From IMG/VR virus record IMGVR_UViG_3300020045_017028, positions 1 through 44,699 of that record: 44,699 nt of DNA; one strand, 5' to 3'. The position numbers and the translations under genes were made by a program. Below the pieces are notes generated by a model that ran no database searches, was not told the DNA's origin, and saw nothing but the letters and a program-made list of their open reading frames with translations. The stretch comes from a virus. Lineage: Duplodnaviria; Caudoviricetes. This document shows positions 1-44,699 of this stretch, piece after piece (position 1 is the stretch's first letter; every line of letters starts with the position of its first letter).

Positions 1-1142
1 TTATTGTTCCTGTCAAAAACTCCTCGAGTATCCGCAAAATGAAATGACCCGTCTTTTGCGTAAGAGAATTTATACTTGTTGTTACCTGTACCCCATTCAT
101 CAAAAGTGCAAACTTGAGATATTGGTAAGTTTTGTATAAACTGGTAATACAGTCTTGAGTACTTTTCAACAGACCCTATTGAACCATCAAGGTATTTCAT
201 TCCAATCATATCAGACTCTTCTGCATCTGAAGATACCATTGTTCCGCATAAACCCCAGTTTCCATATGCGTTACAAACTCTATATTCTTTTGTGGAATCA
301 GGCCTTATGAATTTGTAAATCCATAAACTTTCACCTGGTAATATATAAAGATTATTGTTTCCAATAAATCTTATTGGTTGTCCAAAAGAAGATGTTATTA
401 AAGCGTTCCTCATTATACCCTGGCTCAATTCAAGCATTAAAGGCCTTCCTACAACAACAGTGTCTATATCAGGTAATGTTAATGTTATAAAATCTGTCGC
501 TGGCTCAATTATTATTTTCTTTCCAAAGTTTGCCGAAACAAAAACTGTATCAACAGAAACTAAAGATATTTGAAAATCATTTAAAGTTGGATAACCTTGA
601 GCAAGTTCACCAATCTTTGGATCAAAGTGTATATTGTAAACTTGCAATTCTGGAAATTCATCACCTGCAATTAAAAGACTGAATTCCCCTGTTGATTTAT
701 CCCATGAATAGTCAACTCCTTTATTAAGTATTCCCCTTCCATTTAATTCAGAAGGAGTTATTTCCCATCCTTTATAATCAGGCTTTCCACCTGTTCCATC
801 AAATACAAAACTTGTTTCTCCTGCAACTAAACCTTCAGTAAAACCAACAAGTATTTGTTCGTCTCCCCTAACAACAGCGTTTTCATATTGCGGAGGTACA
901 ACACTAAATGTTGAAAGATTAGTTACGACTACATCTGAAATACTTATTTCGTCAAAAGAAACTTTGTAGTTATCTCTTGGTAAACCTGGAAAAGACCATA
1001 CCCTTGCAGGGTGTCCAGCAGTTGAATCAATAATTTCAGCGATCATTGCCAAAGGGTCACTTTCCTTATAAACAGATGCTCTTATCCTATTAGATATAGT
1101 AGGCCATGCTGTTGAGTATGCGTTTAGTCCTGTAGTTGGCAT
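1..1142 (-). CDS. Tail protein with phage tail-collar-like region (3' end runs off the window; absent from ORF track)
   Basis: Manual translation from ATG at 1142 (MPTTGLNAYSTAWPTISNRIRAS...). The same frame reads ...YAKDGSFHFADTRGVFDRNN at the window edge, resembling the collar F-x-x-P-D-x-R-G-x-F motif. Lies directly downstream of the tail tip gene. Confidence 0.8.
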   Translation of the reverse strand, partial: MPTTGLNAYSTAWPTISNRIRASVYKESDPLAMIAEIIDSTAGHPARVWSFPGLPRDNYKVSFDEISISDVVVTNLSTFSVVPPQYENAVVRGDEQILVGFTEGLVAGETSFVFDGTGGKPDYKGWEITPSELNGRGILNKGVDYSWDKSTGEFSLLIAGDEFPELQVYNIHFDPKIGELAQGYPTLNDFQISLVSVDTVFVSANFGKKIIIEPATDFITLTLPDIDTVVVGRPLMLELSQGIMRNALITSSFGQPIRFIGNNNLYILPGESLWIYKFIRPDSTKEYRVCNAYGNWGLCGTMVSSDAEESDMIGMKYLDGSIGSVEKYSRLYYQFIQNLPISQVCTFDEWGTGNNKYKFSYAKDGSFHFADTRGVFDRNN

Positions 1143-1328
1143 ATCTTAATTGTTATGTAAATATACTAAAAAATTCGATACAAATACACGCTGTGGAATG
1201 TATGTTAAAAAGTAAATAAATCGTTTGTACGATCATTACATCGTTACGGATGGCATTTAATACCATATATGCGCAATTATACACAACGTTAAAAATCGGC
1301 AATGACGGGATTTAAAATGCATCAAAAC

Positions 1329-4300
1329 CTATTCGTTTTCTATTTCTATATTCAAAAGTGTACCTGAAGGCATACCAAATGCTTCTGCATCAACAGTAAG
1401 TATTATTCCGTTTATATTGCTACTTTCTGATTGATCTTCATTTACTGAAGACCCTGTTGTATTATAATTTGGTTTTACTTTTAAAGTGTAATAATATAAA
1501 GGATGTCCATCTACATCATCTGATATTGTAGGCTTTCCACTTATAGTGTACTTTATATCATTTGTTTTAAAGTCGTCAAGCTGGCAAAACGAACAAGCCT
1601 TAAGATATAAATAATCAGGAAGTCCATAAGCTGTTCCAAATCTTATTTCTCTTTCTTTTGTAAATCTGAAATAAACGCTTTCGGTATCTCCTGATTCTTC
1701 ATTTGAAACAGTATTTTCTGAATCTGCCTTCCATTTTTTTACAATCCCTTCTATCCGCAAAAAAGAAATTATTCCGGTTGAATAAAAGAATCCGACTAGA
1801 TTATTTGAGTGTCTAGATTCTATTGCTATTGTATTTTTCCATCTCTCTTTTGTTTGAATCCTTTCACTTATCATTAATGGAGTGTCATTAGAACACATAA
1901 CAAAAAAGTACTGATCTTCAGGATAATCTTCCATATCAAAACTAACCTCTTGTACAACTTCAGGTAGTACTATAGGAGACGGCGTAACAGGTTCGTAATC
2001 TTTCTCATCAATAAGTAATGCATCAGAACACCTGTACATTTTTAAGTTCATTCCAATAACTCCGTTAACTATTATTTGGTCTTTTAAAGGATCTGATGTA
2101 TTAAGTTTTTGTATGTAATCAGGATTTAGTGACCACTGATCATTTCTATTGTTGAACCATTCCTGATATAAATCAGCAGAGTTATATTTAGCAGGTAGTT
2201 CAAATCCGTACTTAACAAAGTGGAGTGTATTATAATCGCTCCTGTATACTCTATTTTTCATTAGTTTGATTGAAGTTCCATTTTTATAAAGATTCAATAA
2301 AGACTGATAAGATGTATCAGGAGACAACAACAATTTCCACTCTTGGACTTCTGCTGTTATATTGCTGATTTTCATATTGCCTATTGGCATTGCATATATT
2401 TCGGTTCCTCTGAAAGTTGTTTTTATTAAACTTACGTTATTAAAATCATAAAGTGTTTTAGCAAATGAGTTCAAAGCATTAACCTTTATATTTGCGTATT
2501 CAAGAACTGCTATCGGATTCCCCAATGAATTTGTAGGAATGTTCTCTCTTTCCATTACAGTTTTTCCGTTAAGAACTGTTACTAAATTACCGTTCTTGTC
2601 TGGCTGCTGGAAAGTTATAAAATTGTTTTGCTGGCTGTTCATTATTGCAGATAACATCGGATACCAGTTTTCCAACATATTCTTTGGACGGAAACGAGTA
2701 TTGAAAACTGTATTATCTGTTACGCCTGTTATTGAACTAAACAATGGTCTTTCAAGTAAATACCCTTTTACGCTAACTCCAACAGTGTGATCAATTAAAG
2801 ATGTTGAAACAACACTTAATCCATTTCTTATTGGAGCAACTACAATAGGTGTTCCGCTAACAGAATCAATGTATGAAACTGGAACAACTTGGTATTCCCA
2901 GTTTCCATTAACGTCTGCTATTGCAGTTCCAAGTGCAGCATACTTAACATAGTTCAACCATAATGTAACAGATGTACCTGGTATTGCAACTCCTTTTATT
3001 AAAGGTAGATTATTTATTATTACTGTTCCATCTATCTTTCCATTTATATCTGTTATAAGCGGATATGCTACATTAGTGTCTACATCAAAATTTGCAGTAT
3101 CTGAACCTAAATTAACTGACAATAAATGATTTCCATTAGTAAAAGGTACTATAACTTGGAATGACCATTTATTAGATTCGTCTGCAACGACTGTAGCTAA
3201 AGCAACTCCATCTAATACTATATTAATGCTTGTACCAGTCTCTGCAACTCCATGTATTAAAGGTTTATTGTCATACAGGCCATCACCTGTGTTAGGATAA
3301 ACCATTTGTGTATTTATAACTATTCCTGTGTTTATAGTTATTGTAACAGCAGATGACGGAGCAGATAAATCAGTATAAGTTACTTCTATATTATGAATAC
3401 CTGTTGTTACACCTAAAACATAAGATGACAAAGTATTAACTATAACATGAGACCAATTACCGTTTACATCTGAAACTGTTGTTCCATCAAAAACTGTATC
3501 AACATAAATATTTACATTTGAACCGGCAGGGGCAATCCCTTTTATAATAGGCTTATCATTACTTATAACGTCGTTATCATAAGGAGTTTTTATTATTGGC
3601 TGTAAAGGTACATTGTTTACAGTTATATTTTCAAAAGTTTGAACGTTCTCAATTGCCCCTCCAAGTTCATCTGTTATCTGTGCAACATAAACAGATTTAT
3701 CACCAGTGTTATCTTTTGTGGATTGCCCTAAATAATCCTGTATTAAAAATTGTATATCGAAACATCCAAGCCTGTATTTAGATACTAAATCAAGTTTTTT
3801 ATTTACATTTAATAAAGGCATTGACCAAGAGTCTTCTGAATTAAATTCCAGCCTTCCGCTTGAATGCCTATAATCAATTGCCCTTGATCCAGCAACAACT
3901 TCATTATACATATAATCTTTTGCAGGAACAAGTGTTACATCAATAGCTTCTTTAAGATCAAGAACTGATGGAGTTTTCTTATAAACTTCAATAGCTTTTT
4001 CCATAGAAAGAACTCCATTAGAATTCTTTAATGCCATAAAATTTATTGAATTAAAACTTGAAAAGAACTCGTAAAAAGAACTGTATAATCTTGCATCAGG
4101 AACTTCACGAAGAGAATCTCCTGAAAAGCATATAGCTTTGTTGTTTTCCTCAAAAAATAACGATGATACTGTAAATCTGTTATTTGTTGCGCTTTTTGAA
4201 AGGCTTTGAAGTAAATCAAGAGGCCTTAATCCATATCTTATAACTGGTTGCGCTCTTGTCTTTAATGAAACGTAACTGTTAGAAGTTATTGGAGTTATTG

Positions 4301-5303
4301 TAATATTTGCATCAGGATGACCGTTTATCTCTATCACTAAAAACAAACTTTCACTTACAGCTAATGCAGTATTAAAATCAAAATTGACAGTGTATATCTT
4401 ACCATTAACAAGTCTTCCTGAAAGATATCCATTATTGAATAATGTGTGTACAACTCCAAAACTGCTTCTTACACTTATCCTGCAACCTTCATTACCTGTT
4501 ATTGGATTAAGTATATTCCATTGAAACTGAAAAGACCCTTGTATATTAACTTCGCTTATTGCATAAACAGTTTTAAAGAACCATCCTGGATGATCAGAAA
4601 GGGCATTGAAGTTTGGAGACCCGGGAGTTGTATAAAATATAGATGTTAATGACTGACTTTTAGATATAACACCTACGTTATCACCATCTTCATTTATTAA
4701 AACAAATGGCATTAACTGTCCAGACACAAGTCCATCCTGAGGTCTAATTGGAGACTGAACAGTTTGAAATGTCAACTTGCTAACCAAAGTGATTCCATCA
4801 AACAAAACCCTTACAGCTTTACTATTGCTTGGTGAACAATCTACAGAGTAAACAACTTTATCATTTTGAGATATTAAACCCCATGCTGAGTCATCAACTA
4901 CAGGAACAGTGAATTTTCCCATTTTTGGATCTTCATGTTTTTCAGACATGTCTATCTTACCATAATAAGATAGTTCATAGATATTAGAAATTCCGTTCCA
5001 CTCCAAAACTGTTAAGTAACAATCCTGTTGTGATTTTTTACCATTATAATAAAGATACCTTAATATAGCTGCACCATCTTTAATAAAATCAAGAGGATAC
5101 GCTATAGTTCTAACTAAGCTAAAATACTCTCTATTTGTACCAAATTCCATTGCAGTTCCAAGTAAATTGGAAGGATTGTATCTTATAGGGTACGGACTTG
5201 CTGAACGAGTTATTGTATAATCTCCGTTCAATTCTTTTTTAGCCTGCAAAAACTTTTTGTTCTCGTCAGAAATAAATAAATATATGTTCTTATGCTCTCT
5301 CAT
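1329..5303 (-). CDS. Tail tip/hub protein with three bacterial Ig-like (Big) repeats
   Basis: 1324 aa, follows the tape measure gene. Repeats: PIIKGIAPAGSNVNIYVD..DVNGNWS, PLIHGVAETGTSINIVLD..DESNKWS, PLIKGVAIPGTSVTLWLN..DVNGNWE. Confidence 0.75.
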   Translation of the reverse strand: MREHKNIYLFISDENKKFLQAKKELNGDYTITRSASPYPIRYNPSNLLGTAMEFGTNREYFSLVRTIAYPLDFIKDGAAILRYLYYNGKKSQQDCYLTVLEWNGISNIYELSYYGKIDMSEKHEDPKMGKFTVPVVDDSAWGLISQNDKVVYSVDCSPSNSKAVRVLFDGITLVSKLTFQTVQSPIRPQDGLVSGQLMPFVLINEDGDNVGVISKSQSLTSIFYTTPGSPNFNALSDHPGWFFKTVYAISEVNIQGSFQFQWNILNPITGNEGCRISVRSSFGVVHTLFNNGYLSGRLVNGKIYTVNFDFNTALAVSESLFLVIEINGHPDANITITPITSNSYVSLKTRAQPVIRYGLRPLDLLQSLSKSATNNRFTVSSLFFEENNKAICFSGDSLREVPDARLYSSFYEFFSSFNSINFMALKNSNGVLSMEKAIEVYKKTPSVLDLKEAIDVTLVPAKDYMYNEVVAGSRAIDYRHSSGRLEFNSEDSWSMPLLNVNKKLDLVSKYRLGCFDIQFLIQDYLGQSTKDNTGDKSVYVAQITDELGGAIENVQTFENITVNNVPLQPIIKTPYDNDVISNDKPIIKGIAPAGSNVNIYVDTVFDGTTVSDVNGNWSHVIVNTLSSYVLGVTTGIHNIEVTYTDLSAPSSAVTITINTGIVINTQMVYPNTGDGLYDNKPLIHGVAETGTSINIVLDGVALATVVADESNKWSFQVIVPFTNGNHLLSVNLGSDTANFDVDTNVAYPLITDINGKIDGTVIINNLPLIKGVAIPGTSVTLWLNYVKYAALGTAIADVNGNWEYQVVPVSYIDSVSGTPIVVAPIRNGLSVVSTSLIDHTVGVSVKGYLLERPLFSSITGVTDNTVFNTRFRPKNMLENWYPMLSAIMNSQQNNFITFQQPDKNGNLVTVLNGKTVMERENIPTNSLGNPIAVLEYANIKVNALNSFAKTLYDFNNVSLIKTTFRGTEIYAMPIGNMKISNITAEVQEWKLLLSPDTSYQSLLNLYKNGTSIKLMKNRVYRSDYNTLHFVKYGFELPAKYNSADLYQEWFNNRNDQWSLNPDYIQKLNTSDPLKDQIIVNGVIGMNLKMYRCSDALLIDEKDYEPVTPSPIVLPEVVQEVSFDMEDYPEDQYFFVMCSNDTPLMISERIQTKERWKNTIAIESRHSNNLVGFFYSTGIISFLRIEGIVKKWKADSENTVSNEESGDTESVYFRFTKEREIRFGTAYGLPDYLYLKACSFCQLDDFKTNDIKYTISGKPTISDDVDGHPLYYYTLKVKPNYNTTGSSVNEDQSESSNINGIILTVDAEAFGMPSGTLLNIEIENE

Positions 5304-5306
5304 TAA

Positions 5307-8300
5307 TTACCCTAGTATTGTCTTTTTATAACTTTCAAATCCGAGATCTATATTTATTATATTCCTGTTTATAACACTTGTATTCTTTTGTGATTTTTCA
5401 AACTGTTTTGCAAGCCACTTTGTTTGATCCCAGTTATCAAAAGGTTTTGATTTTCCAAACTCTGGATGATCAAGTATCGGAACAACTTCTGTACCTTTTG
5501 GAAGATAAGAGATGTTATCCTCAAAAACAAGGTATGGCGACTTATAAGGCTCGTAAACAACTTCAGGTTTTCCTTTTTCACCAGTACGTGCAAGGCCTCC
5601 AGGGTGCTTTTTTCCTTTTGTACCTTTTTCGTATGCAGGTATATTAATGCTTGCTAATTTTGCAGCTTCTGCTCCACCGGCTACACCTGCAGCAATTGCA
5701 AGCGGAGGGGTTTTAAGTAAAGATGCAACAGCTATACCTGTACTTATAAGTATATGAGCAATACCAATATCACGATCGAAAACAGCCTGTTGTCTTTTAA
5801 TTTTTCTTTCTTCTGCAGCAGCGTCTTTATTTCTTTCAGCTTTTTGCGCTTCAAGTTGAATTTCAAGTGCTGCTTTATCTTTTGCTGTTAAAGATGATTT
5901 TTCAACTGCTCCAATTTCGTTATCAAGTTGCTCCTGTATAATATCGTTAGCAAGTTTAACTTTTTCTGCTCTTGCTTGGTATTTTTTATCTTCTATATCT
6001 TTAATTGTTTGATACAAAGAGTCTTCAACTTGCTTTATAGCTTGTGCATACTGTTGCTTATTTTTTAAATCTTGCTCGTAACCAAGTTTAGCTTTTTTTA
6101 GCTTATCAGATTCAAGATTATCAGTCTCTGATTTAGTTTTTAACTCAATGTTTTTAATAGAATTTTTATAACCTTCGTATTGCCCAACTGCTTTATCATA
6201 AGCCTTTTGTGCGTCTGCCTCTCCAATTCCTGCATCTTTAGCAAAATTAAGATTATTTTTAGTTACATCAACTTCATCGGATGCCACTTGTAATAAAGAT
6301 ATCTGTTTTTTCAGCAACTCTTGCAATCTTTTAATAGCTGACTCATCATCACGTATAGAAGATTCAATAAACTCTCTTCCATACTTCCTGTTTATTTCAT
6401 TTCTTTCTTTAGCATAATTTGCATAAGATATTTTCTTTGCCTTGAATGATTCATTATTTTTTTCAAGTTCTGATGCATATTGCCTGCTGCTTGCTTCTTC
6501 GTTTATCCTGTTTGTATCAGTAACAAGTTTAAGTTCTTTTTGTGTTGAAGTGTAAACTATATCAAATACTTTTTTCTCAACATCAGATTGTATACTTATT
6601 CTTCTTTCTGCAGCTTCTGCAAGTACAGCGTCACGCTTAGCTTTTGAAGTTGCATCACCTGTTTTAAACTCATCTTTATCAAGATCCCTTTTAGCTTGAA
6701 CGTCTTCAATTTGTTGTTTAAGTTCAACATATTTAAGAAGCGCTTGTATTCTTTCTTCAAGTGACTTCTCAACGTTTGTAGTTATCTTTTCATTTGTTAT
6801 AGCAGTAGTATTTAAAGATGCTATATCAATTTTTTCTTGTGCACTCAAACGTTCTTGACGAGCAGCCTCTTCAAGTTTATATATTTCAAAATTCTTTTTT
6901 CTTTCAGCTTCAATATTCTTTCTTGTAGCTTCTTGAATTACAACATTAGACTCTGTTGTAAGTGAACCATCTGCATTTCTTGCATCAGGCCTTGATAAAG
7001 TGTAATTTTTTAATGCGTTGTTTTCTCTTACACTTTGATTAAAGTTAGATATTATTGCATCACGTTTTGCTTTAACAGATTTTATCTCTTCGTCTAGTAT
7101 AATTTCGTTTTTGTTTTTTGTGGACGCAACTTCGTTTTTAATAGTTTCAAGATGTAACTTTCTCTTTTGCTCTTCTTTATACTGAGTTATTTCTATTTCT
7201 TTATCAGCAAGCTGCTGTACTTCAATAGCATTTCTTTCGTTTATCCCTTTTTGCTTATTATAACTCTCAAGTGCTATATCATACTGGCCTTGTTTAGCTT
7301 TTTGTATCAACTTTTCTTTTTCATCCCTGTTACCGAAGTATGTATCAGGCATATGTTGACCTTGCGCTGATTCAAGTACACGCTGATTTGCAGATTTTAA
7401 TTCAAGTTCTGCTTTTACTAATTCGTTTTGTAATTTATCAAGATTTTTAAAACCTTCAGTTGCAAAAAAGTCTGCATTTGCACTATTCTTTGCAAACACC
7501 ATTGCTTTTTTCTCACTTTCAAGTATATCAAGAGGTGATTTACCTATTGCACGATTTGAAGATATAACGTTTGATTGATACTGATTAAAACCAAGGTTTG
7601 TCCTTAATGCAGAGTTTACATCTTCAATTATTTTTAAGTAATTTTTTGTATACTCATTTAAAGCTATCTGTTTATTAATAACTTTTTCTTCTGCATTTGT
7701 AAATAAACCAAGTTCATCTACAGCTTTACCTATAGCTTCAAAAGCAAGATTGAATATACCGGCTATTCCTAAACCAGGTAATATATATGCAATTGTCCTC
7801 AAATGTGAAAATGCTGTTGTTAATCCTTTACCGAGTTTATTTGCTCCGTCAGTAGCCTTATCAATATTCTTTTCAATATCGTTTATTACAGTTGAAGTCC
7901 TTTGAAGTTCAGTAAATGCTGTCATTACAGCAGGGTCTTTAGAAGCATTATTTGCAACTCCGCCTTTAGCAATAAACATATTTGCATAATCTTGAGCCTG
8001 CTGTTTTTGAACCATTTTCAACTGCTCAAGTTCGTTATTAAGAATCCTTGTTGCTTTAGCTTCATCAAGATCGGCTTTAGCTTTTTGAGAACTTGCTAAT
8101 GCTGCATCCTTTTTAGATCTTTCAAGTTGCTTTTCTAAAGTTATCTCTTCTTGCTTATCTCTTTTTATTTGTTTTTGCCTATCAGCCTCTGCTTTAGCTT
8201 GGTCAGCTATCGCTTTTTTATCAGCCAGCCTTGCTTGAACAGATGCGTTTTGAGATTTAGCATACTCAAGTAAAGCACGATTTGCTTCTTGAGTTTCAAC

Positions 8301-8615
8301 TTTTTGTTTAGCTTGTTCTGCAGTAAATTCTTTTGTTGCAGCAGCAGCTTTTGTTGTTGAAGATGAAGATGAAGATAAACCTGTTTTAAGTTCAGATAAC
8401 TTTGTATTCATTTCGTCTAACAACTTTGATGTTGCAGAAACAGAAGCATTAAAATCTGTTAATCCTGCACCCATTACTGGATTCCAAGATTTTCCGTCAT
8501 ACTTATCTAACTTATTAAAAAGTTTAATAAATCTTTCTATCGTAGCTTCTTTCGTTGCATCAAAAGATGTAACGTCAATTCCTAACGAAATAAAGTTCTG
8601 ACCTTGATCTGACAT
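5307..8615 (-). CDS. Tail tape measure protein
   Basis: 1102 aa, helical and K/E/A-rich with hydrophobic patches. C-terminal PAYEKGT..GGLARTGEKGKPEVV motif typical of tape measure ends. Position in the tail module fits. Confidence 0.9.
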   Translation of the reverse strand: MSDQGQNFISLGIDVTSFDATKEATIERFIKLFNKLDKYDGKSWNPVMGAGLTDFNASVSATSKLLDEMNTKLSELKTGLSSSSSSTTKAAAATKEFTAEQAKQKVETQEANRALLEYAKSQNASVQARLADKKAIADQAKAEADRQKQIKRDKQEEITLEKQLERSKKDAALASSQKAKADLDEAKATRILNNELEQLKMVQKQQAQDYANMFIAKGGVANNASKDPAVMTAFTELQRTSTVINDIEKNIDKATDGANKLGKGLTTAFSHLRTIAYILPGLGIAGIFNLAFEAIGKAVDELGLFTNAEEKVINKQIALNEYTKNYLKIIEDVNSALRTNLGFNQYQSNVISSNRAIGKSPLDILESEKKAMVFAKNSANADFFATEGFKNLDKLQNELVKAELELKSANQRVLESAQGQHMPDTYFGNRDEKEKLIQKAKQGQYDIALESYNKQKGINERNAIEVQQLADKEIEITQYKEEQKRKLHLETIKNEVASTKNKNEIILDEEIKSVKAKRDAIISNFNQSVRENNALKNYTLSRPDARNADGSLTTESNVVIQEATRKNIEAERKKNFEIYKLEEAARQERLSAQEKIDIASLNTTAITNEKITTNVEKSLEERIQALLKYVELKQQIEDVQAKRDLDKDEFKTGDATSKAKRDAVLAEAAERRISIQSDVEKKVFDIVYTSTQKELKLVTDTNRINEEASSRQYASELEKNNESFKAKKISYANYAKERNEINRKYGREFIESSIRDDESAIKRLQELLKKQISLLQVASDEVDVTKNNLNFAKDAGIGEADAQKAYDKAVGQYEGYKNSIKNIELKTKSETDNLESDKLKKAKLGYEQDLKNKQQYAQAIKQVEDSLYQTIKDIEDKKYQARAEKVKLANDIIQEQLDNEIGAVEKSSLTAKDKAALEIQLEAQKAERNKDAAAEERKIKRQQAVFDRDIGIAHILISTGIAVASLLKTPPLAIAAGVAGGAEAAKLASINIPAYEKGTKGKKHPGGLARTGEKGKPEVVYEPYKSPYLVFEDNISYLPKGTEVVPILDHPEFGKSKPFDNWDQTKWLAKQFEKSQKNTSVINRNIINIDLGFESYKKTILG

Positions 8616-9181
8616 TATTGTTGTTTAACTAAGTCTTTTTGTTGTTTAATCATTAAAGCAAGCTCTTCAACTGTTGTGCTATCCCAATTTATAGAATACC
8701 CCTCTTTCCCCAATGAATTAACAGTCCTTATAAATGAGTTCCTGCTTTCTTTTACTGTTTGTTTTTTAGAAGTCTTTTTTGTTTTTCTAAAATCGTTAAG
8801 ATTTTTTATAGACTCTTCAAGAATAGATTCGTATATATCTTCTCTTGACTTTATATCCTCTATACGTTTTAAAAAATCTTCTTTGTCAACCCATTTAAGA
8901 TAATGTCCATACTTCTTAAGTTTTTCAAAAGCTGGCTTATAAGCAATATCAAATTCTTTAAGAAACAAAAGTTGCAACTCAATAAAATTATCAATAAACT
9001 TTATCCTATTAAAAACGAACTGTATATAAGACGATTGAGCAAACTCTTCTGTTTCGTATAACTCTGCTGTATCTGCATATTCAACTTCAACAATTTTTAA
9101 TTGCTCTTCAGAAATAATATCCCTTTTATCAGAATATAATGCATCTCTAAATTGCCGTATTGTATATAGTTCGTATGCCAT
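8615..9181 (-). CDS. Hypothetical protein, possible tail assembly chaperone
   Basis: 188 aa helical protein translationally coupled (TAATG) to the tape measure gene. Confidence 0.5.
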   Translation of the reverse strand: MAYELYTIRQFRDALYSDKRDIISEEQLKIVEVEYADTAELYETEEFAQSSYIQFVFNRIKFIDNFIELQLLFLKEFDIAYKPAFEKLKKYGHYLKWVDKEDFLKRIEDIKSREDIYESILEESIKNLNDFRKTKKTSKKQTVKESRNSFIRTVNSLGKEGYSINWDSTTVEELALMIKQQKDLVKQQ

Positions 9182-9642
9182 TATTGCCTTACTTTTGCAT
9201 TGAATGCAACTTTTAATTGAGGAATAAGTATTTCTTTACTAAATTTTTCAAGATTTTTTTTATTCAAGTGCATTATTTTTGTACCTGATTGCAATATTAT
9301 TTCGTTGAAATACGGTATATCGCTGTCAAAAATGAACGATTCGCCTGAAGCAAATACATATATTGAATTATAAAAAGCACCGCTGAAATAGTTTGTAATC
9401 CATCCTGTTTCTTTACCTAAGCCTGATCCAAAACGCTCTTTATTAAAAATTGTTTTATCTGAATAATATTCTCTTCCAAATACCTTTACATCATTTCCGT
9501 CACCATCTTTACCTTCAGCCAATTGAGATTTTAACAAACTTGCAATAAAATCTCCATTTTGGTTAATTATATTTGCAGTTTCAGTTGCAATGTCAAACCT
9601 TTGAAGTTTTTGAATTTTATTGAATAGATCAGTTAACGGCAT
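9181..9642 (-). CDS. Putative tail completion/neck protein (HK97 gp10-like)
   Basis: Likely start MPLTDLFNK at 9642, because the longer track ORF overlaps a terminator. Contains QLAEGKDGDG..YS....K...SGAFYNSI, a pattern typical of such proteins. Confidence 0.55.
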   Translation of the reverse strand: MPLTDLFNKIQKLQRFDIATETANIINQNGDFIASLLKSQLAEGKDGDGNDVKVFGREYYSDKTIFNKERFGSGLGKETGWITNYFSGAFYNSIYVFASGESFIFDSDIPYFNEIILQSGTKIMHLNKKNLEKFSKEILIPQLKVAFNAKVRQ

Positions 9643-9657
9643 ACTACTCTTTAACTT

Positions 9658-9685
9658 AAAAACGCTGCCTCTTTCGAGAACAGCG
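9658..9685 (-). terminator. Intrinsic terminator
   Basis: Minus strand CGCTG-TTCTCGAAAGAGG-CAGCG followed by TTTTT. Confidence 0.6.
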
Positions 9686-9714
9686 CCTTTTATTATCAAC
9701 AAACCAACAACTTA

Positions 9715-10161
9715 TTATAAATACATTCTGAATTTGATAACCTCATTAAGAAGTTGACCATCTGAGTATGCATCAGAATTTCTTAATTGGCCTGATGATG
9801 TTTCAAGAAGTAAAACTGTATCAGAATTTTTTCCTAATCTCCATGTACCTGCAGAATAAGAGTACACATTTGAATTAACTGTAGGAACTTGTCCAGGAAA
9901 AACACCTGTTAATGAGTACACTCCAGTAGAAACTCTTGCCATAGTTATTGGGCCAAATTCATTTAAAAATGTTACACTTACAGTAGGTGCGTTTGTCCCT
10001 GCTTGTGATACCCTTGCTTCAAACTCAATGTATGGCCTTATGTATTCCTTTACAACATCTACATCAAAAGATGCGTTATCTACTCCTGAAAGACCTACAA
10101 GTTTTTCAGTTCCGTTCATTACGGTTACTTCTGTAAAGTCTGAAAATTTAACGTCTGCCAT
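9715..10161 (-). CDS. Putative tail-tube decoration/short fibre protein
   Basis: 148 aa, beta-rich. N-terminus MADVKFSDF resembles the MAxxK(I/F)SxL starts of phage fibre/decoration proteins. Directly downstream of the tail tube gene. Confidence 0.55.
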   Translation of the reverse strand: MADVKFSDFTEVTVMNGTEKLVGLSGVDNASFDVDVVKEYIRPYIEFEARVSQAGTNAPTVSVTFLNEFGPITMARVSTGVYSLTGVFPGQVPTVNSNVYSYSAGTWRLGKNSDTVLLLETSSGQLRNSDAYSDGQLLNEVIKFRMYL

Positions 10162-10173
10162 AATATGTTTTTT

Positions 10174-10200
10174 AAAAGTAGCGTTATTTCTAACGCTACT
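10174..10200 (-). terminator. Intrinsic terminator after the frameshift-extended tail tube gene
   Basis: Perfect 10-bp stem AGTAGCGTTA-GAAA-TAACGCTACT followed by TTT on the minus strand. Confidence 0.75.
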
Positions 10201-10205
10201 GTGAA

Positions 10206-10281
10206 TTATTCAGGAACTATTGTATCGCCGGATTCTGTGACCAGACCATCGCCGGCTTCCGTGGTCAGTCTTGCGTTAGGG
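10206..10281 (-). other. Programmed +1 frameshift site (CCC-TAA) and 23-codon extension of the tail tube protein
   Basis: The gene ends ATT CCC TAA. The +1 frame reads NARLTTEAGDGLVTESGDTIVPE* with its stop at 10206-10208, just before the terminator. Confidence 0.8.
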
Positions 10282-11223
10282 AATCAAAATATCAACTCCA
10301 TTTTCGCTTGCATCATAACCGGAAATAGACGGTGTTGCAGTAAACCATGTTTTTGGAGAAGATCCTACAACATGGAATGTTTGACCTGTAGCAAATACAC
10401 CTGTCAATTCAACCTGTCCATTTACAATTGCAGCTGCAGATGGAGTTATAACAACTCCTGTTGCTTTGTTTGTAACAATGAACAAATCTTCATTTTCAAG
10501 TTTAACACCAAGTTTTGCAACCAGGTCTGTTTCAGCACAAAGTGTTTGTACATCCAAATACAATTTTGTTGTAGTTGAAGGTGTAGAACCTTTATTTATT
10601 GCAACGTCAATCAGGCCAACCAAAGATAATAGTTCGTAACCACCTGTAAGAATGATACCGTTTTTAATCATCTCAACAGGGCTCATTGAAATCTGGAATC
10701 TGTTTTTGTAAGGAGTTGTTTTAAAGTCACCCAATACAGGAGATGGAGCATACATGAATTTTGGAGATAACCCTGAAATTTTCAGAGTTAAACCTTTTCC
10801 ATCTCTACGTGCAAGAATTTTTCCTTCAATATCAATTTCAATAAGGTCGTAACCGGAACCAAGCATTGACTGTAATGCTTCGGCAAAACAAAGTCCGCCT
10901 TTAATTGTTTCAAAGGTTCTGTTGTAAATACCATACATTAAGAATACAATCGTTCCATCATCAAGAGTAACTGTAACGTCACTTTCGGCAGAGTTAGTAA
11001 CTGTAACTATTGGAGCCTTTTGTCCAAATAGCGGGTAAATTCTTTTACCTTTATCTTCGTGCAATAATGGAGTAAAGAAGGTCATTGGCTCTTCAAGATC
11101 TACAAAATCGCATTCGAAATCGTCAGGAACCAATAAAAACATTGCAGGTGCAAGCATTGCTACGTCGCACTCGCCACCGGTGTTTTTCATTGAGTTGCCT
11201 TGTTTACATGCTTTAACTATCAT
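10276..11223 (-). CDS. Major tail (tube) protein with C-terminal beta-sandwich extension
   Basis: 315 aa. N-terminal C....NTG..C pattern seen in Bacteroidota-phage tube proteins. Lies between the neck genes and the tape measure gene. Confidence 0.75.
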   Translation of the reverse strand: MIVKACKQGNSMKNTGGECDVAMLAPAMFLLVPDDFECDFVDLEEPMTFFTPLLHEDKGKRIYPLFGQKAPIVTVTNSAESDVTVTLDDGTIVFLMYGIYNRTFETIKGGLCFAEALQSMLGSGYDLIEIDIEGKILARRDGKGLTLKISGLSPKFMYAPSPVLGDFKTTPYKNRFQISMSPVEMIKNGIILTGGYELLSLVGLIDVAINKGSTPSTTTKLYLDVQTLCAETDLVAKLGVKLENEDLFIVTNKATGVVITPSAAAIVNGQVELTGVFATGQTFHVVGSSPKTWFTATPSISGYDASENGVDILIP

Positions 11224-11224
11224 T

Positions 11225-11743
11225 TTAACAATTTTTAGGTTGATTTAAATTAATTTCCAAGTTCAGTATTTCAATTATGTCAACATAATCTGAAAGCCCT
11301 TGTCCAATTGGTTGTTGTCCTGGACTATCCATTTTTGTATGAACTATATAATCAGGATCGTTAACAATAGTGAATCTTGACCAAGCCAAACGTTTTAAAA
11401 ACTCGTAGTAGCATGGATAAAGAATTTTCTTAAATGATCCAAACTCTTCATATTTTTCAAGAATCCTTTCAGTGTTTTCTGCAGAACTTAATGTTGCAAT
11501 GACAATTCTTGGAATTACTATAGATGCGTAAAAACCTGAACCACGTTTCTCACGTATAGGTAAAACCATTGCAATTAAAGGGTATTTTAAACCCTTCATT
11601 GTTATCGAATTATCAAGATCGTTTAAAGATTTAATGATGTCAGAATTCCTTCCTGGTTGATAATAAACTTTATCAATACCTTCAACTGACATTGAATCAA
11701 CAACATCTTTAATGATATTAACAAGTATTACATCTTCGTTCAT
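11225..11743 (-). CDS. Putative tail terminator / head-tail joining protein
   Basis: 172 aa with a KYPLIAMV motif, immediately upstream of the tube gene. Confidence 0.55.
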   Translation of the reverse strand: MNEDVILVNIIKDVVDSMSVEGIDKVYYQPGRNSDIIKSLNDLDNSITMKGLKYPLIAMVLPIREKRGSGFYASIVIPRIVIATLSSAENTERILEKYEEFGSFKKILYPCYYEFLKRLAWSRFTIVNDPDYIVHTKMDSPGQQPIGQGLSDYVDIIEILNLEINLNQPKNC

Positions 11744-11745
11744 AA

Positions 11746-12594
11746 CTAAAATCCAAAAAGGTTAACTCCTCCAATTTTACAAATTTCATTAGTATAACAA
11801 TAATTACTACTGCTATACTCAGGGTACATTACAGAATTATCGGCGTTTTTTTGTTTCCTCAAAAAATAAGCGCAAGCACGTCCGTCTTTTGAGAAGTTCA
11901 TCCAAGCCTTTATCATTTTATCTGCAGGTGATACGCTAACACCTGATTCAGATTTACTTGTTTTAGAACCAACGCCTGTTGTTTGAACAGCATTTGTCTC
12001 TTGCAAATAAAAGTAAATATAATATGCAATAAGGCTAGTGTCAAGCGATTCTCCATAAACAAGACCTTTCCATTTTTCATTTGTACCTGTTATATAAGAA
12101 CCGTAAATTAACTTATCCATCCTTTCAGATGTTTCAGTTAAAAGTAAATCGTAAAGACGATCTCCTATTACTTTTGACATACACTCTGGTTCATAACGCT
12201 CTATAAACGAATTTAATTTTTCAAGAGATGCGTCACCAACTTTCGCAATGTTTGGTATATTTATATCTCTGATAAAAAAACCGTTACTTATTAAGTAAGA
12301 GCCAAAAGGATAAACAACTGTTCTTGCTGGCTGGAAATGTACATTGTACCACTGATTTAAAGCAAACTCGTCATCTGCTATTATTAAAGCAAATGAACCG
12401 GTATCAGGATTCCATGAATAATCAAAGTTTTTAATCATTGGAGATCTTCTTCCAACTTCTGATATTATTATCTCGTATCCACGGTAGTCAGGTTTTCCTA
12501 ATGTTCCGTCAAAAACAAAAGACGACGAACCTGCAACAAGTCCGGCTGTTACACCAACTCGTATCTGTTCGTCGTTTTTTACAATCAATGCCAT
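11746..12594 (-). CDS. Putative head-tail adaptor with an extra N-terminal domain
   Basis: C-terminal helical part (LNSFIERYEPE..SLIAYYIYF..TTGVG) resembles Bacteroidota-phage adaptors. The N-terminal 86 aa are paralogous to part of the gene at 1-1142. Confidence 0.6.
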   Translation of the reverse strand: MALIVKNDEQIRVGVTAGLVAGSSSFVFDGTLGKPDYRGYEIIISEVGRRSPMIKNFDYSWNPDTGSFALIIADDEFALNQWYNVHFQPARTVVYPFGSYLISNGFFIRDINIPNIAKVGDASLEKLNSFIERYEPECMSKVIGDRLYDLLLTETSERMDKLIYGSYITGTNEKWKGLVYGESLDTSLIAYYIYFYLQETNAVQTTGVGSKTSKSESGVSVSPADKMIKAWMNFSKDGRACAYFLRKQKNADNSVMYPEYSSSNYCYTNEICKIGGVNLFGF

Positions 12595-12614
12595 TTTTTA
12601 ACCTTTACTTATTT

Positions 12615-13025
12615 TTACTTCTTAGCTGTTGCTATTGGACGGAGATAACCTTTTACTGTTGTACCTCCGCTTTGCAAGACATAATATCTTTTATAAAGCG
12701 GATTTGTTACAGTCCATGTTTTCTCATTTACGGCTGCATTTGAAAGTGTGAGTGTATCTCCAACAGGCTTCCATGTTCCTGTGCTATCCCAGGTAGTTCC
12801 ATACAATCTTACTGTTCCTGCCATTGTACCACTTGTTCGTGAAACCAAAACCTGTATCTGCATTATTGAACTTGAACCAGGTGTTATATCCAAATAAGAA
12901 GTATCAACTGTTGCGTCACTGATTATTGACTGGGGATTTGTGACAGTTCCCTTAAATTTTGTTTGGGCGTCTGATACCGAAAGCATTCCGGCTATAAACG
13001 TAGCCAATAAAAGAAACTTTTTCAT
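12615..13025 (-). CDS. Signal-peptide-bearing beta-sandwich protein, possible capsid decoration
   Basis: Starts MKKFLLLATFIAGMLSVSDA|QTK (Sec/SPase I-like), followed by a T/S/V-rich beta domain. Directly downstream of the capsid gene. Confidence 0.6.
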   Translation of the reverse strand: MKKFLLLATFIAGMLSVSDAQTKFKGTVTNPQSIISDATVDTSYLDITPGSSSIMQIQVLVSRTSGTMAGTVRLYGTTWDSTGTWKPVGDTLTLSNAAVNEKTWTVTNPLYKRYYVLQSGGTTVKGYLRPIATAKK

Positions 13026-13085
13026 TTTATAAAATTAAGTTTTTAGATAATCTTGTTTAAAACATTAAGTCGGGTACGGATTAAA

Positions 13086-14483
13086 TTAAGGTGCCACAGG
13101 CTTAGTGATTTCTTCAATGATATTTTCAAAGGTGTCGTACAAAAACGCACCAGTGTAGATATCGTTAAAGAACTGGTGAACCCTCATTTCACCAATGGCT
13201 GTTACAAGGTTCTTTGTAAAGTCATCATTTTCCCAACCCCAGTCGATCATGAAATCCTTGTAAATAAGGATTCTGTAGTAGTTCAGGAATGCAAACTGAA
13301 CGTGACCTACTTCTATATTGTAGTCTTCAACTACAACAGCGCCGGCAACATTCTTTCCATTTGCTGTAACAAAAGGTGGTAAAAGGTAAACACCGGAATT
13401 GTCTGCCTTTGATAAATCCATGTTTGTTGAATCAATTGGATTTATAAAGATAGTTATTGGACCCTGTAATAAACCAGATCTCATATAACCAACACCAGCC
13501 CTTAAGGCATCCATGTAATTAGGTGTTGTTGTTTTAATTCCAGAATCTGCAGGCCAATCAATAGAAAGTGTTTGTATTCCGGTAATATCTTCAGGGTCAG
13601 CAACAGCGTCTCCAACCATCGCTCTTTCGTTTGCTTTGATCATAACCTTGTAACGAAGTTCATCTTCGATAAATGTTACCATCCCTTCAATATCCTGTAA
13701 AAGTTCAGTTCCTGCTTTTGCACTATCTGCAATTTTCTTTGCATTACTTGTTGCAGCAACAATTTTGAAACTAACTCCAGGTTTTGCAACTCCAGGTCCA
13801 ATGAATGCGGCTGAACCCTGTGGATTTGTTTTATTAACCCAAACATAAGTTGCTGCAGAAGATCTTCCTTTTTTAATATAATCCCAGAAGTTTGGCTGAA
13901 TTCTTACAAAATCATTGATACCGCCTTCGTACTGAGTTTTTCCAATGTAAGGAGAACTTGTACTGTTAACTGTAGATACGTGCATAGGGCTATCAAGCCT
14001 TAATTCCATTTGAGGAATACTTCTGTTAGCACGAACAGTTTTAGGGTCAAGTTGTTCTTTATTTTTTTCAACCCACCTGGTAACCTGGGCACGAATGCTC
14101 ATGTCTTCACCTCTGTCTTCAGCTTTTTCCAGCTTAGCTGAAAGCCTTTGCATTTCAAGACCCTGGCGAGCGATAATTTGCATAACACCTTCTTTCTCGT
14201 CAACCAATGCACGAAGAGATTCAATAGAAACCCCTTTCATTGAATCAGCCTGGCTTTCACGAATTGCTTCAAGTTCAGCTTTTGTTGCAATACCTTCAAG
14301 GCTTTTGTCAAAACGTTTCTGAATTTCCGCAAGCAATTCTTCAGAAGTTCGTTTATCAGGAGCAGGAGGTTTTGGATCACTTCCTTCTTCTTTATATGCA
14401 ACGCTATTGAAAACACTGTGAGGATGTCTTCTTGAAACATATTTTGGCGCAAATTGTTTTGGCGCAAAAAATTTACTGTTCAT
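13086..14483 (-). CDS. Major capsid protein (HK97 fold) with N-terminal coiled-coil delta-like domain
   Basis: 465 aa. Motifs AAFIGPGVAKP, KKIA, ELLQD, FIEDEL and WENDDFTKNLVTAIGEMR. Follows the prohead protease. Confidence 0.92.
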   Translation of the reverse strand: MNSKFFAPKQFAPKYVSRRHPHSVFNSVAYKEEGSDPKPPAPDKRTSEELLAEIQKRFDKSLEGIATKAELEAIRESQADSMKGVSIESLRALVDEKEGVMQIIARQGLEMQRLSAKLEKAEDRGEDMSIRAQVTRWVEKNKEQLDPKTVRANRSIPQMELRLDSPMHVSTVNSTSSPYIGKTQYEGGINDFVRIQPNFWDYIKKGRSSAATYVWVNKTNPQGSAAFIGPGVAKPGVSFKIVAATSNAKKIADSAKAGTELLQDIEGMVTFIEDELRYKVMIKANERAMVGDAVADPEDITGIQTLSIDWPADSGIKTTTPNYMDALRAGVGYMRSGLLQGPITIFINPIDSTNMDLSKADNSGVYLLPPFVTANGKNVAGAVVVEDYNIEVGHVQFAFLNYYRILIYKDFMIDWGWENDDFTKNLVTAIGEMRVHQFFNDIYTGAFLYDTFENIIEEITKPVAP

Positions 14484-14485
14484 TT

Positions 14486-15232
14486 TTAAAATTTTAAATT
14501 GTCAATTAAATATTTATAGTCGATACCTATTTCAGTCGGCTTAACGTTTTCGAGTGCTCTTTGCTTTGCATCCAGCGGCTCTTGATCTTTAAGTGACATA
14601 CATCTGGTAAATATGTGTCGTGCCTTAAGTTTTTGTGAATTTGGAAGATCGCTAATGAAATTCTCAACATCTTCCTGTAATTCTTCAATATCTTCTAATC
14701 CACGTAAACAATATGTTTCAAGGTCTGAAGGTATATCAACACCTGAAATTTCAAATAATCTTGCTTCAAGAATTATTAAGCTGTCAGTTTCATCTTCCCA
14801 TTCAACCTTATCCCAAATATGCCTGAAACCAACAGAAAAATTATTTATTGTTCCACTCTTGATTTGTACAAGCAAATCGTTTGCCCAAGGTACATTATCT
14901 AATGGAACTGTTTTAAAGTATAGTCCAATTTCATCTTCAATTAATTCAGCAAAAAGAGAGCAACTTTTACCGTGTCTATCTCTAAACTTGATTTTAAAAT
15001 TGCTTTTTGCACCAGGTCCCATTTCTGAGATACTTTTTGCAAACGCTCCTTTAACAAACTTTTCTCCATGCCCATTTCTTGATCCCCATATAACACCATA
15101 GCCTTCAATAATCCTTTGGTCAATCAACTTATCAAAATCAGTTGATTTTCTTTCAGAAATATTAACATTAAAGTAGCTTATTGGAGTTGACCTCTTTTTA
15201 AACTCTTCTATTTTACTATGCAGCTTTACCAC
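14486..15232 (-). CDS. HK97-family prohead protease
   Basis: Motifs IEGYGVIW, GEKFVKGAFAKSI, EDEIGLY, FSVGF and LFEISGVDIPS. Confidence 0.92.
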   Translation of the reverse strand: MVKLHSKIEEFKKRSTPISYFNVNISERKSTDFDKLIDQRIIEGYGVIWGSRNGHGEKFVKGAFAKSISEMGPGAKSNFKIKFRDRHGKSCSLFAELIEDEIGLYFKTVPLDNVPWANDLLVQIKSGTINNFSVGFRHIWDKVEWEDETDSLIILEARLFEISGVDIPSDLETYCLRGLEDIEELQEDVENFISDLPNSQKLKARHIFTRCMSLKDQEPLDAKQRALENVKPTEIGIDYKYLIDNLKF

Positions 15233-16706
15233 TTTTAACAGGTTTTAATTGTGTTGCTTTAGGAGTTTTACCTTGTTCGGCTAAAGTCGGATTTTCTTTA
15301 ATGTAATCAGAATAAAAATATCCTGTTTTACCTGAAATTTCATCCATACCTTGCAAACGCCTGTATTCATTATAATCAATCATACCGGCTTCCCAATCAG
15401 TTACAAGAGAATTGGACATTGCTTCCCTTGCTTGTCCAGCATGAAGTATGTCTTCCTGAAGAACTGGTAAATGATCGTAATCTAAAACCAGTCCTTCAAT
15501 TCCAAAATAATGCTCGTATTGTGCGCATCTCCGCAAAGAAAAAGGGATTATGTTATTTTGGTAAAGATAACTTTCTGCAGAACTACGATTTTCATAAGTG
15601 GCATTTTTGCCACTCATAAGTTCAGCAGGATAACCAAGTCTATCACAAATACCATCAATTCCCATCCTTATAGTTTCCTTTGTTTTCAACTCTTCTACGT
15701 TGAAAGACATTGGATTCCATTTTATTGGAGTTTTACTTATAACATATTGTAACTGTCCCCACGAAAGACCATAACGATTTAAAGCAGTTTGAAGTTCTGT
15801 TTTTTCTTCGTTGTGCATTGGAGTCAATCCAGCCATATCAGGTTTCTGATCGTAACTAAAAACTCCAAGAGGCCCTTTCTTTTTCAAAAGTACGTTGTCA
15901 GCCTCCATAGCTGCGCAAATATTACTGATGAAATAATCAAGACCTTCAACTTTAGATTTTGGTAAGCCTAAATTAGCTTTAAAAGAATCTGTGCTTGCTG
16001 TCAAGCCATCTTTTATAACTAAAATATCTTCAGAATCAATTTCATATCTTTGTCCGTATATACTTAAAGTCCAGCTTTTTATTGGGTTTAAATTACTTTC
16101 GTCTTCAGATAACAAATCAAAATTTTCATTTCTATTTGGCTCTATCCACAACGGAGAAATATTAACCATGAACCTTGTGTAAGTCGCATCAAGACCTTTT
16201 GGACGAATCATAAATACAGGACAGTATCCGTGCTTCTTTGCAATTACAACTTGTTCATTATTGAACTCATGCCAAGTTTGTAATGGGTTTGGTCTTTTAA
16301 ACAACTGTTTTACACGATACTTTTTAGGTATCTTATTTATAACAGAATTTTTTATTGTAGCCCCATTCTCATCAACAAATTCTATCCTTCCATTTGTATC
16401 AGCTTCTGCCAAACGATCAATTACAGCTGCAAGTGGTGAACAATAATCGTAAGCCCAAGACTGCATTAAAACGCTATCTAACCCAAGCCACTGAGGTTTA
16501 TGTCCATTACCACCTTTCATTCTCATTATACCACCTTCATTATCCATAGGGATAAAATCAGCGTTTGAACTAACAGGCCACTTATTTCCTGCTATTGAAC
16601 CAAACATACTTTGCTGTCCACTCAAATCCACCTGGAAATCGCCTCCTGGATCAGACCTACGCATTAGGCTGCTTCTTTTCTCTAAAAGTACCAGGTTGCT
16701 ACTCAC
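15216..16706 (-). CDS. Portal protein
   Basis: 496 aa. Motifs LFKRPNPLQTWHEF and ICDRLGYPAELM..NATYEN..AESYLYQNNIIP (HK97-type portal). The exact start is uncertain. Confidence 0.9.
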   Translation of the reverse strand: MSSNLVLLEKRSSLMRRSDPGGDFQVDLSGQQSMFGSIAGNKWPVSSNADFIPMDNEGGIMRMKGGNGHKPQWLGLDSVLMQSWAYDYCSPLAAVIDRLAEADTNGRIEFVDENGATIKNSVINKIPKKYRVKQLFKRPNPLQTWHEFNNEQVVIAKKHGYCPVFMIRPKGLDATYTRFMVNISPLWIEPNRNENFDLLSEDESNLNPIKSWTLSIYGQRYEIDSEDILVIKDGLTASTDSFKANLGLPKSKVEGLDYFISNICAAMEADNVLLKKKGPLGVFSYDQKPDMAGLTPMHNEEKTELQTALNRYGLSWGQLQYVISKTPIKWNPMSFNVEELKTKETIRMGIDGICDRLGYPAELMSGKNATYENRSSAESYLYQNNIIPFSLRRCAQYEHYFGIEGLVLDYDHLPVLQEDILHAGQAREAMSNSLVTDWEAGMIDYNEYRRLQGMDEISGKTGYFYSDYIKENPTLAEQGKTPKATQLKPVKSGKAA

Positions 16707-16874
16707 TTATAATTTTTCTAATGTTTGTTCAATCTTTTTAACTATCAGCTTATCAAGTTCTGTTGTAGGTCTAACACACTCAGCAATTTTAGACAAAGCT
16801 ATAAGTGCGTCAATACTTTGTTGACGGTCAAGATACTCTTTTGATTTGCTATAATCTTTTGAAAATAGTCCCAT
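16707..16874 (-). CDS. Small hypothetical protein (55 aa)
   Basis: Manual translation MGLFSKDYSKSKEYLDRQQ...; fills the gap and is coupled to its neighbours. Confidence 0.6.
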   Translation of the reverse strand: MGLFSKDYSKSKEYLDRQQSIDALIALSKIAECVRPTTELDKLIVKKIEQTLEKL

Positions 16875-17041
16875 TATACAACAGGTTTATCTTTTTCTCC
16901 TTTTGTTTCTTTTTTATCATCTCCTAGCACTGTAATTATTTCTGCAATTGCAGCTTTAGATGAGTTGGTTGCTGAAATACCTTTTGGAAAATTGTTTTCC
17001 AAAATACTTTTGTCAACATTGTAAGATTTTTTCTTTGCCAT
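16874..17041 (-). CDS. Small hypothetical protein (55 aa)
   Basis: Manual translation MAKKKSYNVDKSILENNF...; TAATG overlap with the next gene. Confidence 0.6.
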   Translation of the reverse strand: MAKKKSYNVDKSILENNFPKGISATNSSKAAIAEIITVLGDDKKETKGEKDKPVV

Positions 17042-17042
17042 G

Positions 17043-18272
17043 TTATGCTCTTTTTAATTCGTTTCTTAAGTATTTTGTATAAACACCGTATCTTATAGAA
17101 TCAAAGCAGTGATTATGCCTTTCAATTGGAACGTTGATAGGCAAACCAGTTATTTTGTCTTTTTCCCAAACATACATTCCTCTTTCACGATGAATGTTCT
17201 TTGAACTGTTTGTATACTTAACATCATAACTTTTTAAACACTTTATACCTGCTGAAATAGACCCTTGTCCTTTTCTTGCAGGCTGTGCGTATTGGATACC
17301 TTCGTTTCTCAATAATCGAATCATATCAGGATCGTGATCACAATAAAGAGGTATCTCTCTATTCCATCCGTTAGCTAAAAGAATTTGCTTAATCTCTGTT
17401 TCTGAAATACCTGGTTTATATGATAACTCCTTGATAAACAATGTATTCTGAACTCTTGCAATTTTCATCAAAGCTGTAGGATCAACACTGTATCCAAAGT
17501 CAATTGAAAATATAGGATCGACATTATTAGGAAACGCACTGTCGTCAACCATCTCCCAATTAGGAAATATTATACCTTCAATATTTCCAGTTAAACCTCT
17601 TGCATATACCTTCCAAAGTTCGTAATCACCTTTTAACACTACAGGAACGCCTGTATCAGTATTAATCATTACTGATCCATCAGGATTGTAAGCAAATGTA
17701 CAGATATTCTCAATTTCGGCGTGTTTCTCTGGAGTTAGAAATGGATTGTGCCTATGATCTGAAATAAATGTTTTTACACCTGGGTTACCAATTAAATCTT
17801 CGTGAGCCCAAAATCTTTCTGATGGGTTATAATCAATTACTGATTGGTCGCTACGTGAGTGCAATTGAAAGAACAACATCTTTAAGAATGTGTTCGCCTC
17901 ATTTACAAATAACCTCTTACGTTTAGCACCCCTTGCTTTCGTTTCATCTTCGAAAGACTTAAACTCAATTATTGAACCACTATGAAAAGTAAAAATATGA
18001 TCTGTTCTGTGATACTGTTTTATAGCACCTTTAAACTCTGGATAAACGTACATTTCAAAATCTCTTAATGCTCCACCTTTAAGGTGTGGCATTGACATTG
18101 AAGTAACTGTTGTAATTCCAGCGTTAACTCCTTTCTCTTCCATTGCAAGCGTAGCAAGAGCAGGTAATATATTAACTGTCTTTCCGCTCCAAGAGCCGCC
18201 TTGATGAACAACTGTTCGCCCGCCTGACCTGAGAAAATCTAGTGTTCGAGAATATATGGGCGTAATTTTCAT
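17043..18272 (-). CDS. terL: Terminase large subunit (PBSX/SPP1-like)
   Basis: Walker A GGSWSGKT, Walker B LFVNEAN, DYNP coupling motif, nuclease motifs IDFGYSVDPT and NHCFDSIRYG. Likely start MKITP at 18272. Confidence 0.95.
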   Translation of the reverse strand: MKITPIYSRTLDFLRSGGRTVVHQGGSWSGKTVNILPALATLAMEEKGVNAGITTVTSMSMPHLKGGALRDFEMYVYPEFKGAIKQYHRTDHIFTFHSGSIIEFKSFEDETKARGAKRKRLFVNEANTFLKMLFFQLHSRSDQSVIDYNPSERFWAHEDLIGNPGVKTFISDHRHNPFLTPEKHAEIENICTFAYNPDGSVMINTDTGVPVVLKGDYELWKVYARGLTGNIEGIIFPNWEMVDDSAFPNNVDPIFSIDFGYSVDPTALMKIARVQNTLFIKELSYKPGISETEIKQILLANGWNREIPLYCDHDPDMIRLLRNEGIQYAQPARKGQGSISAGIKCLKSYDVKYTNSSKNIHRERGMYVWEKDKITGLPINVPIERHNHCFDSIRYGVYTKYLRNELKRA

Positions 18273-18278
18273 TACAAT

Positions 18279-18310
18279 GCAATATAAGAAGTAAGTAGCA
18301 TACCACCAAA
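18279..18310 (-). promoter_or_regulatory. Bacteroidota-type promoter for terL
   Basis: TTTG (18307-18310), 20-nt spacer, TATATTGC (18279-18286), then 6 nt to the ATG. Confidence 0.6.
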
Positions 18311-18348
18311 AAAAGTTATCCACATTGGTTAATAACTCGATCCACTAG

Positions 18349-18386
18349 TACGAAACTGTTCGTAGATCATTACGAAACTGTTCGTA
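18349..18386. repeat. Two identical 16-bp palindromic sites TACGAA-ACTG-TTCGTA (operator-like)
   Basis: Copies at 18349-18364 and 18371-18386, a 22-bp period. Confidence 0.85.
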
Positions 18387-18404
18387 ATTATAATCTAATT
18401 AATA

Positions 18405-18683
18405 TTATATCTTGCGATATTCTTCAATAAGTAAAAGCCTATCTATTTCAGCTGCTATTAATGCAGCAGAAACAACAAGATTATCTATTTGGCTTCGTTT
18501 ATCAGTTTTTTCTTCAAAACGTTCAAAACCATCTTGTTTATATATACCTTCTCGTGTTAAAGCGTATAATGAAGCCTTTAGTAACTCTCCATTATCTTGC
18601 TCAATATCGTGAACGTCAGTTGTTCCAAACATCACTATTTGACGCTCTCTTTCACTTTTGATTAAATCTAATGCTTGTTCCAT
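18405..18683 (-). CDS. Conserved phage helical protein (ERxRQ..GEL..AALIAAEIDRL family)
   Basis: Motifs IKSERERQ, NGELLKAS and LVVSAALIAAEIDRL. Confidence 0.7.
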   Translation of the reverse strand: MEQALDLIKSERERQIVMFGTTDVHDIEQDNGELLKASLYALTREGIYKQDGFERFEEKTDKRSQIDNLVVSAALIAAEIDRLLLIEEYRKI

Positions 18684-18727
18684 AATTAAAATTTTTTACT
18701 TTATACAATATTTCCTCAAAATTAAAA

Positions 18728-18848
18728 GCGCAAGCTACGGTAAGGTTTGTTTTTCTGCGATCTCCTCTAAGGGCCGGTTACCCAGGATCGTCTTACGATA
18801 ACCTTTTCACGTTGTGCGTACTCATATTTCGAGTGCCCATTCCAGGGC
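18728..18848 (-). ncRNA. Candidate structured ncRNA
   Basis: GC-rich intergenic tract with nested pairings ACG/CGT, AAGGTT/AACCTT, CGATC/GATCG and GGG/CCC, plus two small hairpins (GCCC..GGGC, ACTC..GAGT). Strand inferred from the genome's orientation. Confidence 0.5.
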
Positions 18849-18860
18849 TTGGTTTTTAGT

Positions 18861-18906
18861 TTAATGTTCGGACTCGAACCGACTGCTCACCATTTTGAGA
18901 CATTAA
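18861..18906 (-). ncRNA. Minimal tRNA-like element lacking the anticodon arm (46 nt)
   Basis: TTAATGT-[CTCA AAATGG TGAG]-CAG-[TCGG TTCGAGT CCGA]-ACATTAA. Confidence 0.65.
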
Positions 18907-19043
18907 GGAGATTTATTTTGAAATACCAGGAAAAATTTGCAGACGATTTATTTTGAAAAGTTGGAAAAGATTTATGGGTGGGGGGAACGGCCAAAAACAT
19001 TTTGAGATTTTTTTATCTCAGAATGTTAGTAACTTGTTAGTAA

Positions 19044-19253
19044 CTATGACTCGCCTGCAATAGATGTAATGGTATCCCATGACATAAAGGCGCAGTCAAT
19101 GTTGAAGGCCATAGACAAAGATGCCAATTTGGCAAATTCGACCTCTATAAACTCGTTTGAGTCTTCGGTGACAATTTGGCAGTAATGCCTTAATTTTCCG
19201 TTACAATCAATCGTTTCTATCAATCCGACTGAGGCAGTGGTTAATGTTTCCAT
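19044..19253 (-). CDS. Hypothetical protein (69 aa)
   Basis: ATG-start ORF on the coding strand with an A-rich leader. Confidence 0.6.
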   Translation of the reverse strand: METLTTASVGLIETIDCNGKLRHYCQIVTEDSNEFIEVEFAKLASLSMAFNIDCAFMSWDTITSIAGES

Positions 19254-19256
19254 ATA

Positions 19257-19385
19257 TTATAAATTTTCGGTATCAATAATGTACAATACAAAATAAATGA
19301 TTGCGACTACAATAGGAGTACACAACAAACATTTGTTTACAATTGCGGTTTGTTTGGCAATAGCCAGTTTTTTGATTTTTGTCAT
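19257..19385 (-). CDS. Small membrane peptide (42 aa)
   Basis: Manual translation MTKIKKLAIAKQTAIVNKCLLCTPIVVAIIYFVLYIIDTENL. Confidence 0.55.
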   Translation of the reverse strand: MTKIKKLAIAKQTAIVNKCLLCTPIVVAIIYFVLYIIDTENL

Positions 19386-19407
19386 AGCATTTAATTAATT
19401 GATTGTT

Positions 19408-19443
19408 TAAAATAAGCGAAGCAAACATTATGTTTGCTTCGCT
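19408..19443 (-). terminator. Intrinsic terminator
   Basis: AGCGAAGCAAACA/TGTTTGCTTCGCT 13-bp stem followed by TATTTT on the minus strand. Confidence 0.7.
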
Positions 19444-19465
19444 GTGAATGTTTGCAAACCAATGA

Positions 19466-20110
19466 TTATTTAACCAATGATTTGTTGTAATTGTTTACCG
19501 TATGCCATGCGGTTGAACGTGGAACGCCCGCTGTTTCCATTGCTTTACGGCTTTGAGCGTCTGTCATTCCGGCAGCAATGTTTGCTAAATGTGCAGCTAA
19601 ATTTTCGCCGTCGGTTGTTTGTTTTTCTGCGCCTCCGGTAGTTGATGATCCTCCGCCCGATTTGGGTAAAGCAAATTTGGCTAACAATTCATTGTTAACT
19701 GTTTCAATTGCTGCTTCGAATGGCAATTGCAATTCAGGTTTAGATTCCCATTGAGCAGCTTTGAACGCTTCGAACAATTCAACGCTACCAAACAAAGCAA
19801 CAAATTGGGCAATGTTTAATTGTACCCGTTCGTTACGTGCAATTTGCAGTTCAGCTAAACGTTCTGTATTAACAATGTTTGCAATTTCCGCTTTAATCAA
19901 TTGGTCGATTTTGTAAGCGTCCAATAAAGCAGCGTTCTCTTCATCGCTGTCAGGTTCGAAAGTACGTGCAAGCATTTTGGCTGCTTTGCGCTGTTCCCGT
20001 AATTCGATTAGCTTTGCGCTTGTTGGCTCCGGTTTAACGATTGCTACAACTGGTGTTTCAGCAACTGGTGTTTCGGTGGCTGGTGTTTCAGCCTTGATGA
20101 TTTTTGCCAT
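19466..20110 (-). CDS. Putative early protein: helical domain, G/S/T linker, C-terminal HTH-like domain
   Basis: 214 aa with N-terminal ETP repeats. C-terminus MTDAQSRKAMETAGVPRSTAWHTVNNY resembles an HTH. Has its own promoter and terminator. Confidence 0.75.
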   Translation of the reverse strand: MAKIIKAETPATETPVAETPVVAIVKPEPTSAKLIELREQRKAAKMLARTFEPDSDEENAALLDAYKIDQLIKAEIANIVNTERLAELQIARNERVQLNIAQFVALFGSVELFEAFKAAQWESKPELQLPFEAAIETVNNELLAKFALPKSGGGSSTTGGAEKQTTDGENLAAHLANIAAGMTDAQSRKAMETAGVPRSTAWHTVNNYNKSLVK

Positions 20111-20185
20111 AATATATATGTGTTGTGGCTTTGGAGCAATATTATTGCTTGTAATCCATTGCCGGTTAAAAAATGCAAATTTTCC

Positions 20186-20201
20186 GATATGTCAAAGAAA
20201 C
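20186..20201 (-). promoter_or_regulatory. boxA-like antitermination signal
   Basis: Minus strand GTTTCTTTGACATATC in the long leader downstream of the promoter; resembles rRNA-leader boxA (TCTTTRACA). Confidence 0.5.
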
Positions 20202-20286
20202 TGTATGTAGCAGCCCGACGGCTTATGTACACATATTAATGTTATTAGCTATGTAACCGTTGTTACTGCTTCAATCATTAACAATA

Positions 20287-20318
20287 CAAATGTACAACGT
20301 ATATTAATACAATCCAAA
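20287..20318 (-). promoter_or_regulatory. Consensus Bacteroidota sigma promoter
   Basis: TTTG (20315-20318), 20-nt spacer, TACATTTG (20287-20294), a perfect TAnnTTTG. Confidence 0.75.
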
Positions 20319-20687
20319 TATTTTTGTCCAATTTTCGGGCTTTAACATAATTTTAACATTTAGCTTAATCATATTAATAATTTATATAATCTGCTCATAA
20401 ATCAATTATCTCGGTTGTCAGCGTATAACCGTATCAAAACCGCTCACCTGTCCATAAAACGGCTTAAAATGCTTTTAAACACATACTGACAAAGAGACGT
20501 TAAAATTGATTAATAAATGCCAAATTGTCGTAAATTGTGGTATGGCTGAAAAAAGAAATGAGTTAAACACAGTACCATGCAAAACAAAATACTGCACAAT
20601 ACACAATTCATTGTATTGCATGGTACAATATAATATTGCAGTACCTGATAATACAAGCTATCTGGCCATGCAAACATCCGTACACAG

Positions 20688-20728
20688 AAAAACATCTGGA
20701 AAATCTGATTTTTCAGTTTTTCCAGATG
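20688..20728 (-). terminator. Intrinsic terminator after terS
   Basis: CATCTGGAAAA...TTTTCCAGATG stem followed by TTTTT on the minus strand. Confidence 0.7.
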
Positions 20729-20748
20729 CAAATTGCTCTATTGGGTTT

Positions 20749-21294
20749 CTATTTCTCTTCTCCAGGAAATAACTTGTTTTCAGATTCCAGTTTTTGCAAA
20801 ACTTCACTTTCAGATTCTGACAACTCTGGTAGTCCATGAACATGGTTGATAGTGATATTTGCAGGAGGCGTATCATCTTTCTCGATATTATGCAACCGGC
20901 CCACGAGTATTGGGTTAAATAGGTCTAATGCTGCATAAGTCATGTTTTGGTCATGAATTATATACAGTATCTTGCTTACCACTATGTACCAGTCTGGTGC
21001 TGTTTCCTTTGCTGCACGCATATCCTTGAGGTATTCTTCTAACACATTGCAGTGAAGGCATAACCCCTTGATCGTGTACATTACAGGAAGTTCCACAATG
21101 AATTTCTTACCAGCATCTTTACCTGTCATTGCAGTTTTCTTAATCTCAATTGGGTTATCTTTACACCACTTAAAGTAGCTTATTGCATTATCCCATAGTT
21201 CTTCAGGAGTGTTTGATTGTATATCTCTATAATTGTCGACAACCTCCCATTGTTGTTGACTGGTGTACTTTAGCGAATCATTTTTGTCTTCCAT
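20749..21294 (-). CDS. terS: Terminase small subunit (P22 gp3-like DNA packaging protein)
   Basis: TPEELWDNAISYFKWCKDNP...YTIKGLCLHCNV...AALDLFNP matches the gp3-like family pattern. Confidence 0.85.
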   Translation of the reverse strand: MEDKNDSLKYTSQQQWEVVDNYRDIQSNTPEELWDNAISYFKWCKDNPIEIKKTAMTGKDAGKKFIVELPVMYTIKGLCLHCNVLEEYLKDMRAAKETAPDWYIVVSKILYIIHDQNMTYAALDLFNPILVGRLHNIEKDDTPPANITINHVHGLPELSESESEVLQKLESENKLFPGEEK

Positions 21295-21679
21295 AATATC
21301 TCATTAATCTGCTTATTATAAATTTAGTGAATTCCTCAAAAGTATAAATTAGAACGTATTCATGTCCACGAGGTCTTACTTTGTTCATAAAGTCTATTTG
21401 TGGATCAGATTGTGTACCTCCAGGTATTTTCATCTCTATGAAATAAACCTTATCAGTTACAAATATCATGTCCGACACTCCAGGCATTGTACCTGTAGCT
21501 TTCAACTTATTAGCCTCCAATGGTACCATTTTCCATCCAGTTGCTGTCATAACTCGTTTCATAGGTCGTTCGCCACCATTAGGTACTGCAAACAACATCC
21601 TACGTTCTGCAGGAAATTCGTTATCAAACCATTTAAAGCACTTGGCCTGTAGCTGGTCTTCTGTCATTGTATCCGCCAT
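21278..21679 (-). CDS. VRR-NUC domain nuclease (Holliday junction resolvase-like)
   Basis: Motifs TEDQLQ, FAVPNGGER and GVSDMIF..FIEMK..GTQSDPQ. Confidence 0.88.
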   Translation of the reverse strand: MADTMTEDQLQAKCFKWFDNEFPAERRMLFAVPNGGERPMKRVMTATGWKMVPLEANKLKATGTMPGVSDMIFVTDKVYFIEMKIPGGTQSDPQIDFMNKVRPRGHEYVLIYTFEEFTKFIISRLMRYYGRQK

Positions 21680-22005
21680 AATGTATATGTTATTTTATTG
21701 TTTTCAGTTCTTTTTTCCCATCTAAATATCTTGTTTCGTAAGTAATCGCCTATTGAGTTTTGTGGCTTAACACGCCTTCGTCTCATCCCATTGCCAGCTG
21801 TCTTTCCAGCCAACGTGAAATTCTCCAGCTTATCAAATCGTTCAAGCCATTTAATTACAATTTCTCCTTTTGGTGTGAGATCACCTGTGTCCTGATCTTC
21901 TTCGAATCCGCTAATAGATGCAGACATCATATTCTCATATGTGTAAAACATCTTACGGGCAAACTCTTTTGGATCGTCTTCTTTGGTTATAAATTCTACT
22001 GCCAT
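21664..22005 (-). CDS. Hypothetical protein
   Basis: 113-aa ORF overlapping the VRR-NUC start. Confidence 0.7.
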   Translation of the reverse strand: MAVEFITKEDDPKEFARKMFYTYENMMSASISGFEEDQDTGDLTPKGEIVIKWLERFDKLENFTLAGKTAGNGMRRRRVKPQNSIGDYLRNKIFRWEKRTENNKITYTLWRIQ

Positions 22006-22050
22006 GATATATGTTTAGTGGTTAGTTACATTCAATAATCGTGCCAAACG

Positions 22051-22556
22051 TTGTAGTATCAAGCCCACTACGTATGAAACCCACGCCCAGCACGCCATAT
22101 TAATTTTTTTATAATTTGTGTAGTAGGTCGATTACCACGTACAAATCGCTGAAAATCAATCATTTACGACCAAAAAATGCCATTTGTAGTGGGTTCAAAT
22201 GAATCGGAGCATTGTAAAAAATAGCAAAAATAAAAAAATGTAAATTAAGGAAACAACAGTTATCAGAATTGGAGATTACAGATACTTACGATTCCTTATT
22301 TTGCATCATGAAAAATTTTACCCCAAAATGCCCACGGTTTTCAAATATGCCGACTACATCTACTACAATTAATTTTAGCTTTATAACGTGTTGATTTTCA
22401 ATGTGTTACAATGTAGTGGGTATCCGTCATTTTGACATTTTGTCACACTACACATATTAATAAAAAATAGCATAAAGCACGCCCAGCAAGGGTTTCAAGC
22501 GTAGTGGGCAAATTTCCATGACAAGCGGACAAATGTCCATAATGCCATATTGTCAT
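22051..22556. repeat. Repeat-rich non-coding region, candidate replication origin
   Basis: 20-bp inverted repeats at 22063-22082 and 22490-22509, multiple GTAGT(G/A)GG copies, an A-rich centre and CACGCCCAGCA twice. Confidence 0.65.
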
Positions 22557-22565
22557 GATCTAAGG

Positions 22566-23036
22566 TCAACCTGGAAAAGATTTCCTGAACATAGCACCAA
22601 CATTCTTCTTACCTTTAACCATATCAATAAATTCAGGCTTGAATCTACACCTGAAATATTCGTAATCAGGCTTATTAACTATCCAAACTTCAAGATTATA
22701 AACAATTGCTGATACTTTAGATGCTATACCTTTTCTATATGTAACAGTGTTTGCGTGTTTAATATCCTTTTTAAGTAATTCTCTATCCTGAATTATTTGC
22801 TTAACTGTTTGGTTTGACAATACATGAGTTGATTTGATAGTTTCTTCACTCTTTCTATCAATTACAAATTTCTTAATGTTTTTATCAGATAAGTGCTTAT
22901 ACAGAAAAAGCCAAAGACGCGTGTCTGGCTTTAGCTGATCAAATAAATCATGCTTTTCTTTTGTGGATAGTTTCTTTACTTGGTTGTTTGTCATATTATC
23001 CTTGATCTCCTTCGTTAAAAATTCCTTTTGCTTCAA
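22566..23036 (-). CDS. Hypothetical basic protein
   Basis: K-rich ORF on the coding strand; the true start may be the internal MTNNQ. Confidence 0.65.
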   Translation of the reverse strand: MKQKEFLTKEIKDNMTNNQVKKLSTKEKHDLFDQLKPDTRLWLFLYKHLSDKNIKKFVIDRKSEETIKSTHVLSNQTVKQIIQDRELLKKDIKHANTVTYRKGIASKVSAIVYNLEVWIVNKPDYEYFRCRFKPEFIDMVKGKKNVGAMFRKSFPG

Positions 23037-23262
23037 GTTCTATGCTTGATATAGAACTTATAGGTTTTTCAATGTCGTGAAATGCAAGTTTAATAGTTAC
23101 CTTTCCTGTATAATTATCGTTTTTACTTGTATCCATTACCTGATAAACCTCTCGCATATTGCCATGTTCATCAAGAAGGTACAATCTATTTTTATGTGAC
23201 ATTTCAAGACCTTCTTTCAGGTGTTTATTATTGGTCTTGAATGTTAATGATGGTTCGCTCAT
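22996..23262 (-). CDS. Hypothetical protein
   Basis: 88-aa ORF in a tightly packed operon. Confidence 0.65.
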   Translation of the reverse strand: MSEPSLTFKTNNKHLKEGLEMSHKNRLYLLDEHGNMREVYQVMDTSKNDNYTGKVTIKLAFHDIEKPISSISSIELEAKGIFNEGDQG

Positions 23263-23266
23263 AGTA

Positions 23267-23707
23267 TTACAGTTGTTTTGCTGCTTCTTTAATTGTTTCT
23301 GCTAATTTGTTGAATGAAGTTTTAGGTGTTTCATATTCACCTGGAATAGGCCCATTGTTTACAGGCTTTGAAAGATGTTTTTGGTATATCTTATCTGAAT
23401 TAAGTATACACTTATTCAATGTAGTGTTTGCACATCTTGACATATTATGCCCGTGCGAAGATGCTAAAATTGAAAGTGTAACTAAAACATCTCCAATTTC
23501 TTCAGGAACAGAACCTTTTTCCCGGGAGAATACGTAGTCAACCAGCTTTAATACATCTTCTTTTGAAATGTCATTTGCCTGAACCAATTCCAATGATTCC
23601 TCAATGAAACGATAGCTACGTTCTTTATGGTCGTTTGCTACATAGCTACCAAATGTAGATATTGACCAGCTGAAAGACTTTTGTTGAAATTCTGATAGAA
23701 AATTCAT
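23267..23707 (-). CDS. MazG-like nucleotide pyrophosphohydrolase
   Basis: Motifs RFIEESLELVQA and EEIGDVLVTL. Confidence 0.75.
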   Translation of the reverse strand: MNFLSEFQQKSFSWSISTFGSYVANDHKERSYRFIEESLELVQANDISKEDVLKLVDYVFSREKGSVPEEIGDVLVTLSILASSHGHNMSRCANTTLNKCILNSDKIYQKHLSKPVNNGPIPGEYETPKTSFNKLAETIKEAAKQL

Positions 23708-23708
23708 G

Positions 23709-23909
23709 TTATTGAGTTTTATTAATTAAGGGATTTTCTTTATTCCATTTATCTACAGCTTCTCCAAAAGTCCAATTAATACCATTTTGAAATTGACCGC
23801 AGTCATGACACTGTACTGCCCAACATGGAACCATATCGTCACTATCTAAATCAGGCGTTTTTTCAGACCCACATTTACAAGGATTTAGTTTTTGAGAATG
23901 TATAAGCAT
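23709..23909 (-). CDS. Lar-family restriction alleviation-like zinc protein
   Basis: LNPCKCG..VQCHDCG..EAVDKWN. Confidence 0.75.
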   Translation of the reverse strand: MLIHSQKLNPCKCGSEKTPDLDSDDMVPCWAVQCHDCGQFQNGINWTFGEAVDKWNKENPLINKTQ

Positions 23910-23935
23910 AGTTTTAAAATTGAAGTGTTTCTGAA

Positions 23936-24394
23936 TTAATTGTCTTTTAATTTAGAATTTTGATTAATAATATTTGCAAGATCGAAAACGTATGCAGATA
24001 TAAGGTAAGCAATTGAAACGGCAACAGGAATCCACAAAGGAGAAAGTATCCACCACCATGACCAGTCAATTTTATCTGATAGTTTAAGTACCAATAACAC
24101 CAAGAAAAACAGTTCGTGTACCTTACGTTGCCTTGGTGTGTCTTTAACAGGTTCATCTTTTTCTTCAACAGTGTCAATGAAGTATGTTTCATAACTGGAG
24201 AACTTTAAACATTGATCAGATAAAGGCTTTTTTACATAAACAGTAAAGTCTTTCAAATTATTGTTTTTAACTACAACAACATCATGTAATATATAAGGGC
24301 CAGTTAAACCTGCTATATAAACATTTTGACCAACCCTTGATTTAATTTCTTCAAAAGTTAGTTTATTACCTAATACTAATATATGTTTTTTCAT
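23936..24394 (-). CDS. Membrane protein with LKL..IDWSWWWILSPLWIP motif
   Basis: C-terminal double hydrophobic segment of a recurrent small phage membrane family, fused to a soluble N-terminal region. Confidence 0.7.
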   Translation of the reverse strand: MKKHILVLGNKLTFEEIKSRVGQNVYIAGLTGPYILHDVVVVKNNNLKDFTVYVKKPLSDQCLKFSSYETYFIDTVEEKDEPVKDTPRQRKVHELFFLVLLVLKLSDKIDWSWWWILSPLWIPVAVSIAYLISAYVFDLANIINQNSKLKDN

Positions 24395-24472
24395 TTTAAT
24401 TGTATTTTAAGTTTGCAATTTTTTTAACTTGAAGTTGGGTGTATATCTATCATTACAATATTTTTTCACCTC

Positions 24473-24501
24473 AAAACCCCGACTCATTTACGAGTCCGGG
24501 G
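24473..24501 (-). terminator. Intrinsic terminator
   Basis: Minus strand CCCCGGACTC-GTAAAT-GAGTCGGGG followed by TTTT. Confidence 0.65.
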
Positions 24502-24511
24502 TAATAAGTAA

Positions 24512-24739
24512 TTAATTATTGTTTCCATTATACCCGCAATACTTTGCACCAAGAGTTCTGTAAACAGTTATTTGGTTAAAAGCATCCATTGAATAATGAT
24601 CGCAATAAGTCTGGAGACAACCATCTCTAACATAATCTCCATACACTTCCCATGATGCCTTAGCTGATGCCGAAAGAGGAAGTGCCATTGTTGCTAAAAT
24701 AGCAAGATACACAAACAAAAACGATATTCTTTTTCTCAT
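24512..24739 (-). CDS. Small secreted protein with signal peptide
   Basis: Starts MRKRISFLFVYLAILATMALPLSASA|K; three Cys in the mature part. Confidence 0.65.
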   Translation of the reverse strand: MRKRISFLFVYLAILATMALPLSASAKASWEVYGDYVRDGCLQTYCDHYSMDAFNQITVYRTLGAKYCGYNGNNN

Positions 24740-24781
24740 TTTTATGTATGAACCGATAAGCCGATTCCTGCTTTAATTTTA

Positions 24782-25021
24782 CTACCTATGATACCTTTTA
24801 TCAGGATCGTCGTCATCTTCTTCGTCAAGATCTTTCATCATTTCATTCCACTCTTCAGGAGTAGTTCCAGTTAATATGAACTCACGGTGATCTGCAGAAA
24901 TATTAGGCATTGCATTTTGAATATTAACTCCAGATTCATATGCTGCCATCTGATCAACTGTTACAGGTATTTCAATTTCATGTTCTTTACCTGAGAATTT
25001 GCTTTTTCTTTTTATTAGCAT
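24782..25021 (-). CDS. Conserved hypothetical phage protein
   Basis: IQNAMPNISADHREFILTGTTPEEW pattern typical of a widespread small phage family. Confidence 0.7.
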   Translation of the reverse strand: MLIKRKSKFSGKEHEIEIPVTVDQMAAYESGVNIQNAMPNISADHREFILTGTTPEEWNEMMKDLDEEDDDDPDKRYHR

Positions 25022-25047
25022 ATTTTTGTTTTTGTGGACAAGCTGAC

Positions 25048-25392
25048 TTATATCAGTGCCTCTGTTTCTAAAATTGTTTCTAAAATCATTATCCTATATT
25101 CAATACAGGATACAATTTCATATTTTGTTTTACAATGATAAGGTTTTTCTCCCCACCATTTTCCATCATCAGAGTACTTTTTTATTATTGTTGACATAGA
25201 GTTATAATTATGCAACATCTCTGAACTATTATCAGCAAAAGATGCCATTGCCTGACAAACTCCATTACCTACATTATGAGCAAGTGCGGCATAAAAAGCC
25301 TCTTCAACATTAGGTTGGGCAATAATATCTTCAAGTGCTGAATTGTATTTTTCAAGCAATTTTGCTACTATTTTAGACTGTGTCATTTCCAT
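25048..25392 (-). CDS. Hypothetical protein (probable paralogue of 26611-26991)
   Basis: Shared GVC and W..C..K...RI pattern. Confidence 0.7.
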   Translation of the reverse strand: MEMTQSKIVAKLLEKYNSALEDIIAQPNVEEAFYAALAHNVGNGVCQAMASFADNSSEMLHNYNSMSTIIKKYSDDGKWWGEKPYHCKTKYEIVSCIEYRIMILETILETEALI

Positions 25393-25673
25393 ACTAAAAA
25401 GAATGTTGCAGTTATCATGATTGTAAGGAAAACATAGAAAAACATAGATGCCATAACTAAAGCATTTACAAGTTTTATGCTTTGTGGAGTTTCCTGAGGA
25501 CGGTTGTAAACATCATTTGTTGTAACTATCGAAACAACTTCTGATATATTACAATGTATTACTTCAAGAGATTTAAACTCTATCCACAAAAACATTGGAT
25601 CGTTTTGCACAGTTCCGAAACTAACATTATTATGTATAGTCCCGTCCTTTAACTCTATTTTAAACTTATTCAT
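25383..25673 (-). CDS. Hypothetical protein with C-terminal transmembrane helix
   Basis: Hydrophobic C-terminus LVMASMFFYVFLTIMITATFFLVW. Confidence 0.65.
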   Translation of the reverse strand: MNKFKIELKDGTIHNNVSFGTVQNDPMFLWIEFKSLEVIHCNISEVVSIVTTNDVYNRPQETPQSIKLVNALVMASMFFYVFLTIMITATFFLVWK

Positions 25674-25884
25674 AAACTGTAAAGTTTTTAAGCAAAAGCC
25701 TTAAAGCTTCAGCCTTGCGCAAATTACAAACAACTCTAAACTCTATTATATTGTCGAACGGAGTTCTTACCCATTGTTCACAGATATATCCGTTAGATGA
25801 TAACATCTCTTCAACTTTCTTTTGTTGAGATTTTTTCATTTTAAACTTTAAAACAAAGTTTGAGTTGAGTTGTAATTCTTGCAT
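25666..25884 (-). CDS. Hypothetical protein
   Basis: ORF coupled to the next gene; start uncertain. Confidence 0.55.
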   Translation of the reverse strand: MQELQLNSNFVLKFKMKKSQQKKVEEMLSSNGYICEQWVRTPFDNIIEFRVVCNLRKAEALRLLLKNFTVYE

Positions 25885-25902
25885 CGTTAAAGATTTTGTT
25901 TG

Positions 25903-26307
25903 TTAATCTATTTGGTACTCGTCATTTCCTCCATCAACCTGTTCTCCTAACGGAGTTTCTTCAGGAAAAGGAAATTCTGGATCTAAACCTGTAAGATTGT
26001 CAACCAAAACAGAATTTGCCAGGTCATTTCCTGAAAACTGTTCATCAAACGGTGCGCCTTTTTGAACATTTTCAGAAATTTGCATTTCTGTTTGAATTAG
26101 CAAAGACTGGCATTTTAAAGTAAGTTTACTAATACAATCTTCAGGAGTAGAACACCTTATGTATTCAGATCCATGTGATAAATAAACCTGAAAAATAGGA
26201 GATTTTTCATAGTGCCATTGTTCTACATTACATAAGAACGTTTTGTTTTCAAAATCACTCTTTTCGATCAGATCTCTCGTCTGACTCATAAATTCTTGAA
26301 AAGTCAT
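25903..26307 (-). CDS. Hypothetical protein with acidic C-terminal tail
   Basis: 134-aa ORF on the coding strand. Confidence 0.65.
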   Translation of the reverse strand: MTFQEFMSQTRDLIEKSDFENKTFLCNVEQWHYEKSPIFQVYLSHGSEYIRCSTPEDCISKLTLKCQSLLIQTEMQISENVQKGAPFDEQFSGNDLANSVLVDNLTGLDPEFPFPEETPLGEQVDGGNDEYQID

Positions 26308-26413
26308 AGCTTAAAAATTTAATTGTTAATAATAAAGGAACTAAAAATATTGATGCTGTCAAAGATAAACAACCTAAAACAGCAAGTTTAAATGTTTTTA
26401 TCATAAGAAGTTT

Positions 26414-26653
26414 TTAACGTAATGAACCTGGATAAGGATCTCTAAAATTCTTTGGTTTTATTTTAGTTTTTACAGGAAACCATAACGCATCGTATCTTAA
26501 TTTAGGAAACAAGTTTCCATTTTCAAGTACATACATTTCAGTTCCATCGTCATCTGTTATTGTTTCAACAATTACAGGTGCTGTTTGAGATGCTTTGTCA
26601 GCCTTAAAATCTATTGATTGTCTGTGTCCAGTTCCGCTTTTAAAAGTGTGCAT
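26414..26653 (-). CDS. Hypothetical protein
   Basis: 79-aa ORF. Confidence 0.6.
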   Translation of the reverse strand: MHTFKSGTGHRQSIDFKADKASQTAPVIVETITDDDGTEMYVLENGNLFPKLRYDALWFPVKTKIKPKNFRDPYPGSLR

Positions 26654-26991
26654 AACTCTTGCATTTTATTTATTCTGAAATTAAGAAGTTCTATGTTTTT
26701 TTCTTTAGAGAAACAATCTCTTGTATATGATGTCCAACATGAACCGTATAATCTAATGTGATAGTTACTATATAAAGAATTACAAAACGCTGCAGAAGAG
26801 CAAAAGCACACTCCACGATCGCAAGCGCTATGTATTATTATTCTATACTCTCCTAATACAGAATATTCTTCAACACAATTTTGATAATGAGGAATAAGTT
26901 TATCAGAAATAAATTCAAGAAGTTTTTCTCTATTCATCCAATAACCAGCAGATATTTCATCTGTTACTATATCACCGTCTTTGTATTCCAT
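26611..26991 (-). CDS. Cys-rich hypothetical protein (probable paralogue of 25048-25392)
   Basis: Shared GVC and W..C..K...RI pattern. Confidence 0.7.
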   Translation of the reverse strand: MEYKDGDIVTDEISAGYWMNREKLLEFISDKLIPHYQNCVEEYSVLGEYRIIIHSACDRGVCFCSSAAFCNSLYSNYHIRLYGSCWTSYTRDCFSKEKNIELLNFRINKMQELCTLLKAELDTDNQ

Positions 26992-27193
26992 GGAAATTAA
27001 GTTTATAGTTTAAGTAATTATAATGAGATATATAAACATTATACCATCCAAAAACTTCAATTGCTGTAGATTTATTGTCTTTGTAGCAATCTACAATCAT
27101 TTCGCAAACCTTCATATTTTCATGTTGAGTGTTTGCTGCATCATTGTAAATAGTATCTTGTTTAATATCTTCTTTAATTATTTCAAATTCCAT
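26972..27193 (-). CDS. Hypothetical protein
   Basis: Likely start MEFEIIKED at 27193, which avoids overlap with the upstream gene. Confidence 0.55.
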   Translation of the reverse strand: MEFEIIKEDIKQDTIYNDAANTQHENMKVCEMIVDCYKDNKSTAIEVFGWYNVYISHYNYLNYKLNFHGIQRR

Positions 27194-27194
27194 A

Positions 27195-27389
27195 TTAAGA
27201 TACATTTTCTCCGTTATTGTTTTCGTTAAGGCATTCAATGTAAGCCTTAGCAAGTTTATGAGCATCTTTAGCACACTCTTCTTCATAAGCATATCTTTGG
27301 CAGTTTTCAACCATAAATCGAAGAACTGCTTCCTGGTAGATATTCATTTCTGTAACTTTAACATCGTTACCGTATATTACATTTGCCAT
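27195..27389 (-). CDS. Hypothetical protein
   Basis: 64-aa ORF. Confidence 0.6.
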   Translation of the reverse strand: MANVIYGNDVKVTEMNIYQEAVLRFMVENCQRYAYEEECAKDAHKLAKAYIECLNENNNGENVS

Positions 27390-27729
27390 TGTATAAATAG
27401 TTTTTAAGGTTTAAAAGATATGTTAGCATTGTTTGAGTATGAATCATAGGTACAAGATCTCTTGACATTTCGCACGGATACTGTGGCAAATTATTTGATA
27501 TATCTTCTGTCAATAACTCACTAACTGTACACTGGTATTCGTTAACAGATTCAAACAACGAAACAATTGAAGAGTACGCTTCAATCAATTTATAAGATGC
27601 GTTTTTTAACTTATCAAGTTTTTCAACTTTTTCAGTTTCCTGATCAATAAAGTTTTGTTCTTCAATTTCTTCTAAAGATTGTTTTTTTCCTCTTCCAGAC
27701 ATTTGAATATAACTTGGTGTCTTTTGCAT
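27367..27729 (-). CDS. Hypothetical protein
   Basis: 120-aa helical ORF. Confidence 0.65.
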   Translation of the reverse strand: MQKTPSYIQMSGRGKKQSLEEIEEQNFIDQETEKVEKLDKLKNASYKLIEAYSSIVSLFESVNEYQCTVSELLTEDISNNLPQYPCEMSRDLVPMIHTQTMLTYLLNLKNYLYNGKCNIR

Positions 27730-27739
27730 AGCATTTGTT

Positions 27740-27919
27740 TTAGTTATTAATAATCTGGTTTAGTTCTGAAATTGTATAAGTTGTATCAAGTTGGTCTATA
27801 TCAAAAACTAATTTTGGGCATGACTTATAAAAATTTGTTACGTCACGAATTATCCAAATGTAAGACCAAATATCTTCTCCAAGAATTTCTTCTTTATCAG
27901 AAATTTCATACTTTTCCAT
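27740..27919 (-). CDS. Small hypothetical protein (59 aa)
   Basis: Manual translation MEKYEISDKEEILGEDIWSYIW...; fills the gap exactly. Confidence 0.6.
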   Translation of the reverse strand: MEKYEISDKEEILGEDIWSYIWIIRDVTNFYKSCPKLVFDIDQLDTTYTISELNQIINN

Positions 27920-27920
27920 A

Positions 27921-28151
27921 TCAGTAAGAATTTAAAGATTTAATATATTCAGAGAAATTTGAGTAAACGCTTGACTTACCTTCAACAACTGCATTTAAAC
28001 CAAGTTCAGAAAAAGACTGCATCTCACGAATAACTTTTTTATCTTTTGTGGAATGATAGTGTTCTTTATCTTTCTGTACAGCAGGAATGTCAAACATTGT
28101 CTGTTGTATCACTGTTGTTGGTTTAACTATTTTTTTTGAAGATTTAGCCAT
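27921..28151 (-). CDS. Hypothetical protein
   Basis: 76 aa, TAATG-coupled; contains QQTMF. Confidence 0.65.
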   Translation of the reverse strand: MAKSSKKIVKPTTVIQQTMFDIPAVQKDKEHYHSTKDKKVIREMQSFSELGLNAVVEGKSSVYSNFSEYIKSLNSY

Positions 28152-28420
28152 TACAAAGGTTTAACAAGCATTATTGATTCAAGTTTATAGACCCTGGTAA
28201 AGTTAGCTTTCAGCACATCATTTGCGCACTCAAAATTATCTTCCTTTGAATCGGAAACAAACCTTACCATGTTATTAGATTTAAGCTCTTCGCTGTCTTC
28301 AAGATTTACAAACTTACCAATAATTGGAAGTCTTGAAAAAACATTGAAATGAACTCTAACTTTAATTCCTTGTTCAATAGACCACTCTATCTTTGAAAGG
28401 ATGTCTTGTGTCTTTACCAT
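28151..28420 (-). CDS. Hypothetical protein
   Basis: 89 aa; first gene after the promoter. Confidence 0.7.
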   Translation of the reverse strand: MVKTQDILSKIEWSIEQGIKVRVHFNVFSRLPIIGKFVNLEDSEELKSNNMVRFVSDSKEDNFECANDVLKANFTRVYKLESIMLVKPL

Positions 28421-28442
28421 AGCTTTAATTTTTAATTATACC

Positions 28443-28497
28443 ACAATATACGACATATATATAACAGCGCCAAATATTTTTGTTAACAAAATGTTAA
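28443..28497 (-). promoter_or_regulatory. Bacteroidota-type promoter with upstream TTAAC direct repeat
   Basis: TTTG (28471-28474), 20 nt, TATATTGT (28443-28450); GTTAA-N6-GTTAA at 28482-28497. Confidence 0.65.
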
Positions 28498-28521
28498 ACC
28501 GTAAATTACGTTAAAATATTG

Positions 28522-30729
28522 TTAAAACGGTAAATCTGGTGCGTTTCCTGGCTTTCTGTTTATTCTCTTTGCACCCCATGCCTTAACAACTTTATATTTA
28601 TCAACACGCCTACTTTTGTAAACAAATCCAAGATCTTCCAATTGCTTTCTTAAAACAGGTATGCTGCACTTTTGTCGTGTAAGAAACTCTATCTCAACAA
28701 GGAAATCGCTGGACGTTACAACTTCGTAACCTTCAAGATGATCTTCGCATGGTTCAAAGTATTTCTCAACCAGCTCTCTTTCTTTAACAGCGTATTCATA
28801 CCTATCTTTATTAACATTTAAATAAGGCATATCGGCCCTGGTTATACGCCAGTCGAATCCAGCACGATATAGATTATAAGCCTCAAAGAACAATTCTTTT
28901 TTATCAATACTGTTATAAACCTCTCTATCCAAATCGTCAACCTCTGTTGGTATAATACGTCTATTTGGTGTAGGGTCGTTTATTATTTGTAAGATGTTTG
29001 ATGTTCCACAAAGAACTGAAAGTCGCAATATCTTCTCGTTATTTTCTCTATACGGACGGCGTATATAGTAATGCTGCACAGATGTTAACGCCTTCATTTT
29101 TGCAGCTTCTTGCTTATTTCTTCCTGATAACTCATCATACATTATCATAATGTATTGAGTCATTAATATCTCATCATCTTTACCTTTGTCAAGTTTACTT
29201 TCAGCATAATAAGGGTTAAGTTCTTTTGGTAGCAATCTTCTGTAAAATTCTGTTTTACCTGTTTCAGGTGGCCCTATAAGTATATGCTCTAAAGGGCTAT
29301 GCACCTTATGCATTGCAGATATTATGCTTACGATCCATTTCCTCAAAAAATAAACAGTGTAAGCTGGATTGTCATTTTTTATACAAGACGCAAGTTTATC
29401 TATTAAAGGTGAAGGAAATTTTGACAAATCCTGTTCAACAGCTATAGCTGGAAGGATATATGGCATCCCATCACTATTAAAAAATTCAAAGAACGGATTG
29501 TAAGATTCAACAAAGTCAGACAAAAGCAACCTCTTCATCAAAGGATAGTCTAACTTTGGCATTAATTTTTTTGCGGATATAAACATTGAGTTTAAATCTC
29601 TTTCAGACAGCGATTGTCCACTTGATTCAATATAACCTGTAACATCGTTAAATCTTAATGAATAGTTATTGCTTATGTATAACTCAAGTTCGTTTAATAT
29701 AGACTCTTCGTCTCTTGAATCTGAATATTCTGAAGATTCAAAAATATCCTCAACAAGTTTGTCAACACCTGATATACCTTCATTTTTTAGAAGGTTTTCA
29801 ATTATCTGTTTTGGTTTTAGGCCAACACGCTTACTGCTTTTTGTTGCTTTAAGAACTTTCTTTGTTTGTTCAGAACAAATGTTTATATTATTTATCTTTG
29901 CAAGATAATAAAAACTGGATATACCAACTTTTTTACCTGCACCGTTTGATTTCAAACAGTAATCGTATTGTTTATTACAAACCTTGTACTTGTATTTAGC
30001 AGAAAACTGAGATAAAGCATGAAAATAATCTCTACCTTGTTCACCAAATTGTGTAGATAAAGCCATACCAATCTTCAAGTAGTCTTGATAGCTTTCGCAT
30101 ATACTAACTTGCTTTCCAACTATTTGACTCATTACATATTCGAAATCTCCAGCTGTATGTACATAATCTGTAACTTGCTTATAAACCCTTTCTTTTGGAT
30201 ATTTAGTCCAAACTACAGTAGGGTCTGGGTTTATCCATAAGTATGGATCGTAACTAACTACATACGGTTTGCTTACAGATACTCCATTTGGGTCTACAGG
30301 CAATCCGTACTCATTAAGGATATATTCAGATATACCACGATAAGACTCTTCATGTTTTGCTGGAACAATCTTAAAAAGAACTCGTAAACCATATCCGCTT
30401 GTACTTTGAAATACAGAGAATACGTACTTATCATTCTCAAGCCTTTTCTTTATAGCAACCAATCCTTCAACATGATCTAAATCAATGTTAATAATCTCGC
30501 TATGTTCATCTAATTTATCATTTGATCTATAGCTGAATTTCCCAGACAAGCAGCAAGTTGGCATTTTTTGCTTAAAAATGTCTCTTTCTTTTTGATCTTT
30601 TATTGCTCTGCATTTTTCAACTAGATCTTTCCATTTTCCATCTCTTGTATCTTCGAGATATTGGATTAGGTCTATTAATTCTGGATTTTCAGGGTGTGAA
30701 ACGTCACTAAAAAGACTTACCTTAGGCAT
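28522..30729 (-). CDS. Primase-helicase: BT4734/VirE-N-like + PriCT-2 + VapE P-loop domains
   Basis: N-terminal KQKMPTCCLSGKF..INIDLD..FQSTSGYGL; PriCT-2 YQDYLKIGMAL..GRDYFHALS; Walker A GPPETGKT; MYDEL; RRPY; LCGTSN..NRR. Confidence 0.88.
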   Translation of the reverse strand: MPKVSLFSDVSHPENPELIDLIQYLEDTRDGKWKDLVEKCRAIKDQKERDIFKQKMPTCCLSGKFSYRSNDKLDEHSEIINIDLDHVEGLVAIKKRLENDKYVFSVFQSTSGYGLRVLFKIVPAKHEESYRGISEYILNEYGLPVDPNGVSVSKPYVVSYDPYLWINPDPTVVWTKYPKERVYKQVTDYVHTAGDFEYVMSQIVGKQVSICESYQDYLKIGMALSTQFGEQGRDYFHALSQFSAKYKYKVCNKQYDYCLKSNGAGKKVGISSFYYLAKINNINICSEQTKKVLKATKSSKRVGLKPKQIIENLLKNEGISGVDKLVEDIFESSEYSDSRDEESILNELELYISNNYSLRFNDVTGYIESSGQSLSERDLNSMFISAKKLMPKLDYPLMKRLLLSDFVESYNPFFEFFNSDGMPYILPAIAVEQDLSKFPSPLIDKLASCIKNDNPAYTVYFLRKWIVSIISAMHKVHSPLEHILIGPPETGKTEFYRRLLPKELNPYYAESKLDKGKDDEILMTQYIMIMYDELSGRNKQEAAKMKALTSVQHYYIRRPYRENNEKILRLSVLCGTSNILQIINDPTPNRRIIPTEVDDLDREVYNSIDKKELFFEAYNLYRAGFDWRITRADMPYLNVNKDRYEYAVKERELVEKYFEPCEDHLEGYEVVTSSDFLVEIEFLTRQKCSIPVLRKQLEDLGFVYKSRRVDKYKVVKAWGAKRINRKPGNAPDLPF

Positions 30730-30732
30730 CTA

Positions 30733-32400
30733 TTAAGCTGTTTTTACTTCATTCTTAAATTCTGTGTCTTTATTCCAATCATAAAATTTCGTTGGAAGTA
30801 TCTTGTTGCCTGTGAATCTTTCGCATAGCTTAGTAAAATTACTTTGTGCTAACCTTATATGAAAACCACTATCTCTTATGTCATCTATACGATCAGGTTT
30901 ATCTGCAATAAACTTATCATACCATTCACAACATAATTGATAGTAAATTTTAAAGTATTTATTAACAACATCTTCAGATGGTTCAGAACCAAACGTCTTT
31001 GTCATTTTCTCTACAACCTGTTCACCAAGAGCAAGCATTGGATAATACTCATATTTTTTTCTGTAACGAGATGTTAAACCGTCAACGTCAATACCTTTAG
31101 TTATAAGAATCATTTCTTCAATATCCTGCTCTTGCATTGTTACACGAACAAATTCGTACATGCAAAGTTCTCCATTAGCTTTTTTGAGATTGCAAATACG
31201 TGCAGCAGCATGAACAAGACCTTCGCACTGTGGGCAAGTTTTAACAGGTGCTATACCTTCTCCAGGTACTGGAGGATGGTAAAAGATATATTCCCAATCT
31301 CTATCTTGATTCCAATCACCAAATTTTCCAGTTGCGCTATTACCTCCCATATCAATGATATTGAAGTAATCTTTTGTTTCAAGCTGGTAAGGATACTTCC
31401 ATTGATTTTCCTCAATAAACAATTCGCTCATTACTCTTGAACCTCTTCCACAACATTGAATGAACTTAACTAAAGATAATGTTGAGAAATTAAGTATTAC
31501 GTTTCTTACAGAAGGTTCATCAAAACCTACTGTTGCAATCATAACATTACAAAGAACAGCATCTTTAGTTTCTCTAAACCATTTTAAAATCTCGTCACGT
31601 TCATGCTCGTTGTCTGATCCAAGATGCCTGGCATTTATACCCATAGCTTGAAAACATTCAGCTACTGCATTGCTATGTTCAATATTAACATTAAATATAA
31701 TTGTTTTCTCACGTTTGCACCACTTACGGTATTCTTTAACTACATTTATTATATGCTTTTGAACTTTGTAAGCAGATGCCATCTGAGCAATATTGTAATC
31801 TTCGCTTAATTTATCAACTGCGAAATTTGTTGCATCTACTATATCTTTTGGACAACGCGTAATATTCTGAGAAAGGAATCCAAGTGCTATTAATTCTTCA
31901 ATTTGAGGACCTGGTATTATTGTATTGTAAAATCTTCTTAACGGCATTTTTTTAGATGCTGCTATTGGAGTAGCTGTACAACCTAAAATAAGTTCTTCCA
32001 TAAACATTGGAATAATCTTATTAAAGTTTGCAACGTGGCACTCATCAATAATAACCATGCCTACATTATCGTAAAGATGAGTCCTTGCAATTAAGCTGTC
32101 AACCATTCCTACGTATATCTTATTGCGAGAGTACTTTTTTGTATCTGCATTAATTATATAAGGATTAAAACCTGTTATTTCTTTAATTGTATCAGAAGCC
32201 TGTTTAAGCAACTCTTTACGATTGACTAAAATCAATACAGATTTGTCGTGATTAGATATAAACCATCTTGCTATTAAACAAAACATAACTGTCTTTCCAG
32301 CACCAGTAGGATCTTGCATAAGAACAACACGATCTCTTTTTAAAGCCAGCTTAACCTGTTCAATCTGCTTTATTTGAAAACTGCGATCTTGTATAGACAT
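30733..32400 (-). CDS. Superfamily 2 (DExH) helicase with C-terminal zinc motif
   Basis: Motifs PTGAGKT, IIDECH, TAT, TVGFD, QCCGRGSR and KTCPQC. Confidence 0.92.
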   Translation of the reverse strand: MSIQDRSFQIKQIEQVKLALKRDRVVLMQDPTGAGKTVMFCLIARWFISNHDKSVLILVNRKELLKQASDTIKEITGFNPYIINADTKKYSRNKIYVGMVDSLIARTHLYDNVGMVIIDECHVANFNKIIPMFMEELILGCTATPIAASKKMPLRRFYNTIIPGPQIEELIALGFLSQNITRCPKDIVDATNFAVDKLSEDYNIAQMASAYKVQKHIINVVKEYRKWCKREKTIIFNVNIEHSNAVAECFQAMGINARHLGSDNEHERDEILKWFRETKDAVLCNVMIATVGFDEPSVRNVILNFSTLSLVKFIQCCGRGSRVMSELFIEENQWKYPYQLETKDYFNIIDMGGNSATGKFGDWNQDRDWEYIFYHPPVPGEGIAPVKTCPQCEGLVHAAARICNLKKANGELCMYEFVRVTMQEQDIEEMILITKGIDVDGLTSRYRKKYEYYPMLALGEQVVEKMTKTFGSEPSEDVVNKYFKIYYQLCCEWYDKFIADKPDRIDDIRDSGFHIRLAQSNFTKLCERFTGNKILPTKFYDWNKDTEFKNEVKTA

Positions 32401-32420
32401 ACTTAATTTTTAATGAAATA

Positions 32421-32456
32421 CAAATATAATGCAAAATTATGTTAATAAAACGTTAA
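32421..32456 (-). promoter_or_regulatory. Promoter -7 element with TTAAC direct repeat
   Basis: TATATTTG at 32421-32428; GTTAA-N6-GTTAA at 32441-32456. Confidence 0.55.
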
Positions 32457-33581
32457 TTATCCAAAATCAAATTCTTGTGCTGCAGAACGATCTGTAATTC
32501 TTCTGTTTGTAACTTCGCATTGTAAAGGATCAAGTTCTGATCCAATGTAATCTCTTTTTTCAATAACGCAAGCGTCTCCAGTTGTGCCTGTTCCATTAAA
32601 AGGATCGTATATCAACTGTCCTTTTTCTCCCCAATGATTTAATATTGTTCTTGGAAGATACAAAGGGAATGTAGCCTTATTTAATTTGCGGAACTTATTT
32701 CCAGACGCGTTCATTCCATCCAGCACATTTGAGAAAGAGCCTGAAAATTCACCATCTTTAAAATCACGGCTTTCAGGATTTTGATTTGAGAAAATAAATA
32801 TATCTTCATATTTACTTCTCATAATACCTGGAACAATATGAGGTGCAGCAATCGACTTATTCCAGATTAATTTATCTTTGATTTGATTAACAAACTCTCC
32901 ATGTATCTTTAATACAGTTCGTTTGTTCTTTGTAAGCATTTGTATATTAAAGAATACATGGTACTTAGTAACACGGATGCATTCTCTAATAACTTCAAAT
33001 AACCAATCCTCGTATTCCTGGTCGCTCAATTTATCTTCGTATCCATCAGAGTACATATTTTCGTCTCCGATATAAATTGCATTATTCTTTCCACAAGAAA
33101 CACGAGTTCCTGCATTGTAAGGCGGAGATGTTATAATATGGTCTACATATCCGTCAGGCATACGGCCCATAGTAAGCAAACAGTCTTCGTTGTACACTTT
33201 GTTTCTTTGTGGAATATCTGTGTAAACAATTTTTGGAACTATAACTTTAGGCTCTTCATTGTATATCTCAACTTTAAGTTTTTCTATTTCAGCTTTTTTT
33301 TCTTTAATAGCTTTTTGCTTAACAGGCTTAACTTTTTCATTTCCATGAACTCCTCCCCAACGAAAGTCTTCGTTATCAAAAAGTATTTTGTAAAAATCTT
33401 TTTTACATTCATCTTCTGTAAGAAATTGTTTAGCTATACTCATATCGAATAAACCTCCTACAGATTCGCTATAAATTTTTGTCAATTCAATAGTCTCTCC
33501 GTCATCGGTTTCTGCAGTCTTTTGTTCAATACGGTAAACAAGTTTTGTTTTTTCTTTATCAAGGTAAAATGAGTAATACAT
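32457..33581 (-). CDS. Orphan beta-class amino-DNA methyltransferase (N4-C/N6-A) with N-terminal extension
   Basis: TSPPY catalytic motif precedes the DPFNGTGTTG SAM-binding motif; about 125 aa of unrelated N-terminal sequence. Confidence 0.92.
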   Translation of the reverse strand: MYYSFYLDKEKTKLVYRIEQKTAETDDGETIELTKIYSESVGGLFDMSIAKQFLTEDECKKDFYKILFDNEDFRWGGVHGNEKVKPVKQKAIKEKKAEIEKLKVEIYNEEPKVIVPKIVYTDIPQRNKVYNEDCLLTMGRMPDGYVDHIITSPPYNAGTRVSCGKNNAIYIGDENMYSDGYEDKLSDQEYEDWLFEVIRECIRVTKYHVFFNIQMLTKNKRTVLKIHGEFVNQIKDKLIWNKSIAAPHIVPGIMRSKYEDIFIFSNQNPESRDFKDGEFSGSFSNVLDGMNASGNKFRKLNKATFPLYLPRTILNHWGEKGQLIYDPFNGTGTTGDACVIEKRDYIGSELDPLQCEVTNRRITDRSAAQEFDFG

Positions 33582-34000
33582 TATAAAGAATGGTTTTTTA
33601 ATATTAAAGAATACTGATTAACAATAGACAAAAGGTCTTTTATTTCTGAACACCAAGAGTGCATCATCTTTCGCATTAATCCAAGATCTTCACCTTTTGC
33701 ATACAAACCTATTATAGTTATACCTTTTGCCCATGCAGCACCAACTTCGCAGCAAGCATCTTTTCCTGCAGGACCGTAATATATAACTAAATCAGATTTT
33801 GTTGCTCCGTCTGTATCAAATACAAAAGATTTTTCAGAATCTTCTGTTTTTATCCATTCATCAAAAACAAATCCTTGAGATCCTTCTTTATTACAATTTT
33901 CTATCCAGCTTACAACATAGTGTCCTTTAGATCTTAATATTTCTGTAAGCATTTCTACTCCATGCTTGTTCTTCCAACTTGACGCAATGTAAATTTTCAT
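33581..34000 (-). CDS. Nucleoside 2-deoxyribosyltransferase-like protein
   Basis: MKIYIASSW...D.....SDLVI...GKDACCEVGAAWAKG; likely start at 34000. Confidence 0.75.
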   Translation of the reverse strand: MKIYIASSWKNKHGVEMLTEILRSKGHYVVSWIENCNKEGSQGFVFDEWIKTEDSEKSFVFDTDGATKSDLVIYYGPAGKDACCEVGAAWAKGITIIGLYAKGEDLGLMRKMMHSWCSEIKDLLSIVNQYSLILKNHSL

Positions 34001-34011
34001 AAATTTATTTT

Positions 34012-34299
34012 TTATTGATAATCTAATGAATTTGGAAAATCTGTTTTCTTGCATAAAGAACATTGTGATGTTCCCATGACAATAGGATCTTCGATACTAT
34101 TGTGATAATCATGGATAAGTTTATCTCTTGCTTCTGTTGTAAGGCTTGCCCACTTTCTGTATGTGTGCCAAAATATAAGTTTTCCAGATGCGCTTTGGTA
34201 AACGCTATCTCTTCTTCCGTTATGAGGGCACTTATCGGTAACTCCATCAATAAATGCAATTCCATGTTCAAGTTTAATAACTTCTCCATGAGTATTCAT
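34012..34299 (-). CDS. Hypothetical protein with CxH/CxxC zinc-type ligands
   Basis: KCPH and QCSLCK; likely start MNTHGE. Confidence 0.6.
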   Translation of the reverse strand: MNTHGEVIKLEHGIAFIDGVTDKCPHNGRRDSVYQSASGKLIFWHTYRKWASLTTEARDKLIHDYHNSIEDPIVMGTSQCSLCKKTDFPNSLDYQ

Positions 34300-34443
34300 A
34301 TTTATTTTTAATTTTTTAATTGCTATTATGTAATGCAAAATACGTCTTATTCGCACGGAGAAGCATCAAGAGACGACGATAATATGATAATGATATGATA
34401 ATGCCATAATGACATTTTGACCCGTCACGGGCTTTATTTTACG

Positions 34444-34845
34444 TCAAATACTCACACGTATCTTATTTGACTTTGGCATATACTGAAGAATGTACAACTC
34501 TATTTGCTTTACAGTGTTAACTGTCTGAATAAATGAATTATGTTCAATAACCTTCCAATGGCGACAATCTTCTTGCTTAATTTCAAGGTTAGTTGTAACA
34601 ATTATTAAAGGTTTTTCGTAATCTTTTGCGATGAAAGTGAACTTTTCTCTTGTACGATATGTTTCAGGAACAAACTTTGGCAATTCTCTTAATGAACCTA
34701 TGTTCATAGATATTATATCGCAAAAGTAATGGCGCAACATATCATTCTCTGACTGTGCTTCATAATGCTTAACATTTTGAGATATGTTTTTTACAATTGT
34801 TGACTTACCTGAATAGGCTTTACCTGTTAAGATTATTCCGTTCAT
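34444..34845 (-). CDS. Small P-loop NTPase-like protein
   Basis: IILTGKAYSGKST Walker A and IIVTTN. Confidence 0.7.
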   Translation of the reverse strand: MNGIILTGKAYSGKSTIVKNISQNVKHYEAQSENDMLRHYFCDIISMNIGSLRELPKFVPETYRTREKFTFIAKDYEKPLIIVTTNLEIKQEDCRHWKVIEHNSFIQTVNTVKQIELYILQYMPKSNKIRVSI

Positions 34846-34860
34846 TTTAGATTATTTTAG

Positions 34861-34931
34861 ATGCGAGAGCAGGAATCGAACCTGCGCTGATGCAACAATG
34901 AATGCACAGTCTACCACTAACATATATCGCA
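34861..34931 (-). tRNA. Atypical tRNA with 8-nt anticodon loop TTCATTGT (CAT/Met-like or pseudo-tRNA)
   Basis: Acceptor TGCGATA/TCTCGCA with one mismatch; D loop AGTGGTA; stem GTGCA/TGCAT; T arm GCAGG-TTCGATT-CCTGC; no encoded CCA. Confidence 0.6.
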
Positions 34932-34990
34932 TACACCAACTTATACTTAGTTGGCAAAAGTGTCGGCAAACCGTACAATGCCTGGTCTCG

Positions 34991-35096
34991 TTGCAGCGCC
35001 AAGACTCGAACTTGGATATGACAGATCATTCAGGCTCAGTGAATGGTTAGTCCACCTACCTGTTTGACTCCCGCTTTGCCAATCGGCCACACTGCA
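34991..35096 (-). ncRNA. Expanded tRNA-like RNA (106 nt) without a canonical anticodon arm
   Basis: Acceptor TGCAGTG/CGCTGCA; D region GCCGATTGGCAAAGC; T arm CCAAG-TTCGAGT-CTTGG; ~55-nt central region with a CATTCA/TGAATG hairpin. Confidence 0.65.
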
Positions 35097-35111
35097 AACC
35101 ACTTTGACATA

Positions 35112-35735
35112 CTAGAAAGGTAAATCGTCCATAGCAGCAGATTTATCTTCTTCAGACATTTCTGCCAACGGAGTTCCTGCATTTCCACCTGGCATTCCAT
35201 CAGGAACCCTTCTTTCAAATTCTGCACCATTACCCAAAATAACACCCTGAGTTCTTTGTGCAACCGGCAAATGTTTTTCTTTTTGATAGATTTCGTTTGG
35301 AACGTCCTGGGTTACCATACCAAGATTACCATACTTGTCTACCTCTCCATTTGGCTTCATTTGAAGAGTGCAACTCATGAAAACGTCACCTTTGTCTGTT
35401 ACAGTAAACAAATCTTTGTTTGCTTTACCAACATTGATACTCATTTTGATGAATCTTTTTTGTTCACCTTTTTCGTAGTTGACCGTTTTAGGTCTTTCTT
35501 TTTCTGCCATATTTGTTTGTTTTAATTTAAATCTTGGTTTAATCATTTGTAGGTAAAATTGCCCATACGATTTACCAGTTGGGCAAGATATTTCCTCAAA
35601 ATAATTAAAAGGGACGTTTTCGTAGGTAAGTTTTTCAATATAGTACTTTCTAAAGAAAATTGTTAATTCTCTTAAATCAGGATCGTAGTGTATTTCTTTA
35701 ATTAAGGTTGACTCAACGTTTTCTATCTTGTACAT
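35112..35735 (-). CDS. KTSC domain fused to an SSB-like protein
   Basis: N-terminal VESTLIKEIHYD...YENVP...SYGQFY (KTSC pattern). C-terminal beta domain with DKYGN and ILGN, ending in an acidic DDLPF tail. Confidence 0.75.
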   Translation of the reverse strand: MYKIENVESTLIKEIHYDPDLRELTIFFRKYYIEKLTYENVPFNYFEEISCPTGKSYGQFYLQMIKPRFKLKQTNMAEKERPKTVNYEKGEQKRFIKMSINVGKANKDLFTVTDKGDVFMSCTLQMKPNGEVDKYGNLGMVTQDVPNEIYQKEKHLPVAQRTQGVILGNGAEFERRVPDGMPGGNAGTPLAEMSEEDKSAAMDDLPF

Positions 35736-35740
35736 AGCAT

Positions 35741-35977
35741 TTATTTTTTAACCATTAATTTAGATCTATCTGTTATTAAAACAATGTCGTCGTAATCAAC
35801 TAAAACTCCAAATCTCCTTTCTCCTTTATAAGAAAGAATGCAATCGTGCCATCTTGGAATAGATGCTATTTTACCAGTATAGTAATTACCGTTACCATTT
35901 TTTACTATAACTATATTTCCTATAGATATATCTTCGCATTGTTTTAAATCGGAATCTTTAACGTTTATATACTCCAT
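35741..35977 (-). CDS. Hypothetical SH3-like small protein
   Basis: ISIGNIVIVK..YTGKIASI beta-barrel pattern. Confidence 0.6.
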   Translation of the reverse strand: MEYINVKDSDLKQCEDISIGNIVIVKNGNGNYYTGKIASIPRWHDCILSYKGERRFGVLVDYDDIVLITDRSKLMVKK

Positions 35978-35982
35978 ATCAT

Positions 35983-36408
35983 TTATTTTTCAATTTGTTC
36001 GCAAACCTTTACAACCTCGGCTTTTCTTTCTACAAACCAGTTTCTGTGATCTGTTATCTTATTTCCAACAAAATTCCTGTCAGGGAAAATTGATATGTAA
36101 CCACTTGAGTTAACTGCAAATCCGAAAGCTGGTTGCCCTTGTATGTAGCAGTTGTACCAGGTTGTAACTTTTATTGCAGGATCACCTATCATAGATAATA
36201 TTTTTTGAAATTTTGATTCAATTTTAGGGTCTTTAAAAGCAGGATTAGATTGAGTCCACCTATTTTTAATTGCATTGTTATGAACGTGCATAGCATAGGC
36301 AAATGCGTCTACAGGGTCTTTTGCAAGAAATTCTTTCCAGTTTACTCTTTCGTGATCTTCAAATGAAAACCTGCTTCCATTTTTAAAGTTAAAATGCCTT
36401 TCTGCCAT
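35983..36408 (-). CDS. Hypothetical protein
   Basis: 141-aa ORF in the operon. Confidence 0.7.
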   Translation of the reverse strand: MAERHFNFKNGSRFSFEDHERVNWKEFLAKDPVDAFAYAMHVHNNAIKNRWTQSNPAFKDPKIESKFQKILSMIGDPAIKVTTWYNCYIQGQPAFGFAVNSSGYISIFPDRNFVGNKITDHRNWFVERKAEVVKVCEQIEK

Positions 36409-36409
36409 A

Positions 36410-36655
36410 TCACTTGTATTTGTTATAAATATTCTCGATATCTTTTACGATTTGACGAGGTTTGAAACTACCTGAATTTATTTTTTCCATAAGCCTAACC
36501 AAGGCTGGTGCAGCCTCTGATCCAAATTGGATAGCTTTCTCTATTTCTTCTCTTTCGTCAGGAGGAAGGTCTGCCATAACAGCAACACAAGTCTTTTCCT
36601 CATTGTAAACAAGGCCATCTATGATCTTCAGTTTTGGCATTTCGTCTGCGCTCAT
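36410..36655 (-). CDS. Hypothetical protein
   Basis: 81-aa ORF. Confidence 0.7.
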   Translation of the reverse strand: MSADEMPKLKIIDGLVYNEEKTCVAVMADLPPDEREEIEKAIQFGSEAAPALVRLMEKINSGSFKPRQIVKDIENIYNKYK

Positions 36656-36752
36656 CTTATTATCTTTTTAAATTTTAAATACTCGATTATTAATTGCGAT
36701 ATACAGATAGATACAACTACACAATGTACCATTATCCTGATTTCTTTTGGAG

Positions 36753-36983
36753 TCAAAGTTCTATTATTTTACTTCCTAACGTTACCTGAATAACTCTTCC
36801 GGCTTTCCTGTCTGCCATAGCTACAAACGGGAATCCATTTAACCAAGATATAAAGACTATATTGTCTCTATCACCTACGTGTAAATGAGTTTTATTTCTC
36901 CATGTATTGATCGCCCTGGCAACACAATGCCTTTCGTTACGATCAGTTATTTTAAGGTTCGTTCTCATCTTCAATGTTTTCAT
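36753..36983 (-). CDS. Hypothetical protein
   Basis: 76-aa ORF overlapping the exonuclease stop. Confidence 0.6.
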   Translation of the reverse strand: MKTLKMRTNLKITDRNERHCVARAINTWRNKTHLHVGDRDNIVFISWLNGFPFVAMADRKAGRVIQVTLGSKIIEL

Positions 36984-37872
36984 TGTTATTGATATACCTC
37001 ATGCACTCTAAGTTGTTTAGATACCACCGGCACTCTAAAATCCTTTTCTTCATCAACTCAATCTTGCTTTCAACCCTTTCGATTTCAAAAACCTTGATTT
37101 TCCTTTCCAATGGCAAGTCGTCAAAGATACTGTTTTTCCTTATCTCTCTTTTTGCATCTTCAAACGCCTCAAGCATATACACTGGAGCGTGTTTCATGTT
37201 CATCTCGTTACCAAATAGAGAATACATCATCTTCGCCTCTTCAGCACGAATAAGATGTTCAGGAGTGTTAATAAGGCAATACACCAGCTTTGCCTTTGCT
37301 TTTTTGTAAAGCCACATATAAGTATGCAACTGCCACTCGTAAATTGGGTTTATGTTGCTTAGCCTGGCGTTGTCGAATGTGTATATATCCCAGGACGACT
37401 TTGTATCTATTGCCTCATCTTCCCACTCGAAGTCCATTGTTCCTGTAACCCAACCGTTGTTTTCAGTAACTTCATTTTTTTTGTGGAAATTGCCTGTATA
37501 AACAGAATAAGCTGTTATTGAGTCTTCTTCAACCATAAGACCTTTTTCAAGGTATTTAGACTGAATCATTTTCTTTCTTCCGGTTGTTTCTTCAGTGTAT
37601 ATCTGTTTTAACTTTGTTTTGCAAGTTTCACTTAAAACAGGTATATCAATTAAAGGCTTTAATCTTTCAATTTCTCTATCAAGTTCAACAACCTTTGAAA
37701 GTAAACTCCCGGCTGTTTTAGTTTCTTTATTTGCAAGAGCATCGTATTCAGATTTCTTTTGCTTTCTTAAAACTACTGCTTCATCGTGTTTTTGAAGGTT
37801 AGATTTTCCTTTAGGATTAGTCATTAATAATCCCATGTAATGTGCGTGAGGTGTCCAGTTGTCAAAGTTCAT
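36952..37872 (-). CDS. YqaJ/lambda-exonuclease-like PD-(D/E)xK nuclease
   Basis: KGLMVEEDSI..VTGTMD..IDTKSSW..YEWQLHTYMWL. Confidence 0.85.
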   Translation of the reverse strand: MNFDNWTPHAHYMGLLMTNPKGKSNLQKHDEAVVLRKQKKSEYDALANKETKTAGSLLSKVVELDREIERLKPLIDIPVLSETCKTKLKQIYTEETTGRKKMIQSKYLEKGLMVEEDSITAYSVYTGNFHKKNEVTENNGWVTGTMDFEWEDEAIDTKSSWDIYTFDNARLSNINPIYEWQLHTYMWLYKKAKAKLVYCLINTPEHLIRAEEAKMMYSLFGNEMNMKHAPVYMLEAFEDAKREIRKNSIFDDLPLERKIKVFEIERVESKIELMKKRILECRWYLNNLECMRYINNNENIEDENEP

Positions 37873-37879
37873 AGCATTT

Positions 37880-38092
37880 TTATTTTATTTGTTTACGATT
37901 ACTTGGCTTACGTTTTTTCTTAGTGTTGATTGTTTCTGTTGGAACAACAATCATTATAGTTATTCTGTTATAAACGAAGTCATCATTGTTATAACCAACA
38001 TTTTTAATAACTCCTGCGTTATTAAGCGTAGTTATACATCTACGAATTGTTGCTAACTTAACAACTTTCTTTGGTTCTGTATTTATTTGCAT
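37880..38092 (-). CDS. Small basic hypothetical protein
   Basis: Likely start MQINTEP at 38092, because the longer ORF overlaps a hairpin. Confidence 0.55.
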   Translation of the reverse strand: MQINTEPKKVVKLATIRRCITTLNNAGVIKNVGYNNDDFVYNRITIMIVVPTETINTKKKRKPSNRKQIK

Positions 38093-38106
38093 AGCACTTT
38101 GTTTTA

Positions 38107-38144
38107 ACCGCAAATCCCGCCTCATACACGAGAGCGGGTTGCAG
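38107..38144 (-). terminator. Terminator-like hairpin
   Basis: Minus strand CCCGCTCTC-GTGTAT-GAGGCGGG followed by ATTT. Confidence 0.5.
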
Positions 38145-38228
38145 TTTGATAGCTATGTTAAAACGTCACTGGCCTAAATTAGCACTTCATCCAGTTGCTT
38201 CTACGTAGAGGATTCAAACCTCTAACTA

Positions 38229-39158
38229 TCAATCTTTTAATGTCTTCCACGTTTCATCGTAGAGCATTCTTAATTCATTTGTTTTGATCTCCTTTTCAAG
38301 CAACTTTAATGCTGTACGGTTTTTAGCTGCACCGATCATTGTCTTAAGTCTTTCTGATACATTTTTATCAGGAAATGGATCAATAACTTCTTCCTGTTTT
38401 TTATACCTAAAAACCTTTTCGAACTCCATATCGCCATTTCTCAATCCAACTTCAATTGCAGCCAAAGTTAAAAGCTGATCTTTGTCAATATGTTCGATCA
38501 GTTTCTTTCCACAAGCGCCAGCAATTTCTGCATCAGTTAAACCTTCGTCCTGGTAAAGATTTTTCAATCCGTTAACAAGCTTAGTTCTTGCTGCAATTAA
38601 ACTGTCTTTGTCAGTTATCTTACCCAATACCTTTTGTTTTGCGGCATCGTGTATCCTCTTGACAATTGAAGGATCAATTAATGCAAATACGCAGTTCCTC
38701 AAAGCAATAGCGCAGCCTGCCATTCCGGTAGTGGTTGCAGTTGTTTCATCAAATCTTGCACCTTTACTTGTCATTATTGATCTGCGAACCTGCATACGAA
38801 TTGCGTAGTTTGTTTCAAGATCTGCTATTATAGCTTCTGATGTAACATGAGTTGCATCGAAACCTACAATTCTTGATTCTGCACGAATGTTTCCGTACTT
38901 ACGCATTATTAACTTTGCAAGAACAACTGATGGACCTGTTGGATTACCTGATCTTGGAACGCTGTAAGTGCAAGCAGCAGCAAGTTCTTTATCACTTGTT
39001 ACCAGGGCGATACAAGCGTTCACTATCTTTATCTCGTTACGAGGATAACGTCTTGCCCATTCCATTGCACGTTCAATAGCAGCTTTTTCCTGCTGGAAGA
39101 TTGCCATATTATTTAATGGTATCTCCTCTGTTGTTATGTAGTCTGCTTCGTCTGACAT
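38229..39158 (-). CDS. Putative single-strand annealing/recombination protein
   Basis: ARRYPRN..YSVPRSG..GPSVVLA..YGNI..IALRN pattern, located just upstream of the exonuclease. The family assignment is an inference. Confidence 0.6.
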   Translation of the reverse strand: MSDEADYITTEEIPLNNMAIFQQEKAAIERAMEWARRYPRNEIKIVNACIALVTSDKELAAACTYSVPRSGNPTGPSVVLAKLIMRKYGNIRAESRIVGFDATHVTSEAIIADLETNYAIRMQVRRSIMTSKGARFDETTATTTGMAGCAIALRNCVFALIDPSIVKRIHDAAKQKVLGKITDKDSLIAARTKLVNGLKNLYQDEGLTDAEIAGACGKKLIEHIDKDQLLTLAAIEVGLRNGDMEFEKVFRYKKQEEVIDPFPDKNVSERLKTMIGAAKNRTALKLLEKEIKTNELRMLYDETWKTLKD

Positions 39159-39159
39159 T

Positions 39160-39324
39160 TTAAATCTGCTTTAACAAATTAGTTAATAATGTTTTTGCGT
39201 ACAGTTCTTTTTGCCAATTTGGATCTAAAACGTACATTGATAAACTTTCAAGTTTTTGCATCTTATCATCAACAGTATCAATTTCTTTTTGAATCTTGTC
39301 TTTGATGATTTCTTTAATAGTCAT
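39160..39324 (-). CDS. Small hypothetical protein (54 aa)
   Basis: Manual translation MTIKEIIKDKIQKEIDTVDD... Confidence 0.6.
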   Translation of the reverse strand: MTIKEIIKDKIQKEIDTVDDKMQKLESLSMYVLDPNWQKELYAKTLLTNLLKQI

Positions 39325-39339
39325 ATTGTTAGTTGTTGT

Positions 39340-39516
39340 TTACTGTGCCAAAAAATCATTCCAGTTTTTATATTTAACTTGCTTGGTCATCTGACGTTTC
39401 AAGTTTTTAATCTTGTTAAACAATGCGTAATATTCTGATGAATACTTACCTCTTGCATCTGGCTTAAACATAGCCAACTTGTTTTCTAAGATCTTGATCT
39501 GGTATTCTGTAGCCAT
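39340..39516 (-). CDS. Small hypothetical protein (58 aa)
   Basis: Manual translation MATEYQIKILENKLAMFKPD...; first gene after the promoter. Confidence 0.6.
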   Translation of the reverse strand: MATEYQIKILENKLAMFKPDARGKYSSEYYALFNKIKNLKRQMTKQVKYKNWNDFLAQ

Positions 39517-39537
39517 GCTTCGATTTTTAATTATAAT

Positions 39538-39593
39538 GCAATATACACCATATCAGCGACATATAAAATACCGGCTCGTTAAAAATTTGTTAA
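39538..39593 (-). promoter_or_regulatory. Promoter of the recombination/replication operon
   Basis: TATATTGC at 39538-39545; GTTAA-N6-GTTAA at 39578-39593. Confidence 0.55.
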
Positions 39594-39711
39594 ATGGCTT
39601 ATAATGGACAAATTGGCACTTATACGACAAATTGACAGGCTTGCATTGCATACTACCTGTCAATATTATGTCATTTATATATAAACAATATAACGGCTTA
39701 AAACGTGCATA

Positions 39712-40185
39712 TTACTCATCTATTTTAGCTAACTGGAAGTGCATTCCATCAAGACGTTTAAAGTTTCCACCCCAGTCAAATTCTGCGTCTGTGAAGCACT
39801 TAACGAAACCTGCTGATAATTTCGGAACCTTTCCAATTCCATTATCTTTAGCGTTGCAATCAACTGCAGTTCCCCATGCGTGAATAGAAAGATACTTTAT
39901 TGCCAATTCAAAGTTCTTTGCTTTTATAGCAGTTGTATATTTCTTTTCGTAACCTCTTACAGGCCTGATATTATGGCACCCATCCCATGATTCAAGTTCG
40001 CCTACAAACTTCCGATTAATAAGATTCATAAACGCACAGGACAATGCAACTATCATATCCCTGTTGCAGTAAATTCTTTTTGGAATCTTTCCAACATGCA
40101 TTTCTACAGGAACTTCCCATAACACCATATTCTTATGAGTCTCAGGGTTTCCGTATTTTTTGTATAACATTTCTGCTGTTACCAT
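39712..40185 (-). CDS. Endolysin, peptidase M15 family
   Basis: SxHxxGxAxD (SIHAWGTAVD) and WGGNF..DGMHFQ zinc motifs. Confidence 0.92.
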   Translation of the reverse strand: MVTAEMLYKKYGNPETHKNMVLWEVPVEMHVGKIPKRIYCNRDMIVALSCAFMNLINRKFVGELESWDGCHNIRPVRGYEKKYTTAIKAKNFELAIKYLSIHAWGTAVDCNAKDNGIGKVPKLSAGFVKCFTDAEFDWGGNFKRLDGMHFQLAKIDE

Positions 40186-40241
40186 AGTTGTAAATTTTAA
40201 TTGCTCTATGAGGTTTTATCCACAAAGAAAATGATTAAATG

Positions 40242-40448
40242 TTATTTCTGCTTTTCTGCTTTTTCAATATCTCCACCTTGTAAAAAGTCAAATCCTGGTT
40301 TAAGGTGTACAGTGTCAACAATTTCTTTTGTGGAATCTATTGTTGGAAGTTCTATTGAAGTATTGAATGAATTATTAAGAACTGCCATTATTCCACAAAA
40401 AGAAATGATCATTGTTATTCCAAATATTAAGTTATTTCTCTTTTCCAT
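40242..40448 (-). CDS. Small N-terminally anchored membrane protein
   Basis: Likely start MEKRNN; transmembrane segment LIFGITMIISFCGIMAVL. Confidence 0.55.
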   Translation of the reverse strand: MEKRNNLIFGITMIISFCGIMAVLNNSFNTSIELPTIDSTKEIVDTVHLKPGFDFLQGGDIEKAEKQK

Positions 40449-40497
40449 TTTAAAGAATTTAAGCCGGAACAAGATTTCTCTCATTCCGGCTGGTTAA

Positions 40498-40764
40498 TTA
40501 CTCGGGCAATACAACTTCGTATTTTTCGGCAGAAACTTCGATAGCTTCTACCAAAGCGTCTACGATTGCGTCGTCAACCTTTGTTTTTGTTTTGTCAGTC
40601 AACCTGGCCAATTGGCTGGCTCCAACGTACAAAGACTTTAAAGCTGCTGCATGGCCTTCTGCATCTTTTTCATGCATCTTGTCAAACAATTCGTTCAACT
40701 TTACAGTTGCAACTGATTGTAACGCTGGAGTCAATGCTCCGATTAAAACTTCTCCGATGTTCAT
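40498..40764 (-). CDS. Small helical protein in the lysis module
   Basis: 88 aa with TDKTKTKVDDAIVDAL, a motif common in lysis-region proteins. Confidence 0.7.
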   Translation of the reverse strand: MNIGEVLIGALTPALQSVATVKLNELFDKMHEKDAEGHAAALKSLYVGASQLARLTDKTKTKVDDAIVDALVEAIEVSAEKYEVVLPE

Positions 40765-40795
40765 AACTGTGTTTTTTATGATTAAAAAATGATTA

Positions 40796-41074
40796 CTAAT
40801 TAAAGTCTTCTTTCTTCACACCAATAAATTTTGCTATCTGCCATACAGCATAATCTATTGCAGCAATCCATACTATTGACTCTTTTACCTGTTCAGGTGT
40901 AAATGCTGAACTTGCTCCAAGTATCATTAAAACAGCTTTGTTTATTACAAACTCTGTTCTAAAAATCCATGTTGCCCACATAGGAGTAGGATTCTGTAAT
41001 CCTGTTTTACCGAAGTACGTTCTACCTTTTGTGGATTTTATATCCGTAACTTCTACTATTTTTTCTTCTTCCAT
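40796..41074 (-). CDS. Putative holin
   Basis: PTP.W motif followed by two moderately hydrophobic helices; upstream of the endolysin. Confidence 0.5.
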   Translation of the reverse strand: MEEEKIVEVTDIKSTKGRTYFGKTGLQNPTPMWATWIFRTEFVINKAVLMILGASSAFTPEQVKESIVWIAAIDYAVWQIAKFIGVKKEDFN

Positions 41075-41075
41075 T

Positions 41076-41324
41076 TCAATAATTTTTTTGTTCTAATTCT
41101 TGTTGTATTTTAGCAAGTTGTTTTTCTGTATCCCTCATCCTTGTTTCATGGTCAACCTGGTTTCTTTTTAATTGCTCAATATCACTTTCGTACTTTTGAT
41201 GAGATACAAAGATCTGTTGGATCATTTTGTATATCTCATTTATTTTTTCATAAGCTGCTCTTCCAAGCCATGCTACCAAACCTATCAATGTTATCAACAG
41301 GTAGTTAGTGAATGAATCTCCCAT
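41076..41324 (-). CDS. Holin/XhlA-like membrane protein
   Basis: N-terminal transmembrane helix plus a coiled coil ending DHETRMRDTE. Confidence 0.6.
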   Translation of the reverse strand: MGDSFTNYLLITLIGLVAWLGRAAYEKINEIYKMIQQIFVSHQKYESDIEQLKRNQVDHETRMRDTEKQLAKIQQELEQKNY

Positions 41325-41334
41325 AGTTAATTTT

Positions 41335-43392
41335 TTAAGGGGTTTTAATTTTAATTAATGATCTGTATATTGAACCTGATCCTCCAGGTATTGAAGCAGT
41401 TCCATTTGGCTTAAATAATACGCTGCTCATTGGAGGTAAAGAATATGTATTATCATAAGATATACCTGTCATAACATCAATTCTTTTAAAACCTGAAAAA
41501 TTAACAGGTACATAACTTTGAGTTGCATTATATACAAATACAGGTGTAAATGTATTATACGTGCTATGTGACTCTCCGTTTATAAATGCAGGCCACGATG
41601 CCCAATATATAGGCGTTCCATTGTTATTAGGCCCGTCAACAAAACCAACTCCTGGAGACGTATGATACCAGTAATGAAACTCTTGCGATGCCCCTGACAT
41701 ATAATAGTTGCTATCAATTCTTGAAAATAACGCCCTGTAATCATTCTGTATTGTAACTGTCGTAGGAGTATTTAACGACTGGTTCCAATAGAAAATGTTA
41801 TTATGAGAACTTGATATTACATTCCTTGACAAGATAATATTTCGTATTAAAGGTGCCGCATCAAATCTTTGAAACTTTACAGCGTTAACTACATTATAAA
41901 AAGTATTAATTGTGATATAAAGGTTGCTCGATTCATTTGTAAAGAATCCGCCACCTGGAATATTAAACAATGAGTTACCTTTGATGTACGCATTTGATGC
42001 AACACCGTCAAAGTAAATTCCATGAGTAGCGCCTTCTTCAAGAATATTGCTATAAGGCCATCCGAAACTGGTAACCCCATTTCCACAAATATTATTTAAT
42101 AACCTTCTATCAGTATCTGTTGAACCAAGGTATGTGTATATTGCACCGCAGTCAGATTTAGTTATACCAAAATTATTAATGAAGTTGTTCTGTACAAGTA
42201 TATGAGATCCATAGAAACTTATACCGTTCCACCCTATATTTTCAAGACTATTATTTTCTATAGTTGCGCCATAAGCACCAACCCTAACCTCTATAGCATG
42301 ATCTGCATCGTCACCATTTAATCCCATTCCTGCAAATAATCCTACATTCTCAACTGTATTATTTGATACATTAGTAGTTCCATTATCGCCCTGCATAACC
42401 TGAATTGGAGTAGAAAGATTATTATGTGTAACGTTATAAGATATATTTACATTGATTATATGCCAAGCGTAAATACCAAGATTATTATTATCAAACTGGC
42501 AGTTATTTACATTTATATTAGATGCATCTTGAAACCACATTGTTCTTCCATTAGCACCGCTGAATTTTAGATTTTGAACAGTAATATTACTCTTTGCAGA
42601 ATAAGGAGATGCGCCGCCTCCAGCATCGAATAAAACGTTTACTGTTGATACCTGAATAACATGAGACCCTGGGCTTGATCCGCCAAAGTATATTGATAAA
42701 TCTTTTGTTGATTTATTCAGGAACCATTCACCATAAGAATCTAATGTTCTAAGATCGTTTTGAATAAAGTATCCATAACCTGCTTTACCTGGCTGTGAAG
42801 ATACATTTGTATATGTCAAAGTTCCTCCAACATGGGTAGTGATAGGGCAAACGTCAATTACCCAAGGCTGCTTAACTATTACCGCATCTGCTCCTGCCCA
42901 GTTATATGGAACAGTAGAAAGACTTGCATCTGTTATAGATGTACCTGCACTAAATGATTCGTATGTTAAATATCCTCCGTCTGTAGAATTATAATTTGGG
43001 TATCTTCCAATAATCTGTTGGGCTCCATCTATTACGACGTTTTTTAATGTCGTTGACGCTGCTGAAACATTTGCCAAGTAAACACCTGACCCTGAAAAAC
43101 TAAAACCGGTAATGGTTTCAAATCCTGTTATATGTGCAATTGGACCTGTTCCATAAGAGTCGTATATCAAGTTACTTCTTTGTGGAACAATGCTACCGTA
43201 ATAAGTATAACCTCTTTCAAAAAGTATTACGTCATTTGCAGATAATGTCAGAGTATTTAACTTTGCTATTGTCTGATAAGGAGCTCCAATTGTCCCGTTA
43301 CCTGTTGTGTTATTTCCTGTTCCGCTGATGTATATATTAGCACCCCTTGAAAAAAGAGGTAGCAAAAACAAGATCATAAATATTTTTTTCAT
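41335..43392 (-). CDS. Right-handed parallel beta-helix protein (tailspike/depolymerase-like) with signal peptide
   Basis: Starts MKKIFMILFLLPLFSRG|ANIYIS..GTIGAPYQTI..GRYPN; Asn-ladder repeats; DCGAIY and HGIYFD. Confidence 0.85.
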   Translation of the reverse strand: MKKIFMILFLLPLFSRGANIYISGTGNNTTGNGTIGAPYQTIAKLNTLTLSANDVILFERGYTYYGSIVPQRSNLIYDSYGTGPIAHITGFETITGFSFSGSGVYLANVSAASTTLKNVVIDGAQQIIGRYPNYNSTDGGYLTYESFSAGTSITDASLSTVPYNWAGADAVIVKQPWVIDVCPITTHVGGTLTYTNVSSQPGKAGYGYFIQNDLRTLDSYGEWFLNKSTKDLSIYFGGSSPGSHVIQVSTVNVLFDAGGGASPYSAKSNITVQNLKFSGANGRTMWFQDASNINVNNCQFDNNNLGIYAWHIINVNISYNVTHNNLSTPIQVMQGDNGTTNVSNNTVENVGLFAGMGLNGDDADHAIEVRVGAYGATIENNSLENIGWNGISFYGSHILVQNNFINNFGITKSDCGAIYTYLGSTDTDRRLLNNICGNGVTSFGWPYSNILEEGATHGIYFDGVASNAYIKGNSLFNIPGGGFFTNESSNLYITINTFYNVVNAVKFQRFDAAPLIRNIILSRNVISSSHNNIFYWNQSLNTPTTVTIQNDYRALFSRIDSNYYMSGASQEFHYWYHTSPGVGFVDGPNNNGTPIYWASWPAFINGESHSTYNTFTPVFVYNATQSYVPVNFSGFKRIDVMTGISYDNTYSLPPMSSVLFKPNGTASIPGGSGSIYRSLIKIKTP

Positions 43393-43393
43393 T

Positions 43394-43864
43394 TTATAAA
43401 TTTTTATAAGTTATTTCAAATGCGAGTGAACGTAACATGAAAGGAAATACTTTACGTACGATAATAAATCCAGCCCGTTGCCAACCCTTGTATTGAATCC
43501 ATTGACTTTTAAATTCACTAAAATTTATAGCCGTACCAGATACTAAAAAACCAGTGTTACTAAAAGCTGTAGCATGGTTTAAATCAGTGAATGCTACAAA
43601 GGCAGATTTACTTAAAAAAAACCTTTCACGATAATCTCCTGCATCATAGTTTTTGTACTTGTTTTTCCAGCTTGTTTGTATATCAATAAAACCATTTCCT
43701 TTGCCATAACCGTGATAATTAATAGCCTCATGAAACCCATTTGACACTCCGCTTGCTGTTAAAAGAAATACGCTAATTACTTCATTTTTAGTAGGCTCAT
43801 ACCATTTATTCTGTGCAATCAAATTGACGTTTATCAGCATTAATACTATAAGTATTTTTTTCAT
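43394..43864 (-). CDS. Signal-peptide-containing membrane-associated hypothetical protein
   Basis: Likely start MKKILIVLMLINVNLIA|Q at 43864; SWKNKY..FTD..H motif. Confidence 0.65.
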   Translation of the reverse strand: MKKILIVLMLINVNLIAQNKWYEPTKNEVISVFLLTASGVSNGFHEAINYHGYGKGNGFIDIQTSWKNKYKNYDAGDYRERFFLSKSAFVAFTDLNHATAFSNTGFLVSGTAINFSEFKSQWIQYKGWQRAGFIIVRKVFPFMLRSLAFEITYKNL

Positions 43865-43877
43865 AACTTGATTTATA

Positions 43878-44699
43878 TTAATGAACAATTTTTAATAAGT
43901 CACCTGTACGGTAAACTGTTCCAACTGCAAGACCAGCTGTAATTGCTGCTGCATTATCAGCATAATCATTAACAGTTGCTATTTTAAGCATACCAAATAG
44001 CTTAGTTGAAGTTGTAGAGCTATTACCTAAAACAGTGCTGTTAGCACCGTCTCCAATTGCTCCAGCACCTATAACAAGTTCGTTGTTTACATATTGCCCT
44101 GATGCTTTTGTATCAGGCCCTATATAAGATGAGTTTGACGATACGCTTAATAATGTAGTTCCGTCAGCAAGATACTTTCCAGCTTGATAACCTAAAGCAA
44201 GGTTATTGTAACCATTCCTCATTCCTTTCATTGCATCCCATCCGTATGCAGAATTATTATTTCCTACATCTAAAAAGTTTCCAGCGCCTTTACCAACAAG
44301 CGTATTTCCTATTGCTGTCGTGATTCTATCACCTGAATTAAGAGATAGTGCTGTATTGTCTGCTGCGGTTGTTGCGAACTGTCCTGCACCTTTTGATCTA
44401 AAAGTATTTCCTAATTTATTAAACCTTTGCTCATCAACAACTGTTCCGTCGGAACTTTGGTAATCTAAACTTGATAATGACGGTACGATATACTTTAATG
44501 AAGGAGTTACTGTTCCAACAAAATCAGATGAAGGAGTAAAAACTAAAGGACTCGTTCCGTCTGCAAATACTTCGATTGATCCTGTAGAAGTTATACCGTC
44601 CTGATAAACACCTGCCATTGTAACCAATATGCTACCAGCTGTCCTTGTTATAGTCCAACCTACTCTATATGGTTGATTATTAATAATAGTATTTGTAGA
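43878..44699 (-). CDS. Tail fibre C-terminal part (5' end outside the window)
   Basis: The frame is open to 44699. NTxxG/NxAxG beta-roll-type repeats; C-terminus DYADNAAAITAGLAVGTVYRTG. Confidence 0.8.
   Translation of the reverse strand, partial: STNTIINNQPYRVGWTITRTAGSILVTMAGVYQDGITSTGSIEVFADGTSPLVFTPSSDFVGTVTPSLKYIVPSLSSLDYQSSDGTVVDEQRFNKLGNTFRSKGAGQFATTAADNTALSLNSGDRITTAIGNTLVGKGAGNFLDVGNNNSAYGWDAMKGMRNGYNNLALGYQAGKYLADGTTLLSVSSNSSYIGPDTKASGQYVNNELVIGAGAIGDGANSTVLGNSSTTSTKLFGMLKIATVNDYADNAAAITAGLAVGTVYRTGDLLKIVH

Follow-up and report, generated by a model that had tools for sequence, protein, structure and literature searches.

A candidate docking tag, probably added by +1 ribosomal frameshifting to the likely tail tube protein of an uncultured phage

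Gene Organization of the Tail Locus

The window, by which we mean the whole stretch of DNA analysed here, is a 44.7-kb virus record with an overall GC content of 34%. The top matches of its capsid protein among isolated phages are Flavobacterium phages (28%), and for this reason a host among the Bacteroidota is likely. The part of interest is the end of a 315-aa gene and the few hundred bases behind it, where the following features are found:

Upstream of the 315-aa gene: terminase, portal, protease and capsid genes (from gene order)
10276..11223, minus strand: 315-aa likely major tail (tube) protein (from gene order and the position of a homologue in phage Arctus_1)
10270..10287, minus strand: predicted +1 shift site, CCC (10281-10279) then TAA (10278-10276) (from the rarity of CCC and 18 bases identical with the related locus L033)
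10206..10277, minus strand: +1-frame extension, 23 codons and a stop (from translation and a tag of two LxTExG units)
10177..10200, minus strand: terminator-like hairpin with a 10-bp stem and a short U tail (z of -5.2, 0 of 200 shuffles)
9715..10161, minus strand: 148-aa protein, predicted partner of the tag (from a match to the KIS profile)
Downstream of the 315-aa gene: a tail protein and a 1102-aa tape-measure-like gene (from gene order)

The 315-aa protein is made of an N-terminal core of about 215 aa and a C-terminal domain of about 95 aa whose final residue is a proline. Searches of Pfam, PHROGs and the PDB gave no name for it, and tblastn among isolated phages found no tube homologue. 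A 305-aa homologue is however present at the same gene position in Leeuwenhoekiella phage Arctus_1, and this shared position makes a tail tube its likely identity. In all, 145 homologues were found. Since 107 of the 120 that are listed (own protein counted) stop at the same proline, this residue is taken as structural, and it is therefore the choice of its codon that is informative.

The family is variable in other respects. In ten of the listed homologues (419-431 aa) the last domain is present once more, and in all five that were checked it has been duplicated as a unit. L014 (6001-7959) and L015 encode a tube homologue of some 653 aa in which repeated beta-rich domains form a long insert between the core and the last domain. 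Behind the tube gene of many relatives (L001, L002, L003, L004, L008, L011, L013, L016, L018, L019, L023, L024, L041, and L047) there is a conserved-looking gene of 57-137 aa, absent from the window and from L033. The only GTDB match of the family, L029 (SSFP01000025.1), is a contig of a MAG labelled Polynucleobacter, whereas the isolate matches point instead to Bacteroidota phages.

Two further genes of the window deserve mention. The 282-aa protein encoded at 11746-12594 has an N-terminal domain of about 95 aa which is present in some relatives only, and a second copy of this domain was recognized by eye in a minus-strand ORF (about 1-1145) cut by the left end of the window. Directly behind the capsid gene, 12615-13025 (minus strand) encodes a 136-aa protein with a signal-peptide-like start; 17 of the loci L001-L051 (duplicates counted) have a homologue in the same place, and family searches (Pfam, PHROGs) gave no name for it.

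The +1-Frame Extension and the Hairpin Behind It

An earlier note on this DNA had stated that the tube gene ends in CCC-TAA and that the +1 frame then runs on for 23 codons containing a tandem repeat. Both statements are borne out: the last codons of the 315-aa ORF (11223-10276) are indeed CCC and TAA, and the exact 23 residues are reproduced by the frame 10277-10209, which is closed by a TAA at 10208-10206. This frame is devoid of ATG, GTG, and TTG codons. Gene callers do not see the extension. It encodes two tandem LxTExG units, the first residue of the tag being 20 aa from the stop. Its GC content of 53% exceeds the 37% of the tube gene and the 27% of the 44 bases of spacer that follow, so that the contrast with intergenic DNA drawn in the note is real. 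When a profile made of 48 tags from other phages was compared with the 1690 six-frame segments of the window, this 25-codon frame was the sole match (E 3e-9, next E 1), a result which is partly circular because the pattern used for the scan came from the window peptide itself. The view that the extension is not a folded Ig domain is likewise upheld by its length of 23 residues and by the tag family being without a match in Pfam or the PDB.

The hairpin (10200-10177) begins six bases past the stop of the extension. The note had the extension stopping just before a terminator, which is right as to position, but a consensus terminator scan did not call this hairpin, its U tail being short. In 32 of the 33 close relatives that are free of cargo, meaning any such extension of the tube gene, the best hairpin starts at most 45 bases from the tube stop; in the window the distance is 69 bases.

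The Tag Family and Its Candidate Partner Gene

How common is this short peptide? Viral contigs (IMG/VR) were searched for DNA encoding LxTExGxxLxTExG, and 120 loci were returned; from 4 of the 64 parts of the database, the number of such stretches in IMG/VR is estimated at about 2200. Judged by its sequence, the LxTExG peptide is a member of a widespread and unnamed tag family, for which no entry was found in Pfam, PHROGs or the PDB, any more than for the KIS module described below. The next gene could be called in 95 of the 120 loci, of which 67 are non-redundant. Tags lying within 45 aa of the stop were classed as C-terminal, and in the scanned tags the motif most often starts 20 aa from the stop, the same as in the window.

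What sets the C-terminal tags apart is the gene that follows. This gene starts with MAxxKISxL (hereafter KIS) in 34 of the 44 non-redundant C-terminal-tag loci but in 0 of the 23 internal ones (Fisher p 2e-10). The profile used in this test was made from the window gene and 15 hand-chosen N-termini of the knob family (see below), not from the scanned loci, and a regex version of the test gave 32/44 against 1/23. Both the tag carriers and the bodies of the fibres differ between loci. A pair of this kind, gp79/gp78, is present in the isolated and cultured Erythrobacter phage R6L, in which the tag is in frame on a tail protein. In L266 (2542-4188), there are two tandem copies of a major tail protein, one carrying an Ig domain and the other a tag-like 20-mer at its end, followed by a KIS-knob gene; here gene duplication may do what a frameshift would do in the window. 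The L266 tag, which scores 2.3 bits by the strict profile, was recognized by eye, as were those of L296 and L331 (2-4 bits for the three).

Other arrangements of the tag were also seen. In L272 (2850-3424), a 41-aa Cys-rich ORF found two genes behind the capsid gene contains little beyond the tag; in L276 (3009-4438), two successive tagged proteins precede one KIS-knob gene. The internal tags of L352, L358, L361, L367, L368, L375, and others cluster in two positions: at roughly 100-120 aa from the end of a single protein family, presumably P22 gp10-like, and at roughly 60 aa from the end of a neck protein, presumably T4-like. None of the 120 tags looked frameshift-derived, as judged by inspection of those with up to 70 upstream codons and a frame closed at the 5′ end.

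The reverse question was asked of the knob family, by taking 80 of its 523 loci (47 non-redundant). A strict tag lies upstream of 2 of the 11 KIS-positive genes and of 0 of the 36 KIS-negative ones (p 0.05). A tag is therefore a predictor of a KIS gene next door, whereas a KIS module can do without a tag beside it. Among five isolate regions, the C-terminal tag is directly upstream in one, tag-like repeats occur near the N-terminus of the neighbour in two, and two have neither; the elemo phage region has no tag. In the literature, covered mostly through open-access main texts, no account was found either of a pairing of tag and KIS module or of a docking peptide added by frameshifting, which is weak evidence of absence.

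In the window, the gene that follows the tag encodes a 148-aa protein composed of an N-terminal KIS module (about 40 aa) and a C-terminal beta-rich “knob,” which is also found at the end of long Bacteroidota-phage fibres. The protein has 44 relatives. A KIS profile drawn from 28 scanned loci of other phages, after regex filtering, has this gene as its sole match among the 1690 six-frame segments of the window (E 6e-5, next 0.5), and no match to the protein was found in the other tube loci L001-L051. The family sequence matched no PDB chain, and Pfam, PHROGs, and the PDB provided no name for the knob. A match to a short fibre of phage 7-7-1 in the KIS/knob searches is weak (E 0.08). Identity of the module with the Mtd_N/HylP fibre cap (PF18454) was considered and rejected, as 0 of 57 KIS-family members match it at E 0.05.

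The suggestion that the extension is a docking tag for the next gene product is thus supported, both by the pairing of tag and KIS genes across unrelated phages and by the KIS module with which the 148-aa protein starts. Even with a genuine shift, the tag might bind some other partner, a metal or a surface, the gene pairing being the mere trace of a split cassette transferred together. That 9 of the 11 KIS-module genes lack an adjacent tag, that 23 of the 67 non-redundant tags lie internally and are not followed by a KIS gene, and that a hairpin separates the tag from the 148-aa gene in the window would all fit such a reading; it accounts less well for a pairing that persists across unrelated carriers and unrelated fibre bodies, or for a window in which tag and KIS gene are each unique and from whose fellow tube loci both are absent. 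We consider it unlikely, and hold it to be rather probable that the tag docks onto the KIS module of the 148-aa protein.

The Predicted Shift Site

If the tag is to reach the tube protein, the ribosome has to change frame at its last sense codon. The tube gene ends with a CCC followed directly by a stop, and the codon met in the +1 frame is CCU. In 19 large genes of the window, CCC accounts for 4 of the 316 proline codons (1.3%) and CCT for 164 (52%). For comparison, 58 tube-like ORFs were kept, those running off contig ends or more than 90% identical over the last 80 residues having been dropped, and 35 of them are close (E under 1e-50). The final residue is proline in 29 of these 35, encoded by CCA in 16, CCT in 7, CCG in 4, and CCC in only two, the window and L033. 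These are also the only two with cargo: in the other close loci a long +1 frame is that of the following gene, which has a start of its own, and a motif scan of these loci found no tag. A quick tree of the tubes places both in one 19-row clade (support 95), and it is for these two that the DNA was compared. A distant homologue, L230 (11005-11016), does end in CCC-TAA, with two +1 codons only and no cargo, in a stretch where CCC makes up 18% of proline codons.

By its capsid protein, L033 is the closest relative of the window that was fetched (73%). The two tubes are 52% identical, and the same codon is used at 77 of their 161 identical residues; across the shift site, the two loci share 18 identical bases, the last six of which lie past the stop. 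The +1 frame of L033 is 231 codons long, reaches up to the start of the next gene and encodes a LamG/ConA-like domain. Similarity of this cargo to PHROG 10356 (virion protein) begins at residue 8 and that to an Erythrobacter phage protein at residue 6, while its first possible start is codon 20, downstream of both points. In databases the L033 cargo is mis-started. The conservation in relatives that the earlier note had proposed to look for is found for the site, kept in L033, and not for the peptide, which occurs in no tube homologue fetched.

Because CCC is rare, because L033, an independent relative with a start-less cargo of another kind, has kept the site, and because the hairpin lies behind the extension, a +1 ribosomal frameshift at CCC-TAA appears very likely. 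No 3′ stimulatory RNA structure was found at the site (z about 0). The -1 frame at the tube end is without the motif. DNA-pattern scans for further CCC-TAA tube genes came up with 10 stretches in one case and 120 in the other (the second covered 38 of 64 parts), not one of which contained a tube gene, and a single-protein viral scan found no further case.

The extension might also be an untranslated relic, the out-of-frame remnant of a once in-frame tube-tag fusion or of an inserted tag-plus-fibre cassette. In keeping with this, tags are in frame everywhere else they were seen, the high GC content of the extension suggests recent acquisition, and CCC-TAA without cargo does occur once, in L230. 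Yet the supposed relic is an intact tag, at the usual 20 aa from its stop, joined at a CCC that makes up 1.3% of proline codons, and L033 has a different and equally intact cargo at the very same junction, which makes decay an improbable explanation. More doubtful still is separate synthesis of the peptide, whether from the CTG at codon 4 as a non-AUG start, by re-initiation or by read-through of the stop. Free-standing tag ORFs of 40-60 aa are indeed known from other phages, but these have normal starts and an N-terminal part of their own, and the window frame has no ATG, GTG, or TTG; read-through would yield an unrelated 21-aa basic peptide without the motif and was rejected, and in L033 the similarity of the cargo begins upstream of any start codon. 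Least credible is an assembly error in this single uncultured contig, by which one extra C would have split an in-frame 337-aa tube-tag protein, given that L033, a separate metagenome contig, has the same CCC-TAA context and that among the 120 listed homologues 107 stop at this proline and 0 carry an in-frame tag at the C-terminus.

A Proposed Model for Tag-Mediated Docking

Ribosomal slippage at CCC-TAA remains the preferred reading, and the following sequence of events may be proposed. During the pause at the stop codon, the peptidyl-tRNAPro would in all likelihood re-pair from CCC to CCU, as in SPP1, so that the tail would come to hold both plain and tagged tube subunits. The tag, predicted to consist of three short hydrophobic strands with TExG turns between them, would hang from the outer C-terminal domain of about 95 aa. 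There an oligomer of the 148-aa protein would be bound through its KIS module, probably in the manner of beta-strand addition, and the knobs would be displayed along the tail, in a number capped by the shift rate. Such appendages probably would serve in weak adhesion to the host surface, as is supposed for the LamG-like cargo of L033.

Taken together, shift and docking make the tag a reasonably likely socket for the 148-aa protein. A broader proposal, on which we see the balance as about even, is that LxTExG and KIS are a general plug-and-socket pair, grafted onto tail tubes and onto neck, terminator, and baseplate proteins to receive interchangeable fibres. In the window the socket would lie behind a ribosomal slip, so that recoding alone would set the number of fibres, and the same slip site would serve to exchange one cargo for another, a covalent lectin domain in L033 and a socket for a separate protein in the window.

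If this is true, a tag of 20 residues and an unnamed module of 40 would account for the attachment of many phage fibres that are otherwise unannotated, and the position of a fibre on the virion could be predicted from the protein that carries the tag. Recoding would then be a means of stoichiometry control for a non-covalent appendage, and not for a fused domain.

Comparison with Known Systems

The nearest precedent for the proposed recoding is the gp17.1/gp17.1* pair of SPP1, in which, according to the excerpts of the two papers used here, a +1 shift at CCCUAA gives the two forms in a 3:1 ratio (PMC6316719, PMC8718954). The mechanism is the same as that proposed for the window, and the pattern of rare CCC and common CCT is also described for the SPP1 site (PMC6316719, in the part excerpted). 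The cargo is not the same: according to these excerpts SPP1 adds an 87-aa folded FN3 domain which is itself the adhesin, whereas the 23-aa peptide of the window is predicted to recruit a separate protein. As the extension is not a folded Ig/FN3 domain, the window is best seen as a variant of gp17.1*. The hosts differ too, SPP1 being a Bacillus phage and the window phage probably one of Bacteroidota.

Listeria phages are the second precedent. The earlier note had cited both SPP1 and PSA for CCC-UAA, which is right for SPP1; the shift site in the tsh tail gene of PSA, A118, and A500 is CCC_UGA (PMC5009743, excerpted text). Following the same excerpt, these phages shift to +1 at a final CCC, as is predicted for the window, and both have a genome of low GC content in which this codon is rare; the tsh extensions are discussed there among Ig-like domains (PMC5009743). 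PSA, as described in that part of the source, also shifts in its capsid gene; a second frameshift was considered in the window and rejected, as its capsid gene ends in CCT-TAA without a tag.

For the docking step, the closest solved model is provided by the chain-like “rope-and-dimer” fibres of the podophages A1002, GP4, and VP1, in which, on the basis of the excerpted text, small fibre proteins of 140-170 aa dock on linear carrier sites by beta-sheet augmentation (PMC13730344). The excerpt describes many sites on one in-frame rope, on a podovirus tail and with no frameshift, where the window would have a single tag.

A fainter likeness involves the crAss001 tail fibre gp22 (PDB 7QOJ), in which residues 28-56 bear a weak resemblance to the KIS module (E 1.8 in the PDB search); in a pairwise comparison with a Kehishuvirus tailspike, the probability is 73% (E 3e-5). 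In the excerpted description, gp22 is a trimeric fibre attached via its N-terminus, the hub binding residues 1-26 and not the KIS-like stretch, and no tag partner is described there (PMC10172136). This weak likeness hints that the KIS partner might be trimeric.

On our analysis, then, the recoding would be already known, from gp17.1* of SPP1 and from the tsh genes of Listeria phages. What would be new is the nature of the cargo, a socket in the place of a folded domain.
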